This document shows positions 1 to 64,000 of a stretch of 64,000 nt of DNA, piece by piece. Numbering within the stretch: the first letter of the stretch is position 1; each line of letters starts with the position of its first letter. The notes beneath the pieces were generated by a model. It had not been told where the DNA came from. It saw nothing but the letters and a program-made list of their open reading frames with translations, and did no database searches. The DNA lies in the NCBI GenBank assembly GCA_023269695.1, contig JAHFPS010000001.1, forward strand, positions 44,366 through 108,365, written 5' to 3'. Made by a program: the position numbers and the translations under genes. The DNA is from Rickettsia sp. (GTDB taxonomy: Bacteria > Pseudomonadota > Alphaproteobacteria > Rickettsiales > Rickettsiaceae).

Positions 1-745
1 AAGGTAAACTCCTAATTACAATAGTAGATAATATTGTGCGATTATATAATTCTCCAGTATGGCAGCAACGTCGGTAACTTATGTATTTCTCAGGGTTACT
101 ATAGGTATCGTCTGCTATTTTGGTTATATCTTTAATACCTGCTTCTTGTAACTGAAGTTCTACGTAAGCTGGTAAATCGAACATATAATGTCCTGTTTTC
201 AGGGAATTAATAAAAAACCTTGAGTAATCAGCCCGCTGTTTTATAAAATTATCGTAATATTCCTGACCAACTTCATAAGAACATTGCTGAATAGTAGGAC
301 AAATAATAGCTTTAATATTTTTTGCTCCTTTTTTCTGCATTAATTCTACCGCATTATTAATGATACCAGCTTTAGCCCCACGCCAACCACAATGAGCAGT
401 TCCTATAACCATACCATCCTTACTACTAAACAAAACAGGAGCACAGTCAGCGGTCTGTATTGCTAGTACTAGATTCTTTTTTGTAGTAACTGCCCCATCA
501 GCTTCCAGGTCAGTATCACTATCAGTAATTAAATCAGCATCAATAATTTTGCTACCATGCACTTGCTGTAAAATAACAATATTATCGGCATTATAATGTT
601 GGACTACTGCTAGCCTATTATTTTCGACTATTTCTAACTGATTAGGATCACCAAACTTATTTTTTTTACTATAAACATGACTAGATTGCTTGAAGCTTTT
701 ATCAAAAATTTTATAATAAACTTTATTCTTTACAAATTCATGCAC
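1..745 (-). CDS. pgeF: Peptidoglycan editing factor PgeF / YfiH laccase-domain protein (3' partial, runs off the window edge)
   Basis: Manual translation: GTG at 745, open frame containing QQVHG, TADCAPV and SYRR motifs; not in the ORF track. Confidence 0.85.
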   Translation of the reverse strand, partial: MHEFVKNKVYYKIFDKSFKQSSHVYSKKNKFGDPNQLEIVENNRLAVVQHYNADNIVILQQVHGSKIIDADLITDSDTDLEADGAVTTKKNLVLAIQTADCAPVLFSSKDGMVIGTAHCGWRGAKAGIINNAVELMQKKGAKNIKAIICPTIQQCSYEVGQEYYDNFIKQRADYSRFFINSLKTGHYMFDLPAYVELQLQEAGIKDITKIADDTYSNPEKYISYRRCCHTGELYNRTILSTIVIRSLP

Positions 746-1759
746 ATGACAACTCCACAGAATTTTATTTATAAATTATCAGATTATTTGCAAAAAAACA
801 ATGCATTGCAAAAAATCATCAATAAATTCCAAACAGATTACTCGCTAATACCTTGCATTGGAGTGGAAATAGAATTTTATTTAAGCAAAAATATTGACCC
901 ACTCAAATTGCAAACTCTGCTTGGTATATTAGTTAAGAAAGAAAAAGGCGATAATCAATTTGAGATAGATTTGCCACCTTCTACTAACATAATTGAGTAT
1001 ATAGGAAAAATTAGTAGCACTAAGTCTAAAATACAAATTATTGCAAAAAAATTGCAGGGCAAGGTAAATTTTTCTGCCAAACCATTGCCAAACGGTTATG
1101 GTAGTAGTATGCATTTTCATGTAAATTTTATAGATTCTTCAAGGTCTATTAGCGAAGAGGCTGCTTTAGTAGCGACGAAGCAAAGTCCCCCCAACGTCAT
1201 TGCGAGACCACGTGAGTGTAGTGGCAATCCACATTCATTAGATTGCTTCGTTGCCGCTAAAGCGGCTCCTCGCAATGACGTTGAGACCTTGCTTCGTTCG
1301 GGCTTCACGGCTCCTCGCAATGACATTAGTTTACTACGAACAAATACTGATATGCTTGATCTAATGGGGCAGAGTATCTGCCATTATATGCTCGATAGTT
1401 TTTTGATATTTATGCCGAATGAAGATGATTACCTTCGTTTAGATAAAAATTTTATGGCACCAACTAATGTATCTTTTGGTAATAATAATAGAACTGTTGC
1501 CGTACGCATTCCTGACTCATCTCCTAGAAGAGTAGAACATAGAATAGCAAACCCACTAACCGATCCTTATTTGGCAATTTTTACTATTTTAAACTCTATA
1601 TTATTAGGTCTAGAATTTCCTGATAAAATCAATAATATCAACAAAATATATGGTAATGCTTTTGATCAACAATATCATTTAGTACCATTACCAAAATCAT
1701 TAGCAGAAGCATTAGCATTGTTTGATTTGCAGTTTTTTTTATCTAAACATTTTCTCTAA
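746..1759 (+). CDS. glnA: Glutamine synthetase catalytic-domain protein (short GlnA-like) with an in-frame repeat insertion
   Basis: GVEIEFY, NQFEI, SMHFHVN, NNRTVAVRIP and RVEHR motifs; start moved from 677 to 746 because 677 overlaps pgeF. Confidence 0.8.
   Translation: MTTPQNFIYKLSDYLQKNNALQKIINKFQTDYSLIPCIGVEIEFYLSKNIDPLKLQTLLGILVKKEKGDNQFEIDLPPSTNIIEYIGKISSTKSKIQIIAKKLQGKVNFSAKPLPNGYGSSMHFHVNFIDSSRSISEEAALVATKQSPPNVIARPRECSGNPHSLDCFVAAKAAPRNDVETLLRSGFTAPRNDISLLRTNTDMLDLMGQSICHYMLDSFLIFMPNEDDYLRLDKNFMAPTNVSFGNNNRTVAVRIPDSSPRRVEHRIANPLTDPYLAIFTILNSILLGLEFPDKINNINKIYGNAFDQQYHLVPLPKSLAEALALFDLQFFLSKHFL
1144..1324. repeat. Nested core palindromes inside glnA (inner core 1195-1280)
   Basis: GTCTATTAGCGA...[CGTCATTGCGAG...CTCGCAATGACG]...CTCGCAATGAC; the inner unit is nearly identical to 22180-22263. 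Confidence 0.9.
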
Positions 1760-2068
1760 AACTTCTAAAATTAAACATGTAGTTTCAGTGTCTAAAACTC
1801 CAAGCTTTCTTATAGCTCTAGACTTGTCTATAGTACGAATTTGATCAAGTATAATACTCCCTTCTTTACCATTAAAAACTATAGGAACACGAGTCGGGTA
1901 ACTTTTAATCTTACTTGTCATGGGTGCAACAATAAGAGTTCTTATATATTTATTCATTTCGTTAGGGGAAATAACTATACAGGGTCTTGTTTTGTTTATC
2001 TCTGATCCTTGAGAAGGATCAAGAGATACGAGTAATATATCAAACCTATAAATATCTACCATTGCCAT
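1739..2068 (-). CDS. mazF: PemK/MazF-family mRNA interferase toxin
   Basis: LDPSQGSEINKTRPCIVISP, LDQIRTIDKSR. Confidence 0.9.
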   Translation of the reverse strand: MAMVDIYRFDILLVSLDPSQGSEINKTRPCIVISPNEMNKYIRTLIVAPMTSKIKSYPTRVPIVFNGKEGSIILDQIRTIDKSRAIRKLGVLDTETTCLILEVLEKMFR

Positions 2069-2307
2069 TCTTCTTCATCCCAAGAATGTTCTATTAAATT
2101 GATATCTAACAAGTGATCATCTTCATTTTTAGACATAAGATGAAAGCTTTTTTCCCATCCTTCTCTTGCTTCTTCATAAGGTGTTATAATAAGAGCATGA
2201 TCTTTTACTGTTAAGTTCACAACATTTGTTATTTTGCATTGTTTAAGAAAGGCTTTAGGGATTCTTAAGCCCTTTGAGTTACCAATTTTGATAATTTCTG
2301 CATGCAT
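2056..2307 (-). CDS. mazE: AbrB/MazE-family antitoxin
   Basis: IIKIGNSKGLRIPK AbrB motif; directly upstream of and overlapping the toxin; ATG at 2307. Confidence 0.88.
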   Translation of the reverse strand: MHAEIIKIGNSKGLRIPKAFLKQCKITNVVNLTVKDHALIITPYEEAREGWEKSFHLMSKNEDDHLLDINLIEHSWDEEEWQW

Positions 2308-2336
2308 TTTTATTACCAATATTACTTAAAATTTAG

Positions 2337-2488
2337 TATAGCTAACCCGAATAAGTTTTTGATATCCCAGGCGTCATTGCGAGACCACGTAGTGGTCGTG
2401 GCAATCCATGCTTTTGGATTGCTTCGTCGACCTTGCGGTTCTCCTCGCAATGACGGAATCTATCTAAAACCTTCCCAGGTTAGCTATA
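2337..2488. mobile_element. Shell-A MITE (TATAGCTAACC TIR) carrying the core palindrome
   Basis: TATAGCTAACC at 2337, GGTTAGCTATA ending 2488, core inside. Confidence 0.9.
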
Positions 2489-2614
2489 CATTGTAATTAC
2501 TTTGTATACCATGTCAAGTAATTATATCTTGGATAATGCAGGAGTGCAACTATTTGACAATAGACAAGGAGAAGCAGCTACTATAGAATTACTACTAGAA
2601 ATAATGAAGAAATT

Positions 2615-3328
2615 ATGGTGTCCAAAGTTCTAAAAATTGGTAAGTGCCAAGTGCAGTTATTACCTTTATCACTTACTATATTAGCATTTGTCATCCTCTT
2701 ATCATTGGGGTTTTGGCAAATTGCTAGATTGCAGGAAAAAGAACTATTTTTAAGTTCAATGAAAAATAACCTTAATAATCCTCCTATTGATATAAAAACA
2801 CTTAGTGCAGATAAATTATATGCTAAAGTGAAAATGAAGGGGCATTTTTTGGTTGGTAAGAATTTGCATCTTTATGGACGTAAATCAATGTCCACTGAAA
2901 AAGATGGCTATTATTTAGTCAGTCCTTTTCAAACTGATGATAATAAGATAGTCTTAGTTGCATTAGGGTGGTTTGCTGCGAGGTATAAGAAAAATATTGA
3001 TGATATAGTGGATGACTCTACAGAAATTACCGGTGTAATTCTCCCTGGTGAGAAAACCAAGCTGTTTGTCTTAGATAATGATGTTAAAAACAATGTTTGG
3101 TTTACTTTAGATTTAACTCAAGCATCCAATATTCATGGTTTGACATTAGAAGATTTTTATTTAATTATGGAAGGTAACAATAATCAATCTGATATTCTTA
3201 AAAGTTTGTCGATTAAAAATCTGTTAAATGTCAGAAATGATCATTTAGAATATGCCATTACTTGGTTTGCCTTGGCAATTTCGTTAGCAGTAATTTTTGT
3301 AATTTATTATTTGCCTAAAAGAAAATAG
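2615..3328 (+). CDS. SURF1/Shy1 cytochrome oxidase assembly protein
   Basis: LGFWQIARL, HLEYAITWFALA. Confidence 0.9.
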   Translation: MVSKVLKIGKCQVQLLPLSLTILAFVILLSLGFWQIARLQEKELFLSSMKNNLNNPPIDIKTLSADKLYAKVKMKGHFLVGKNLHLYGRKSMSTEKDGYYLVSPFQTDDNKIVLVALGWFAARYKKNIDDIVDDSTEITGVILPGEKTKLFVLDNDVKNNVWFTLDLTQASNIHGLTLEDFYLIMEGNNNQSDILKSLSIKNLLNVRNDHLEYAITWFALAISLAVIFVIYYLPKRK

Positions 3329-3370
3329 AGTGTAAACTGGACTATAGGACATAAAAAGTATAAAGAAGGA

Positions 3371-3850
3371 GTGGTTATGATATTAAAAGTAGGCGATATT
3401 GCCCCCCATTTTACTATGCCAATAGGTGAGAATAGTAAAATCAATTTGTCGGATTTAGCAGGCAAGTTTGTTGTATTATATTTTTATCCGAAAGATGATA
3501 CACCAGGTTGTACTATTGAAGCAGGTGATTTTAATAAATTAAAGCCAGAATTTGAAAAAATGAATGCCGTCATTGTTGGTGTATCAAAGGACAACTTAGA
3601 TTCTCATGATAAATTCAAGAAAAAATATTGTTTGGATTTTGATCTTGCATCAGATTCTAACTCTGATACTTGTGAGAAATATGGAGTTTGGGTAGAAAAA
3701 TCAATGTTTGGTAAAAAATATATGGGAGTTGAGAGGACTACTTTTTTAATAGACAAAAAAGGTAAGATAGCTCATATTTGGTCGAAAGTACAAGTGGCTA
3801 AACATGCTGAAGATGTGTTAAATCAGTTGCAGGCTAGCCACCAAACCTGA
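3371..3850 (+). CDS. bcp: Peroxiredoxin Bcp
   Basis: YFYPKDDTPGCTIEA motif. Confidence 0.95.
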   Translation: MVMILKVGDIAPHFTMPIGENSKINLSDLAGKFVVLYFYPKDDTPGCTIEAGDFNKLKPEFEKMNAVIVGVSKDNLDSHDKFKKKYCLDFDLASDSNSDTCEKYGVWVEKSMFGKKYMGVERTTFLIDKKGKIAHIWSKVQVAKHAEDVLNQLQASHQT

Positions 3851-3860
3851 TTTCTTACAT

Positions 3861-4068
3861 CGTCATTGCGAGAGTAAGATCCCTGCATTCGCAGGGATGA
3901 CACAAAACAGAATTGCTTCGTTGACCTACGGTCTTCTCGCAATGACGTTGACCACATACAACTTTTAAAGTGTACTATCTAAAACCGCTTCCTCTTCTAA
4001 CTTTCAACAGTTGTGGGTCTTCCTCGCAGTGACGCTAGTTTAGCTAAATGCTAATCGGGTTAGATATA
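3861..4068. repeat. Composite repeat: core, reversed shell-C arm and degenerate A end
   Basis: CGTCATTGCG at 3861; CTTCTAACTTTCAACAGTTGTG ending 4015; GGTTAGATATA ending 4068. Confidence 0.85.
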
Positions 4069-4202
4069 TATCCGGATTCTAAATCTAATAAAGAGGTTGC
4101 TATATTATTTTTTGCCCGTATAATATTGGACTTAGCAAATATTGCAAATAATATAATTTTTACTAATCATATAGTAAAAGAATATGATATAATAATGGTA
4201 AT

Positions 4203-5960
4203 ATGAAAAATAATAGTGCATTAGTAGCTCAAGTAGCAAACCCTCTAAATAGTGCTCTTGAGAAGTGCAAGATTGCTTTTTGGGTAGTTTTTAGCTTCGC
4301 GTTCGTTATTAACTTATTAATGTTGATAACACCTCTTTATTCCTTACAGGTTCTCGATAGAGTTATAGGAAGTGGTAACACATGGACATTAATGTGGTTG
4401 TCTATTATTATTGGCACAATCTACTTTATTTACGGATTATTACAAATTGCTAGATCATTCACCTTAATTAAAGTTGGTGAGTGGTTGGACAAAACAGTTG
4501 CTCCTGTAATTTTTGGTCACTCTATTTCAGCTTCTGCAACTCGTACTAATACGGGGGCTAGTCAATTACTTCGTGATTTCCAAACAGTAAAAACCTTTTT
4601 AACTAGTACTGGTATTAATACTTTATTTGATGCTCCTTGGAGTGTTATCTATATAATAGTAATCTTCTTAATTCATCCATATATTGGAATTCTTACATTA
4701 GCTGGAGCTATTATTATCGTATCTACAGCTTTTTTTAATGCTGCTGCAACTAATAGAACTCTTGGTGAAGCTACTGAATTATCCATAAAGGGTATGACCC
4801 AAGCTGACATTGCCAATAGGAATTCAGAAGTTGTAGAAGCTATGGGCATGATGAAAAATGTTACGGCAAATTGGCATCAATTTAATATTGCTTCTTTGGA
4901 AAAGCAATCAATTGCTAGCTATCGTAATGGTGCTATTTCCAATTTTTCCAGATTTATTCGTAATATTATGCAAATGCTTGTAACGGGTATTGGAGCTTAT
5001 GTTGTTGTTAGTACTTCAGGAAGAGAGATGACTACTGGTGGTATGATTATGAGTTCTATTATAGTTGGCAGAGCTTTGGCACCTTTCGATAATGCTATTG
5101 AACTATGGAAAAGCATGAGTGGAGCTCTAAAATCTTATAAAAATATTAATCAGTTATTTGCTTCATATAAATCAAGAGAAGAAGCAATGCCAATTCCAAA
5201 TGTTGAAGGACATTTAACTGTAGAAAATATTTATTATTCGTTTCCAGTGCCGCCACATATGCCACAACCACCAGTACCAAGATATATTTTGAAGGGAGTG
5301 TCCTTTGCCGTTCAACCTGGTGAAATATTAGCAGTTATAGGGCCTTCTGCCGCAGGTAAGTCAACTTTAGCTAAAGTGTTAGTTGGGGTATGGAAAGCGT
5401 CCTCAGGGACTGTTAGGCTTGATAGTGGAGAAATTTACCGTTGGAATAGGGAAGATTTTGGTAGGCATATGGGATATTTGCCGCAAGGGATAGAATTATT
5501 TAGTGGTAGTATAAAACAGAATATAGCTAGGATGGCTGAAAATGCCGATCCAGAAAAAGTAATTGAGGCGGCTAAAATTGCTGGGGCTCATGAAATGATC
5601 TTAAGATTACCAGATGGTTATGATTCGGATATTGGACCAGCTGGCTCTAATCTTTCTGGTGGACAAAAACAACGAGTTGGTCTGGCTAGAGCATTTTATG
5701 GTAATCCTAAACTGCTTATTTTAGATGAACCTAATGCGAATCTTGATGAGGCAGGTGAAATGGCACTATCAAACTCTTTAAAGCAGGCTAAATCTAAGGG
5801 TATCGCTGCAGTTGTTATCTCTCATAGACCTTCTGTATTATCAGTGGTAGATAAAATTTTGGTATTACAAGATGGGGCAGTAGCTCTGTATGGTACTCAA
5901 GAAGAGGTGCAAAACCGAGTTAAGCTGTTACAGAGCGGTGTAATTCACATTAACGAATAA
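4203..5960 (+). CDS. aprD: Type I secretion ABC ATPase/permease (AprD/PrtD)
   Basis: GPSAAGKST Walker A, LSGGQKQR, LILDEPNANLD. Confidence 0.93.
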   Translation: MKNNSALVAQVANPLNSALEKCKIAFWVVFSFAFVINLLMLITPLYSLQVLDRVIGSGNTWTLMWLSIIIGTIYFIYGLLQIARSFTLIKVGEWLDKTVAPVIFGHSISASATRTNTGASQLLRDFQTVKTFLTSTGINTLFDAPWSVIYIIVIFLIHPYIGILTLAGAIIIVSTAFFNAAATNRTLGEATELSIKGMTQADIANRNSEVVEAMGMMKNVTANWHQFNIASLEKQSIASYRNGAISNFSRFIRNIMQMLVTGIGAYVVVSTSGREMTTGGMIMSSIIVGRALAPFDNAIELWKSMSGALKSYKNINQLFASYKSREEAMPIPNVEGHLTVENIYYSFPVPPHMPQPPVPRYILKGVSFAVQPGEILAVIGPSAAGKSTLAKVLVGVWKASSGTVRLDSGEIYRWNREDFGRHMGYLPQGIELFSGSIKQNIARMAENADPEKVIEAAKIAGAHEMILRLPDGYDSDIGPAGSNLSGGQKQRVGLARAFYGNPKLLILDEPNANLDEAGEMALSNSLKQAKSKGIAAVVISHRPSVLSVVDKILVLQDGAVALYGTQEEVQNRVKLLQSGVIHINE

Positions 5961-5972
5961 GTTTTAAATAAT

Positions 5973-7502
5973 ATGGAAGAAAAGCCAAATAATAATAAGC
6001 CAGCATTTACAGCGGAACAACTTAAACAGCTATTGTCGCTACAAAATGACTTGATACACACGAAGAAAACAAAGGGAAGTATTCTATCACAAAAGATGGT
6101 AGTAACTATTTCTAAGGCAATTCAAAATACACTATATTATCTTGATCGTTTCGTCAATTTTGTTACCAAAAATAACGATGTTGATCGCAATGATGTAGTA
6201 CAAACTGCTAGAGCCCCAATTCTTTTTGGGGTATATATAATAATCTTCTTTGTATCAGTTGGAGGGCTATGGGGAAGTCTTGCTCCTCTTGATAGTGCCG
6301 CTGTGGCATTAGGTGTTGTTATAACGGATAGTAATAAAAAGATAATTCAGCACCAAGAGGGTGGAATTATAGCTAATATTTTTGTTAAACAAGGCGATAA
6401 AGTTAAGACGGGTGATAAATTAATAGCGTTGGAAGATACAAAAATTAAGTCACAGTACAAAAGTGCTTTAAATCAATATAGACATGCTTTAGCAGCGGAA
6501 AGTCGTTTGGTTGCTGAAAGAGACGAACAATCCCAGATTGAGTTTCCAGAATTCTTGACAAAAGACATAAATCTACCTGAAATAGCAAGGATTATACATA
6601 CTCAGGAAAGTTTATTTAAGTCTAAAAAAGAGGTGTATAAAAATGAAAAAAATGCCTTACATCAAAGGATAGAACAATTAAATAAAAAGATAGAAAGTAT
6701 ACAAGCTAGAAGAGTTTCAAATGTAAAAAACCTAGAAGTTACTAAGGATCGTTTAAAAGCAATGCATACATTGCATGAAAAAGGTTTTTCCCATAAAGCT
6801 GCTTTATTGGAACTTGAAGCTAAGGAAGCACATTACAAAAGTGAAATAGCTATGGCAGAAAGTGACATTGCATCTACTAAACATGCAATTATAGAAAGTG
6901 AGATTGGTATTATTAACTTACAGAATAAATATACAAAGGACACTCTAACTGAACTAAAAGATGTACAAGTACAAGTAACTCGTTCTAAAGAGCAATTTAA
7001 TTTATGGGAAGACTCCTTGAATCGTGTAGTTATTAAATCACCAGTTGATGGTATTATAAATGTATTAAAGTATCATACAATAGGCGGGGTGATTCCACAA
7101 GGTGGCTATGTTTTAGAGATTTCTCCAATTAATGAAAATTTGGTAATAGAAGCAAAGGTTCCACATAAAAACATAGATTCCGTACATGAAGGCTTAATAG
7201 CAAAAATTCGCTTTAGTGCTTTTAAATCTAGAACAACACCGTTATTTACTGGTAAAGTAGTTAAAATATCACCTGATATTGTACAAGACGAAAATGCAAG
7301 ACAAATGCCTACAGAGAGCTCTTATATTGCTAGAATTGAGATTGATATGGATGAGTTTAATAAGATCGCAAAAGCTAAAAAATTAGAGCTACATCCTGGT
7401 ATGCAGGTGGAAGTTCAAATTGTCACTGGCACAAGAACTCTCCTAAGATATTTACTTGATCCTATTACTGATACCATGTTCAGAGCGTTTAAAGAAAAAT
7501 GA
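5973..7502 (+). CDS. aprE: HlyD-family T1SS membrane fusion protein
   Basis: IQHQEGGII, IKSPVDG, LHPGMQVEVQIVTG; follows aprD. Confidence 0.92.
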   Translation: MEEKPNNNKPAFTAEQLKQLLSLQNDLIHTKKTKGSILSQKMVVTISKAIQNTLYYLDRFVNFVTKNNDVDRNDVVQTARAPILFGVYIIIFFVSVGGLWGSLAPLDSAAVALGVVITDSNKKIIQHQEGGIIANIFVKQGDKVKTGDKLIALEDTKIKSQYKSALNQYRHALAAESRLVAERDEQSQIEFPEFLTKDINLPEIARIIHTQESLFKSKKEVYKNEKNALHQRIEQLNKKIESIQARRVSNVKNLEVTKDRLKAMHTLHEKGFSHKAALLELEAKEAHYKSEIAMAESDIASTKHAIIESEIGIINLQNKYTKDTLTELKDVQVQVTRSKEQFNLWEDSLNRVVIKSPVDGIINVLKYHTIGGVIPQGGYVLEISPINENLVIEAKVPHKNIDSVHEGLIAKIRFSAFKSRTTPLFTGKVVKISPDIVQDENARQMPTESSYIARIEIDMDEFNKIAKAKKLELHPGMQVEVQIVTGTRTLLRYLLDPITDTMFRAFKEK

Positions 7503-7538
7503 TAATTACTCTTACTAAAATTACCATTAATGGGTCTA

Positions 7539-7607
7539 TTTGCTTCGTGGGCTTATGCCTTCTCGCAATGACGCCAGTTATTTTTCCACAACTTTTAAAC
7601 TGCCCTG
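7539..7607. repeat. Right half of a shell-B element
   Basis: TTGCTTCG...CTCGCAATGACG...ACTTTTAAACTGCCCTG. Confidence 0.8.
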
Positions 7608-7702
7608 ATACATATATCTCGAAGTTTTATATATACAATCTTGCTACATGCCAGTATAATTAATATGTTCCAGGTTATAACTTAAAGAATTGTTATTTTC
7701 GA

Positions 7703-8212
7703 ATGCTACAGAAATTAATGAAGCGTCTTATATTTACTAGTATAATGGGTTTTTTATGCGTTCTTTCTCCTTATGGACAAGCTGAAGATACTGTTCAAGA
7801 TATAGAATTCTTCGATACTACCGATGAAGATAGTAACGAGTTAGAAATCAAAGACAATAAAATTAACGACAATAACTTACCAAATATACAGAATAATGTT
7901 GAATATGCAGAATTAAAAACTTGTACTTTAGGTAAGATTATCGCTTTAAATAAAATTACCGCAACATCAAAGGAGTTGTCATTAAAGCCTAATGAACCAC
8001 AATTTTTTGGTAATATTCAGATTAAACTGCATAAATGTATAAAAAACCTTGATCCTTACAATGGGAATAATTACATGCTATTAACTATTACAGAGCATAA
8101 GATTGATGAAGACCCTATGTTAATTTTCCAAGGATGGCTTATCTCATCAAGCATTTCAGTCTTCACCTTTGAACACCCAATTTATGAAATTTTTGCTAAA
8201 GATTGTTTATAA
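7703..8212 (+). CDS. DUF2155-like exported protein
   Basis: Signal peptide; ALNKITA and IFQGW...FEHPIYE motifs recalled for this family. Confidence 0.7.
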   Translation: MLQKLMKRLIFTSIMGFLCVLSPYGQAEDTVQDIEFFDTTDEDSNELEIKDNKINDNNLPNIQNNVEYAELKTCTLGKIIALNKITATSKELSLKPNEPQFFGNIQIKLHKCIKNLDPYNGNNYMLLTITEHKIDEDPMLIFQGWLISSSISVFTFEHPIYEIFAKDCL

Positions 8213-8224
8213 GGATACTTAAGA

Positions 8225-9499
8225 ATGATACAATCCATGTTCTACATGTTAGTAATGTTATTCCCAGCAGTTGGATTAATTTCCGGTTTTTCTGCGGCAG
8301 TAATAGTTCCCATTTGGTTATTAACTATATTAATTGCTTTACCAGACAAAACATTTATTAATTTACAATATGCCACTATTAAAAAAACTTTGTTATCCAA
8401 TTGGAAACTGGAAGTATTATTTGCTCTTTGGTGTCTTATAACAAATTTTTATTCACATAATTATCCTTCCTCTTTACTTAATTATCTACAAGTTTGTTTA
8501 ATTGTTCTAATAGGGTTTATCGTAAATAGCCATATTAACAAATTACCTATCAATGTAACCAAAATAAAAATATACTTTATTACAGGAATAGTGCTAGCAA
8601 TTGCTCTATTCTTTGTAGAATACTCATCTCACGGTATTATCACAAGAACCTTTCGTACTATTTTTCAATCAAAATCTTCTGGTCAATTCTTTTTATTCCT
8701 TCTTGATCGTGGCTGCTCTTTATTGTCAGTTCTTTCCTGGCTATTCATTGCTATACTTATACTATATCATAAATATCTATTAGCACTAATCTATTATCTG
8801 TTAATTTTTTATTTATTATCTATCTCTGATAGTCTGGCAAGCTTCTTAGCATTTACCGTAGGTGGGTTAGTATTTTTAACAAATAGGTTGTTAGCAACAA
8901 AATCACTGCAGTCTATTTTTTTGAAATTATTTACCTTTGCTATGCTCACTGGTTCAATAATGATGCCGATAATTGCTTATAAAATACAACCATATTATGC
9001 ATCAGATCACTATGCTAACTTTCTACCTGATTCTGCCAAGCAGCGTGTGTTTATTTGGCACTTTGTTGCTGAACAAATTGTCAAGAAACCAATCTTAGGC
9101 TATGGATTTGCTTCGTCAAGAGATTTTAAAGTTGATAAAGAACAAATGGTTAGCTATCACCAATGGATTTGGTCACCTCTTCCTCTACACCCACATAATA
9201 ATATAATGCAAATTTTATTTGAAACGGGCTTAGTAGGTTTTATACTATTTTTATCTTTAATTTATAAATATATTCAAAAAATTAGTAATATAGACTTAGT
9301 GCAGCCCCCTAAAAGTGCTAAGATGAATTTAACTGGTAAGGAAATAGATATAGATACGTTAAATTACAAGTCTGTTGCCTATGCTTGCTTTATAAATTAT
9401 TATATAATAGGTATGATTTCATTTAACATTTGGCAAATATGGTGGGTTTGTAGTGCCTTTGGAGCGGTTATTTTGCTTAAGTTACTATTACGTGAGTAG
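8225..9499 (+). CDS. O-antigen ligase family (WaaL-like) membrane protein
   Basis: Polytopic; R..IW...KPILGYG and HPHNNIMQILFETG motifs. Confidence 0.88.
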   Translation: MIQSMFYMLVMLFPAVGLISGFSAAVIVPIWLLTILIALPDKTFINLQYATIKKTLLSNWKLEVLFALWCLITNFYSHNYPSSLLNYLQVCLIVLIGFIVNSHINKLPINVTKIKIYFITGIVLAIALFFVEYSSHGIITRTFRTIFQSKSSGQFFLFLLDRGCSLLSVLSWLFIAILILYHKYLLALIYYLLIFYLLSISDSLASFLAFTVGGLVFLTNRLLATKSLQSIFLKLFTFAMLTGSIMMPIIAYKIQPYYASDHYANFLPDSAKQRVFIWHFVAEQIVKKPILGYGFASSRDFKVDKEQMVSYHQWIWSPLPLHPHNNIMQILFETGLVGFILFLSLIYKYIQKISNIDLVQPPKSAKMNLTGKEIDIDTLNYKSVAYACFINYYIIGMISFNIWQIWWVCSAFGAVILLKLLLRE

Positions 9500-9507
9500 C
9501 GACAAAT

Positions 9508-9653
9508 CGTCATTGCGAGGAGCCGCTGTAGTAGCGACGAAGCAATTCTGTTTTCTGTCATCCCTGCGAAGGCAGGGATCTAGATTCCCGCCTACGCGGG
9601 AATGACAACTTACAATTGCTTCGTCGTAGCAATGCTACTTCCTCGCAATGACG
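9508..9653. repeat. Core palindrome with inner hairpin pair
   Basis: CGTCATTGCGAGG...GTCATCCCTGCGAAGGCAGGGATC/GATTCCCGCCTACGCGGGAATGAC...CCTCGCAATGACG. Confidence 0.9.
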
Positions 9654-9704
9654 TATAAGTTTTTCGTAGAGATAACACCACCTAATTTATTAAGGTAATT
9701 ACTA

Positions 9705-10079
9705 ATGTTGGAAACATCGCACATTGTACAGGAATATTTGCCTATAGCGGTATTTTTTGCTATAGCATCAGTTTTGTCATTGATAATAATTACATTACCG
9801 AGGCTTTTGAGTCCTCGGAAATATAATAAGGCTAAGCTGGATAGTTATGAATGTGGATTTGAACCTTTTAGTGATGCTAGAAGCAAATTTGATGTACGTT
9901 TTTATCTAGTAGCTATTTTATTTATTATTTTTGATTTAGAAGTAACTTTTTTGGTGCCATGGGCTATTACACTTGGACAAATTGGTAAATTTGGTTTTTT
10001 TTCAATGATGTTTTTCTTATTTGTCCTTACCGTTGGTTTTATATATGAATGGAAAAAAGGAGCATTAGATTGGGAGTAA
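9705..10079 (+). CDS. nuoA: NADH-quinone oxidoreductase subunit A
   Basis: [21 protein letters not shown]. Confidence 0.96.
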
Positions 10080-10083
10080 TGAC

Positions 10084-10605
10084 ATGAAAGCAGGAATAGA
10101 TTTATACGATCAAGACAAGCTACTTGCAGAGGAAATCTCAAATCGAGGGTTCTTGATAACTAAACTCGATGATTTGCTGGGCTGGGCTAGATCTAATTCA
10201 CTTTGGCCCATGAGTTTTGGTCTTGCCTGTTGTGCAGTAGAAATGATGCAAGCTGCTTCTAGCCGTTACGATATGGATCGTTTTGGTATGTTATTTAGAC
10301 CAAGTCCACGTCAATCTGATCTAATGATAGTTGCAGGAACCTTAACTAATAAGATGGCTCCGGCTCTTAGAAAAGTTTATGACCAAATGACTGAACCTAA
10401 ATGGGTTCTGTCAATGGGAAGCTGTGCCAATGGTGGTGGCTATTATCATTATTCCTACTCGGTAGTGCGTGGTTGTGATCAAATCGTTCCGGTAGACGTA
10501 TATGTACCAGGTTGTCCTCCGACTGCAGAGGCTTTAATTTACGGCTTAATGCAATTACAAAGGAAAATTAGAAGAACTACTAGATTTAAGAGTGCCAGTG
10601 TATAA
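10084..10605 (+). CDS. nuoB: NADH-quinone oxidoreductase subunit B
   Basis: [16 protein letters not shown]. Confidence 0.97.
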
Positions 10606-11221
10606 TATGGAAGAGATTATTGATAACTTAATAAAGAATCAGGGGCTTGAGATAACTGCTTTGCCTGTATCCTCAAATGGTTCAAATGTACATTTCGCTG
10701 CCTATAAATCTGCTATAGAAAGTTTGTTGCCATTTTTATCATCAATTAAGCAATCTGAGGATTTACGTTTTACTGTACTAACAGATTTGTTTGCTGCCGA
10801 TTTTTTAAATCGTTCCAAACGGTTTGAGGTAGTATATAATTTACTAAGTCTTAAATTAAATAAACGTGTATTAGTCAAAGTTGAGGTTGGAGAAAATGAC
10901 ATAATCCCTTCAGTTACCAAAATCTTTAGTGCTGCTTGTTGGTATGAACGTGAAGCATATGATATGTTTGGGATAAATTTTGCTGGGAGCCATGATATTC
11001 GTCGTATTCTAACAGACTATGATTTTGTTGGTCATCCTCTTAGAAAAGACTTTCCATTAACTGGTTATGTGCAAGTGAAATATGATGAGAGTTTGGAAAA
11101 AGTAGTATATGAGCCAGTTAAACTTGATCAGCCATATAGAGAATTTGATTTTTCATCAAGTTGGAAAGGACCGAGTTATGTATTACCCGGAGATGAGAAA
11201 GCAAATAAACAAACATACTAA
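10592..11221 (+). CDS. nuoC: NADH-quinone oxidoreductase subunit C
   Basis: [20 protein letters not shown]. Confidence 0.96.
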
Positions 11222-11229
11222 GGCATTAT

Positions 11230-11282
11230 TATAGCTAATCTGATTAGTGTACTTTAAAAGTTGTATGTGGTTCAACGTCAAT
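11230..11282. repeat. Truncated A/B repeat arm at the nuoC-glyA junction
   Basis: TATAGCTAATC...TACTTTAAAAGTTGTATGTGGTTCAACGTCATT, then stops. Confidence 0.75.
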
Positions 11283-11304
11283 TCTATAACTTGTGACTTA
11301 TAGT

Positions 11305-12576
11305 TTAAACATAAACCGGGAAATTATCTACTAATTTTTTAACTTGTTGGAAAGTTTTTTGCTCACAATCACTATTATCTTGTCCATCGTTTTTATTTTT
11401 CAAGCCATCTAATACATCGCTAATCATCTTGCCAACTTCTATAAACTCCTGTTCTTTAAATCCTCTAGTGGTGCATGCCGGAGTACCAAGCCTAATACCA
11501 GAAGTAATAAACGGTGAAGTGGCATCAAATGGGATAGCATTTTTATTACAGGTTATACCGCCTTTTTCAAGCGAATCTGCCGCCACCTTACCAGTTATAC
11601 CATATTTTCGTAAGTCCACTAATACTATATGATTATCGGTGCCATTAGTTAAAATATCATAGCCTCTTGCCATTAAACTGTTAGCAAGAGCTTTGGCGTT
11701 ACTGACAACCTGTTTTATATAAAGACGATACTCTGGTTGTAAGCTTTCCAAAAATGCCACTGCTTTTGCTGCAACAATATGCATTAATGGACCACCTTGC
11801 AGCCCAGGAAATAAAGCAAGATTTATCTTCTTACCCAATTCCTCATCATTTGACAGAATAAGACCACCACGTGGACCACGCAGAGTTTTATGAGTAGTAG
11901 AAGTCACGACATGAGCATAAGGCAAAGGACTTGGATGCTCACCTACTGCAACTAGTCCAGCAATATGGGCAATATCTGCTACTAAATATGCTCCTATTTT
12001 ATCAGCAATCTCCCTAAATTTAGCAAAATCTAATTGACGTGAGTGGGCAGAATAGCCAGCTATAATCAATTTAGGTTTATGCTGCACTGCCAATTGCTCT
12101 ATTTGCTGATAATCAATTAGATAAGTCTCCTTATTTACCGAATAGAACACAGAGTTAAACCATTTGCCAGACAAGTTAGGCGGAGCACCATGAGTTAAAT
12201 GTCCGCCTGTATCTAGCGACATACCAAGTATGGTATCATGTGGTTTTAATAAGGTTAAAAATACTGCCTGATTAGCCTGAGAACCGGAATGAGGCTGAAC
12301 ATTAGCATATTTACAATTAAATAGTGTTTTAACCCGCTCTATAGCTAAAGTCTCAGCCTTATCAACCTCAACACACCCATTATAATAGCGTTTTCCCGGA
12401 TATCCTTCAGCATATTTATTGGTCAGAATTGAGCCTTGTGCTTCTAATACTGCTGGGCTTACAAAATTCTCAGAGGCAATCAATTCGATAAAATCGTGCT
12501 GACGCTTTTTTTCACCATTAATAATTTGGTATATATCGTTATCTGTTTCAGATAATTTATTGGTAAATATATTCAT
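11305..12576 (-). CDS. glyA: Serine hydroxymethyltransferase
   Basis: [20 protein letters not shown]. Confidence 0.98.
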
Positions 12577-12591
12577 TAATTTAACCTACTA

Positions 12592-12743
12592 TTTAAGTCG
12601 TATGTGGTCAACGTCATTGCAAGAAGACCGTAGGTCGACGAAGCAATCCATAAAAGTAACCAAAAATGGATTGCTTCGTAGGCTTGTGCCTACTCGCAAT
12701 GACGTTTGTAAATTTGACATAATGTTAGCCCTGGTTAGCTATA
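12592..12743. repeat. Core with degenerate B left arm and A right TIR, overlapping the hydrolase 3' end
   Basis: GGTTAGCTATA ends at 12743; the hydrolase stop lies inside the arm. Confidence 0.85.
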
Positions 12744-13369
12744 AACTTAACGGCAAATTGTAGTCCCCTATCATCAATAGAATGTGCAAGATTTGGTACC
12801 CTGTAGTGACTATAAGCAATATCATATTTCTCTAGATATTCTATTATTTCATCCATGCTACTTACGTCAAGCACATCGTCTAATTCACCATGTATTACAC
12901 AAACTGGTGTAGTTTTATTGATACATTCTTGTGGAGCAATTAATTTGCCAGAAAACCCTATTACACAAGCAAAAGGTTCTTTTTGTATAAAATTTAAATA
13001 TAGCCCCATCATGGTACCTTGTGAGAAACCAATTATGATAGTATCTTTATTAGTTAAATTTAGTTCGGCTTGTTTCTTTTGAATTATGCTAGCAACTAAA
13101 CCGCTATTTTTAGCAACTAATTCCCTGACTATGTCAGGGGCACGGTTATTTAGACTAAACCATTGTCTACCGTAAGGTGCATTATCAAATTTTTCAATGC
13201 CATGTGGTGCAATAAAGTGACAGTCGGGTAATTCCTTAGACAGAAAAGGAACTAATCCTATTAAATCATCTCCATCTGAACCAAGCCCATGTAACAATAC
13301 CACAAGCTTTTTACATTCATTGTTCAAACTTTTTACTTCCGGGTAGGATAATATTTCATTTTTAGTCAT
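12725..13369 (-). CDS. Phospholipase/carboxylesterase alpha/beta hydrolase
   Basis: [13 protein letters not shown] nucleophile, HGELDDV. Confidence 0.9.
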
Positions 13370-13390
13370 TTTTTAAGCTCTTAATTTTTA

Positions 13391-13557
13391 TATAACTAAC
13401 CAGGGCTAACATTACGCCAAATTGACAAATGTCATTGCGAGAAGCCACTTTAGTGGCGACGAAGCAATCCAAGATTAGAGATGGATTGCCACGACCACTA
13501 CGTGGTCTCGCAATGACACTAGTTTACTATGGCAAAATACTAATCGAGTTAGCTATA
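13391..13557. mobile_element. Shell-A MITE providing the glmU stop codon
   Basis: TATAACTAACC...GAGTTAGCTATA. Confidence 0.88.
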
Positions 13558-14289
13558 CCCCGTTAACTTAGCAATAGTTCTATTAGCTTCTTCTAGCTCT
13601 TGTTTAGTATTTACTCCAATCACTATATCGTGGTTGGAAGATAACAAATATGATACTTTTTTTCCACTATCCTTAACGATTTTTACCAGTTCCGTTAAAT
13701 ACAATTCTTTTGATTTATCAATTTCTTCTGAAAAAATAGAAGGTAAATATTTGTTTAATATACCTTCTGCGAAAACCATAATACCAGAATTACAAATTGT
13801 TACAGCTAATTCCTCACTCGTTGCTTGTTTAAATTCAACAATTTTTAAAAAATTCCCTAATTTATCAATAACTATTCGTCCATATTGCCCAGGATTATCT
13901 CGCTTAAAGCACAATGTTGTTATAGCAGAATTTGTTGAAACTAGATATTCTAGTAAATCATTAATAATATCTGCGGTAATTAACGGATTATCTCCATAAA
14001 GCACTGCCACAATTTTATTGTCATCAATTAAGTCCAAAGCACTATACACTGCATGAGCAGTACCAAGAGGTTCTGGCTGTAAAACAAATTTACAAGTATC
14101 TTTATAATGAGCAATATATTCTTCTAATTGCCATGAATGAACTAAAATAACTTCATTGCTCACTTGCTTTGCATTGGTTAGCACTCTATCAAGCATCGAT
14201 TTACCACCAACTTTATGCATCACTTTTGGTAAGGCAGATTCCATTCTTCTACCATTACCTGCAGCTAGAACAATAACTTGGCAGTTCAT
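13549..14289 (-). CDS. glmU: GlmU N-terminal uridyltransferase domain only
   Basis: LAAGNGRRMES.LPKVMH, QPEPLGTAHAV, YGDNPL; 246 aa with no hexapeptide acetyltransferase domain. Confidence 0.85.
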   Translation of the reverse strand: MNCQVIVLAAGNGRRMESALPKVMHKVGGKSMLDRVLTNAKQVSNEVILVHSWQLEEYIAHYKDTCKFVLQPEPLGTAHAVYSALDLIDDNKIVAVLYGDNPLITADIINDLLEYLVSTNSAITTLCFKRDNPGQYGRIVIDKLGNFLKIVEFKQATSEELAVTICNSGIMVFAEGILNKYLPSIFSEEIDKSKELYLTELVKIVKDSGKKVSYLLSSNHDIVIGVNTKQELEEANRTIAKLTGYS

Positions 14290-14290
14290 A

Positions 14291-15043
14291 TTAAACGTCC
14301 TTCATAGTTTCATAAATTGCATCAGATAATTCATAATTACCAAAAACTTTTTGCACATCATCACTTTCTTCTAAAATATCCACTAATTTTAATAGCTTCT
14401 CTGCTTTATCATTCTCTTCTATAATTATGGTATTTTTAGCCACCCAACCTATGTAAGATTCTTCAGGATGCCCATATTTATTGGTCAGAAATTCAAGAGC
14501 TTGCACAAAGTTCTCAATATCTGTGTAGATTAAATATGTATCTTCTTCAGAAATCATATCTTTTGCTCCAGCCTCTAGGCTACTTTCAAACATAGCTTCT
14601 ATTGTTGCTACATTTGCCGGATATTGTATTACTCCGAGATGATCAAACAGATAACTAACACTGCCAGTTTCACCTAAATTGCCACCAAATTTGCTAAAAG
14701 CTGCCCTAATCTCCGCAGCCGTACGATTTTTATTATCAGTTAAAGCCTCTATTATTATTGCAATCCCACCGGGAGCAAAGCCCTCATATCTAATCTCTGT
14801 ATAATTTTCGTTATTATTCGAATCACTTGCTGCACTTATTGCCTTATCTATTCGATCCTTTGGCAAATTCTGACTCCGAGCTGCAGCTATACTACTCCGC
14901 AGCCGTGGATTATTGCTTATATCAGCCCCTAGTTTAGCAGCAGTAATAATTTCTCTAACTAACTTAGTAAAAACTTTTGCCCTTTTTTTATCTTGTGCAC
15001 CTTTTCGATGCTGAATATTTTTAAATTTTGAATGACCAGCCAT
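14291..15043 (-). CDS. yebC: YebC/PmpR family protein
   Basis: [23 protein letters not shown]. Confidence 0.96.
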
Positions 15044-15117
15044 ATTGTAATCTTAAATCATTTTTGAGAAATCTACTCATTAGTAAGCCGAATCGTATCA
15101 GAAGGCAGTTTAAAGTC

Positions 15118-15134
15118 AATAATAAATTCTTCAA
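15118..15134. repeat. 17-bp direct repeat, copy 1 (AATAATAAATTCTTCAA)
   Basis: Identical to 15867-15883. Confidence 0.85.
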
Positions 15135-15135
15135 G

Positions 15136-15846
15136 TTACAGAAGTAATTCTTGAATCCCATCTTTGATCGAATAAGTATGCACATTAGTAGCACCAGCAT
15201 ATTGTGTTAATAACCTTGTCATTTCATGCATTTGTTCTTGTAACAACTGATTTCCATCAAAACTAAAAATTACTGTAATAAGATCAGTTGTTGAGTCCTG
15301 AATTAAAGCCTTACTTGAATCAGATGTAGGGCTGCCAAATGGTCCATCCTGATCACATAACACAGGTAAATGCTCAAGATTAATTGCTCTCTTTGTAGTA
15401 CCAATGTAAGTTTCCCCCGGTTTTCCTGGTCGAAATTCAATATCTCCTGATAATTTAGATAAATCATAAGATCCTACAGATCGTAGTGAAGTAATGGAAA
15501 TGTAATTGTTTATGTCTACAACCGTATTAATTTGATATAATCCCTTATCTGAAAGAATCCTTTTTAATAAAGCTGCATTAGATCCTGGATAACTAGAAAC
15601 TTTTACTCCTAAGTTCTTGTAAGCATCGCATAAAGCTTTAATAGGAATGAGTTCACTAATTGTTTTAGGATCATGTTTTTTTTGACTTTTGCCACTATCT
15701 TGCAATAAGTCCCATAAGCTTTGGTTTAATGAACTTACTTGCACCTTTGCTGTAACAACTCCTAATACTAGAATCCCTCCTGAGGCTTCTATCAATTCTT
15801 TGCTGATACTTATTCGTCTGTTAAACTCTCGTGTCACACTTTTCAT
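15136..15846 (-). CDS. Free-standing B3/4 (PheRS beta editing-like) domain protein
   Basis: YP.SNAALLKR, INTVVDINNYIS, LCDQDGPFGSPTSDS. Confidence 0.85.
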   Translation of the reverse strand: MKSVTREFNRRISISKELIEASGGILVLGVVTAKVQVSSLNQSLWDLLQDSGKSQKKHDPKTISELIPIKALCDAYKNLGVKVSSYPGSNAALLKRILSDKGLYQINTVVDINNYISITSLRSVGSYDLSKLSGDIEFRPGKPGETYIGTTKRAINLEHLPVLCDQDGPFGSPTSDSSKALIQDSTTDLITVIFSFDGNQLLQEQMHEMTRLLTQYAGATNVHTYSIKDGIQELLL

Positions 15847-15866
15847 AATTGAATCTTCAATAATTT

Positions 15867-15883
15867 AATAATAAATTCTTCAA
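15867..15883. repeat. 17-bp direct repeat, copy 2
   Basis: Identical to 15118-15134. Confidence 0.85.
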
Positions 15884-15981
15884 ATTTTTTACCATACCCT
15901 ATTTTTTACTTTAATAAAACCATATATCATCTTATATTGTCTAACTATAGCATATAGAATTAAGCCCACTAAGTACTATTT

Positions 15982-16782
15982 ATGAAAAAATTTATAATTT
16001 TATATCTTTTATTTGCTCACGACTGCCTAGCATCAGCACCTCAGGCGTGGCAAATGCTGCTGCAAACCCCAGCAAGCCCTCTTATGGAAGAGCTTCATGA
16101 GTTTCATAATTTCCTGCTACTAATATCAGGCGGAATAGTTGTCTTTATTTTCGTTTTACTAATGTATGTTTGTATTAGATTTAATGCCAAAGCCAATCCC
16201 ATTCCAGCAAAATTCTCTCATAACATATTGATTGAGGTTATTTGGACGATAATTCCTATAATAATTTTGGTTATTATTGCCATACCGTCATTCCGTATTT
16301 TACGGTTTGCAGAGAAAATCCCTGAAATAGACATGACGGTTAAAGTTGTAGGATATCAGTGGTATTGGCACTATATCTACCCTGATCATGATAATATTGA
16401 ATTTGATAGTTATTTAATTACTGATGAAAACTTAAAAGCTGGTCAAAAGAGATTATTAGAAGTTGATAACCGTATTATCATACCAGAAAATACTACCGTA
16501 AAATTTTTAATTACCGCAGGAGATGTCATCCATAGTTTTGCAGTACCAGCATTAGGTATAAAGATCGATGCGGTTCCTGGGAGAATCAACGAAACCTGGA
16601 CTAAAATTAGCAAGAAAGGTGTATATTACGGTCAGTGTTCAGAGCTTTGTGGTGTTAATCATGCTTTTATGCCGATTGCCATTGAAGTGGTAAGCAAGGA
16701 AGAATTCCAAAATTGGCTGATTGCAACAAAAACAAAATTTTCTATGAAAATAAAGACAAACATCATTGCGAGGAGACCATGA
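15982..16782 (+). CDS. coxB: Cytochrome c oxidase subunit II
   Basis: GYQWYW, DVIHSF, GQCSELCGVNHAFM CuA motif. Confidence 0.97.
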   Translation: MKKFIILYLLFAHDCLASAPQAWQMLLQTPASPLMEELHEFHNFLLLISGGIVVFIFVLLMYVCIRFNAKANPIPAKFSHNILIEVIWTIIPIIILVIIAIPSFRILRFAEKIPEIDMTVKVVGYQWYWHYIYPDHDNIEFDSYLITDENLKAGQKRLLEVDNRIIIPENTTVKFLITAGDVIHSFAVPALGIKIDAVPGRINETWTKISKKGVYYGQCSELCGVNHAFMPIAIEVVSKEEFQNWLIATKTKFSMKIKTNIIARRP

Positions 16783-16923
16783 GGTCGACGAAGCAATTGT
16801 AAGTTGTCATTCCCGCGGCTCTGATGTCATTCCCGCGTAGGCGGGAATCTAGATCCCTGCATTCGCAGGGATGACATTGATATTGAGCAGGTATCTAGAT
16901 TCCCGCCGCAGCTAGGAATGACA
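16761..16923. repeat. Truncated core with multiple inner hairpins, overlapping the coxB 3' end
   Basis: CATCATTGCGAGGAGACC... followed by several GTCATTCCCGC/GGGAATGACA units. Confidence 0.85.
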
Positions 16924-17053
16924 AGTTACAATCTCCTAGTCAAGTTAACTATAAATATTTTTTTAAGTTAAATTAAATGAAAAGCTTAGTGCTAGGTATT
17001 TTTAGTATATACTCAAAATAAAAATTAATATTAACTAAATAAACGAGACCCCT

Positions 17054-17665
17054 ATGGTACAACCTAGCAATCACTATCCACATATTTACCCAAAACAGGT
17101 TAAAGAAATTGTATTTTTAAAACATTTTATTCACAATCCTAACATAATGATAGGGGATTATACTTACTATCATGATCATCAGTACCCAGAACATTTTGAA
17201 CGTAATAACATTAGAGGATATCATGAGTGTAAATTAATTATCGGTAAGTTTTGTGCTATTGCTAGAGGAACCATTTTTATTGCAGATGATGTGAACCATC
17301 CTATGGATGGTTTTTCTACTTATCCATTTTTTATTTTTGAAGGTTGGAATAATTATACCCCAACTCCTGATAAAGGCAGGAGTACAATAGTTGGTAATGA
17401 TGTGTGGTTTGGTACCAATGCAGTCATTATGCCGGGAGTAACAATAGGAGATGGAGCAATTATCGGAGCATATGCAGTGGTCACCAAGGATGTACCATCC
17501 TACTCTATCGTTGCAGGTAATCCTAGTAAAGTTATCAGGAAAAGATTCTCAGATGAGATAATCAATGAGTTAGTACAAATAAAATGGTGGGATTATGATA
17601 AAATTACTAGAAATATCAAGGTCATAGTAGGGGCTGATATTGAGCAACTTAAAAATTGTAAGTAG
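17054..17665 (+). CDS. Vat/CatB-family xenobiotic (streptogramin A-type) O-acetyltransferase
   Basis: NIMIGDYTYY, LIIGKFCAIA, STYPF, VGNDVWFG hexapeptide repeats, IKWWD. Confidence 0.85.
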   Translation: MVQPSNHYPHIYPKQVKEIVFLKHFIHNPNIMIGDYTYYHDHQYPEHFERNNIRGYHECKLIIGKFCAIARGTIFIADDVNHPMDGFSTYPFFIFEGWNNYTPTPDKGRSTIVGNDVWFGTNAVIMPGVTIGDGAIIGAYAVVTKDVPSYSIVAGNPSKVIRKRFSDEIINELVQIKWWDYDKITRNIKVIVGADIEQLKNCK

Positions 17666-17702
17666 TAAAATGTAAAAAATGTTATTCTAGTGGCTCCCTT
17701 AA

Positions 17703-17828
17703 TGTCATTCCTGCGTAGGCGGGAATCTAGATACCTGCTTTCGCAGGGATGACACAAAAATGGATTGCTTCGTTGCCACTAAAGTGGTTCCTCGCAATGA
17801 CGGAGTAATGCTAACCAGGTTAGCTATA
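17703..17828. repeat. Right half core with A right TIR
   Basis: TGTCATTCCTGCG...CCTCGCAATGACG...GGTTAGCTATA. Confidence 0.85.
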
Positions 17829-17833
17829 TATTC

Positions 17834-18652
17834 TTACAAAACACCAAGAAAGTTTAAGAAATCTCGCAATTCTTGACGAGCAGCTACGTGGGATATACTA
17901 AGTGTTTTACCATGATTAGCTGTTGTTAAGTCAAGTAGTGTTAGTCCTTGTAAAAATAATTCCCTAAAAATTACTCTTTCACTAAAGCCTGGAGCAATCT
18001 TAAAGCTAATTCTTTTTGCTAATTGTTCAAGAGCAGTACTAACCTTCCTTTTATTTACTGCATCCAAGTTGCTTAATCGATTACGCATGACAATCCAATT
18101 AATTGTCTCCCCATTACGATTAGCTTTCTGCATTTTTTGTTCCCAAATCATTTGGCTATAAATTGACGGAGAAATAATTGACAAATTGTCAGCATTAACT
18201 TTGCCTAATACGTCAAAATCAAGGAAACTATCATTAATTGGGGTAATTACCGTATCAGCATAAGAGTGGGCTAATCTCGATAAGAAAGAGTAGCTTCCTG
18301 GTGTATCAATTACTACATAATCGGCATTTTTTGTCTGTTCAATTATTTGTTCAAACCTAGCTTTTTCGTTCTCTTCCTTAGCTCCAATGACTTGTTCTTG
18401 ACTTTCAGTCAAATGAAAATGTTGAGGAGCGTTAACCGGATTGTCCGGATTTTTTAAATTGTAATTATCTCTGTTCTTTAAATAATTTGTTAAAGAACCC
18501 TGACGTGAATCAGTATCAATACTAGCTACCGTATGACCATTATACAATAAGCCAGTAATAAGATGCATGGAGCAGGTAGTTTTACCCGCTCCACCTTTTT
18601 CATTGCCAACTACAAAAATACGATTTGTATGATTTGCTTGATTATTTTTCAT
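17834..18652 (-). CDS. mipZ: MipZ-like ParA-family ATPase
   Basis: GNEKGGAGKTT, IDTPGS, DSFLDFD, FSERVIFRELFLQGLT. Confidence 0.9.
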   Translation of the reverse strand: MKNNQANHTNRIFVVGNEKGGAGKTTCSMHLITGLLYNGHTVASIDTDSRQGSLTNYLKNRDNYNLKNPDNPVNAPQHFHLTESQEQVIGAKEENEKARFEQIIEQTKNADYVVIDTPGSYSFLSRLAHSYADTVITPINDSFLDFDVLGKVNADNLSIISPSIYSQMIWEQKMQKANRNGETINWIVMRNRLSNLDAVNKRKVSTALEQLAKRISFKIAPGFSERVIFRELFLQGLTLLDLTTANHGKTLSISHVAARQELRDFLNFLGVL

Positions 18653-20153
18653 ACTGATCTTGGATAAATTGATTAAGAAGTCTTACGCCATAACCTACTC
18701 CTCCTCTAGGACCAAGGGGATGGTCTTTTTTATTATAGGCAACACCGGCAATATCCAGATGTGCCCAAGCCATACCTTCCTTAATGAAATTTCCTATAAA
18801 CTGAGCTGCTGTACAACTACCAGCTGCTCCAGGGACGTTACCAATATTGGCAAGATCAGCAATGTCTGATTTTATCATCTCGTCAAAATCTTTATGTAAA
18901 GGCATACGCCATAATTTTTCATTAACTTTATTACCAACCTCTATTAGCTTATTAGCTAATTGATCATTATTGGCAAAGCACCCAGCATAAGTTTTGCCAA
19001 GAGCAACAATAATAGCCCCAGTAAGGGTAGCAAGATCGATTACACATTGAGGTTTAAATTTTTCTTGAGTATACCAAATTGCATCAGCCAAAACTAACCG
19101 ACCTTCTGCATCAGTATTCTCCACCACCACTGTTTTTTTGGACATGGTGGTTACCACATCTCCTGGTCGTTGAGCGTTGCCTGAAGGCATATTTTCTACA
19201 AGACCAACTACCCCGACCACGTTAACTTGTGCGTTACGACTAGCCAAAGCCATGATTGCTCCAGCTACTGCTGCTGACCCAGCCATATCATATTTCATAT
19301 CTCCCATGTTAGCTGCTGGTTTAATAGAAATCCCACCACTATCAAAAGTAACTCCTTTACCAACAAAAGCCACAGGAGGAGTATCATCATTCAAACCATT
19401 ATATTGCATTACTACAAGTTTTGATTCATTTTGTGAGCCTTGTCCAACGCCAAGTAAAGCTCCCATGCCAAGATTTTTCATTTCTCTTTCACCGATAATG
19501 ATAATATCAACTCCTAATGGTTCAAGATGTTCTAATATTTTTTCAGAGTAAGATTGAGGGTTTTTAATGTTGGCTGGTTCATTTATCATATCTCTAGCAA
19601 AAAATACTGCCTCAGCTAATGATTTTTTATCACTAAATAATTCTTCTGCTTTAGACTTGTCATCTATAGAAATCTCCAAAGAATCTACAGCAAATTTTTC
19701 TCCCTCACTTTGAGTAGTTCTGTATTTATCAAATTTATATGAAGCAAGCAAACAACCACTAGCTATAAGAGAAGCAATAATAGCTGGTTGATGTTGTCCT
19801 ATATTATGAGAAATTTTTATACCAATAGTGCTAATTTTACGGCAAGTGCTACAGGATAAGATTTTCCCCCCAAGCTCTTCAATGCAAGAGGTTGTTAATT
19901 TTGTTTCATCACCAGTGCCAACTATGATTAAATATTTTATTTCCCCATCCTTAGCAACAGAATTAACAATTTTAATTTGTCCAAATTTTCCAGTAAATAG
20001 TAATTTATTTTGAATAGTTTTAGAAATTAAACCATGATGTTGTTGGTCAAGTAGTAATAAATTACTGTCTAATTTCAGCTGTTCGTTAATAAACACTATA
20101 GTTGCTTGATTATTTGATAATTCCTTACTGATAAAGTTAATGTTATTGAGCAT
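18642..20153 (-). CDS. pepA: Leucyl aminopeptidase (M17)
   Basis: GKGVTFDSGG, MKYDMAG, NTDAEGRL. Confidence 0.97.
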   Translation of the reverse strand: MLNNINFISKELSNNQATIVFINEQLKLDSNLLLLDQQHHGLISKTIQNKLLFTGKFGQIKIVNSVAKDGEIKYLIIVGTGDETKLTTSCIEELGGKILSCSTCRKISTIGIKISHNIGQHQPAIIASLIASGCLLASYKFDKYRTTQSEGEKFAVDSLEISIDDKSKAEELFSDKKSLAEAVFFARDMINEPANIKNPQSYSEKILEHLEPLGVDIIIIGEREMKNLGMGALLGVGQGSQNESKLVVMQYNGLNDDTPPVAFVGKGVTFDSGGISIKPAANMGDMKYDMAGSAAVAGAIMALASRNAQVNVVGVVGLVENMPSGNAQRPGDVVTTMSKKTVVVENTDAEGRLVLADAIWYTQEKFKPQCVIDLATLTGAIIVALGKTYAGCFANNDQLANKLIEVGNKVNEKLWRMPLHKDFDEMIKSDIADLANIGNVPGAAGSCTAAQFIGNFIKEGMAWAHLDIAGVAYNKKDHPLGPRGGVGYGVRLLNQFIQDQYEK

Positions 20154-20326
20154 AAATTCCCCTTCTAATTTAATGGTCCAATTCTATTGATGTATATTTA
20201 CTTTGCAAGTATAAAAAATTCTATTATTAATTATAAGTGATTACTCAAGTTTTTGTAGTATACTACAAAATTCTTTTCCACTAAGTAAAAAAATGATTAA
20301 TTTTATATTTCAAAGACAGAAAAATA

Positions 20327-20430
20327 TATAGCTAACCCGAATAAGTTCTTCCTTTTTGTGTCATCCCTGTGAAAGTAGAGGATCTAGATTCCCGCCTACG
20401 CGGGAATGACAATAGGGTGCGGGAATGACA
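20327..20430. repeat. A left TIR with inner hairpin units, truncated
   Basis: TATAGCTAACCCGA...GATTCCCGCCTACGCGGGAATGACA. Confidence 0.8.
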
Positions 20431-20548
20431 CCTTTTTCGTTTAAATATAATAGATGTTGTATTTCTAGACTTTTGACGGAACGATTAACTATAATTACTT
20501 GGTAATGCTGGTTTTAATAGGAATATAAAATAAAGAAAACTAAAAATT

Positions 20549-22120
20549 ATGTCATCATTTGTTTCACAAAAATATAAGAATATAGGTATAGTTGGTTTGG
20601 GTAAGACTGGTATGGCTGCTTATCAATCATTAAATAAAGTAGCTAGGATAATTTGTTATGATCAAGTAAGTAGCAGTAGGGATGCTTTCAGTAAAATCTA
20701 TGGAAACGATAATTTGGTTAGCTTATCTGATCGGCGGTGGCAGGAGCTTGATAAGATACTACTGAGTCCAGGCGTTTCCTTGTCGCATGATATTGTTACA
20801 ATGGCTAATTCCCGTAATATACCAATAACCTCAGATATAGACCTATTATTTGAGGAGGTTAAGTTCAGAGGGGGCAATAAAGCTAATTTCATTGGTATAA
20901 CTGGTACTAATGGTAAGAGTACTACCACAGCTTTAACCGGTCATATTTTACAATTTTGTAATTTTGATTACCTAGTTGGCGGAAATATTGGTTTTCCTGC
21001 TTTAAGTATGGGATTAGATTGTCAAGGATATGTATTAGAGCTATCTTCATTTCAGTTAGACTTATTAAGCAGTTTTAAAGCTAAAATTGCTGTGCTTCTT
21101 AATATTACCGAAGATCATTTAGATCGACATAATAATATACAAGGCTATATTGCCGCTAAAAAGAAAATCTTTGATCGAATGGATAAAGATTCATTTGCTA
21201 TAATTAGTGTTGATGATGAAATTACCAACAATATCTTCCTAGAATTAGAAAATGAAAATAAAACAAATATAGTACCAATCTCTGTTGGTAAAATCCTTGA
21301 TAAAGGAGTGTCAATTTGTAATAATGTTGTTTATGACAATATTTTTGAACCGATTACTATTAATCTCCATAATAATAGTTCTTTACAAGGCATACATAAT
21401 CAAGAAAACATTGCCGCTAGTTATGCAGCTTGTCGGATTATAGGGGTAAGACCAGAACAAATAATTGCTGCCATCGAGTTGTTTAAGGGGTTGCCGCACA
21501 GGATGCAATATGTTGGAGCAATATACTCAGATCATTCGAATATAGCTAATCCGATTAGCATTACGCCAAATTCACAGACGTCATTGCGAGGAGCCACTTT
21601 AGCGGCGACGAAGCAATCCAGAAAAGTGATTAGAAATGGATTGCTTCGTTCGGGCTTCGCACCTCCTTGCAATGACGCCAGTTTACTATGGCTAAATGCT
21701 AGTAAGGTTAGCTATATGATAAATTTTTATAATGATAGTAAGGCTACCAATGGCATTGCTGCTTCTAAATCCATTGCAGCACTTGATAATATATATTGGT
21801 TAGCTGGAGGGGTGGCAAAAGAAGGGGGAATAACAAATTTAGAGCCATGGTTTGATAAAATTCGTAAGGCTTATCTTTTCGGTCAAGATAAAGAACTTTT
21901 TGCATCGTCACTTAAGGGCAGGGTAGATTTCCAAATTTGTCATGATTTACAGGAGGCTTTTAATGCTGCCGTTAGGGACGCAATGCAGGATATAGGGGAT
22001 ATAAAAAATATCTTGCTAGCTCCGGCTTGTGCCTCTTACGATCAATTTAAAAATTTTGAAGAACGTGGAAATCTATTTATAGAATTATATAATATTATTG
22101 CTAATCATGATCAAAGATAA
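20549..22120 (+). CDS. murD: UDP-MurNAc-L-Ala:D-Glu ligase with a 58-aa in-frame insertion
   Basis: ITGTNGKSTTT, ELSSFQL, LNITEDHLDRH, GLPHR, NDSKATN, LAPACASYDQF. Confidence 0.96.
   Translation: MSSFVSQKYKNIGIVGLGKTGMAAYQSLNKVARIICYDQVSSSRDAFSKIYGNDNLVSLSDRRWQELDKILLSPGVSLSHDIVTMANSRNIPITSDIDLLFEEVKFRGGNKANFIGITGTNGKSTTTALTGHILQFCNFDYLVGGNIGFPALSMGLDCQGYVLELSSFQLDLLSSFKAKIAVLLNITEDHLDRHNNIQGYIAAKKKIFDRMDKDSFAIISVDDEITNNIFLELENENKTNIVPISVGKILDKGVSICNNVVYDNIFEPITINLHNNSSLQGIHNQENIAASYAACRIIGVRPEQIIAAIELFKGLPHRMQYVGAIYSDHSNIANPISITPNSQTSLRGATLAATKQSRKVIRNGLLRSGFAPPCNDASLLWLNASKVSYMINFYNDSKATNGIAASKSIAALDNIYWLAGGVAKEGGITNLEPWFDKIRKAYLFGQDKELFASSLKGRVDFQICHDLQEAFNAAVRDAMQDIGDIKNILLAPACASYDQFKNFEERGNLFIELYNIIANHDQR
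21541..21716. mobile_element. Shell-A MITE in frame within murD
   Basis: TATAGCTAATC...GGTTAGCTATA; 176 bp including both TA, net 174 bp. Confidence 0.93.
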
Positions 22121-22132
22121 TCATAATAATGA

Positions 22133-22290
22133 ATTCACCTTACGCATGGCATTTAAAAATTGCAAAAAAGTACAAGATGTCATTGCGAGACCACGTGAGT
22201 GTAGTGGCAATCCACATTCATTAGATTGCTTCGTCGCCACCAAAGTGGCTCTTCGCAATGACGCCAGGCTGTGTTATGCGTAAGGTGAGT
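22133..22290. mobile_element. Shell-G element at the murD/ftsW junction
   Basis: ATTCACCTTACGCAT...ATGCGTAAGGTGAGT TIR; AATGA direct repeats at 22128-22132 and 22291-22295; core inside. Confidence 0.88.
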
Positions 22291-23418
22291 AATGAATTAT
22301 CTAACAATTACCTAAAATGGTGGTGGCGTAGTATCGACCAGCAAATGATTATTGCTTTAATAATCCTGTTTGTTTTTAGTATGATGTTAGTTACCACAGC
22401 AGGGTCAGCAGTAGCAAATAGAATAGGGCTTAATGAGCATTATTTTGCCTCTAGACAATTAATTTATCTTGCTAGTGCCTCGTTACTTATCATTATTTTT
22501 GCTTCTTTCTCAAGAAAATGGCTAAAGAGATTATCAATTATAGGATTTATTGCCAGTATAGTATTATTAATTTTAGTTAGATTTTATGGTTATGAGGTTA
22601 AGGGTGCTATTCGTTGGATTAATATTCTAGGTCTTTCGATGCAGCCTTCAGAATTTATAAAACCATTTTTTGCGGTAGTGGCGGGCTGGATATTATCATT
22701 GAAATTTGAGGGAGAGTTCCCAAGTTTTTCTATCTGTATAGTTCTATATGGTATCATTGCCTTATTATTAATTATCCAGCCAGATTTTGGTATGTTAGTT
22801 ATGGTTACTGCAGTTTTTGGTATTCAACTTTTTATTGCAGGTATGCCGATATTTTGGATTATACTGGCTATTTTTATGTTGCTATTTGGCGTTACAGTGG
22901 CTTATTTTTGGTTGCCTCATGTAGCACAAAGGATTAATAGTTTTTTTGATCCGGAGAGTATTAGTAATTATCAAGTTAGTAAGTCAATTAGAGCATTTGA
23001 GCATGGCGGTTTGTACGGTTGTGGTCCTGGTGAAGGAGCGGTAAAACAAGTATTGCCGGATTCTCATGCTGATTTTATCTTTGCCGTTGCTGGTGAGGAA
23101 TTTGGAGCAATTATCTGCTTGATAATTGTAGGAATATTTGCTTTTATAGTGATTCGTAGTTTACTAAAACTCATTAATGAAGAAGATAAATTTACTCAAT
23201 TGGCAGCAAGTGGTATTGTTGCACAGATAGGTTTACAAGCAATAATTAATATAGGTGTTACCTTGAATTTATTACCAACCAAAGGTATGACCTTACCCTT
23301 TATCAGTTATGGTGGTTCTTCAACTTTTGCCATAGCTATTGCTACAGGGATGTTGCTTGGTTTTACCAAACATAAAACTTCTCTTACTAACTATAAAATT
23401 CAAGATATTGATATATGA
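22276..23418 (+). CDS. ftsW: Cell division SEDS protein FtsW
   Basis: GAIRWI, MQPSEFIK, QPDFG, PDSHADFIF, LPFISYGGSS; start ATG lies inside the G TIR. Confidence 0.95.
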   Translation: MRKVSNELSNNYLKWWWRSIDQQMIIALIILFVFSMMLVTTAGSAVANRIGLNEHYFASRQLIYLASASLLIIIFASFSRKWLKRLSIIGFIASIVLLILVRFYGYEVKGAIRWINILGLSMQPSEFIKPFFAVVAGWILSLKFEGEFPSFSICIVLYGIIALLLIIQPDFGMLVMVTAVFGIQLFIAGMPIFWIILAIFMLLFGVTVAYFWLPHVAQRINSFFDPESISNYQVSKSIRAFEHGGLYGCGPGEGAVKQVLPDSHADFIFAVAGEEFGAIICLIIVGIFAFIVIRSLLKLINEEDKFTQLAASGIVAQIGLQAIINIGVTLNLLPTKGMTLPFISYGGSSTFAIAIATGMLLGFTKHKTSLTNYKIQDIDI

Positions 23419-24491
23419 AGAATATAATTGTTGTTGGTGGCGGTACGGCAGGTCATCTGTTTCCCGCTATTGCTTTAGGTGAAGAATTAGTGAAACGCGG
23501 GTATAAGTTACACCTTATTACTGATGTTAGATGTCAAAAATATTTAACTGAAGATTTACTGCTCATTCCACATATAATGAATTTTAGATTACCACCTAAA
23601 GGGTTATTTAATAAGTTTAAATTATTGATTTCTTTATTATTTGTGACTTTTAAGATGTTATTGCTATTAGTGCAGACTAAACCTTGTGTTATAATTGGGT
23701 TTGGTGGCTATCCAACAGCTGCTCCTTTGATAGCGGCTGTATTGTTACGTATTCCTATTGTAATTTATGAACAAAACTGCTTTATTGGTAAAGTTAATAG
23801 ATTTTTCCTAAAATGTGCCAAGAAAGTTGCTCTTACCTATGAGGAAACTAAAAATTATAATATTGTTGATAATAACAAGAAATTGGTTATAGGAAATATA
23901 GTACGGGAGAATGTTAAAAAGCTGAAAGTTAAGGATAATTTTAGCAATGATACTTTCCGAATATTCATTTTTGGTGGAAGCCAAGGAGCAAAGATTTTCT
24001 CTACTTTAGTACCTGAAGCTATTAAAATATTAGTGCAATCAAACCCTGATATTAAACTACATATTACCCAGCAAGCTCTTCTAGAAGATCATGATAATAT
24101 TGTTAAAATTTATAGTGAGTTAAATATCCCACATAAAGTATCTGATTTTTTTTATGATATGGATCAGCAATATGCAAATCAAGAGCTAGTAATATCAAGA
24201 GCTGGGGCGTCAACTATTTCTGAGCTTAGCTATATTGGCTTGCCGGCAATTTTTATTCCGCTACCTGCGGCTGCTGAAAATCATCAATTCTATAATGCCA
24301 AGGCTCTGGAAGATAGTGGGGCAGGGTGGTGTTTTGAACAAAATAAAATCACTGCAAAAAAATTAGCAGATAAACTCTTAGTGCTAGTAAAGAATCGTGA
24401 TATATTAGAGCGGGCATCTCGTGAATTATTAAAGCGAAGAAATGACGGTAGTACAGTTTTAGCTGATACAGTAGAAGAAATAATAAACTGA
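23415..24491 (+). CDS. murG: MurG glycosyltransferase
   Basis: GGGTAGHLFP, GFGGYP, GGSQGA, ISRAGAST. Confidence 0.97.
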   Translation: MKNIIVVGGGTAGHLFPAIALGEELVKRGYKLHLITDVRCQKYLTEDLLLIPHIMNFRLPPKGLFNKFKLLISLLFVTFKMLLLLVQTKPCVIIGFGGYPTAAPLIAAVLLRIPIVIYEQNCFIGKVNRFFLKCAKKVALTYEETKNYNIVDNNKKLVIGNIVRENVKKLKVKDNFSNDTFRIFIFGGSQGAKIFSTLVPEAIKILVQSNPDIKLHITQQALLEDHDNIVKIYSELNIPHKVSDFFYDMDQQYANQELVISRAGASTISELSYIGLPAIFIPLPAAAENHQFYNAKALEDSGAGWCFEQNKITAKKLADKLLVLVKNRDILERASRELLKRRNDGSTVLADTVEEIIN

Positions 24492-24532
24492 TTCTTGCAA
24501 CTTTACTAATTTTATGCCATTAATTATGTTAC

Positions 24533-24692
24533 TATAGCTAACCAGGACTAATATTACTCCGTCATTGCGAGAAGACCGTAGGTCGACGAAGCAATCCATA
24601 AAAGTAACCAAAAATGGATTGCTTCGTCGGCTCACGCCTCCCCGCAATGACGGAAGTATTGCTATGGATAAATACTAATTGGTTTAGCTATA
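24533..24692. mobile_element. Shell-A MITE
   Basis: TATAGCTAACC...TTAGCTATA with core. Confidence 0.9.
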
Positions 24693-24723
24693 GAATGTTA
24701 CTAGAAAATTATCGGATTGATTT

Positions 24724-25398
24724 ATGTTAAAAAAAATTATTATTATAGTTTTGGGATTATCCTTACTTTCGGGTTGTACTGATGGTTTTAGAGGATATTT
24801 CAAAAGATCTGCTAATAATAAAATTATAGACAGCAAAGGTTTTGCTGGTGGCAAGCGTCCACCGCTTTATAATAAAAAATATATAGCGACGGCAAAAAGA
24901 AACGTCATGGAAGAAAATTTTGATTATGATGATGGCGATTTGCTTAGTGAATATGACACTGAAACAATCAACCCAACTTTAAGAAATCGTCAGATGTATA
25001 TTAAGATGGTAAAACAAGATTCGGAACATATTGAAAGGCGAAAGCTAAATCAAGAAAAAGAATATCCTTCATTGAACTCAGCAAATGATAAGGTGAAGAG
25101 ACAAAATAATGGTAAGGCAGATAGTGATTTGCACAAAGAGCTAGAGCAGATTAAATCTATGCTGCGTGAAACTAAGAAAGATTTAGAAAAATATAAATGT
25201 CCTGCACGACAAAATACTAACCAACAAACTGTTGATAAAGTGTTACCAAGTAAACATAAGACAGATAGTCGTAAAAAAATTAATGGGGTAGAAACTAACA
25301 AAAATAATAAAACTAAGAATGTACTCGGTAAGTCAGAGATGCAAAGAAAATTTCTTAGTGAGGATTATGATATAAAGGCAACTGGTGCTAATAAGTAA
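24724..25398 (+). CDS. Hypothetical lipoprotein
   Basis: Lipobox LSGC after a hydrophobic N-terminus. Confidence 0.75.
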   Translation: MLKKIIIIVLGLSLLSGCTDGFRGYFKRSANNKIIDSKGFAGGKRPPLYNKKYIATAKRNVMEENFDYDDGDLLSEYDTETINPTLRNRQMYIKMVKQDSEHIERRKLNQEKEYPSLNSANDKVKRQNNGKADSDLHKELEQIKSMLRETKKDLEKYKCPARQNTNQQTVDKVLPSKHKTDSRKKINGVETNKNNKTKNVLGKSEMQRKFLSEDYDIKATGANK

Positions 25399-25424
25399 AT
25401 TACCTTACACAGAAAGGTATAAGA

Positions 25425-25599
25425 CGTCATTGCGAGCAGTAGCCTTGTTGAGATGAAGCAATTGTAAGATGTCATTCCCGCGTAGGCGGGAATCTAGATC
25501 CCTGCTTTCGCAGGGGGATGACACAAAATTAGATTGCTTCGTCGCCATCAAAATGGCTCCTCGCAATGACACCAAGCTGCTTTATTCAGGTTAGCTATA
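25425..25599. repeat. Core with A right TIR supplying the transporter stop
   Basis: GGTTAGCTATA at 25589-25599 overlaps the stop at 25591. Confidence 0.85.
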
Positions 25600-27117
25600 A
25601 CTTGGCCTAGTTAAGGCTCTATGTAAGAAAATAGAGCAAAATATGGTAAATATGACAACTATGCCTAAATTAAAGAAGGCTATATATAAAAAACCTTCTT
25701 TATATATAGATAGTGATTCCATAAAATCTACTTCTCCCCCAATAGAAGGTACCGACATAAACTTTGCTATTACAGTGCCTAGTAAATTTGAAAATGCCAG
25801 TGATAGCATCAATATACCCATTATAAATCCACGTAAGTGTTTTGGAGCAAGTAAAGTCGCTTGGGATTGTACTAATGGTGTTATACAAAGTTCTCCTAAA
25901 CTCATAAAAGAAATAGCAATTACCAAATATAAATATCCTACTTTACCATTACTATCAGCATTTACACAACCAATATAAAGAATAAAGAAGCACACAACTA
26001 AGGTCAAAAGACCTAAAATTAACATTAGAGTTGCATATTTCTTATCAAACTTCATATAAGCCCCTAACAAGGAACCCAATATTATTACAGATAAAGGATT
26101 TATTGCTTGTGATACTGAGGCAGGAATCATAACGCCAAATACTTCTTTGACCACATTTCTTTCGGTAAAGAGGTTAATAAGAGCTCCAAGTTGCATTTCC
26201 AACGCAAAGAAGCACATTAATAAAAAGATCATCATCGATAAGGCAATTAGATTTTGTCTTTGAATTGTTGGAGACTTAAATATAATATAGCCAAATATCC
26301 CAAATACACCTAAACCTATAATGCTAAGCATATTAGCAAAAAATTCAGCAGATGTTAACATTTCAGAAACAAGAAATGCTAGGAATAGAGTAGTTACTAT
26401 TATTATAGCAAAAGGGTTCAATCCCAAGAAAAATCTTTTTTTCATGAGATGTGGGTAAGGTGATGAACCATTATTACCTAGTAAATTCTGAAATTTAACA
26501 AATATAATAATTCCAATTAACATACCTAGACCAGCTAAACCAAATCCGTAGTCCCAACCAATAGTACTTGCCACATAACCACAGGAAATAGAAGCTAAGA
26601 ATGCTCCTAAATTTATTCCAACGTAGAATAAGGTAAAACCTCTTTCTCTATCTGGATCATTCTTTTTATAGCAGCAACTTAACAAATTTGTAATATTACC
26701 CTTAAATAAGCCTGTTCCCAATGCTAATAGTGATAAGCCTAAATATACAAAATTTAAATCTGATCCTATTAAGGTCATACAAATATGACCAATTGTTATA
26801 ATTATGCCGCCAATTAGTACCATATTACGAAATCCCATTAATTTGTCAGCTAGAAAGCCACCGAGTACCGGACCGGCATAACCAATAGCGGCAAATAAAG
26901 AATAGATGGCATAAGCATTAGCATCACTAAACCCTAAATGAGATGTAAGGAATAGCACAAGCAAAGCCCTCATTCCGTAATAGCTAAAGCGTTCCCACAT
27001 TTCAACGAAAAACAGAAGTTTTAGGTGTTTAGGAAATATTTTAGTTTCTTTAATATTATCGATGTTTAGATTATCTATATCTAGTAAATCAACACAATTA
27101 TTCATAGTGAACCTCAA
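25591..27117 (-). CDS. POT/PTR-family oligopeptide:H+ symporter
   Basis: EMWERFSYYG (ExxER), FYVGINLGA. Confidence 0.93.
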   Translation of the reverse strand: MRFTMNNCVDLLDIDNLNIDNIKETKIFPKHLKLLFFVEMWERFSYYGMRALLVLFLTSHLGFSDANAYAIYSLFAAIGYAGPVLGGFLADKLMGFRNMVLIGGIIITIGHICMTLIGSDLNFVYLGLSLLALGTGLFKGNITNLLSCCYKKNDPDRERGFTLFYVGINLGAFLASISCGYVASTIGWDYGFGLAGLGMLIGIIIFVKFQNLLGNNGSSPYPHLMKKRFFLGLNPFAIIIVTTLFLAFLVSEMLTSAEFFANMLSIIGLGVFGIFGYIIFKSPTIQRQNLIALSMMIFLLMCFFALEMQLGALINLFTERNVVKEVFGVMIPASVSQAINPLSVIILGSLLGAYMKFDKKYATLMLILGLLTLVVCFFILYIGCVNADSNGKVGYLYLVIAISFMSLGELCITPLVQSQATLLAPKHLRGFIMGILMLSLAFSNLLGTVIAKFMSVPSIGGEVDFMESLSIYKEGFLYIAFFNLGIVVIFTIFCSIFLHRALTRPSYS

Positions 27118-27220
27118 TGTATTTTTATATCAAACCAATTATTAATGATTTAATTTGATATATTAAATTAAAAAAAGTCACTCTTAGCAGAACATTTAAG
27201 ATTTGTTAATTTATTGTTTA

Positions 27221-27491
27221 TATAACTAACCCGATTAGCATTTAGCCATAGTAATACTTCTGTCATTGCGAGGAATGCGTAAGCACGACTAAGCAATCCA
27301 ATCTAATGAATAGTAGATTACCACGACCACTATGTGGTCTCGCAATGACGAGTTATCAGGGGTATACGTCATTGCCAGGAAGGCCGTAGGTCGACGAAGC
27401 AATCCATAAAAGCAATCAAAAATGGATTTATTCGTTGCCGTAAAGCGGCTCCTAGCTAATAGACGAAGCAATATTAATCTGGCTAGCTATA
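27221..27491. mobile_element. Shell-A element with two tandem cores
   Basis: TATAACTAACC...GCTAGCTATA. Confidence 0.85.
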
Positions 27492-27909
27492 GGATTTATT
27501 AATTTGTTATTTATAAATGCAACGCATATATAAAATTAAAAAAACAAACAAATGCTTGCTAAAAGCAAAAATCAAATAGTAATAAAAAGTAAAAAATAGG
27601 GATTAATAACTAGGACACCAAAACATGGCGGTATGATAGCAGGAGGATGTTGGATGAGAAAAATTTAAATTTTTAGAAATTGCAGATAATTGTCGTTCCA
27701 ATGATAACCTTAAGTCTTCTGACATAATAACTCCTTTATAATTTTGAGTGTTAACAATATAATAATTATACTGAGATTTAGATTGTAGCATAAATTCATA
27801 ATATTGTCTAGAATTAATTACAACTTTGTGGTACATTAGTAACTCATGTAACTGACAATTTTCGGATAACTCAGGACACAAAATGATTAGAAATGGGTAT
27901 AAAGTTATA

Positions 27910-28608
27910 ATGTTGTGCTTACTTAAATTAATCATTTGCTATTTAATAACTTTTGTATGTTTGATATCCTTGGCTTACGCAGGTATAGATATTTATTCAG
28001 GAAGCATTTCTACCTATCTTACAGGTAATTGGGAAACCTCAAATGCAAAATATGCCAGAGAGCATAATCTAACCTACAAGATGGTTAGACCTAACCAAGG
28101 CATGTCTGAAGCAAATGCAAATAATACTGAGGTATTATCAATAATACAAAAATGGAGAGATAAGGTTGTTACTGATTTGAATAATAGTAATTTTAAAATA
28201 CAAGGATGGAATGAATTACTTGATTCTAAATATAATACGATTAATATTGCTCCTAATTTTTTCGATTATGTTAAGAATTACGAAGAAAAAACAAGTAAAT
28301 CCCTTGACCAATTAAATATAGTACTTTGGATTCCTATAGAAAAGAAGGTATTATTTGAAGGTATTAATTTTCGGGGTGAACAATCATTTATAGGTTCAAG
28401 TCAAGGTATGATAGATGCAATCAATGAATTATCTAATTACTATTATGAAAAACCTATTATACATCTTAAAAATGAAGATAAAATTAAAAACAAAAAATTA
28501 GATGAGCGTCTAAATAAAAATTTTTCACTTGCTACACAATTATTAGCAATATATGAGATATCAACTTGGTCACTAAAAAATAACTTTCCTATGGTATTAG
28601 ATTACTGA
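27910..28608 (+). CDS. Hypothetical exported protein
   Basis: Long ORF with hydrophobic N-terminus ending AYA; no recognised motif. Confidence 0.65.
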   Translation: MLCLLKLIICYLITFVCLISLAYAGIDIYSGSISTYLTGNWETSNAKYAREHNLTYKMVRPNQGMSEANANNTEVLSIIQKWRDKVVTDLNNSNFKIQGWNELLDSKYNTINIAPNFFDYVKNYEEKTSKSLDQLNIVLWIPIEKKVLFEGINFRGEQSFIGSSQGMIDAINELSNYYYEKPIIHLKNEDKIKNKKLDERLNKNFSLATQLLAIYEISTWSLKNNFPMVLDY

Positions 28609-28891
28609 TAACCCGATCCAAAAGGATGAGTCTTTGCTTGGGTACGAACTCTTTGAAATCTAAAGTTCTATTCTGGATACAATTTACCCATCCTATCACT
28701 AATATAACTGGTCACGTTATATTTATAATGGTTTTTTTATTGTATGAATTTTGGATTAAGAAAGGTTGGAATGTAAGTATTTACAAGGGGTAGAAGATAC
28801 TCTATATCTTACTATTATTCACAAGTGTGTAATGGAAAAAGTATTTTTTAGAATTATAGATTTAGAAGGAATAATCAACAAAATCACCCAA

Positions 28892-29377
28892 TCATTGGGA
28901 CAGAACATTCTCTTTTCTTAAATATAATTTCATCCCTTCATGTGTTGCTTCAAAACCAAGTTTCTCATAAAACTGTTTGGCTCTTGGACGTTTTTTATTA
29001 GTTGTCAACTGAACAATAGACACATTTTTTGATTTACCATACTTCATTGCAGTACTCATCATCCATTCGCCGAAACGTTGCCCTCTATAGTTTTTTGAGA
29101 TGCGAACAGCTTCAATTTGCATTCTTGTTGAACCCATGAAAGTTAGTGATGGCATGATGGTCAAATGGCAAGTGCCAACGATTTCCTTATCCATTTCCAT
29201 TATCATCAAATATTGATTTGGATCGTTATTTATCCTATGGAACGCATCAATATAAGCTTGATCCAATTTTTCTGAAAGATGTTCTCTTATTTGCCCAAGT
29301 TCATCTTCTAAAAGCAGGGTGATAATTGCTGTTAAATCAGCAATTGTTGCTTTACGATGGTTAAGGTGTTGATTCAT
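28892..29377 (-). CDS. GNAT N-acetyltransferase
   Basis: IEAVRISKNYRGQRFG, AKQFYEKLGF. Confidence 0.9.
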   Translation of the reverse strand: MNQHLNHRKATIADLTAIITLLLEDELGQIREHLSEKLDQAYIDAFHRINNDPNQYLMIMEMDKEIVGTCHLTIMPSLTFMGSTRMQIEAVRISKNYRGQRFGEWMMSTAMKYGKSKNVSIVQLTTNKKRPRAKQFYEKLGFEATHEGMKLYLRKENVLSQ

Positions 29378-29386
29378 TTTAAAATC

Positions 29387-29770
29387 CTAATTCATTCGAT
29401 TAACCTCAGCTTGCTTCAATAACTTCTCAACTTTATCGGCATTATCAAATCCGAGATCATAATGAAAACGAATTTCCGGTGAATATTTTAAATTAATTTT
29501 AGCAGTTATAAAATTTCTTATAGCATATTTCGAATTATTTAAAGATTCAGTAAGTTGTATTTCATTAAAAACTGTATTAAATGGTAAAAAGTAACAATGT
29601 GCTACTTTTAAATCAGCAGTAACTAAGACTTTGGTAATAGTTACCGGACAATTAATCAGTCGTTCATCTAACATCTTACCACGTCTTAGCACTTCCACTA
29701 ATGCTTCATTTATTAATGATGCAACTTTTTTTTGTCTTGAAGACTTGTCTCTATCGGAAATTTTTTGCAT
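29387..29770 (-). CDS. rbfA: Ribosome-binding factor A
   Basis: [20 protein letters not shown]; follows infB. Confidence 0.93.
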
Positions 29771-32260
29771 TTACAATAATTGTTTTTTTTCTTCAATAAT
29801 TTCAAAAACTTCTACAATATCGGATTGTTCGATATTCTCATAATTTTCAAAAGCAATACCACATTCGAAGCCTTCGTGAACTTCTTTGACATCATCTTTA
29901 AAACGTTTGAGAGTTTTGAGTTTTCCCTCGTGAATAACAATATTATCTCGTAACAATCGAGCCCTAGCACCTCTTTTAATAGTACCCTTAGTAACATAAC
30001 TACCAGCAATTTTTCCAACCTTCGAGACAGTGAATATTTGTCGGATCTCGACTGTACCAATATATTGCTCACGAATAATTGGTGAAAGCATACCACTAAT
30101 TATTGATTTAATATCGTCTAGTAAATTATAGATAAGAGAGTAATATCTAATATCCACTTTTTCTCTTTCTGCCATAGTAAAAGCATTGCTATTAGTTCTA
30201 ACGTTAAAACCAATAATAATAGCATTTGATGCTTTAGCTAAGGTAACATCTGACTCCAATATTCCACCTACTGCGTGATGTAAAATTCTTACACGAACTT
30301 CATCATTTGGCAGCTTTAATAGACTAGTAACAATTGCTTCAATCGAACCTTGCACATCACCTTTAACGATTATCGGTAACTCCTTCATCACAGTGCTGCC
30401 AGAGGCTTTTAAGAATAATTCTTCTATGCTTGATCTTTTGGTAACAGAAATTTTCTTTTCTTTTGCCAGGCGTTCACGATACTCTACAATATCCCTAGCC
30501 TGTTTTTCATTCTGCACTACATTAAATTGATCTCCTGCACGTGGGGCTTCATTTAAACCATAAATCTCTACTGGTAAAGTTGGTTCTGCCTGGGTAAGAT
30601 CCACTCCTTTATCATTATTCATTCTCTTAATTCTACCATATTTCGTTCCGGCAACTACTATGTCTCCAGTTCTTAGAATACCACGTTGTACCAATATAGT
30701 AGCCACAGCTCCTTTGCCTTTATCGACTTTTGCCTCTATGACCACACCAGCAGTGAGTCCGCTAAAGTTAGCCTTAAGATCCTGCATTTCTGCCACTAAT
30801 AATATAGCATCTTCTAATTTATCTAAATTAGTTTTCTTCAAAGCTGAAACCGGTACAACTATAGTATCGCCACCTAACTCTTCACTAACTAAATCGTACA
30901 TTAACAGGTCATTCTTAATTCGGTCAAGATTAACATCTGGTTTATCGATCTTATTTATTGCCACAATTATAGGAACATTTGCCGCCTTAGCGTGATTAAT
31001 TGCTTCAATCGTTTGCGGCTTTATTCCATCATCTGCCGCAACTACTATAACTACTATATCAGTTACCTTAGCACCTCTAGTCCTCATCTCTGAAAACGCT
31101 TCATGCCCTGGAGTGTCAATGAAAGTAATAGCTCTACCATCAGCTAAGGTTACCCGATAAGCACCAATATGTTGGGTGATGCCACCTGCCTCCTGACTTG
31201 CCAAATCAGTTGATTTTAAAGCATCAAGTAACGAAGTTTTACCGTGATCGACATGTCCCATAATCGTTACAATAGGAGCTCTATGCTTTAAATCTTCTTC
31301 TTTATCAGCTTCACTAATCAATATATTCTCAACGTCGGATTCTTGAACCCTTTTTACTGTATGACCTAAGGTCGTAGCAATAAGCTCCGCTGTATCTGTG
31401 TCAATCGTTTGGCTGGTCGTAGCCATAATGCCAAGCTTCATCAATTCTTTTATAACATCTGTTGCTCGCTCAGACATTCTATTGGCTAGATCTCCCACAG
31501 AAATGGCTTCAGGAATAATAACTTCTCTATACACTTTATCTGGTGTTTGTTGATAAGCTTTACGCTTTTCTTTTTCCCTTGCTCTTTTTATTGAGGCAAG
31601 GCTTCTAGTTTTACCGGCATTATCACTTCCGTCTGCATCAAGCATATTGAAAATATCTGCCTTTTTTAATTTTTTAGGTTCCTCAATTTTAGCCTTGGGT
31701 ACTGCTATTTTATTATCACCAACCTTATCTGTTGAAGCAGTATCTTCAAGTGCAACACCAAAATGACTCTGAGAACCAATAATGGGTGATCTAACAAAGG
31801 GCTTGGATGGGTTTTTATCCTGCAGAGATGGAGCTGTTAAGATAACAGGAAATTCAGAATCGTTTTCGATATTTTGTGACTCATCTTGGTCATTTTCTAG
31901 GATATCTAAATATTCTGGTGGTGCAGATTGATTGATATTTGCCAGTTTACTAAGAGTACTAATTTTATTATCAAGACTCTTCGATTTTGCATCTTCTGCT
32001 GCTTTTTTTAAAATAGTTAGGCGTCTATTAAATTCTTCGGCAGCAGTAGATTCACTGCTCTGAGCAGTAGAACCACTAGACCAAAGTTTATTAAAAGACA
32101 AATTACCAGCTTGGGTGTTACTCTTCCTAACTTCTACAATCGTTTTTGCAGAGCTAACAAAACCTCTAGTTACGTTAGTAGGTTGAGAGGGCTTGTTAAG
32201 CAAGAGTTTTGAACCGCCAAGTGTTAATTTCTTTGGTTTAGGTTCTTCGTCATACGTCAT
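29771..32260 (-). CDS. infB: Translation initiation factor IF-2
   Basis: [25 protein letters not shown]; probable ATG at 32260. Confidence 0.98.
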
Positions 32261-32592
32261 AAATATTAAACCTTTAAATAGCAATTATATATGCTAAAGT
32301 TTTGTAAATAATTCTGCTATCTGCTGTCTAATTAATGATTAGCAGATAGTTAGATACTCAAATGTTCTTGAGGATTAATTCCGCAAAATCTGAGGGTACA
32401 CCCACATGTTCACGTACCAATTCCCTTAATACGTTATGGTTTTTCGTTTAATTTTTTCTAAAAATTCTCTAGTTATATCTTGTTTAAACAAGTCTATCAC
32501 TAGAAAAATTTTTTCTTGCACTTACATCTCGTGCTTATACCATAATACCAGGTTTTTTAAGGAAATCGCTAATTTTCTTTATTCAAAATTTA

Positions 32593-32757
32593 CAGGGCAG
32601 TTTAAAAGTCGCAGAAAAATAACCGACGTCATTGCGAGAAGCCACTTTAGTGGCGACGAAGCAATCCATAAAAGTGGATTGATTCGGAGGTCCTATGACC
32701 TCCTCGCAATGACGTTCCGGGTTTTTTAACCGGTCTTCACGACTTTTAAATTGCCTG
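32593..32757. mobile_element. Shell-B MITE (ISAs1-like CAGGG ends) with 9-bp TSD
   Basis: CAGGGCAGTTTAAAAGTC...GACTTTTAAATTGCCTG; CAAAATTTA at 32584-32592 and 32758-32766. Confidence 0.92.
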
Positions 32758-32962
32758 CAAAATTTATTATCTTGGCTCAAGATAGATTTATGCAATCCCC
32801 TCTACCAAATTACTTCAATTTCGAATTAGCTAATTTTTGTTGGTAATGTTTTTACTGGTAATATTTCAATTATATCAATAAAATTCTGAACACTAATAGT
32901 TGATGTTAAATTATTTGCAAAATCATTAATAATATCAAAAATGTTTTATCACTTGCTAATGA

Positions 32963-33080
32963 TGTCATTCCAGCGTAGGAGGGAATCTAAGATACCTGCT
33001 TTCTCAGGTATGACATTTTTGTACAAAAATATGTCAAGAGAAACTTAAGGCTAATTGTTAGCCTCTACACGGGAATGACA
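32963..33080. repeat. Degenerate inner-hairpin units
   Basis: TGTCATTCCAGCGTAGGAGGGAATC..., GGGAATGACA. Confidence 0.7.
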
Positions 33081-33101
33081 CCAATTTTCAACTCAAACAA
33101 C

Positions 33102-34595
33102 TTACTCATCATCACCAATACGAGCCGTACGAATCAGTAATTCTATATCATTATCTAGCATGCTACAATTAGGCACTAATGACCTAAACTCATTAACTGT
33201 CAACTCTCCCAAATCTTCTATAGTCTTTATACCATATTCAGCTAATTTTAATATGAATTCTGGTTGTAAATCCAATATATCAATTAATTCTTGTTCAACA
33301 CCTAAAGCCTCGAGTTTAATAATAATTTTTTCATTCTTAGCATTTACATAATTTATGGCTCGTACTCTTATCTCAGTTGCTAATTCTTCTTCAAACCCTT
33401 CAATATTCATTAAATTTTTAACCTTACTGGAAGCCAACTGTTCTAAAGAAGTAAAGCCTTGTGCAGATAATAGTTGGGCTATTACTTCTTCAACATCCAA
33501 CGATTCCATAAATAATTCAGTAGCAGAACGAAACTCATCATTTCTCCGTTTGGATTCTTGATCTTCGGTCATTATATTAATATTCCAGCCAGTAAGCTTA
33601 GATGCTAAACGAACATTCTGTCCTCTTCTACCAATGGCAAGGCTCAAATTATCTTGAGATACGACAACATCAACTATATTTTTATCTTCATCGATGACAA
33701 TTTTTGCAATTTCTGCAGGAGCCAGTGCATTCATAATAAATTGGGCAATATTGTTACTCCATAATATTATATCTATCTTTTCACCATTAAGCTCATTAGT
33801 AATAGCTCTAATCCTATTACCTTTAATTCCTACGCATGAACCTATAGGATCAACGCTGGAGTCAGAAGCAAAGACTGCAACTTTTGCCTTTGACCCAGGA
33901 TCACGGGCTATAGCTCGCAATTCAATTATATTATCATAAATCTCTGGAATCTCTAATTCAAATAATTTTATTAACATTTGATCATCGCTTCTAGATAGAA
34001 AAATTTGTGGTCCTTTAGACACCAATCTTACATCTTGTACATAAGCTTTAATACGGTCATTAACCTTAAAGTTTTCTCCTCTAATTAGCTGATCCTTTTT
34101 AATTATTGCTTCAGCACGACCAAGGTCAACTATGATATTATTAAATTCTATTCTCTTAACAGTGCCGTTTAAAATTTCACCTTTCCTATCTTTAAAATCT
34201 TCATACTGTTTTTCTCGTTCTGTTTCACCAACGCGTTGTATTATTATTTGCTTAGCTGTTTGAGCGGCAACACGCCCAAGATCAATAGGTGGTAAGAGTT
34301 CATAAATCTCATCACCAATTTTAGCATCGTCTTTCTTTTCAACAGCATCATTTAAAGAAATTTGAGTAAAATAATTTTCTACATCATCTACTACATCAAG
34401 GACTCTAAAAAGACTAATATTGCCATTCTTTCTGTTAATCTCAGCTTTTATATTATGTTCATGACCATATTTTTTGCGTCCTGCAGCCTGTACAGCCTGT
34501 TCCATAGCTGAAAGTAAAGCTTCCTTAGGAAGATTCTTTTCTCTAGCTACAGAATCTATGATCTGTAGAATTTCTATGTTACCCATATTAACCAT
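33102..34595 (-). CDS. nusA: Transcription factor NusA
   Basis: GRVAAQTAKQ, ARDPGSKAKVAV, AIGRRGQNVRLA. Confidence 0.98.
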   Translation of the reverse strand: MVNMGNIEILQIIDSVAREKNLPKEALLSAMEQAVQAAGRKKYGHEHNIKAEINRKNGNISLFRVLDVVDDVENYFTQISLNDAVEKKDDAKIGDEIYELLPPIDLGRVAAQTAKQIIIQRVGETEREKQYEDFKDRKGEILNGTVKRIEFNNIIVDLGRAEAIIKKDQLIRGENFKVNDRIKAYVQDVRLVSKGPQIFLSRSDDQMLIKLFELEIPEIYDNIIELRAIARDPGSKAKVAVFASDSSVDPIGSCVGIKGNRIRAITNELNGEKIDIILWSNNIAQFIMNALAPAEIAKIVIDEDKNIVDVVVSQDNLSLAIGRRGQNVRLASKLTGWNINIMTEDQESKRRNDEFRSATELFMESLDVEEVIAQLLSAQGFTSLEQLASSKVKNLMNIEGFEEELATEIRVRAINYVNAKNEKIIIKLEALGVEQELIDILDLQPEFILKLAEYGIKTIEDLGELTVNEFRSLVPNCSMLDNDIELLIRTARIGDDE

Positions 34596-34609
34596 AAATT
34601 CACTGCCTT

Positions 34610-35248
34610 TTAAGATTTTTTATTAGACTTCCTGCAAAACTCTACTTCTGCTGGTGATTTGCACGTCGACGCGGTACTCGAATCTTCGCATACACTAGAG
34701 TACGCTGCGGTTCGAGGTGAAGAGTCTCCTTCAAATCCCTCAGCACAAGTGACTTTTGCAGGAAGTCTATTCATTAAATTTCTGAACATTTCATCTGTCA
34801 ATACCAAAGAGGCTTTTTTTATCATATCAAATGAAAGCACTATATCTTTACCATTATTATTCAGATAAATTTTATTATCTTCAGTTTTAACTATCTTTCC
34901 CTGATATCGAGTTTGACCATTTAGTAATTCTTTTAATTTTATGGTAGCTTCTCTACCGAGAAATCTAGTGTAATCTTCAAATTTTATTAATGGACGTTCG
35001 ATACCTGCTGAACAAACTTCTAAAAAATATTTATCACTAATTATATCTTCAACATCTAAGAGTGCCGAGATATTTTTACTAACATTACGACAATCTATTA
35101 TATTAACCTTATTACCATCCAATCTATCTATTAACACTTCAAGTACTTTATGGCTTGAACCCTTTAAAGTTACTTTTACCAAATCAAAACCAAGATCTTT
35201 TATGTTATCTTGTATAGCATTAATAATTTGTTGTTCTATAGTTTGCAT
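34610..35248 (-). CDS. rimP: Ribosome maturation factor RimP with a 49-aa RPE insertion near the C-terminus
   Basis: CRNVSKNISALLDVED, LEVCSAGIERPL. Confidence 0.95.
   Translation of the reverse strand: MQTIEQQIINAIQDNIKDLGFDLVKVTLKGSSHKVLEVLIDRLDGNKVNIIDCRNVSKNISALLDVEDIISDKYFLEVCSAGIERPLIKFEDYTRFLGREATIKLKELLNGQTRYQGKIVKTEDNKIYLNNNGKDIVLSFDMIKKASLVLTDEMFRNLMNRLPAKVTCAEGFEGDSSPRTAAYSSVCEDSSTASTCKSPAEVEFCRKSNKKS
34625..34768. mobile_element. 144-bp RPE-1-like palindromic element in frame in rimP
   Basis: AGACTTCCTGCAAAA...TTTTGCAGGAAGTCT; ATT on both sides; encodes the GFEGD..RTAAY..V.EDSST peptide. Confidence 0.9.
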
Positions 35249-35275
35249 TACTATATAAATATTTTGAATACTTTA

Positions 35276-35303
35276 ATAAAAAAGGTGGGTTAAACCCACC
35301 TTT
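35276..35303 (-). terminator. Terminator-like hairpin in the rimP 5' leader (possible attenuator)
   Basis: Minus strand AAAGGTGGG-TTTAA-CCCACCTTT followed by a T run, about 30 nt upstream of the rimP start. Confidence 0.6.
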
Positions 35304-35388
35304 GTTCTTCACAACAATTTCAACCCACTAAACTAAAATACAATATTTTTATGATATTAGCAACAATTAAAAATTATCATTATAATGG

Positions 35389-35657
35389 CAGGACAATTTA
35401 AAAGTTGTGGAAAAATAGCTGGCGTCATTGCGAGGAGGCGTAAGCCTACGAAGCAATCCATTCTAATCACTTTTCTGGATTGCTTCGTCGCTACTAAAGT
35501 AGCTCCTCGCAATGACGGTTTGGTAAAAAGTACTTTCGTCATTGCGAGACCACATAGTGGTCGTGGCAATCCAAAAAGTGACCAGAAATGGATTGCTTTG
35601 TTGTGCTTCGCTGCTCCCTCGCTAATAAACAGAGTAATGTTAGTCGGGTTAGTTATA
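35389..35657. mobile_element. Chimeric element: B left TIR, two cores, A right TIR
   Basis: CAGGACAATTTAAAAG...GGTTAGTTATA; TTATAATGG at 35380-35388 and 35653-35661. Confidence 0.8.
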
Positions 35658-35841
35658 ATGGTAATTTTGCCATTATAACTAAGTGTATTTATGTAGTGAT
35701 CACAGCTATTTGCAAGTTATTAGTTACATAATGATTTATCTTATGCTATAATCCCAAATAGAAAACTGGTCTGTATTTAGGTATAGACGAACGCAAAATA
35801 GAATAAATAAAGATTAAGTGAATTGAAATTTAGGTGTTACA

Positions 35842-37164
35842 ATGAAAAAATTAATAATGTTACTATGTTTTTCTTGTTTTTCAAGCATAGCATTCGCTAG
35901 TGGTTGTGCTACTCCAGATAATGCTACTGCCTCAGATACAGAAATAAAATTAGAAGGGTATTTTGATTTCCAATCTGGTTATAGAAATCAGGGAAAATTG
36001 TCAGGGACTAGTAAAAATATTACTGATAATAAGAAAAATCTTACATTTTATACGGAAGCTGCTTTTATGGCTACTGTCAAGCAGGAATTGAATGATATAA
36101 CAGCTGGAGCTAAAATAGTTTTACTGCCAACAACTAAACCAAAACTTTCCGCAAGTTACAATGGTTCTCATATTTTCATAGAAACAGAGTATGGTAAAGT
36201 GGAGTTAGGTTCTCCTCATGACGCTGCTTCTAACATGAGTGTTACTGCTGGTGCAATTGCTGTACCACTTGGTGGTTGTGGTTGGGGTAAGTTTGCAGTA
36301 TTAGATGATAATAATATGAAGTATAAAGGTCTGAAGCCAGACTTTGATACTTCCGGTGCCGGTAGCTCTCAGATAGGTTCGTTCTCCAATAGCTTCGATG
36401 ACATCAGTGGTAAAACAGAGGCATCTAGAAAAGTTTCCTACTATACACCGGAAATGCAAGGCTTTCAGTTTGGTATTTCTTATATTCCTGATTCAGCAAA
36501 TACTGGTGGTAATCGCAGTCTAAAAAATTTAGACGATAAAGGTTTGAGTAAATTAAGTGTTGGTATAACTAAAGTAGAATTACCAGGTATAAATGGTGGT
36601 AAAGGCGATCAGGTGATTATAAATCAGAATGTCAAAGATGCGATTTCTGTTGGAATATCCTATAAATATGCAATTATAGATGATGTAGCAGTAAAAGTGG
36701 CTGTTACAGGAGAATATGCTAAACCAGCTAGTAAGATTATAGTATTAGATCCTAATAGCAAGGTACTTTCTAGAGACAAGTTGTCAAATTTAACTTCTTA
36801 CAGTTTAGGAGCGGTATTGACTTATGGTAATGTTTCTTGTGCTGCTTCTTATGGTAGCTTAGGTAAAAGTTTGACTTCAAAAACTTACCATAAAGTTGGT
36901 CGTAATACTCAATATTATAAGGGGGCAGTTGCTTATGGGCAGGGTCCTATGAAAACAAGTGTTTCCTATTTTAAATCGCTGAAGTATAAAAATACTGTTG
37001 ATACAGTAAGTCTTGGTACTCAATATTTAGTAACACCAGGGTTATTGCCTTATGCTGAAATATCTTATTTCCAAGCTAAAGGTCGACCAGTTTATTCTGT
37101 TGAAGCCCCTAAAACAAAGACTAGAGGTGCTGTTGCTCTTATTGGTGCAAGGCTTAAATTCTAA
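35842..37164 (+). CDS. Outer-membrane porin-like beta-barrel
   Basis: Signal peptide, YGKVELG, KVSYYTP, C-terminal GARLKF. Confidence 0.8.
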   Translation: MKKLIMLLCFSCFSSIAFASGCATPDNATASDTEIKLEGYFDFQSGYRNQGKLSGTSKNITDNKKNLTFYTEAAFMATVKQELNDITAGAKIVLLPTTKPKLSASYNGSHIFIETEYGKVELGSPHDAASNMSVTAGAIAVPLGGCGWGKFAVLDDNNMKYKGLKPDFDTSGAGSSQIGSFSNSFDDISGKTEASRKVSYYTPEMQGFQFGISYIPDSANTGGNRSLKNLDDKGLSKLSVGITKVELPGINGGKGDQVIINQNVKDAISVGISYKYAIIDDVAVKVAVTGEYAKPASKIIVLDPNSKVLSRDKLSNLTSYSLGAVLTYGNVSCAASYGSLGKSLTSKTYHKVGRNTQYYKGAVAYGQGPMKTSVSYFKSLKYKNTVDTVSLGTQYLVTPGLLPYAEISYFQAKGRPVYSVEAPKTKTRGAVALIGARLKF

Positions 37165-37298
37165 CTTTTATTCTCTAATATCATTAGGTTTTCTTGCACA
37201 AAAGTGTCATAGATTCCTGCGTAGGCGGGAGTCTATGATCATAGGACCCTACATTTTTTATTGTTATAGTAAAATAGCAAAATTATACCAGACACAAA

Positions 37299-37661
37299 CG
37301 TCATTGTGAGGAGTGCGTAAGCACGACGAAGCAATCCAAAACATATGCTAAACAATATCTTCATATAAATTGGATTGCTTCGTCACCACTTTAGTGGCAC
37401 AGCTGTCGAAAGTTAGAAGAGGAAGAGGTTTTAGATAGTGTACTTTAAAAGTTGTATGTGGTCAACGTCATTGCGAGAAGACCGTAGGTCGACGAAGCAA
37501 TCCAGGAAAGCAACCAAAAATGGGTTGCTTCGTCGGCTCATGCCTCCTCGCAATGACGCCAGTTATTTTCCCGCAACTTTTAAACTGCCATGATAGCCTC
37601 TAAACCCGCTCTACCTTCTAACTTTCGACAGCTGTGACTTTAGTGGCTCCTCGCAATGACG
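37299..37661. repeat. Outer core palindrome interrupted by a shell-C element
   Basis: CGTCATTGTGAG...[insert]...CCTCGCAATGACG. Confidence 0.88.
37398..37636. mobile_element. Shell-C element (239 bp) with 10-bp TSD
   Basis: CACAGCTGTCGAAAGTTAGAAG...CTTCTAACTTTCGACAGCTGTG; ACTTTAGTGG at 37388-37397 and 37637-37646. Confidence 0.92.
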
Positions 37662-37768
37662 AGATCATCTTTTTTCCTTAAATCAACATGCATACCGAAT
37701 TATACTTTCACGATAGAATAAAAAATGTAGGGTACTATGGTCTATGATACTCAGGGATTTTTTAGAAC

Positions 37769-38662
37769 TTATTTTATAATTTGCATTAATTCATCCCATT
37801 CTCTTTTGGTCATGCCACTAGATTCTAGCGTGACATCTTCTTTATTAATTAGTCTTTTTATGACATCCAGTCCTTTTTTAGAAATATTATTACCTTCTAG
37901 TCTATATTCCTTAAAAGCATCATAAGTAAAAGGCACCCAAGCTTTTACTATTTCTAGCATCTTGTCTGCATATACTCTGATTTCGTATTGAGCATGAGGA
38001 TCGGCTCGCAATAGCAGAAAATTTAAGAGATTATGCAAATTAATTTTCCAATACCATTCTGTATAATAGTTTAAGGTTAAATTCATTCTTGCCAGTTCCC
38101 TAGTAATACCTATGGTATTTTCATCGATAATATTGCCATGTTCATCCTGGTTCATCATTTCAGTATAGTGCTGATAGCATATTTTAGCATCTTTTTCTAG
38201 TAGCACTAATACTTTATCTGCAATTTTTTCTGGAATTTTTTCATCACTTCTTCCCTGCTTATTTATTGTAGATTGAGCAGCAAGATTTTGTTTTTCTGGT
38301 AAATAAAATTCATTTCCTAATATAGAATATCTAGCTGAATATTCATTAACACTAGCGGTTCTATGACGTATCCATTGTCTTGCAACGAAAATAGGTAGTT
38401 TAATATGAAATTTGATATCACACATTTCAAATGGTGTCGTATGTTTGTGACGCATTAGGTAATTAATTAAACCTTTATCTTGGCTTAGTTGTTTTGTACC
38501 TTTGCCATACGATACTCGTGCTGCTTGTACTATGCTACTATCATCACCCATATAATCAATAACTCTAATAAAACCATGATCTAGTACTTTTATGGGTTCA
38601 AATAATAACTCTTCGAGAGCTGGTACAGTTGCTCTTTTAGTATTGTAATTAGTATCGTGCAT
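37769..38662 (-). CDS. thyX: FAD-dependent thymidylate synthase
   Basis: [30 protein letters not shown]; ATG at 38662 has an SD. Confidence 0.97.
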
Positions 38663-38683
38663 TTTTTTCCTCAATTACTCTGT

Positions 38684-38827
38684 AGACTTCCTGGATAAGC
38701 CAATCTAGTTGGTGATTTTGTCGTCGAAACTCGCCTCCGCTCCTCACGTACGTTTATGTACGCTGCGGTACTCGGCTTCGTTTCTCCTAAAAATCTCTCA
38801 ACTATCTTTGACTTATCCAGGAAGTCT
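38684..38827. mobile_element. 144-bp RPE-like element (variant subfamily)
   Basis: AGACTTCCTGGATAAG...CTTATCCAGGAAGTCT; TGT on both sides. Confidence 0.88.
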
Positions 38828-39811
38828 TGTTTGAAAATTTGTTAATTCCAGCATCAAATATTCGTCCATAGGTATCTTACTTTGATTAAGCATTCTATTG
38901 ATATTAGAACCGAGTGCTTTAAATAACTTACCTTTGGCAATCACCGTTCTAGTGCCAACTGGTACTTTACCATGCAGAGCATATGACACAATTAATGGAT
39001 AACTAATATCACCAATTTTTATATCTAGTTTCTCACCTTTTTGTACTGAATCATAAAGTACCTGACCATTCGATAATTTAGTAATCTTTGCGTCAACTCC
39101 TACTTTATCTCCACATAATAAGGGTATCCTATAAGCTATTTCATCATCAAATATCTTTACTTCATGACTATTAACAAAATTATTAGGTAATATTGAATTT
39201 AGGACAATATTAACCCTATAAGGTGAATCATATGCTTTATTTTCTTCGTTAGAATATGCATATTTTGTAGGAAGTATAGCTTGTCTGGTTTGTCCAACCA
39301 TCATCCCTACTACTACAGAATCAATTCCAGGCATGATTGCTCGAGAACCAAGGGTAAAGGTTTTGGTATTTTCACTGAGTAAATTATTGTTAATATCCAA
39401 TAATTGGTAATGTAATGTAACTACATGACCACAAGTTGCTGGACCAACAGTCCCATTACCAAAGCTGTTAATCTTAAACATTGGCTGAATTAAATCTCTA
39501 TTAACCTCTATAGTATATTTACCATCAGTAATAGGTTTGTTAGTTGGTTGTAGTAAATTTTCAAAGAATAGTCGACCTTCTTCTGTTTTAAGAGCATTGA
39601 TCAAAACTTTTGAAACAGTTTTTTCAAGGAAATTACCAGTTAATGGTATATTCGCTTGTTCAGTAGAGGTAGTGCTAGTATTGTTATTACTTTCGGATTC
39701 ATTGGCTGTCTGAACCTTAGGGGTGCTTTCCTCAGGTGGAGATTGCGTTTTCATTTGAACAATAGAGTAAATAATTGCTGCAGCAATTATAAAAGTTAAA
39801 GCTTTTTGCAT
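38813..39811 (-). CDS. Exported protein with FKBP-like peptidyl-prolyl isomerase fold(s)
   Basis: CGHVVTLHY...TFTLGSRAIMPGID..VVGM.VG..R pattern; true start MQKALT at 39811 (the ORF-track extension is repeat-derived). Confidence 0.7.
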   Translation of the reverse strand: MQKALTFIIAAAIIYSIVQMKTQSPPEESTPKVQTANESESNNNTSTTSTEQANIPLTGNFLEKTVSKVLINALKTEEGRLFFENLLQPTNKPITDGKYTIEVNRDLIQPMFKINSFGNGTVGPATCGHVVTLHYQLLDINNNLLSENTKTFTLGSRAIMPGIDSVVVGMMVGQTRQAILPTKYAYSNEENKAYDSPYRVNIVLNSILPNNFVNSHEVKIFDDEIAYRIPLLCGDKVGVDAKITKLSNGQVLYDSVQKGEKLDIKIGDISYPLIVSYALHGKVPVGTRTVIAKGKLFKALGSNINRMLNQSKIPMDEYLMLELTNFQTRLPG

Positions 39812-39856
39812 ATAATATTCCTCTCTTAAGTATCTTTTAGTTTGGTTTATAAAACA

Positions 39857-40034
39857 TATAGCTAATCCGAGTAACATTACTCTGTCATTGCAAGGAGTAC
39901 ACAAGTTCCAGGCGTCATTGCGAGGAGCAACTTTAGTGGCGACGAAGCAATCCAAAAAAGTAATCAGAAATGGATTGCTTCGTCGGCTCACGCCTCCTCG
40001 CAATGACGGAATAATGTTAGTTGGGTTAGCTATA
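39857..40034. mobile_element. Shell-A MITE
   Basis: TATAGCTAATC...GGTTAGCTATA. Confidence 0.9.
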
Positions 40035-40047
40035 CATTCTATAGTTT

Positions 40048-41352
40048 TTAATGTCTTGTCCTAAGTTGCTCTGCTTTGCTCAATGCTTCTTCTGCTTGCG
40101 AGTTTTTACCTAATTTTTTCAAGGCAACACCTTTGTTATAGTAAGCTCTAGCATCATCAGGCTTATATTTGATTGTCAAATCAAATAATGTAATTGCCTC
40201 CTGGTATTTGCCTAATTTACCTAAAGTCATACCTTTGTTATAGTAAGCTTTAGCAAAATCAGGCTTATATTTGATTGCCAAATCATAGGCTATAATTTCT
40301 TCTGGGTGTTTACCTAACTTATCTAAAGCTATACCTTTACTATAGTAAGCATTAGCGAAATCAGGCTTATATTTAATTGCCAAATCATAGGCTATAATTG
40401 CATCCTGCCATTTATCTAATTTATCCAAAGCAACACCTTTGTTATAGTAAGCTTCAGCAAGATCGGGCTTATATTTGATTGCTAAATCATAGAAGTTAAT
40501 TGCCTTATGCCATTTGCCTAATTTACACAAAGTTGTACCTTTGTTATGGTAAGCTATAGCAAAATCAGGCTTATATTTAATTGCTAAATCATAGCAGTCA
40601 ATTGCATCCTGCCATTTATCTAACTCATCCAAAGTAGTACCTTTATTATAATAAGCATCAGTATAATCAAACTTATATTTAATCGCCAAATCATAGGCTA
40701 TAATTGCCTCATGCAATTTGCCTAATTTGCCTAAATCAACACCTTTGTTATAGTAAGCTTTAGCATAGTCAAACTTATATTTAATTGCCAAATCATAAGA
40801 GTCAATTGCTTCTTGATATTTGTTTAATTTTTCTAAAGCAATAGCTTTGTTATAGTAAGCTTCAGCAAGATCAGGCTTATATTTAATTGCTAAATCATAG
40901 GAGTTAATTGCCTCATGCAATTTATCTAACTTATATAAATTGTTACCTTTGTTGGTGTAAGCTTTGGCATGATCAGGCTTATATTTAATTGCTAAATTAT
41001 TTAGTATAATTGCCTCTTGCCATTTGCCTAACTTACTTAAAACCTCACCTTTGTTATAGTAAGCATCGGCAAAATCAGGCTTATATTTGATTGCTAAATC
41101 ATAAGAGTCAATTGCATCCTGCCATTTATCTAACTTATCCAAAGCAGCACCTTTATTATTGTAAGCTTCAGCAAGATCAGGATTATATTTGATTGCCAAA
41201 TCATAGAAGTCAATTGCTTCTTGCCATTTGCCATACATTGCTAAAATATTCGCTTTCTCAAAATATTGTTGAGCATCGGCAATCACTTTGCTAAAGGGGA
41301 GTAATATTAAAGTAAGTAAAATTATTAGTTGTTTTATGTTAATTATTTTCAT
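40048..41352 (-). CDS. Signal-peptide TPR repeat protein (about 12 x 34 aa)
   Basis: Tandem AYYNKG..L.KLGK..EAI..YDLAIKYKPD units. Confidence 0.92.
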   Translation of the reverse strand: MKIINIKQLIILLTLILLPFSKVIADAQQYFEKANILAMYGKWQEAIDFYDLAIKYNPDLAEAYNNKGAALDKLDKWQDAIDSYDLAIKYKPDFADAYYNKGEVLSKLGKWQEAIILNNLAIKYKPDHAKAYTNKGNNLYKLDKLHEAINSYDLAIKYKPDLAEAYYNKAIALEKLNKYQEAIDSYDLAIKYKFDYAKAYYNKGVDLGKLGKLHEAIIAYDLAIKYKFDYTDAYYNKGTTLDELDKWQDAIDCYDLAIKYKPDFAIAYHNKGTTLCKLGKWHKAINFYDLAIKYKPDLAEAYYNKGVALDKLDKWQDAIIAYDLAIKYKPDFANAYYSKGIALDKLGKHPEEIIAYDLAIKYKPDFAKAYYNKGMTLGKLGKYQEAITLFDLTIKYKPDDARAYYNKGVALKKLGKNSQAEEALSKAEQLRTRH

Positions 41353-41380
41353 AAACTGCCTCTTTGTTAACTATAGATCA

Positions 41381-42361
41381 CTATATTCCCAGATGGTCAA
41401 AGGCATTTTTAGTAATGACTCTGCCTCTTGGGGTACGTTGTAATAACCCTATTTGTATTAGATAGGGCTCGATAGTTTCTTCAACAGCATCGCGTTGTTC
41501 TGATAAAGCTGCGGCAATGGTCTCTATACCAACCGGGCCCCCACCATAATTATCAGCTATAAACTTTAAGTATCTATAATCATTACTGTCTAAACCTATT
41601 TTGTCAACTTCTAATCGATTTAGTGAAATATTGGCAATATTTCTATCAATTTCTAGCTGATCCTCGACAGAAGCGAAATCTCTCACTCGTCTAATTAGTC
41701 TAAGGGCAATTCTTGGGGTTCCTCTACTACGCCCTGCTATTTCTTCTAACGCATCATCGGTTACATTAATTGCCAGCAATTTACTAGCTCTACTTAAAAC
41801 GAGCTTTAATTCAGCCACATTATAAAAATGTAAACGTAATGGTATACCGAATCTATCTCTCAAAGGGTTGCTCAATAGACCGAGTCTAGTAGTTGCTCCA
41901 ACTAAAGTAAAATTGGGTAGATTAATTTTTACTGACCTTGCTGCTGGTCCTTCCCCAATAACTATGTCCAGAGCAAAATCTTCCATTGCTTGGTACAATA
42001 CTTCTTCAATATTTGTGCTAAGACGGTGAATTTCATCAATAAATAACACATCATTATCTTGCAAATTAGTAAGTATGGCAGCTAGGTCAGCCGCTTTTGA
42101 TATAGCAGGTCCTGAGGTGGACTTAAAATTCACTCCCATCTCTTTAGAAATAATTTGGGCAAGAGTGGTTTTACCAAGTCCAGGGGGACCATAAAATAAG
42201 GTATGGTCTAAATGTTCAGACCTATTTTTAGCTGCCTGGATGAAAATAGATAAATTCTCTTTGATTTGTTGCTGTCCAACAAATTCTTTTAAATAGCTAG
42301 GGCGTAGAGAAAACTCTTGATCGCTTGGGAGTATATCAGCTGATAAAACGTTTTTAGACAT
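41381..42361 (-). CDS. ruvB: Holliday junction helicase RuvB
   Basis: [28 protein letters not shown]. Confidence 0.98.
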
Positions 42362-42956
42362 TGGAACTACGTGCCTTTAGTGCAAGTTTAATTAGCTCAT
42401 TAATAGAGAGATCAGGATTCTTTGCAATAATTTCCTGTACTAAATTATGTGCTTCAGCTCTATTAACACCAAGTGAGGTTAAAACTAATGTAGCATCAGA
42501 TGATATCTTAGCTAAGTTACTATCATTATTATCGATGATAAGGTTGTTAGCAAGGTTAGTTAAGGCTTTGTCTTTTAACTCTATGATAATTCGTTCAGCT
42601 AATTTTAGCCCAACACCGGAAACGGCTTTAAAAGCTTCTTTATCCCGCCTGGCTATCGCTGATTGGATTTGTTCAGGTGATAAATTTGATAAAATAGCTA
42701 AAGCCATCCTTGTTCCAATGCCGTTCACTGATTGTAATAAATTAAAAACAAACTTCTCTTCAAGAGATAAAAAGCCGTAAAGATTAATATGATCTTCTCT
42801 TACATGTGTTTCAATAAATAATTGACAAAACTCATTAACGACTAATTTATTTAGAGTTTTACTACTACAATACACTAAATATCCCACACCACTAACATCA
42901 ATAATGACATAATCATTAAAACAAGCATCTATTTTACCTTTTAGTTTGCCAATCAT
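42354..42956 (-). CDS. ruvA: Holliday junction DNA-binding protein RuvA
   Basis: [27 protein letters not shown]. Confidence 0.97.
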
Positions 42957-43201
42957 AATTTTTTAGTATCAGATTTTGCTTTTGGCTTACGATTTCTCGT
43001 GCATATATATGTTATCACTGGTGCTGTAGTTATTATCAAAGCCAAAATATAATGCAATAACGTTGGAGTTTCAGAGCAGTGACATTGACCATCATCCTGG
43101 AATGTTGACATAAGTATAAATTTTGCGACAATCCAAGTGACCACCCCATATATAAGCAAGTATACGATACATTTAACTTTTTTACAGATATCTTTCATCA
43201 T
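42953..43201 (-). CDS. Small two-TM hypothetical protein coupled to ruvA
   Basis: SD AGAGGA upstream; ATGA overlap with the ruvA start; two hydrophobic segments. Confidence 0.6.
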
Positions 43202-43222
43202 AGTTTCCTCTTCTACTTAATA

Positions 43223-43447
43223 TATAGCTAATCCGACTACCATTATTCCTTCACAGAGCCTAGCCATATCTAATAATAATAGAATATTTGAATAAATGAT
43301 AGAGAAAGTAACTCTCTAATCCAGCAATTCTAATTGTTTAACAATACACTAAATATCCCCACCACTAATATCAATAATGACATAATTATTAAAATATTTA
43401 TCTATGCAATGACGCCAGGCTTGTTTTCTCTATGACTTTTAGCTATA
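43223..43447. repeat. A-TIR-bounded composite containing an E-end remnant, the ruvA fragment and a half core
   Basis: TATAGCTAATC at 43223; CCTTCACAGAGCC at 43248-43260; GCAATGACG at 43406; TTAGCTATA ending 43447. Confidence 0.7.
43341..43405 (-). pseudogene. Degenerate duplicate of a ruvA 5' fragment
   Basis: Aligns to 42867-42932 with a 1-nt deletion and a few substitutions. Confidence 0.85.
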
Positions 43448-43553
43448 AATGGTATTTTTTACCATTATTATTTCATTTTATCTATTTTAGTTCTTAGTGG
43501 TAGCCTATTTGTGTATTATAATATTCCTTAATATATAAAATATCTTACTAGTT

Positions 43554-44186
43554 ATGGTACAATTTGTTACCTTATCAGGTCTTTCAGAATATGAAGATAC
43601 GGTAAAATTAATGGAAAATAAGGTTACAAGTTTAATCAACAAATCATCGAAAGAGGTTGTTTATTTAGTTGAGTATAAGGATATCTATACTGCAGGTACT
43701 AGTTTTAAGGCAAATGAATTGCTAGATCCTGGAGATATACCAGTAATTTATACTAATAGGGGAGGAAAAATTACCTACCACGGTAGCGGACAAAGAGTGA
43801 TATACCCTATTCTCGATTTAGCATCAGAATGGGGACAGAAGGATTTAAAACTATATATTAAACTATTGGAAGAATGGATTATAAATAGCCTGTTATATTT
43901 TGGAATCAAAGCTTTTACTATAAGTGGTATGGTGGGGATATGGGTAAAAGAAAACGGTGTACCGGCAAAGATTGCCTCAATAGGCGTTAGAGTTAGAAAA
44001 TGGGTTACATATCATGGTATTGCTGTAAATATTTCAACAAATCTTGATATGTTTTCCGGAATTATTGCTTGTGGGTTAAGAGATATGCCTGTAACCTCGT
44101 TAAAGAAACTTGGTGTTGATATAACGTTAGAGCAATTTGATGAAGTTATTAAAGATAAATTCTTTGAGGTTTTAGATAGAAAATGA
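43554..44186 (+). CDS. lipB: Lipoate-protein ligase B (octanoyltransferase)
   Basis: [32 protein letters not shown]. Confidence 0.95.
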
Positions 44187-44335
44187 AAATATTGAGTATG
44201 TACTCGAATGATTTGAAGAATTGGAACGTAAAACGAGGGGTGAGCGAACGGAGCGTAGTAAATCTACGTGAGTACGCGAATGCCCCGAAATTTTACGGAG
44301 CCAATTCTTCAAAGCAGAAGAGTATATTTCTATGA
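44183..44335 (+). CDS. Candidate 50-aa repeat-derived bridging ORF
   Basis: Manual translation [14 protein letters not shown]...KQKSIFL*; ATGA overlaps with the lipB stop and the next start. Confidence 0.35.
44199..44326. mobile_element. About 128-bp TA-flanked RPE-like element
   Basis: TGTACTCGAATGATTTGAAGAATTGG...CCAATTCTTCAAAGCAGAAGAGTATA. Confidence 0.85.
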
Positions 44336-45660
44336 GTTCAATTTATCATATACTTGATAAGGTTCCTGCTATCTATCCTGAAGATATGCAGATAGAATAT
44401 GAGCAATTAGCTCAGCAATTAATTAAATCAGGTAAACTTAGAATAGATACGGATAATAGTTGTAATTTTGCAAGATTTTCTGATCCAAAATTTAATATTA
44501 GTTTGATGGTAAGTAAGGAAGAAATAACAGACCCAAATTTAATTGAACAAACTAACCAGTTATTTAGATCTTTATATAAATCTTCTATATCTGATAAAAA
44601 ATTGGCATCGATTTATGCAGATTTGAAAAAACAAATTCAAAAGTTACAGCCAGTTAGCCAATTAGTTACTGAAAGATTAACAAGAATTCTTGTTCAGTCA
44701 GCACATCCTATAGTTATTAGGTGGTTATTGCATGATAAGGTTCAAGTATTTATTACTTATTCCCATAATATTGGTGATATGATGGATATAGTTGATTGGC
44801 AACGCTCTGGTTCTAATAGTGGTATGCAAAGTACTGACGGTAAGAATGTTGCAGTCTTTGTGTCCTGTGGTGGTAATCCATTTGCTGAAAATGATAAAAA
44901 TCACCCAACTTATGGTGATGGATGGGCAGCAGTTGCTAGATTACAAATTATAGCTGGGCAAGAACTCGGACATTTTGCTGATATTAAAAGAGATGCGAGT
45001 GGTCGTCAAATAAGTCGTCATTCAGCAAATTTCTCTGGAACAAAAGCAACGCCTCATGTAAAACAGGCAAGGAAGGATGATATTATTAATTGCAATAAAT
45101 TATTAGCTAATCTTCTCTCTATGGGGATGAGGCAAATGATTAGTTATGAAGAAAAGGTAGAATTTTATAATAAAAATAAGGTACATGGCATAAGAGTTTA
45201 TTGGGCAAGATTACTTGGATTAATCTATAAACAGAAATTTTTATTTTCTGCTAATAGGAAGGGCTTACTCTTTATTAAGAGATTCACAAAAGAACAATAT
45301 ATGGGGCTGATGATTAGAGCGATGATCGAAGATATGAAGTTTAATTTAGCACCAGTCGCAGATGTTTATAAAAACAGTAACCCTGAAGTCGAAGAAACAA
45401 TTGCCTGTATAGAAGCTCTAGCCAGAGTGCCTCAACAGGTAATGAAATGGGGATATTTAACAACTATGGAAACAATGAAAGGATTATATAAAATATATTA
45501 CTATGAAGTTATACCATCTTTAATTTCTAATTATGTATCAATGACTAAACAAAGCTACAAACGCGATATGTCAAAACCGCAATCTCTAGCTAATTTTTTT
45601 CATAAAATAAACATATTTAGAGAAAAAAAGTTAGTATTTAAACAAGTCAGGGAGATATGA
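44332..45660 (+). CDS. Rickettsiaceae conserved protein (DUF2748-like)
   Basis: N-terminus [13 protein letters not shown] and the SAHPIVIRWLL motif, from recall. Confidence 0.75.
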   Translation: MSSIYHILDKVPAIYPEDMQIEYEQLAQQLIKSGKLRIDTDNSCNFARFSDPKFNISLMVSKEEITDPNLIEQTNQLFRSLYKSSISDKKLASIYADLKKQIQKLQPVSQLVTERLTRILVQSAHPIVIRWLLHDKVQVFITYSHNIGDMMDIVDWQRSGSNSGMQSTDGKNVAVFVSCGGNPFAENDKNHPTYGDGWAAVARLQIIAGQELGHFADIKRDASGRQISRHSANFSGTKATPHVKQARKDDIINCNKLLANLLSMGMRQMISYEEKVEFYNKNKVHGIRVYWARLLGLIYKQKFLFSANRKGLLFIKRFTKEQYMGLMIRAMIEDMKFNLAPVADVYKNSNPEVEETIACIEALARVPQQVMKWGYLTTMETMKGLYKIYYYEVIPSLISNYVSMTKQSYKRDMSKPQSLANFFHKINIFREKKLVFKQVREI

Positions 45661-45669
45661 TGTAAGTGT

Positions 45670-45971
45670 TATAGCTAAACCCGACTAATACCAATTAGTG
45701 TTAATAAATAGAGTTATAGAACTAACCCATCAATGTTCTAGATATCCCAGACGTCATTGCGAGGAGCTACTTTAGTGGTGACGAAGCAATTGTCAGTTGT
45801 CATTCCCGCGTAGGCGGGAATCTAGATCCCTGCTTTCGCAGGGATGACACAAAAATGGATTGCTTCGTCGGCTCACGCCTCCTCGCAATGACGGAGTAAT
45901 ACTAGTCGGGTTAGTCATCCATACATGACAAGTGGTCGCGGGAATGACAAAGGATTGCTGTGGAAATGACA
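45670..45971. repeat. Composite A arms, core and hairpin units between convergent genes
   Basis: TATAGCTAAAC at 45670; core at about 45752-45893; GGGAATGACA. Confidence 0.8.
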
Positions 45972-45980
45972 TTCTAAATA

Positions 45981-47144
45981 TCAGACCTTAACTGGCATAA
46001 TCACAAAAATATCTTTGGGATTCAGCACCGTTTTCAATAACATTGGCGATGATGCGTTTAAAAAATATAACTCAACTTGGTTTGCTTTAGTAGCATTCAA
46101 CACAGCATTGAGTGCGTCAGTAAGATATTTAGGATTAAAACCTATAGACAAAGTATCTTCATGATCAAAAACGTATAAGTTATTTTCATCTAGTGAATGT
46201 GGTATAGTCTCTTTGGCAGCACCCCTTGCTTCCCCTGAAGCCGTAATTTCAAGCAAATCTTTTGATAAAGTTAATTTTATTGCTTGAAATTTATCTATAG
46301 TTATTGTTGCTACTCTATCTATAACATCAGTTAGCAATTTAGTATTAATAGTAAGCTTATAGTTATTATTTACTGGGATAAAGCCTTGGTAATCCGGGAA
46401 AGTTCCATCAATCAGTTTTGATACCATCATAATATCATTGCAAACAAATTTAATCTTATTTACACTTAGAAAAATTTCTACCTCTAACTGAATATTTTTA
46501 GGATCTTTTAATATTTTGACAATTTCCTCGAGAGTTTTTTTAGATAAAATAACACCGAATTCGCTAACCTTATCGGTTATTTCTACTACTGACACTGATA
46601 ATCTATGTCCATCGGTGCTAGCCATACAACATTCTTCATCTTTTACGTAAAAATAAACACCATTAAGATTGTAGCGAGTTTCATCAAGGGACACCGAAAA
46701 CAAAGTGCCGTCGATCATCTTAACAAAATCACGACAAGGTATTTTAAAAGTAGCTTCAACATTAATATCATCTAATGTAGGAAATTGGTTAGCAGGTAGG
46801 GTTAGCAGATTAAAAGCACAATTCTTTCCTAAAATTTCAAGCTGATCGGTTTCATTTGACACACTGAGAGTTATATCATTATCAGTTATCTTTTTTACGA
46901 TGTCATTTAATGTTTTAGTAGATACTGTTATTTCACCCTCGCTTATTACTTGGGCTGCTATTTTCTGGCTTAAATATATTTCCATATTAGTAGTTATTAA
47001 CTCTAGTTTACCATCCTTCGATGATAATTTAATATGACTAAGTTCGGCAATTACATTACGTTTTTCTACCACTGAATTGGCAAAACTCAAAGCATGAGTT
47101 AGGGTTTTTGTTTCAACTATAATCTTTAATTTGTTATTATTCAT
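45981..47144 (-). CDS. dnaN: DNA polymerase III beta clamp
   Basis: [40 protein letters not shown]. Confidence 0.98.
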
Positions 47145-47148
47145 ATAT

Positions 47149-47976
47149 TTAGTTTCCTCTTAACAGATCATTTATAGATACCTTACTCCTAGTTCCGGCA
47201 TCCACCTGCTTAACTATTACTGCACAATATAAACTTGGTTTTCCTGAATCAGCAGGCAAGCTGCCAGGTACTACAACTGAGTAGGCTGGAACTCTACCAT
47301 AAATTATCTTGCCGCTTTCTCTATCTACTATCTTCGTAGAAGCACCAATAAATACTCCCATACTAATTACGCTTCCTTCTTCTACTAAAACTCCTTCCGC
47401 TATTTCTGACCTTGCACCTATAAAACAATTATCTTCGATTATTACCGGATTGTTTTGGATGGGTTCTAATACACCACCAATACCTGTCCCGCCGGAAATA
47501 TGACAATTCTTGCCTATTTGGGCACATGAGCCTATAGTAGCCCAGGTATCAACCATTGTTCCCTCTCCTATATATGCACCTATATTAATAAAGGAAGGCA
47601 TAACAACAACGTTTTTAGCTAAATATACTCCCGTTCTGATAATTGCTCCAGGAACGATACGACAGCCATCTGCTTGGAATAATTCTGCACTATAATTTGT
47701 AGGAAATTTGGGAGCAATTTTATCGTACCATCTCATACAATTTCCAGAATAAATTTGCGAATCAGTTAGCATCATATGTAATAAAATAGCTTTTTTTACC
47801 CAATGATTAACTCGCCAATCAGCTCCTTCTTTCTCGCAAACCCTTATTAACCCTTGATTCAAACCATCAATAATATCCTTTAATATTTGTTTGGCATAAT
47901 TAGTTTTTTCTGAATCTTGGGTTAATTTATCGCGTATTTGCCAAAATTCTTCTATAGTATTAATATGTTTTTGCAT
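47149..47976 (-). CDS. dapD: Tetrahydrodipicolinate N-succinyltransferase
   Basis: [27 protein letters not shown]. Confidence 0.98.
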
Positions 47977-48076
47977 AACGTCCTTGCTAAAAGGTAAAAA
48001 AAAATCATAATTTACTTTATTTTTAAGTCAACCTAATATACTTAAATAGTTTGAGTATATAAATTAGAGCATGTAA

Positions 48077-48703
48077 ATGAGTATTACTTGTCCAAGTTGT
48101 AACACTAACTTTATAGTGTCGAAAGAACAAATAGGTATGACCGGTAGGAAGGTCAAATGTTCACAATGCCACCATATTTGGTATCAACAAGCAGAGCTTG
48201 ATAAGCAGTATACAACAAAAAATGCTAGCACTAATGAAAATAATAAAATATTTTTGACCAAAGGCACCAACTTACCGGCTTTATTACCACCAAAAGTTCC
48301 ACAACATTCATATATTGTACCTACATTATTGCTTAGCTTAATTATTCTTTTATTATTATTGTTATTTCACGAAAAATTTAACGTACCAGCTTTGTATGAA
48401 GAGAACGATAATATACTAACTATAGGAAACATACATGTTGAACAAAATAAAAAAATGGGACAAATTAAAGTTTCCTATCAGATAACCAATAATTCCGACT
48501 ATGATGTAACAATACCACTGATTAGAGTTAGATTGTTGGACAAAAAATATGTAACAGTAAAATCCTATATAATGCATCACAAAAATATCAAACTGTTCCC
48601 TAAGAAACATATTGACATCGTTACGCTTCTTGATGTAGTTCCGCATTCAAGTGAGTTATTAAATATCATGATTGGTAATAGTGTGGATCTCATATTACAT
48701 TAG
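48077..48703 (+). CDS. MJ0042-type zinc-ribbon membrane protein
   Basis: CPSC...GRKVKCSQCHHIW followed by a TM segment. Confidence 0.85.
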   Translation: MSITCPSCNTNFIVSKEQIGMTGRKVKCSQCHHIWYQQAELDKQYTTKNASTNENNKIFLTKGTNLPALLPPKVPQHSYIVPTLLLSLIILLLLLLFHEKFNVPALYEENDNILTIGNIHVEQNKKMGQIKVSYQITNNSDYDVTIPLIRVRLLDKKYVTVKSYIMHHKNIKLFPKKHIDIVTLLDVVPHSSELLNIMIGNSVDLILH

Positions 48704-48794
48704 ACTTCTTTTGAAAGAAAATTTATAATGACCTGAAAGTCAGTACAGTACCTAAGGTATACTCAAATAATTATACAAAATTAAGCTAGAAAAA

Positions 48795-49280
48795 ATGAAT
48801 AAGCAAATTATATACCCCAAATTAATTCCCAGACTTTTTGCTTCTTGTCTAGATTCTTTTTTGTTATCAATGTTTACAACTCCGATCACTACCTTTATAT
48901 TATCTAGACTGTCGTTATTGTTTTTTAAAGCTAATATAGCGGACATACTAATAATGGGTAGCAAAAAACCGGAATTACTCCAAAACGTAACTGCTAGTGG
49001 TGTTTTTACATTATTCATTTTAATGGTTATAATTAATTTTGCCTTAGTTGCAGCATATTTTATTGGTTTTTGGATTTACTGCGGAGCCACACCAGGAAAA
49101 CTTATTATGCATATGAAAATAGTAGATGCAATAACTCTTGGAAAACCTAGTAAGTACCAATTAATTAAAAGATTTTGTGGATATGTATTAGTGTTGGTTG
49201 GTATTTGGTTTATACTCTTTTCTAAACAACGTCAAGCTTTACATGATAAAATTGCTGGCACTGTGGTGATTAAGAGTTAA
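48795..49280 (+). CDS. RDD family membrane protein
   Basis: RLFASCLD, GATPGK, QALHDKIAGTVV. Confidence 0.9.
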   Translation: MNKQIIYPKLIPRLFASCLDSFLLSMFTTPITTFILSRLSLLFFKANIADILIMGSKKPELLQNVTASGVFTLFILMVIINFALVAAYFIGFWIYCGATPGKLIMHMKIVDAITLGKPSKYQLIKRFCGYVLVLVGIWFILFSKQRQALHDKIAGTVVIKS

Positions 49281-49295
49281 AATCAGAGCAGTTAA

Positions 49296-49366
49296 GGATT
49301 GTTTCGTCGGTCTTATGACCTCCTCGCAATGATATCAGTTATTTCTATGACTTTTAAACTGCCTTG
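49296..49366. repeat. Right half of a shell-B element
   Basis: GGATTGTTTCG...CCTCGCAATGA...GACTTTTAAACTGCCTTG. Confidence 0.75.
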
Positions 49367-49425
49367 GTGTTTTTGCTTGATTTTGAAAGTTGTTTTAACA
49401 ATTTTTTAAGTAGCGAAGGTATACT

Positions 49426-50025
49426 ATGAATAAACTAAATGAAATAGATCAGTTGATTTATCTTTTCTCCAAACTACCTGGTCTTGGTCAAAGATCAGCA
49501 AGGCGTATAGTCCTGCATCTTTTACAAGAAAAAGATATTAGGTTAAAAAGTCTAATTTCAGTTCTTTGTTGTGTAGATAGTAATGTTGTTAAGTGTGATA
49601 TTTGTGGTAACATAGATTCTCATAATATTTGTAGAGTATGTTCATCTGATGATCGTAATGGATCTATCATAGCGATTGTTGAAACAGTGACAGAATTATG
49701 GGCAATAGAACGTAGTGGTATTTTTAATGGGCATTACCATGTACTAGGACATAATTTATCAACTTCGAATGGTCACAATCCTAAAGCACTAAGACTACCA
49801 GAATTACTAGCTAGGTGTCAGGATAATAACATTAACGAAGTAATTATTGCAACTAATTCGACTTTAGAAGGTCAAACTACTGCTTATTTCATTACTGAAT
49901 ATTTCAAAGATTCTACCATCAAAATATCAAGATTAGCTAGTGGTATTCCGATAGGTGGAGAATTGGACTATTTAGATGAAGGGACTCTATCAGCTGCAAT
50001 AACTTTAAGACAACCTTTTGACTAG
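49426..50025 (+). CDS. recR: Recombination mediator RecR
   Basis: [12 protein letters not shown]4 zinc finger, [19 protein letters not shown]. Confidence 0.97.
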
Positions 50026-50364
50026 TTTACTAAAAGTTATTTATTTTATCAAAAAACTTGATATTATATATAAAGTGCTGGCTGTATATAGTTTGATAAT
50101 TTTTATTAATACATTATCAACTGTTATTATCTAGAATTATTTACATATGTTGTTACATATTTGTTGAAACTGTTTAATCTTTTCTTAGTTATTTTATATT
50201 TTACCTTAACATATACTGATTTGATCTTAATAATTGAATTTCATTTTGAGAGGTAAACACGTGCCAGCCACTATAAGGTATGTAAGCATATCTATGATAA
50301 AACGAGAAACTAATTCTCGAAAGTAAAGCAATATACCTAAGTTTGGGATAAGAATTTGGTTATG

Positions 50365-50559
50365 TATAGCTAATCAGATTAGCATTACGCCAAATTCACA
50401 GACGTCATGGCGAGGAAGACCGTAGGTCGACGAAGCAATCCTGTTTTGTGTCATCCCTGCTTCAGTGCGGGAATGACAACTTACAATTGCTTCGTCAGCT
50501 CATGCCTCCTCGCAATGACGCCAGTTTACTATGGCTAAATGCTAATCTGGTTAGCTATA
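50365..50559. mobile_element. Shell-A MITE with arms nearly identical to the murD insert
   Basis: TATAGCTAATCAGATTAGCATTACGCCAAATTCACAGA...GGTTAGCTATA. Confidence 0.92.
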
Positions 50560-50792
50560 TATAGAAACAATCAGGTTTAAAGCAGTATAGCACCTGTATT
50601 AGTTAAATATATTTCTACTTCAATCATGATTTTAGCAATTAAATCATGTATTGAAGTAGAAAAAAGTTAAAATGCATACGAAGAAACGCTTTAAGTATGT
50701 ATTTTTTATTGTTAATAACAGAAGTATCGATATAAGCAATTATTCTTATATCGAACTGAGGTTAATATAATTATTTTAAATAAAATAAGCAT

Positions 50793-51647
50793 ATGCTCCA
50801 ATTTCTTTGGGCTATTTTAGTTATATCTCTGGTTCCTGTATTTTTTTATATTTGCAGGTACACTGGGTTTTTATGGTCCAGTATAAGAAATAATTCAAAA
50901 ACCAAAATCTTAGAATTAGAACAGAAAATATCAGAACAAGATAATATTTTGAATCATGTTACTCATGAAATCAGAACTTCAATACATGGCGGAAGTAGTA
51001 TAGCTCAATTTTTACATGAAAATTGGGGTAAAATGGATGAGCAAGAGCATATAAAGTATGTCGGTATAATAGCTAAAAATAATCAGCATATTATAAAATT
51101 AATTAATGGTCTATTAGACCTATCTAAGTTTAATACCGGGAGAATGAAGTTTAATTTTGTTGCTATGGATCTATTAGCTTCTATAAAAAATATTGTGCAA
51201 CAACTTACAGAATTAAATATATTTAATGATCGAATCAATATTATTCTTATTAATCATAACATTACAAAAGCAATGATTAGTGGAGATGAAATTAGGATTA
51301 ACCAATTATTAAATAATTTATTTAATAATGCACTCAAATATACTAAAGAAGGATTAATTATAGCAGTAATTAATTTAAAAAATTATGAAAATAATCCTTA
51401 TTGGTGCTTTAGCTTAATCGATACAGGTATCGGAATTCCAGATTCAGAACTTGAAACTATTTTTGAAACATTTACTCGTAGCTCACGAACTAATGATGAT
51501 ATTGGGGCTGGTCTTGGTTTATCTATTTGTCGAGAAATTATACTGGCCCATAAAGGATATATTTATGCTGAAAATAACCATAGAAAAGGAACAAGAGTAG
51601 AATTTATGATTCCTGTATACGACGAAAAAGAAACACAAAATGCCTAA
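50793..51647 (+). CDS. Short membrane-anchored histidine kinase
   Basis: THEIRT H-box, NLFNNALKYT, DTGIGI, GAGLGLSI. Confidence 0.92.
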   Translation: MLQFLWAILVISLVPVFFYICRYTGFLWSSIRNNSKTKILELEQKISEQDNILNHVTHEIRTSIHGGSSIAQFLHENWGKMDEQEHIKYVGIIAKNNQHIIKLINGLLDLSKFNTGRMKFNFVAMDLLASIKNIVQQLTELNIFNDRINIILINHNITKAMISGDEIRINQLLNNLFNNALKYTKEGLIIAVINLKNYENNPYWCFSLIDTGIGIPDSELETIFETFTRSSRTNDDIGAGLGLSICREIILAHKGYIYAENNHRKGTRVEFMIPVYDEKETQNA

Positions 51648-52044
51648 AAAATATAATATTGCAAAGCTATTTACTATACTTTTTGTGGATGATGAACCAA
51701 TTTGCCATGATGCAATAAATTTAGTGCTACGTCATGAACAAGAATATAAAATTATCAATGCTTATACTGGGCAAGAGGCAGTTGATTTATCTAAAAAATA
51801 TGCTAATAACATAGATCTAATATTTCTTGATATTTCTCTTCCTGATATGACAGGTTGTAAAGTACATAAACAGATAAGAAGCAATAAAAATCTTGCTCAT
51901 ATTCCTATAATTTTTCAAAGTGGTTTGTCTAACGATCATCAAGAGATAAAAGGACTATTACAAGGACAAGCAACATACATAATCCGTAAACCTTATAAAA
52001 ATGAAGAATTGCTTAAAGCTATCAGGCAGTTCCATTACCTATAG
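51640..52044 (+). CDS. Single-domain response regulator
   Basis: VDDE, IFLDISLPDMTG, IRKP. Confidence 0.92.
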   Translation: MPKKYNIAKLFTILFVDDEPICHDAINLVLRHEQEYKIINAYTGQEAVDLSKKYANNIDLIFLDISLPDMTGCKVHKQIRSNKNLAHIPIIFQSGLSNDHQEIKGLLQGQATYIIRKPYKNEELLKAIRQFHYL

Positions 52045-52376
52045 CTAACCCGAGAAGGTTTTAGCCATAGTAAAGGTGATGTTATTGCGAGGGGGCGTAG
52101 GCCGCACAACTGTCGAAAGTTAGAAGGGGAGGGGGTTTTAGGCAAGGTAGTTTAAAAGTCGTATGTGACCAACGTCATTGCGAGACCACGAAGTGGCATG
52201 GCGATCCACATTCATTAGATTGCTTCGTCGCCAAAATGGCTCCTCGCAATGATGCCAGGCTGTTTTCTCTATGACTTTTAAATGCCATGCGTAAGGTGAG
52301 TGATTAAGATCCTGAAACAAGTTCAGGATAACACATTTGGGTTTTAACCATTCTTTACGACTTTTAAACTGCCATG
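52040..52376. repeat. Composite A/C/B/G repeat cluster between convergent genes
   Basis: A TIR at 52040; C left at 52105; core at about 52173; G right end 52287-52301; B-type end 52359-52376 inside fmt. Confidence 0.85.
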
Positions 52377-53279
52377 AGGGCTTTGTACCCCACGCATAAA
52401 CTCCTCAGCACTTAAAATTTTTCTTCCTTCTTGCTGTAATTTTTGGATGATCAGAGTACCATTACCACAAACTATCTCCAATGAGTTATCATTATTAAAC
52501 ACGGTACCAGGTGGCAAGTTAGTATCCAAATCATTATAATAGGCTTCTAGAATCTTTATAATTTTACCTCTATATTCAAAATATACACCAGGCCAAGGAT
52601 TCATACCTCGAATTCTACAATCTATTTTGTAGGCAGTTTCACACCAATCTATCTTCCCTTCTTCTTTTTTAAGTTTATGAGCATAAGTTACCCCATTTTT
52701 ATCCTGAATAATTCTTGGTAAATTATCAATATTATCTAAAGTTTTAACCAATAAATCAGCTCCTATTTTTGCACATTGGTCGTGCAAAATTGGTAAAGTT
52801 ATTCTAGGAGAAAGTGACAATGAATGCTGCAATATAATGTCGCCAGTATCCAACCCTTCATCCATCTGCATTATACATACAGAAGTTTCTAAATCACCTT
52901 CTATAATAGTACGCTGCAATGGAGCTGCCCCCCTATGACGCGGTAAACTTGACGGATGAATATTAAGACATCCATATTTTTTAGCTTGTATGATAACTTG
53001 CGGTATTAAAAACCCATAAGCAACTACCACTATTATATCCGCATCAATTGAATTAATTAAATTAGTTATTTCTTCGGTTCTCAAGGTCTTAGGGGTATAA
53101 GTTGGAATATTATATTTTGATGCAAACTGATGAATAGGCGATGCTACCTCATTTAACCCTCTCCCTTTAGATTTTGCAGCTTGAGTAAATACGCCAACCA
53201 CCTGGTGGTCGTTGCTGTTAATTAACTCCCTAAGAGTGGGTACAGCAAATTCTGGCGTACCCATAAAAATTACTTTCAT
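52344..53279 (-). CDS. fmt: Methionyl-tRNA formyltransferase
   Basis: IFMGTPEFA, NIHPSSLPRHRGAAP, NPWPG. Confidence 0.98.
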   Translation of the reverse strand: MKVIFMGTPEFAVPTLRELINSNDHQVVGVFTQAAKSKGRGLNEVASPIHQFASKYNIPTYTPKTLRTEEITNLINSIDADIIVVVAYGFLIPQVIIQAKKYGCLNIHPSSLPRHRGAAPLQRTIIEGDLETSVCIMQMDEGLDTGDIILQHSLSLSPRITLPILHDQCAKIGADLLVKTLDNIDNLPRIIQDKNGVTYAHKLKKEEGKIDWCETAYKIDCRIRGMNPWPGVYFEYRGKIIKILEAYYNDLDTNLPPGTVFNNDNSLEIVCGNGTLIIQKLQQEGRKILSAEEFMRGVQSPHGSLKVVKNG

Positions 53280-53803
53280 AAATTATTATTTTTTAGCTTT
53301 TGTAATTTACGTAATGCTATATCCTTTTTCAAAGGACTCAAGTGATCAACTAATAACCTACCATCTAAATGATCCATTTCATGTTGAAGAACCCTAGCAA
53401 GCCAACCATCAGCTTTTAATTCTTGCTGTCTATTATTATAATCTAAGAACCTTATACTTACAGACTCAGACCTTGCTACCTCAACTTGTTGTTCCGGTAA
53501 AGACAAACACCCTTCTACTGCTACAGCTAATTCTTTAGATTTGTCTATTATCTCTGGGTCTACGATAAATAATGGATAAAAATCTACAGCTCTTTCTGTA
53601 TCGTCATTATTCTGTAAATCAACCACTAATATACGCTTAGCTATTCCAAGCTGAATTGCTGCAAGTCCTACCCCATGATCATGATACATGGTTTCAACCA
53701 TGTCATCCATCAACTTTCTTATAGTATCATTGACTGTACCTACTGAGAAAGATTTTTGTTTTAATCTTGAATCAGGAGCAGTTACAATAGGTAACACAGA
53801 CAT
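53276..53803 (-). CDS. def: Peptide deformylase
   Basis: GVGLAAIQ, EGCLS, QHEMDHLDG. Confidence 0.98.
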   Translation of the reverse strand: MSVLPIVTAPDSRLKQKSFSVGTVNDTIRKLMDDMVETMYHDHGVGLAAIQLGIAKRILVVDLQNNDDTERAVDFYPLFIVDPEIIDKSKELAVAVEGCLSLPEQQVEVARSESVSIRFLDYNNRQQELKADGWLARVLQHEMDHLDGRLLVDHLSPLKKDIALRKLQKLKNNNL

Positions 53804-54097
53804 AATTTTTAAACCGCAGATTATTTACCAAAAACTTACATTACTAAATCCTGTATTGTAACAGAAACTAACAAATAAGTCCAGTGCAGGCTATTTGTTA
53901 CTTACAATTATAATACTTAAACATTATTATAAAAAAATATTCTTTGCTAAATCCATTATAATTGTGTTACATTCCGCAATAGCTTTTCAGAATTTAGGAA
54001 AATCATTGATTGGATTACTCCATTATTAATTATTTCCTAATAATCTAAAATTATAGTATAACTTATATAGTACAACTTACAAAAAATTTAAGTATAT

Positions 54098-54739
54098 ATG
54101 TTTAATATTACTGCAAAAAATAAACAACTAGATAGAGCTAAAGTATCTAGTATTTTTTGCAAACTAGGACAAAAAGAAAAAAAAGAAAAGACTAAAATCA
54201 GTGAATTGTTAATTGATTTTCATGAAAATGGTCTTCTCTTAACAATGCTTTTCTTTGCCATACCAGTGGCAATTCCTTTGCCGTATCCTCCGGGTTTTAC
54301 TACTATAGTAGGTATCCCTTTGATAGTTTTATCTATGCAGATGTTGCTTGGCTTTAGACAAGTTTCTTTACCATCGAAAATTAATAACTATCAAATTAGC
54401 AATGATATACTTATCAATATAAGTAATAAGATTGTGCCAAAAATTAAATTGGTAGAAAAATATATACGACCAAGATTTAGTTTTGCATCTTCTATATATT
54501 GCGAACAATTTATTGGTTTAGTATCGCTGATTTGTGCTATTGCCATATCAATACCTTTACCTTTAACCAATGCTATACCTGCACTTGGTATTACTATAAT
54601 GACCCTCGGTCTTTTAAACCGAGATGGATTAACTATATTTCTTGGGTTTATGGTCTCTATAATTGGTCTTATTATAGCTGTTATAGCAATTACTGCTAGC
54701 TGGATTAGCATAAAATATTTATTTAATCTATTTTTCTGA
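54098..54739 (+). CDS. ExoD-family membrane protein
   Basis: Hydrophobic; IPLP..PG, PLPLTNAIPA, RDG motifs. Confidence 0.85.
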   Translation: MFNITAKNKQLDRAKVSSIFCKLGQKEKKEKTKISELLIDFHENGLLLTMLFFAIPVAIPLPYPPGFTTIVGIPLIVLSMQMLLGFRQVSLPSKINNYQISNDILINISNKIVPKIKLVEKYIRPRFSFASSIYCEQFIGLVSLICAIAISIPLPLTNAIPALGITIMTLGLLNRDGLTIFLGFMVSIIGLIIAVIAITASWISIKYLFNLFF

Positions 54740-54752
54740 CGTTATTCTTCCA

Positions 54753-55472
54753 ATGAAACAAAAATTATATCAAGGATCAAGTAAAGCTCTCTATCAGTCG
54801 CAAGAAGATTTTGCTTTTATTATGTCCTTTACTGACAAAATTACTCTAGAAAATGGCGAGATTTTTGATATTTCGGGTAAAGGAGTGCTGAATAATAATA
54901 TTTCATCCTTTATAATGAGTAAGCTCGATATGGTGGGGATAGAGAACCACCTAATTGAAAAAATGAATATGCGTGAACAATTAATACAATCTGTGGATAT
55001 TTTCCCCATTCAAATATCGATTTCTACAGTAGCATGTGGCAGGTTTGTAAAAGAGTTCTCTATGGAAGAAGGATATGTATTCGATCACCCAATTATCGAT
55101 TTTAGAGTCAGAAGTAGAGAATTAAAGCATCCTATAATTAATGAACATCAAATACTGAATTTTGGTTGGTTAAACAAGCAAGAAATTGACGAAGTGAAAC
55201 ATCAAGCCATCAGAATACATGATTTTTTAAGTGGATTATTTACAGCTATTGGTATAAGACTTGTTGAATGTAGACTAGAATTTGGTAGAGTGTTTAATGG
55301 CGAAGACTTTATGGTAATGTTGGCAGATGAAATCAGTCCTGATAATTGCCGTTTATGGAATATGAGTAATAATGAAAAACTTGGAGCAGAAATGATTGCC
55401 ATTGATCCAGAAAAAGCTATTAAATCTTATCAGGCAATAGCTGATTTATTAAAAGATAGAACTTATAAGTGA
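54753..55472 (+). CDS. purC: SAICAR synthetase-like protein
   Basis: GKGVLNN.ISS, LEFG, LADEISPDNCRLW. Confidence 0.9.
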   Translation: MKQKLYQGSSKALYQSQEDFAFIMSFTDKITLENGEIFDISGKGVLNNNISSFIMSKLDMVGIENHLIEKMNMREQLIQSVDIFPIQISISTVACGRFVKEFSMEEGYVFDHPIIDFRVRSRELKHPIINEHQILNFGWLNKQEIDEVKHQAIRIHDFLSGLFTAIGIRLVECRLEFGRVFNGEDFMVMLADEISPDNCRLWNMSNNEKLGAEMIAIDPEKAIKSYQAIADLLKDRTYK

Positions 55473-55490
55473 CATCTCTAATTTGTGTGA

Positions 55491-55765
55491 TATAGCATTT
55501 CTGTCATTAGACCTCCTTCGAAACTCGCTTGTGCTGAGGGATTTGAAGGAGGCTCGGAACGGAGAACCGCATCGTACTTAAATGTACGTGAGGATTCGAG
55601 TACCGAATCGACGTACAAATCACCAGCAGAAGTAGAGTTTCGAAAGAGGTCTATTGTGAGAAGACTGTAGGTCGACGAAGTAATCCAAGAGCATGGATTG
55701 CCACGACCACTACTTGTTCTCGCAATGACGAAGATGTTATCTAGAACCTTAACGGGTTAACTATA
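55491..55765. repeat. Degenerate A element whose core is interrupted by an RPE-1-like copy
   Basis: TATAGC...GGTTAACTATA. Confidence 0.8.
55509..55652. mobile_element. 144-bp RPE-1-like element
   Basis: AGACCTC...GAGGTCT with ATT on both sides. Confidence 0.9.
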
Positions 55766-55788
55766 ACATATTTTTTTAGGTAAAATAC

Positions 55789-56020
55789 CAGGGCAGTTTA
55801 AAAGTCACAACTAATGATATAAGATACTAGGTTATAGAAACGAATAGCTGTCATCGCGAGCCACGAAGTGGCGTGGCGATCCAAATAAACAGCTTGTTAT
55901 TTTTGCTGCTGCAATTTTTGGATTGCCACGTTGCCGCTTTGCGACTCCTCGCAATGACGGTTATTCACCTAAGTAAAACCGATCTTTTCTACTATTAATT
56001 GCGACTTTTAAATCGCCCTG
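55789..56020. mobile_element. Shell-B MITE with 9-bp TSD
   Basis: CAGGGCAG...TCGCCCTG; GTAAAATAC at 55780-55788 and 56021-56029. Confidence 0.92.
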
Positions 56021-56034
56021 GTAAAATACTCAAA

Positions 56035-56271
56035 ATGAAACATCGCTTTAATTTATTACTTATATTTATCTGGTTTTATCAATTTTTTATCTCTCCCTTA
56101 CTTGGTGTCAATTGCCGTTTTTATCCGTCATGTTCAGAATATGCTAAATCAGCAATAATGATACATGGTAATATTAAAGGGTTATGGTTATTTATTAAGA
56201 GAATAGTCAGGTGTAATCCTTTTTGTCATGGTGGATGTGACCCTGTACCTAATCAGGGTGATTGTAAATAA
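56035..56271 (+). CDS. yidD: Membrane protein insertion efficiency factor YidD
   Basis: [26 protein letters not shown]. Confidence 0.93.
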
Positions 56272-56436
56272 ATATATTTGTTTGTAAATTGACAAATAAT
56301 ACAATCTTCTATACTATATCAAAATTTATGACACCAATGATAGGCTATATTAAGGTTTCTAGAGTGTAATATGCTTAAGTAAAGCTGAAGTTTAACTAAT
56401 CAATCTGATAATATAATTAAAAAAAATAGCATCTTT

Positions 56437-56877
56437 ATGAACATTAAAATTAGAAAATTAGAACATTCTGTAGATATTTTGCCTGGTTATGCCACCCAGC
56501 AGAGTAGCGGTATGGATATAATAGCAGCAAATATTGAGCCAATCACTATTAAGTCACAAGAAGTAAAGTTAGTACCCACGGGAATTTGCATAGCCTTGCC
56601 TACCCATTTAGAAGCTCAAATCAGACCAAGATCAGGTTTAGCACTAAAACATGGCATTACTGTACTAAATTCACCTGGTACAATTGATGCCGACTATCGT
56701 GGTGAGATAAAGGTAATTTTAATTAATCATGCTAAGAAAGATTTTGTAATTGAGCGTGGCATGAAAATTGCTCAGATGGTTATCGCTAGATATGAGCAGA
56801 TATTATGGGATGAGGTGGATTTGTTAGATGAAACACCTAGAGGTATTGGTGGATTTGGCTCGACTGGAAAATTTTAA
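56437..56877 (+). CDS. dut: dUTP diphosphatase
   Basis: [30 protein letters not shown]. Confidence 0.98.
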
Positions 56878-56972
56878 ATTATGCTTTTTCAGTATAGGAA
56901 ATTATGCTGTAGCAATGAACCGAACAAATTGGAAATTTGGTAAATCAGATACTAATATTATCTATTTTCTTT

Positions 56973-58058
56973 CTATAATTTTATTAACTCTGCTTTTTTG
57001 GTTAAAGACTCTATGCCATTTAAGTCAGTGGCAGTTACCCATAATTGTAATCCTAATTCTAGGAAAAGATCAATTAAATACTCCCTCCTTTTTTTATCAA
57101 GATGGACAAATACCTCATCTAACAGTAAAATAGGCATAGCGATGTTTTGTTTAATAGCATAATTAACTTGGGCAAGTATTATTGCAATGAGCATAGCCTT
57201 CTGTTCACCGGTTGAACAGTGTTTAACGAGGGCATTTTTCTCTTTATGAATAACTACAAAATCACTTTTATGAACTCCAAAATTAGTACGATTAGACATT
57301 TTATCACGAATACGACAGCCCACTAATTCTTTTTTTATAAAATTAACATCTATCTCATAATTTTTTGATATTTTTTCTTCTATAATCCCACTAATTGATA
57401 AAATGGCTTTAGGGAACTCATTATCCAAATCATCAATAGTTTTTTGGATGTGTTCTAAAATTTTTAACCTATTAATAGCGATTTTAACTGATAATTCTGC
57501 CATTTTTTCTTCAATTATTCCCAACCAATTTGTATCAACTTGCTCTTGTAATAGAATTTTACTACGTTCATGCATATAATATTCATATTTAGTAACTATC
57601 CCTGCATGAGATGGATTAAAATTATAAACAATCCTGTCAAAAAATTTACGTCTATCACTAATACCGGAAGAGAAAATACCATCCATTTGGGGGGTAAGCC
57701 AAATCATAGCAGAGAACTTGCTCAGTTCATTATTTTGTATTTTAACACCGTTAAATTCTGTAAATCGCCTATTAGATTGACGTTTTAAATTTGTTAAAAT
57801 TTCAATTGGTCCAAGTTTACTGTGTAGTAGCCCATAAGCCGAACAATGATCTACTCCTCTTTGACAAATATCATCCAATTTGGCTGATCTTAAACCTTTA
57901 CCAGGCGAAAATAGTGATATTGATTCCAGAACGTTAGTTTTGCCACTACCATTTGCTCCTATTAATATGATAGGATTATTACCAGTATTAATCTCTAAAT
58001 CCTGAAAATTACGGTAATTTAGTAGCTTTAATTTTTGTAAGTAAATATTATTAATCAA
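56973..58058 (-). CDS. recF: DNA replication/repair protein RecF
   Basis: GANGSGKTNVLE, CSTGEQK, LLLDEV. Confidence 0.96.
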   Translation of the reverse strand: MINNIYLQKLKLLNYRNFQDLEINTGNNPIILIGANGSGKTNVLESISLFSPGKGLRSAKLDDICQRGVDHCSAYGLLHSKLGPIEILTNLKRQSNRRFTEFNGVKIQNNELSKFSAMIWLTPQMDGIFSSGISDRRKFFDRIVYNFNPSHAGIVTKYEYYMHERSKILLQEQVDTNWLGIIEEKMAELSVKIAINRLKILEHIQKTIDDLDNEFPKAILSISGIIEEKISKNYEIDVNFIKKELVGCRIRDKMSNRTNFGVHKSDFVVIHKEKNALVKHCSTGEQKAMLIAIILAQVNYAIKQNIAMPILLLDEVFVHLDKKRREYLIDLFLELGLQLWVTATDLNGIESLTKKAELIKL

Positions 58059-58723
58059 TAAATTGTCTTCCCACCACTCTTAAATTTCTGATGAGCCTTA
58101 TTTAATTTTTTGATAAATTCTGGAGAATATGATTTAATATCACCTTTTGATCCACCTTCGTAGTGTTTAGCTAGATCCATCCCTCCTTTAATCATATTAT
58201 AAGCAAAATTTTCTTTCTTTGTTTCTCCAGCTATTCTTTTAGGATTCATAAATTTATAAACTTGGTATAAAGCAAAATTTTTAACTAAACGTCTTGCTTC
58301 CAATCTAGATTGCTTGCTTATACCTTGTAAATTGTCTTTTGATTTTATCAAACCTCGGTTAGCTTCTTTTACCAATAGCGAATGTTGTTGCATTAAGTAA
58401 CTACTTACTTCGGCAATATTCTTACTGATAAGTTTTTCATCAATTTTAAGATTTAATTTCTTATTATTGAGTTTACCTAAATATTTTTGTATTAATATGA
58501 TAATTTGTGTCTGTAATTTTGTCAGATCCATTGTTTGCTCGTTAAGACAAGCTAATATTTGTTCTATCTCTTGCTCGAAAGCATCGTTTGTATTTAACTC
58601 ATTGAAAATTTCCATTGCATCATCAGATGCAAGTTCATCATCATCAGTGATACCTACTAACGCATCTTTAATTTGGTCTGCCAACTTTCTAGAGTCTTTT
58701 GGTTTTTTGTTATCTTCTTCCAT
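58055..58723 (-). CDS. Conserved hypothetical protein
   Basis: 222-aa ORF with ATGA overlap to recF; no motif recognised with certainty. Confidence 0.75.
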   Translation of the reverse strand: MEEDNKKPKDSRKLADQIKDALVGITDDDELASDDAMEIFNELNTNDAFEQEIEQILACLNEQTMDLTKLQTQIIILIQKYLGKLNNKKLNLKIDEKLISKNIAEVSSYLMQQHSLLVKEANRGLIKSKDNLQGISKQSRLEARRLVKNFALYQVYKFMNPKRIAGETKKENFAYNMIKGGMDLAKHYEGGSKGDIKSYSPEFIKKLNKAHQKFKSGGKTIY

Positions 58724-58746
58724 TTATTAGCCTCCTATTTCTCAAT

Positions 58747-59052
58747 TATAGCTAACTCGACTAACATTTAGCCATAGTAAACTGGCTTCTATTAGCGAGG
58801 AGCAACTTATAGTGGCGACGAAGCAATCCTGTTTTGTGTCATACCTGCGAAAGCAGGTATCTAGGAGACTGTCGGAAATAACTAAAGTAATTCTATATTT
58901 GGCTCTTTTTGGCTGCTAATAAACAGGATTTTCTTGAAATAGGTACACTATTCCTTCAAAAATCCTATTTATTCTCGCCTAAAAATAGCTCAAAATATAA
59001 TTAATTAGTTATCTCCGACAGACTCCTAGATTCCCGCCTACGCGGGAATGAC
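58747..59052. repeat. A left TIR and core whose inner hairpin pair hosts element F
   Basis: TATAGCTAACTC at 58747; ...GGTATC TA [F] TA GATTCCCG... Confidence 0.85.
58864..59026. mobile_element. Element F (163 bp, TA/CTAG target)
   Basis: GGAGACTGTCGGAAATAACTA...TAGTTATCTCCGACAGACTCC. Confidence 0.88.
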
Positions 59053-59056
59053 AATT

Positions 59057-59261
59057 TATAGCTAACCAGAATAAGTTCTAGATATTCCAGGCGTCATTGC
59101 GAGGAGCCACTTTAGTGGCGCGACGCGGCAATCCTGTTTTGTGTCATACCTGCGAAAGCAGGTATCTAGATTCCCGCCTACGCGGGAATGACAACTTACA
59201 ATTGCTTCGTCGTGCTTACACACTCCTCGCAATGACGGAGTAATGCTAATCGGGTTAGCTA
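59057..59261. mobile_element. Shell-A MITE
   Basis: TATAGCTAACC...GGTTAGCTA. Confidence 0.9.
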
Positions 59262-59612
59262 TCATTCTTGAGTAGTAAAGTGTCCTCTATAAGTTCTATA
59301 CAACATGACCCCTCGACGCTCTTCAATTATAGTTTTGCATAGTAAGGCTGAGTCAATAGCTTTTTGTCTTTTGGTAAATTTATATTCTTTCTCTGTACAT
59401 AATTCACTTATACTAATATTTTGCCAAACAAGTCCATCAAAAATTTTTGCTTTAATGTAACCACTTGACTTTAAATTATCATAGTCTCCTTTGTTAAGAC
59501 TTAATGCATCGTCATTTAACAGAAGTTTAATATCCCCAACATATAGCTTTGCTATAGGGTCAACATATTTAATATAGACTATACCGGTTAGTTCTATCGT
59601 GCTAGGTATCAT
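59262..59612 (-). CDS. Small hypothetical protein
   Basis: 116-aa non-repeat ORF between repeat clusters. Confidence 0.65.
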   Translation of the reverse strand: MIPSTIELTGIVYIKYVDPIAKLYVGDIKLLLNDDALSLNKGDYDNLKSSGYIKAKIFDGLVWQNISISELCTEKEYKFTKRQKAIDSALLCKTIIEERRGVMLYRTYRGHFTTQE

Positions 59613-59633
59613 AATCTTCTGTCTTTGTTTCTA

Positions 59634-59792
59634 GGCTCTGTGAAGGTTTCTAAAGTGACCTAATTTTGGCTATTTTTTGCTGCGAATAAACATGATTTTT
59701 TTGAAATAGGTACACTATTCCTTCAAAAATCCTATTTATTCTCGCTAAAAAATAGCTCAAAATATAGAACAATTAGAAACCTTCACAGAGCC
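59634..59792. mobile_element. Element E (159 bp, TA-flanked)
   Basis: GGCTCTGTGAAGGTTTCTAA...TTAGAAACCTTCACAGAGCC, perfect 20-bp TIR. Confidence 0.9.
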
Positions 59793-59804
59793 TAAGATGG
59801 TCAA

Positions 59805-59979
59805 TGTAGCTAACCCGATTAGTATTTATCCACGCAAACTGGCGTCATTGCGAGGAGGTGCGAAGCCCGAACGAAGCAATCCATTTCTAATCACCTTTCT
59901 GGATTGCTTCGTCGCTACTAAAGTAGCTCCTCGCAATGACGTCCGTGAATTTGGCGTAATGTTATTCGGGTTAGCTATA
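59805..59979. mobile_element. Shell-A MITE
   Basis: TGTAGCTAACCCGA...GGGTTAGCTATA. Confidence 0.9.
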
Positions 59980-59987
59980 ACTTCTCC

Positions 59988-60692
59988 TTAAAAATGATGC
60001 AATATTGGTTCTTGTTCATCATATTCTTTCAACATATAACCACGTCCCCATACTGTATCAATATAGTTTGTACCACCAGCAGCATCAGCCAACTTCTTAC
60101 GTAATTTGCAGACAAATACGTCTATAATCTTAATCTCTGGTTCATCAACACTACTATACAGATGGTCTAAGAACATCTCCTTATTCAATACCGTTCCTCT
60201 ACGCAATACCAACAATTCTAAAATAGCATATTCTTTGTTCGTTAAATGAACCTTTTTGCCATCAACTTCTACAATTCTGGTATCAAGATGAATACTTACC
60301 TTGTCAAACCTAACCACTGACTCAGAATGCCCTTTAGAACGACGAACAATTGCGTAAATACGAGCAATTAATTCTTCGCGGTTAAATGGTTTTGTGATAT
60401 AGTCATCTGCCCCACACGTAAGACCTTTAATTTTTTGATCAACTGTAGTAAGACCCGATAAAATCAATATAGGTGTCTTTACTTTAGCGGAACGTAATCT
60501 CAGCAGAACCTCGAATCCACTAATATCTGGCAGCATAAGGTCTAAAATAATTAAATCATAATTGTAAACTTTAGCTATTTCTATCCCTTCTGCACCAAAC
60601 TCTACCACTTCACAAATAATTCCTTCTGAAGCTAACGTTAATTCAATAGAACTAGCTATATCACTATTATCTTCTACTAATAGTACCCTCAT
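59988..60692 (-). CDS. ctrA: Cell-cycle response regulator CtrA
   Basis: [50 protein letters not shown]. Confidence 0.96.
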
Positions 60693-60942
60693 TACATCTT
60701 TCTCCTTAATAAATTTTTCTTTATTAACTTACTTTTTATTACACGCTATGTTCTCATTTTATCTCTATAAGAGCAAGTAATTTTATTACGAATAACCGAA
60801 TTTGGGATAACTTAGTTATCTCAAATTTGCGTATATTAAAGATAAATGTTCATAGCATCTAATTAAATAAAATATTACTTATAGTTATCCCCAGGAAAAT
60901 TTTATCCATAGAGTTGACCTAGCAAGCAGTTAAAATCTTAGA

Positions 60943-61073
60943 TATACGCGAATGCTTTAAAGAATTGGCTCCTGCAAATACTTGTGGGGTATTCGCGTGT
61001 TCACGTACTAGTTGTACGCTCCGCTCGCTCATCCCTTGTTTTACGTCCCAATTCTTCAGATCATTCGCGTATA
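60943..61073. mobile_element. 131-bp TA-flanked RPE-like element
   Basis: TATACGCGAATG...CATTCGCGTATA perfect 12-bp TIR; same family as 44199. Confidence 0.88.
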
Positions 61074-61456
61074 CTACAATAAGATCGTTATTACTAGCTT
61101 TTTCTATTATAGCAAATTTTTGATTTTGAATATCTTGCAGGTCAGTGGAGATTGTTAAATAAGCAAAGTTTATCATTAAATTTATCATTATTTTTTAGTT
61201 GTTCTTAAATAAACTATAATTCTAATTCAACCCTAAGTGGCTGAACTAAAAATAATCAAGTATAAATACTACAGTATAGTTAGTTTAAACAATCATTTCA
61301 TTGTAGACGTTTGTTATAATTTTTGCAATCACGTTAGTTGTAATTTTATTAAAATTTAGTATAGACAATTGTAGATTATTGTTATAATCATAAATAATGA
61401 CGTAAGGATCTTGTATAAATTAGCCATATTTAATGAATTATTAAAAGATTGGCATG

Positions 61457-61968
61457 TATATTCAAATGATTTGAAGAATTGTTTTTTGAAAATATCAGGG
61501 ACTTGCATACTCACGTACCACAGCTGTCGAAAGTTAGAAGAGGAAATGGTTCTAGAGGTCATCATGGCAGTTTAAAAGTTGTAAAAAAATAACTGGCGTC
61601 ATTGCGAGGAGGCATGAGCCGCACAGCTGTCGAAAGTTAGAAGGGGAATCGGTTTTAGGCAAGGTACTTTATAAAGTCGTATGTGGTCAACGTCATTGCG
61701 AGGAAGACCGTAGGTCGACGAAGCAATTGTAAGATGTCATTCCCGCGTAGGCGGGAATCTAGCTCCCTGCTTTCGCAGGGATGACAGAAAAATGGATTGC
61801 TTCGTCGGCTCATGCCTTCTCGCAATGACGCCAGTTATTTTTCCGCAACTTTTAAACTGCCATGATGACCTCTAAACCCGCTCTACCTTCTAACTTTCGA
61901 CAGCTGTAACTAAAGTAGCTCCTCGCAATGACATAGAGGCTATCTAGAACATTGACGGGTTAGCTGTA
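61457..61968. repeat. Multi-layer nest (RPE half, C, B, core, C, B, core, A end)
   Basis: C left ends at 61519 and 61622; C right end at 61908; A-like end at about 61968. Confidence 0.85.
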
Positions 61969-61973
61969 TAACT

Positions 61974-62633
61974 CTATTTATTAACAATTGGTATTAACTC
62001 CTCTACTGATTGTTCACGTATTGCCTGCAAGTTATTTTGACAATTATGCCAAAGGTTTTTGATTTCTTGCTCGTAAGCAATCAACTCAAGCATAGTCCAA
62101 TTAAACTGTTCAAAAAGTTTATATGTGCTATTTATTCCTCTACAAATAGCATCTATATTAAACAACTTTGTAGAAAATAATTCTTCTATCCTTGCTTCTT
62201 GTGCTTTTTTATATTCATCGTGATTAGCGATACCAAATTCTGCTACATCATGCATCTGACTGGTCCGTACCTGTATTTCCACATTACGTCTAGGAGTACC
62301 AACGGCAGCTACGATATGCAGAGAGCTATAACCATTATCCTTAGGATTAACAATATAATCTTTATATTTCTCAAGGTTATTATGGTATAAATCATTAATA
62401 ATATCCAATACTGTGTAACAGTCTTCTTGCTTGTCAACTATAATTCTAAAAGCAACTAGGTCAGTTAATTGGTGAAAATCAATATTTTTTCTTATCAGCT
62501 TCTTTAAGATAGAATAAGGATCTTTTAATCTGTAGGATATCTTCTCTACTATAGATCTTTCATGTAACTTAGCACTAATAGTACCTGCTATCTTGTGTAA
62601 ATTATCAATATCTTTATATAACATAAACTTCAT
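61974..62633 (-). CDS. Small RelA/SpoT (p)ppGpp synthetase-domain protein
   Basis: YRLKDPYS, DLVAFRII, KDY..NPKDNGYSSLH, VEIQVRT; no HD domain. Confidence 0.88.
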   Translation of the reverse strand: MKFMLYKDIDNLHKIAGTISAKLHERSIVEKISYRLKDPYSILKKLIRKNIDFHQLTDLVAFRIIVDKQEDCYTVLDIINDLYHNNLEKYKDYIVNPKDNGYSSLHIVAAVGTPRRNVEIQVRTSQMHDVAEFGIANHDEYKKAQEARIEELFSTKLFNIDAICRGINSTYKLFEQFNWTMLELIAYEQEIKNLWHNCQNNLQAIREQSVEELIPIVNK

Positions 62634-62666
62634 ATTGTTACTTTAACTATTTTGGCTATTATTATA

Positions 62667-62825
62667 CAGGGCGATTTAAAAGTCACAACTAATGATATAA
62701 AATACTAGGTTATAGAAACGAATAGCCGTCATCGCGTACCGCTTTGCAGCTCCTCGCAATGACGGTTATTCACCTAAGTAAAATCGATCTTTTTCTACTA
62801 TTAATTATGACTTTTAAACTGCCCT
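62667..62825. mobile_element. Shell-B MITE, internally deleted sibling of 55789
   Basis: CAGGGCGATTTAAAAG...CTTTTAAACTGCCCT; ATTATTATA at 62658-62666 and 62826-62834. Confidence 0.88.
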
Positions 62826-62973
62826 ATTATTATATCTTACGAATATTAATAAAAACTACGGTTCCCTGTCAATAGTTAAATTATTTTTTTATAAATAAGA
62901 GTTTTTGAATGATATAATGTATCGAATAACTGTTATTTTTATTGAAGTACAATCATCGCTTGTTGTGTAATAC

Positions 62974-64000
62974 TCAGCCTATACCACTTCTTACACTTCT
63001 ACGTATTCTCCTATAAACTTTGTTCCACGTCACCCTAATGCCGTCTGTACGTAATGATCTAATTAATTGTATTATTACATTAGGTTTACGATTATTAGAT
63101 GGTGTAGTAGGAGTGTCATTAAATTTTATTAATTTACCTAATGGGAGATCAAATATTTTTGTTGTAGATAATAGTAAAGATTTAATTTGTGTTTCAAATT
63201 GACTTAAATATTGATCATTCATAACAAATGAGACAATATTAATCAATCTTATTGTCATTTTTTTATTATTGAAACAGTTACTAGTTCCATAATCAACTCT
63301 AACCCGTGATAAAGCTAAGTCAATTGCTTCTATAGCATGTTTGCTTGCTATAGATATCCACAAACATACATCTTCGCCAATCTTTATATTTTCAGGGAAT
63401 TTATTTGATACAAAAAAAGAAGCTTTCCCCATCACAGTAGAGATTGCTATAGGACATTTATTAATCATTTTAGGAAACACCTGTCCGCTAAAAGTACCAG
63501 AGTTAATATATTTAATCAGATTTCCATCCCAATCCACCCTATGGTAAGAACTATGTGAAAATAATAAACTATTATCCTCCATAAACTTCAATTGAGTTTC
63601 AAGTTTATTATCATAAAACAAATCATCAGAATCAATGAATGCTATATACTTCCCAGATGCATGTTTAATAGCTAGATTACGTGCTGCCGCTGGTCCTGCA
63701 TTTTCCTTACGAATATATTTAATTCTACTATCTTTATTGCATTCCTCAATCAATGCAGATACATCATCTTCAGACCCATCATCCACTAAAATCAATTCAA
63801 AGTGTTGATGAGTTTGGGCAAGGATAGTTTTCATAGACTCAAGTGCCAAATTAACTCTATTATAAATTGGCATAATTACACTAATCTTAATATTAGATAA
63901 GAGGTCCTTAGCCATTGATTCAGCTAGCTTAGACGCTTGATAATAAGAGCCATTTGTAAGAAAAATACTACTGCGATGCAAGAATAAATAAGGTGACCCT
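62974..64000 (-). CDS. Glycosyltransferase family 2 (probably 5' partial)
   Basis: ISVIMPIYNR, VDDGSED, AARN, FIDSDD; the frame stays open to the window edge. Confidence 0.9.
   Translation of the reverse strand, partial: GSPYLFLHRSSIFLTNGSYYQASKLAESMAKDLLSNIKISVIMPIYNRVNLALESMKTILAQTHQHFELILVDDGSEDDVSALIEECNKDSRIKYIRKENAGPAAARNLAIKHASGKYIAFIDSDDLFYDNKLETQLKFMEDNSLLFSHSSYHRVDWDGNLIKYINSGTFSGQVFPKMINKCPIAISTVMGKASFFVSNKFPENIKIGEDVCLWISIASKHAIEAIDLALSRVRVDYGTSNCFNNKKMTIRLINIVSFVMNDQYLSQFETQIKSLLLSTTKIFDLPLGKLIKFNDTPTTPSNNRKPNVIIQLIRSLRTDGIRVTWNKVYRRIRRSVRSGIG

Follow-up and report, generated by a model that had tools for sequence, protein, structure and literature searches.

A non-coding MITE of Candidatus Tisiphia nested in palindromic repeats, with insertion probably guided largely by a GC-ended target preference

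The stretch of DNA analysed here, called the window throughout, comprises 64,000 nucleotides and is 92-95% identical to the genome of the Candidatus Tisiphia endosymbiont of Hybos culiciformis (the Hybos genome below), which places it in a related Tisiphia. The spacer between a porin gene and thyX contains four nested palindromes in total. An element named C carries one palindromic core as cargo and sits in the arm of another, and the spacer holds the following features.

37237-37262, + strand: left arm, GATCATAGGACCCTACATTTTTTATT, of a further 26-nt inverted repeat enclosing the outer core
37299-37661, + strand: outer (target) core palindrome, right arm split by C; left arm 37299-37338, centre, right arm 37371-37397 plus 37647-37661
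37388-37397, + strand: left copy of the 10-bp target-site duplication (TSD), ACTTTAGTGG
37398-37636, + strand: C element, a non-coding MITE of 239 bp made of outer shell, inner shell and cargo core
37398-37419, + strand: left terminal inverted repeat (TIR), CACAGCTGTCGAAAGTTAGAAG, 22 nt perfect; the 38-nt extension reaches 37435
37466-37558, + strand: cargo core palindrome within C; every 239-bp copy has this cargo with these mini-hairpins
37615-37636, - strand: right TIR, reverse complement of the left TIR
37637-37646, + strand: right copy of the 10-bp TSD, ACTTTAGTGG
37717-37742, - strand: right arm of the outermost 26-nt inverted repeat, the two arms being 92% complementary

The termini of C, CACAGCTGTCGAAAGTTAGAAG and CTTCTAACTTTCGACAGCTGTG, form a perfect inverted repeat of 22 bp, with 84% agreement when extended to 38 nt, and ends of this type read CAC(A/G)GCTGTCGAAAG or similar. 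Folded as a single strand, the element gives one long hairpin (-63 kcal/mol, z -10.9). The longest ORF overlapping it has 51 aa and is read-through of palindromic repeat, and no Rfam match was found within the window, C element included. The arms of the cargo core are CGTCATTGCGAGAAG-GACCGTAGGTC-GACGAAGCAATCC on the one side and GGGTTGCTTCGTC-GGCTCATGCC-TCCTCGCAATGACG on the other. With up to two mismatches allowed, the 15-mer CACAGCTGTCGAAAG occurs seven times in the window versus 0.01 times expected. The left junction of C was confirmed by one 91-nt Logan contig from public runs; Logan contigs break inside repeats, and a contig obtained by exact-protein look-up stops just short of the outer core.

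Deletion of C together with one copy of the 10-mer restores a core palindrome of 116 nt. In its DNA fold (-36.9 kcal/mol, z -11) CGTCATTGCGAGGAG pairs with CTCCTCGCAATGACG as the outer stem and CGACGAAGCAATCC with GGATTGCTTCGTC as the inner one; between the stems each side has one small variable hairpin, which makes two mini-hairpins. The duplicated 10-mer comprises the loop and the 3' half of the right mini-hairpin CCACTTTAGTGG; it is present once in six other core arms of the window, which represents the unoccupied state. The initial annotation had described C as duplicating a part of a core-arm mini-hairpin, and the presence of ACTTTAGTGG on both sides of the element bears this out: the copy at 37398-37636 arose by insertion into a core palindrome already in place, and the site hit was its right mini-hairpin. 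The core is the commonest repeat in the window with about 30 copies. Its mini-hairpins, placed between two conserved boxes, vary in sequence between copies and between the arms of one copy, and they keep the stem-loop form despite this variation, in the window (e.g., 13419-13480 and 37299-37338) as well as in the loci described below. Read from the side of box A, i.e., of the box CATTGCGAGGAG, the loops are often GTGA, GTAA or GTAG. Variation with a retained stem-loop looks like selection on structure.

Further copies of C in the window are the following:

3912-4015, - strand: half C element of left-arm type, 94% identical to positions 1-104 of C, outer end adjoining a core arm
52105-52289, + strand: C element without right terminus, left end exactly 10 nt past box A (junction directly after GCGTAGGCCG)
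61519-61621, + strand: half C element of right-arm type, outer end within an F4 palindrome
61622-61908, + strand: C element of 287 bp with an RPE2-type palindrome centred in its cargo core

The ends at 4015, 52105, 61622 and 61908 adjoin core arms and the end at 61519 lies in F4, another palindromic repeat with ends TATACTCAAATGATTTGAAGAATTGG, so that every C end in the window abuts repeat sequence, as had been noted initially, and none lies in unique DNA. Three of these ends, 52105, 61622 and 61908, stand exactly 10 nt after box A, while the end at 4015 is found 4 nt past it, which is not the usual offset. The core arm carried as cargo by the half element at 61519-61621 is the landing site of the copy at 61622. 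This copy has each of its ends 10 nt from a box A and flanking 10-mers which differ, GCATGAGCCG and ACTAAAGTAG, a pattern which two C copies in both arms of one core would leave after recombining. The F4 palindrome itself, of approximately 125 bp with ends TATACKCGAATGMTTTRAAGAATTGG, has two full copies in opposite orientation in the window, at 44200-44325 and 60945-61075.

One genome per species, in total 185,579 representative genomes, was scanned for ACARCTGTYGAAAGTTAGAAG, and the scan gave 66 loci of 8 kb, designated here with L and a number. Fifty-two of them came from the Hybos genome, a few from the Tisiphia of Nemotelus and from a MAG named “Rickettsia endosymbiont of Pseudomimeciton antennatum”, and one, L024 (JAIETQ010000022.1), from a contig labelled as an Amoebophilaceae MAG. 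Positions 13-1727 of the latter are 92.7% identical to window 9685-11210, which holds nuo genes; the contig is Tisiphia-like and probably misbinned. The copies of the 20-nt terminus on either side of its C-like element are direct and not inverted. The sample thus consists of 8-kb tiles with an exact 21-mer of the terminus, which cover approximately 27% of the Hybos contig; together with the other loci and the window they amount to about 30% of 1.97 Mb. From the 66 loci and the window 117 C ends were collected, mostly from the Hybos genome. Words from the C terminus reached 80-125 times the single-copy depth in three public runs, and the family comprises roughly 100 ends per genome.

An exact 10-bp TSD was found at six independent copies, at 37398 of the window and in L009, L010, L047:6028, L049 and L050:842, all at unrelated sites and each with a chance probability of about 1e-6. 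Duplications with one mismatch occur in L013, L048 and the L026 group. About two thirds of the paired C ends are without a clean duplication, and this is tentatively attributed to recombination between copies. The full-length copies align over the entire 239 bp with a mean identity of 90% and have the cargo mini-hairpins GACCGTAGGTC and GGCTCAYGCC in common. Such uniform cargo means that the core belongs to the master copy and did not enter each copy later as a guest; what was amplified is a single sequence of 239 bp that includes the cargo core. C is shorter than 500 bp, it has TIRs, a TSD of constant length, no long ORF and dispersed copies with conserved ends. Considering the TIRs, the exact 10-bp duplications at six copies, the roughly 100 ends per genome and the lack of an ORF, C is a true MITE, as had been supposed from the window.

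Other subfamilies keep the C ends over approximately 35 nt and differ in their interiors. A subfamily of 187-188 bp carries an RPE2-like split palindrome (L013:1813-1999, L016:5209-5395, L017:5052-5238, L039:1815-2002), and its copy in L017 seemingly has a duplication of 8 bp and not of 10 bp. Forms of roughly 300 bp have an RPE2-type palindrome at the centre of the cargo core, and a 208-bp form is without palindromic cargo. The copy at L004:838-1187 has two identical arms of “left type”, and the 60 nt of RPE2 that flank it are the same on either side; it makes up a near-perfect palindrome of more than 300 bp, which could be a product of replication or repair or an assembly artefact.

The spacer upstream of nuoA was compared with the sister genome in search of an empty site. 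In the three genomes (window 9507-9660, L030:2004-2200, L024:1500-1800) the orthologous spacers differ completely in their repeats, the contents being a core and RPE2; a core arm, a C and a core; and a C variant, respectively. The genes flanking the spacer are 92-94% identical and yet the repeats differ, which indicates very fast turnover of repeats at a fixed site. The L019 region, included in the same comparison, is not syntenic with the window.

Among the core arms of the sample, 18 of the 316 box-A arms have a C end 4-12 nt downstream, where 2.1 would be expected. Ten ends lie at exactly +10 from box A versus 0.23 expected (Poisson 9e-14), and the partner ends lie 8-12 nt from the inner box. 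The occupied hairpins are of at least eight different sequences with different upstream and outer flanks, so that each hit is an event of its own and duplication of a single composite does not account for them. The hot spot at the mini-hairpin of the core arm is genuine, and the 10 bp beside box CATTGCGAGGAG are the most used single site.

Automatic sorting assigned 32 ends to core arms, 24 to F4-like repeats (a single composite, present in duplicates, accounts for many of these), 13 to RPE2-type repeats and 41 to “other”. When the “other” ends were read by eye, at least 16 turned out to be further RPE2 arms or centres, often with GGGAATCTAG directly before the junction, a few were core-related or located in other shells, and approximately 14 were without recognisable repeat. 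Core arms thus hold about 26-31% of the C ends, and approximately 70% are found elsewhere, in RPE2-type, F4 and F3 repeats, other shells and unique-looking DNA, the last with about 12-20% of the 117 ends. Within F4 the 10-mer GCATTCRCGT is a recurrent position of C ends in the loci. For repeat adjacency, blast depth was taken on the outer side of the junction at a distance of 8-30 nt and compared with a matched null; in the 10 bp that adjoin the junction it under-counts, since alignments stop at the masked element. By this measure 50% of the de-duplicated ends adjoin repeats in comparison with 33% of random non-coding positions (p 4e-4). Over repeat density the excess is 1.5-fold only, which weakens the association with repeats proposed initially, and there is the 12-20% share of unique-looking ends. 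Insertion mainly into unique DNA, which would have contradicted the initial proposal, was not what we found: every one of the 11 copies whose duplications are exact or nearly so is located within a repeat or directly beside one. Targeting of core-palindrome arms is nevertheless too narrow a description. Clean 10-bp TSDs are present also in F4, beside a core and in the outer palindrome of F4-like type, and duplications with two mismatches at RPE2 centres.

The insertion sites share a weak, symmetric signature with an AT-rich middle and a G-rich outer flank. T is present in 4 of 103 sites at -10, the first base of the TSD, and in 4 of 103 at -2, the ninth base, and A in 3 of 103 at -1, the last base. 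A weak symmetric preference for GC-ended targets is known for DDE transposases acting as dimers, e.g., those of IS10 and Tn5. We built one target matrix from 71 de-duplicated non-core ends and a second from 25 unique-looking ends, and scored all non-coding positions. On intact core arms the highest scores fall at -1 and 0 relative to where box A ends, i.e., at the observed hot spot. With the 71-end matrix 28-31% of these arms rank there among the best-scoring 1% of non-coding sites, with the 25-end matrix 39%, at -1. According to the 71-end matrix, the core-arm hairpins, which make up 0.9% of the positions, would receive approximately 22% of the insertion weight, and about 26-31% was observed; for repeats in general the two matrices predict a share of 50-56%, and about 50-55% was observed. 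The matrix was trained largely on ends in other GC-rich palindromes and may partly encode “hairpin-likeness”. A matrix from non-core ends thus finds both the hot spot and the repeat share, so no dedicated recognition of palindromes is needed, and most of the “palindrome targeting” is accounted for by a generic, symmetric, GC-ended target preference together with selection. What is left over is the sharpness of the peak, to which box A or the hairpin structure may contribute.

The cargo core was examined as a landing site of its own. The core is fixed in the master sequence, so that each C adds two core arms to the genome, as the initial annotation had it with its cargo target. The further idea, that each insertion creates a landing site for the next one, fared poorly: cargo arms are occupied in 1 of 86 cases and other core arms in 17 of 230 (Fisher 0.03), and cargo arms hold 38% of the core-arm weight by matrix, while they account for one of the 18 occupied arms (binomial P 0.002). 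Such under-use counts against self-seeding. The single example of a C within a C is at window 61519-61908, where half of the outer C is lost. The rarity of this arrangement is most likely due to instability, since long direct and inverted repeats would lie side by side; cis-immunity is an alternative explanation for the spared cargo cores. C is also cargo itself. A composite of approximately 500 bp with ends TAGACCTCTTTCGAAACTC / GAGTTTCGAAGGAGGTCTA, consisting of an outer palindrome with a complete C inside, is present in at least five copies at 98-100% identity (L029:7262-7765, L036:752-1254, L026:4339-4841, L001:6896-7308 and L060:5395-5646), so nested elements are amplified as one unit.

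With these observations several explanations can be weighed. We assign a probability of about 0.65 to the reading that C is a non-autonomous MITE of Candidatus Tisiphia (Rickettsiaceae) which reaches the core arms largely through a preference for GC-ended targets. That C is immobile, its nesting being left by abundant repeats which recombine, are duplicated or suffer replication errors that form palindromes, agrees with the many copies which are halves or chimeras with unrelated flanks, with the two identical arms of the near-perfect palindrome in L004 and with the direct termini in L024. Recombination and duplication are indeed a good account of the rearranged copies. For the intact copies the explanation is contradicted by the six exact duplications at unrelated sites, the precise conserved termini and the unoccupied paralogous sites with a single 10-mer, and as a general account we find it hardly credible. 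Random insertion without target preference, followed by survival only in dispensable DNA and mostly in other repeats, has in its favour that repeats make up 33-42% of the non-coding DNA by blast depth and that only 3 of the 117 ends lie in ORFs of at least 150 aa, though such ORFs cover 71% of the DNA. High-scoring target sites are nearly as dense in coding as in non-coding DNA, so it is clearly selection that removes genic insertions; the gene avoidance pointed out in the initial annotation is real, but it is supplied by selection. What random insertion cannot give is ten ends at one offset of an element of approximately 100 bp, nor the base biases at TSD positions 1, 9 and 10. It is contradicted by the former, and we hold it to be very improbable.

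Closer to the original proposal is a transposase which specifically recognises the core palindrome, by its arm or hairpin, so that the carried core seeds new sites and the family expands in a self-reinforcing, gene-avoiding manner. The observed peak, with 10 of 18 ends at one offset, is sharper than the matrix predicts, for which the offsets -1, 0 and +1 are roughly equal, and an extra determinant of the peak may be contact with box A or with the hairpin structure. The constant position of the junction in hairpins of varied sequence, the C inside the cargo core of another C and the confinement of clean duplications to repeats point in the same direction. A recogniser of REP type would concentrate on one position of an extragenic palindrome and stay within that palindrome family; the concentration was found and the confinement was not, since some 70% of the ends lie outside core arms and clean duplications occur in F4 and F4-like palindromes as well. 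Moreover, a matrix without any core site still finds the hot spot, and the cargo arms are under-used. Of the proposed targeting of the core palindrome the hot spot thus holds, and specific recognition with self-seeding we consider unlikely. More improbable still is a transposase which reads DNA structure as well as sequence, binds the core palindrome where it is extruded as a four-way junction and cuts at a fixed 10 bp from box A, with the family showing a form of target immunity towards the cores that it carries. If true, structure docking would explain the sharpness of the peak, and there would be a structure-guided, self-avoiding pair of MITE and transposase in an obligate endosymbiont.

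Under the preferred reading, i.e., generic GC-ended preference and selection, the process may be pictured as follows. A DDE transposase supplied in trans would make cuts staggered by 10 bp and prefer a symmetric GC-ended target. In a genome of 33% G+C such targets would cluster where palindromic repeats have their GC-rich stems, and C would come to be nested there, while insertions in genes would be removed by selection. Nested composites could be moved by their outermost ends, and such composite movement is a probable route by which C gained its core and became cargo of another element.

We infer mobilisation in trans, since searches of genome, metagenome, viral and plasmid collections revealed no autonomous element with C ends. 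The autonomous IS with these ends that had been expected initially did not come to light: the 21-nt terminus revealed none in the 185,579 representative genomes, where the 66 loci are all MITE-like or solo ends, and gave two loci in metagenome contigs, both of them MITEs. In viral contigs the 18-nt terminus gave three chance matches only, and on plasmids the whole C sequence matched through its core only. Several larger intervals between C ends were considered as candidates for the partner and rejected, namely a nested IS110 in L045, an inserted element with CCCCCGTCAAAAGTC-type ends and adjacent IS66 genes in L022, a group II intron fragment in L048, and host genes in L054 and L060. The resident multi-copy transposases are IS66, IS5-type, IS256, IS630 and IS110; the IS5-type element, the one whose ends were read, has ends which differ from those of C. 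Many bacterial MITEs are without a known partner, and the absence of one is therefore no bar to membership of C among MITEs. The intron segment of L048 (3612-3851, minus strand; domains D1-D4, Rfam RF02005, 138.7 bits) is located within a C of 1104 bp at L048:3044-4147. It enters the cargo core at the mini-hairpin, directly after GACCTACGG, at the same kind of site that C uses. F4 and its relatives were considered as parts of group II introns, and this was rejected.

The ISfinder family table gives ends with CAGGG and duplications of 8-10 bp for the ISAs1 family, and the 10-bp TSD of C is within this range. Real members which we checked have ends beginning with CAGGGCAA, CACGGCTCTGAA, CAGGGAAAG and CACGGCTC; the duplication is of 10 bp in ISPa60, whose end is CAGGGCAATCGC, and of 9 bp in a Rhizobium member with the end CACGGCTCTGAA. 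Most C copies have CACAGCTG or CACAACTG at this place, and those at L014:736 and L065:1103 have CAGGGCTG. Compared with ISAs1, the C end is CACAGCTGTCGAA, or CAGGGCTGTCGAA in two copies, with the ISAs1-like start CA(G/C)(G/A)GC, and the similarity extends over approximately 7 bases only. In this start and in a TSD within the 9-10 bp of its members C resembles the ISAs1 family (ISEc1/H-rpt, ISPa60, ISKpn31); unlike the ISAs1 elements, C has no transposase gene between its type of ends anywhere searched. A decayed remnant of an ISAs1-like transposase, approximately 85 aa, is present in the sister genome (L046:5030-5287, tblastn E 5e-7), and a protein search with it returned only the fragment itself. 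Remnants of IS701-like and ISAs1-like transposase genes lie side by side at L046:4400-5300, cut by F3 and RPE2-type repeats. In the IS4 family the duplications are 9-12 bp, which fits the duplication length of C as well. Judged from its terminal sequence and 10-bp TSD, C would fit the ISAs1 family best, though weakly; we regard this as a doubtful lead and not as a family assignment.

Among known systems, bacterial MITEs such as Correia elements, ERIC and QMITE of Coxiella are similar to C in being shorter than 500 bp, non-coding, mostly intergenic and present in many copies with TIRs and a TSD, and also in their strong hairpin potential, size variants and truncated copies (PMC10969869). C differs from them in its 10-bp TSD, in a master copy with another complete palindromic repeat and in its host, a Tisiphia endosymbiont. 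IS1397, ISPpu9/ISPpu10, ISPa11, ISPsy8 and ISRm19/22 target REP sequences, and their insertions, as those of C, accumulate at one particular position within extragenic palindromic repeats (Tobes and Pareja, 2006; PMC1525189). Unlike these IS, C is non-autonomous, several repeat families are hit, and the hot spot is reproduced by a generic matrix. RPEs, palindromic repeats of 100-150 bp, are known from Rickettsia conorii and its relatives (summary in PMC10969869), i.e., from Rickettsiaceae, the family to which the host of C belongs. The core, RPE2-type and F4 elements look like members of the RPE class, while C is unlike RPEs in having clear TIRs and TSDs and in being intergenic, not in-frame in genes. 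In plants, nested MITEs resemble C in that MITE-in-MITE nesting results from target preference and tolerance, and are unlike it in being eukaryotic, with TA/TAA targets and no fixed cargo repeat. For maize and rice, Jiang and Wessler are said to have found in 2001 that MITEs insert preferentially into other MITEs.

No description of the C family, its repeat sequences or Tisiphia palindromes was found in the searchable literature. C is an undescribed but fairly ordinary MITE; its nesting is striking, its mechanism is ordinary, and it is no new kind of mobile element. The present reading offers a testable account of the “Russian-doll” repeat clusters in Tisiphia and Rickettsia-type genomes, in which a symmetric GC-ended preference in an AT-rich genome would funnel MITEs, whether of cut-and-paste or copy type, into each other's GC-rich stems, after which the nested composites would travel as units. 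It would also explain why short-read assemblies break at the same places, which are the repeat clusters. The C family is a source of insertion-polymorphic markers for Tisiphia strains. As a caution for other systems, “palindrome targeting” may reflect a simple target matrix and not a dedicated mechanism.

Among the 185,579 species representatives the 21-nt terminus of C occurs in Tisiphia-type genomes only. It is absent from the representative genomes of described Rickettsia species and present in the MAG of the Pseudomimeciton antennatum endosymbiont. The core palindrome has matches of 72-87% on plasmids NZ_CP034088.1, NZ_CP017076.1, NC_009427.1 and NZ_CP023738.1, and these matches, in Methylocystis, Methylosinus and Novosphingobium, indicate that the core is far wider spread in Alphaproteobacteria than the C shell.

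Follow-up and report, generated by a model that had tools for sequence, protein, structure and literature searches.

The window analysed here is a stretch of 64,000 nucleotides on contig C40 of a 1.58-Mb draft genome with 33% G+C, which belongs to an insect symbiont, Candidatus Tisiphia, a relative of Rickettsia. The window contains two short elements, F and E, the first of which splits a Rickettsia-palindromic-element-like (RPE-like) core, and a solo E-type end lies elsewhere in the same stretch. The features are as follows, with the strand given where one applies:

43248..43262, reverse strand: solo E-type end, a shortened remnant of TA plus 13 nt, matching at 15/15 bases including the TA (0 expected by chance)
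58815..58861: left half of the RPE-like core split by F, 96% identical to 59120-59169
58862..58863: TA duplication left of F; target CTAG, present as a single CTAG in the intact paralogous core
58864..59026: element F, a MITE of 163 bp, delimited by direct reading and by its copy family
58864..58885, forward strand: left terminal inverted repeat of F, GGAGACTGTCGGAAATAACTAA, 22 nt
58893..58999: palindromic body of F, alpha type, 92% identical to 59660-59766; from a repeat search and a consensus alignment
59005..59026, reverse strand: right terminal inverted repeat of F, complementary to the left at 20/22 positions
59027..59028: TA duplication right of F, from direct reading and a repeat search
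59029..59058: right half of the RPE-like core split by F, 97% identical to 59166-59198
59120..59198: unbroken paralogous core, the empty site for F, with CTAG at 59166-59169
59632..59633: TA duplication left of E, lying within the inverted repeat of E
59634..59792: element E, a MITE of 159 bp, delimited by direct reading and by its copy family
59634..59653, forward strand: left terminal inverted repeat of E, GGCTCTGTGAAGGTTTCTAA, identical at 18/20 positions to the end of the 856-bp element IS-E of sister genome G005
59660..59766: palindromic body of E, alpha type, from its repeat match to the body of F and a consensus alignment
59773..59792, reverse strand: right terminal inverted repeat of E, complementary to the left at 20/20 positions (a 100% inverted repeat)
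59793..59794: TA duplication right of E; target CTAA

A repeat search of the window and direct reading agree that the bodies of F and E match over 107 nt at 92% identity, which upholds the description of a single palindromic body in both elements given by the first-pass annotation. The outer ~18 bp of the two elements have little in common except GG and CTGT. Each element folds end to end into a single hairpin (z = -11.6 for F and -12.0 for E), and a check of both elements revealed no open reading frame of 50 or more amino acids. A comparison with Rfam returned no family at its gathering score, the only matches being sub-threshold ones to plant microRNA-precursor hairpins, at 50.6 bits against a threshold of 119.

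Both elements are flanked by TA, as had been read at first: the context is CTAG for F, and E has CTAG to its left and CTAA to its right. The placement of F at the CTAG of a core was likewise exact: F sits at the central CTAG of the RPE-like core, and its flanks overlap by the four bases CTAG in the paralogous core, 300 bp away, which therefore represents the empty site. Flank combinations such as CTAG/CTAA and TTAG/CTAG fit a 2-bp duplication of TA with GG...CC ends, not a 4-bp duplication. The E-type end that had been reported to recur at 43248 was recovered there, and inspection of its flank revealed neither a body nor a transposase behind it. F and E are short and non-coding, end in inverted repeats, lie between copies of a duplicated target (with an empty site present in the case of F), and occur in multiple copies, all of which are properties of MITEs. 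A 116-aa open reading frame on the reverse strand (59262-59612) has its start 22 bp outside the left end of E, so that the element occupies the place expected for the promoter of this frame.

Copy families within the genome of the window were compiled by BLAST together with scans for the ends. A genome-wide search for the body and its termini, as had been proposed, returned ~40 copies and derivatives of F, two full copies of E, and the body family between further ends, denoted G3, G3' and G4, which places the shared body well outside what chance would give. The F family comprises 27 full copies of 163 bp with a mean pairwise identity of 94.4%, four near-full copies, five internally deleted forms of 49-104 bp, four solo ends, and several copies that carry nested elements. 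The short forms retain body-derived bases and are internal deletions, not empty shells. The second full copy of E lies at C87:17718-17876 and is 98% identical to that in the window; the remnants of E comprise a diverged copy (C77), a deleted copy (C87:552-648), a copy split by a nested element (C16), and solo ends. Each solo F, E, G3 and G4 end in this genome was checked and proved to be a shortened remnant, with a transposase gene behind none of them. TA is present on both sides of 38 of 39 F copies, and 34 of 38 F targets are CTAG, a sequence that makes up only 3% of NTAN sites genome-wide. At a TA within one F copy (C22:12396-12705) and within one E copy (C16:9643-9839) lies another MITE, whose ends read GACCTCCTTCGAAAC. 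F copies at C26:6864-7309 and C5:11838-12081 host a nested element that has CTCACCTTACGCATGG ends and includes an RPE-like core.

Copies in sister genomes were sampled by their BLAST coverage pattern, and two main body types are present in the combined dataset: alpha, in F, F2, F3 and E; and beta, in G3, G3', G4, T1 and T2, with ~80% identity to alpha as present in F and E. The genome of the window contains the beta body between G3 (GGTTCTGTTGACAAAATT), G3' (GGCTCTGTGAACAAAATT) and G4 (GACACTGTTAACAAAGCTT) ends, and the G3 and G4 cores are ~97% identical over ~85 nt, with outer ~38-40 nt that are unlike. The F2 (GGAGGCTGCCTGCAATAAC) and F3 (GGAGGCTGCCCTAGATAAC) ends are versions of the F ends, in which the two arms change together and graded intermediates connect one version to the next. 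The F2 elements of one symbiont, the Rickettsia endosymbiont of Pseudomimeciton antennatum, mark its genome as being of the Tisiphia type, and within this single genome identical 91-nt cores are present with either F or F2 ends. F is present in 11 of 16 sister genomes, and full copies of E are present only in the genome of the window and in that of the Hybos culiciformis symbiont (G014), where they occupy at least eight places.

The beta body is also present in Rickettsia tamurae, as T1 with GGTTCTGTAAGCATTTC ends and T2 with GAGCCTGTTCACGATC ends, as well as in a mite symbiont and a metagenome-assembled genome (MAG). An exact-pattern scan recovered the conserved centre in few Rickettsia genomes, at two places in R. 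tamurae and one in the mite symbiont, and by this measure the body is rare in classical Rickettsia genomes. The copy in a MAG labelled 'Rickettsia sp.' has F2 ends of the Tisiphia type. T2 in R. tamurae AT-1 (L155:5200-5400), where the beta body lies between GAGCCTGTTCACGATC ends with TTAA flanks, has ends that start with GAG like those of the TNA-duplicating subgroup of the IS5 family, and their resemblance suggests that the body may be fitted to that subgroup too.

Ends are also found around other cargo. F-type ends (GGAGTCTGTCGGAGAAT) surround an unrelated body of 103-125 bp at different places in three sister genomes (G000, G005 and G016), and E-like ends (GGTTCTGTGAACATTTCT) surround an unrelated 143-bp body in three copies. 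Given that the same ends occur with other cargo and the same body occurs with other ends, bodies and ends form a matrix and not fixed pairs. All versions of the ends read TA followed by G(G/A)..CTGT. The ends of F and E had been called unrelated at first, a description that does not survive, since they belong to one class (TA followed by GG..CTGT), the elements are colinear, and the T1, MAG, G10 and G3' elements bridge E to the others.

The DDE-transposase loci of the sister genomes were scanned for these ends, and full-length IS5-family elements were recovered with E-, G3- and G4-type ends:

IS-E: 856 bp, ~20 identical copies in G005, with a 257-aa transposase; ends GGTTCTGTGAAGTTTTCTAA, identical to those of E at 18/20 positions
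IS-G3: 872-879 bp, in G007, G016, G004 and G002; ends GGTTCTGTTGACAAAATTTT, identical to those of G3 over the first 19 bases
IS-G4: 889 bp, in G010, with two reading frames; ends GGCACTGTTAACAAAATA, identical to those of G4 at 14 of the first 16 bases

The IS-E transposase scores 276.8 bits on the NF033580 model, for which the cut-off is 110. All of these elements duplicate TA, mostly at YTAR (CTAG, CTAA and TTAG), as do the MITEs; one copy of IS-G4 lies at ATAT. Between IS-E and IS-G3, identity is 67% at the protein level and 69% at the DNA level, and the IS-G4 protein is 25-31% identical to the proteins of both. The ends of IS-E and IS-G3 are identical at positions 1-8, very unlike at positions 9-19 and similar again from position ~20, and their transposases share 44% identity in the N-terminal 45 residues compared with 75.5% in the catalytic part. 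Such a pattern may reflect a DNA-binding region that has co-evolved with the site it recognises. The genome of the window contains elements of the IS-E/G3 type only as broken remnants (C8:12663-13129 and C17), and so there is no sign of their present-day mobility here.

An IS5-family element with matching ends is thus at hand for E, G3 and G4 but not for F. The search for insertion sequences ending in either repeat, which the first-pass annotation had recommended, succeeded for the E-type ends with IS-E, whereas the approaches used recovered no insertion sequence with F-type ends (of the form GGAG.CTG) in the genome of the window or in 17 Tisiphia genomes; F-type ends with IS-like bases behind them were sought as well, and just two variant MITE copies were recovered. 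The nearest IS ends to the F type are GGGTATGTCGTCAC and GGGCGTGTCATC, from other members of this clade of insertion sequences, and the target signature is the same. Within the genome of the window, a generic search for ends near transposase genes (3 mismatches per 16 bases) was too noisy in AT-rich DNA, and mapping of copy boundaries was used. A resident IS5-family element of ~940 bp with ends GAGCTTGTCCGCAAAC resembles F in 10 of the first 14 bases at a one-base offset; it was rejected as a partner of F because its flanks fit a 3-bp TNA and not TA at CTAG.

Several further insertion sequences were noted alongside this search, in the genome of the window and in sister genomes. The ~940-bp element (C62:189-1100, C1:3721-4661 and C90:179-1115) exists in two variants that are 80-87% identical, contains two reading frames, and is cut by contig ends in many of its copies. 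Another IS5-family element, of ~862 bp with ends GGGTATGTCGTCACGAGATT, is present in ~25 copies in G002 (L161-L163) and also in G007 (L164-L166), and the transposase frame of every listed copy contains one in-frame TAG, for which programmed read-through, a frameshift site or a shared defect are possible explanations. An IS630-family element (PF13358) with ends ATACTAATAATCTTTCAATATAG is present in high copy number (for example at C65:4019-5172 and C1:4775-5810) and lies at the ends of at least 12 contigs (C40, C26, C37, C25, C14, C43, C27, C2, C66, C60, C22 and C87), and is probably the main cause of breaks in the assembly. A 12-13-nt match between the outer body and the inner IS630 end, read by eye and in opposite orientation, was judged to be due to chance.

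The contrast between middles and ends is clearest when consensus sequences are compared. The consensus sequences of F and E are ~94% identical over the central ~103 nt and less than 50% identical over the outer 18 nt on either side. A phylogenetic tree of the 91-nt core places all alpha cores, of the E and F types, in one clade (support 100/99), within which the F, F2 and F3 cores form a clade without E (support 98/94), and the stems of the E and F cores measure ~0.03 changes per site. At the core rate ~1 change is expected in the 36 terminal bases, and more than 20 are observed in addition to changes in length. The ends and outer arms of E group with those of the beta-bodied T1 and MAG elements, whereas the centres of E and F group together, and the subterminal bases of F resemble those of G3. 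Quartet tests of this mosaicism gave p values of 0.005 to 0.29 for a split between centre and outer regions that was chosen after the alignment had been seen, with an end region that is hard to align; the conflict favours exchange but is suggestive only.

Copies with unlike ends are a further line of evidence. Hybrids with a G4 left end and an F right end occupy three differently flanked sites in G005, and two of these have a private internal variant in common. One hybrid sits behind the first 55 bases of an F element and looks like the product of a nested insertion followed by a deletion between homologous bodies. Other hybrids combine a G4 left end with a G3 right end or an F2 left end with an F right end. 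Copies in which one arm has been swapped for the reverse complement of the other are common, as are elements of different families that abut on one shared TA. Each insertion recreates CTAG at both of its borders and thereby invites neighbouring insertions.

The borders of the shared block differ between pairs, lying at ~30 nt for F and E and at ~38-40 nt for G3 and G4, as expected for homologous exchange. A search of 17 Tisiphia genomes with up to 3 mismatches recovered no empty F or E shell, and no body lacking all of the end types was present among 144 sampled copies. Together with the shifting borders, the absence of empty shells favours homologous recombination of nested or abutting elements over the insertion of a discrete body. 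The exchange of shells proposed in the first-pass annotation therefore stands insofar as bodies can be separated from ends, as in the pairs F/E, G3/G4, F/F2 and T1/T2 and in the hybrids with unlike ends, but not as the movement of a discrete cassette. Nor is it a property of this genome in particular, as had been supposed: exchange between body and ends is real and recurrent across a superfamily of elements in Candidatus Tisiphia and Rickettsia, and most of the events are older than the genome of the window.

The E core is ~91% identical to the F cores of every genome, and this equal distance rules out a recent derivation of the E body from local F copies. Given that the E core is sister to the F cores and equidistant from them, and that E and F are common to a sister genome, the event that separated them is old and predates the genome of the window. 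Either E or F could be the derived form.

The strongest challenge to exchange is vertical descent of all of these elements from one ancestral MITE, with a body constrained by a hairpin or cis function and ends that evolve rapidly and in concert as they track transposase specificity. The common formula of the ends and the colinear alignment of the elements are what such descent predicts, and the graded intermediates between F, F2 and F3 ends, the hypervariable patch at positions 9-19 of IS ends between conserved flanks, and the co-variation of the arms (20 of the 50 pairs in the hairpin have changed on both sides, as judged from 11 family consensus sequences) are also consistent with it. The position of the E core as sister to all F cores, and not nested among them, counts against exchange, as it also fits descent in which the ends changed once and abruptly on the stem of F, with no donor. 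Vertical descent, however, would have to account for the excess of terminal substitutions and indels over the ~1 change expected from a stem of ~0.03 per site. It would also have to account for MITE patches that equal IS patches in two separate pairs (8/9 and 11/11 bases), which are unlikely to have arisen by independent point mutation, and for nearly identical G3 and G4 cores that possess the ends of IS lineages with very different transposases. The hybrids with unlike ends and the identical cores with unlike ends show that exchange does occur, and descent without any exchange is considered unlikely, though it carries more weight than the other alternatives.

Less probable still is a nested arrangement, in which the body is itself a TA-targeting element that inserted at the central CTAG of end-only shells and the composite was then moved by its outer ends. 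The junctions of both F and E can be read as C-TA-body-TA-G, as if the body lay in a CTAG, and nesting at CTAG or TA is rampant in these genomes, with F in a core in the window and other elements in copies of F and E. Against this, neither the empty shells nor the end-less bodies that such a history should leave behind were recovered from the 17 genomes and 144 copies described above, the short F forms are internally deleted and not virgin shells, the borders vary from pair to pair, and E and F do not agree in the bases immediately inside the putative junction; the arrangement is thus improbable. The YTAR context had also been attributed at first to enzymes of either the IS5 or the IS630 family. 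F and E would then be MITEs of the IS630/Tc1-mariner type moved by the resident IS630 element, whose many copies, at the ends of many contigs, and whose expected TA duplication fit such a role. The ends of that element are unlike those of F, E, G3 and G4, whereas there are IS5-family elements whose ends match and whose CTAG/TA signature is the same, which refutes an IS630 origin for E, G3 and G4 and leaves it very improbable overall. The IS5 part of the earlier attribution is thus retained and the IS630 part is not.

Recombination is the favoured explanation: F and E are probably type II MITEs with end modules of IS5 lineages, and their shared middle was acquired via recombination between co-resident families, a reading with an estimated probability of about 0.6. 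F and E would be non-autonomous, TA-duplicating MITEs with a strong preference for CTAG that share only their ends with full-length insertion sequences. Each element would consist of an imperfect palindromic body of ~100 bp with an end module of ~18-40 bp on each side, and the end modules would correspond to the binding ends of several lineages within one IS5-family group, characterized by NF033580-type DDE transposases and TA duplication at YTAR. Mobilisation in trans by transposases of the IS-E, IS-G3 and IS-G4 types is presumed from the matching ends, although matching ends alone do not prove mobilisation. The near-identical middle between unlike ends could have arisen by homologous recombination or gene conversion between co-resident families: elements would insert in the CTAG sites of one another or lie end to end across a common TA, copies nested or adjacent in this way would undergo deletion or conversion between their homologous bodies and give rise to new combinations of body and ends, and those combinations with ends usable by some transposase would then multiply.

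A bolder version of the recombination reading, and a doubtful one, holds that what persists as a selfish unit is the palindromic body and not the ends: it would be a portable hairpin cassette, repeatedly refitted with the ends of whichever IS5-family transposase is active. If this were true, the body would be expected to raise mobility or to serve the host, and unlike-end elements that had moved, such as those with G4 left and F right ends, would imply cross-recognition among transposases. It would also offer a possible route of spread for the orphan palindromic repeats of Rickettsiaceae.

Type II prokaryotic MITEs share only their terminal inverted repeats with an insertion sequence (PMC10969869). 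F and E resemble them in being short, non-coding and multi-copy, with inverted ends, a target duplication and an interior unrelated to the insertion sequence, but depart from them in that a single interior is paired with ends from at least three lineages of the IS5 family and, contrary to what is usual, is more conserved than those ends. F and E share GG ends and TA duplication in CTAG, CTAA or TTAG with IS5 elements of the NF033580 type (~860-890 bp, with a DDE transposase that is either a single ~257-aa frame or split into two), but they encode nothing, and no such insertion sequence is intact in the genome of the window. These IS partners, which duplicate TA at YTAR/CTAG, presumably belong to the IS427/IS1301-like subgroup of the IS5 family.

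The Correia elements of Neisseria are a MITE family with TA duplication, whose left and right ends exist as variants that are combined in several ways. The end variants are close versions of one end, and to our knowledge no cognate IS lineages have been assigned to them. Shuffled end subtypes and TA duplication are therefore features that Correia elements share with the F/E superfamily, whereas the end sets of the latter are unlike at more than half of their bases and can be assigned to separate IS lineages. Rickettsia palindromic elements (Ogata et al. 2000, 2002, as summarised in PMC10969869) come from the same bacterial family and are comparable at the level of size (~100-170 bp), hairpin folding and dispersal, and F itself is inserted in an RPE-like core. 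In contrast to these elements, for which no transposase partner is recognised, the F/E superfamily has well-defined ends and a TA duplication and is matched by partners of the IS5 family. No literature on palindromic elements of Tisiphia was found, and a keyword search of titles and abstracts made evident no bacterial MITEs with a shared interior and unlike ends. The superfamily is thus an undescribed, though not revolutionary, variant of bacterial miniature transposons, namely type II MITEs of the IS5 family.

The palindromic repeats found in Rickettsia-like bacteria had no known means of movement, and for one superfamily of them there is now a testable partner in IS5-family transposases with matching ends and target. 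The interior of these MITEs has been kept at 92-97% identity between families and at ~94% between genera, while the ends have been swapped among transposase lineages that are 25-67% identical. This amounts to a natural experiment in how the specificity of a transposase depends on particular positions of the ends, for which positions 9-19 are the candidates. For annotation, elements of the F/E type make CTAG sites into hot spots and explain many of the nested and abutting repeats that lead to assembly breaks in Tisiphia genomes. By taking the ends of another transposase, non-autonomous elements may outlive the loss of the one on which they had depended.
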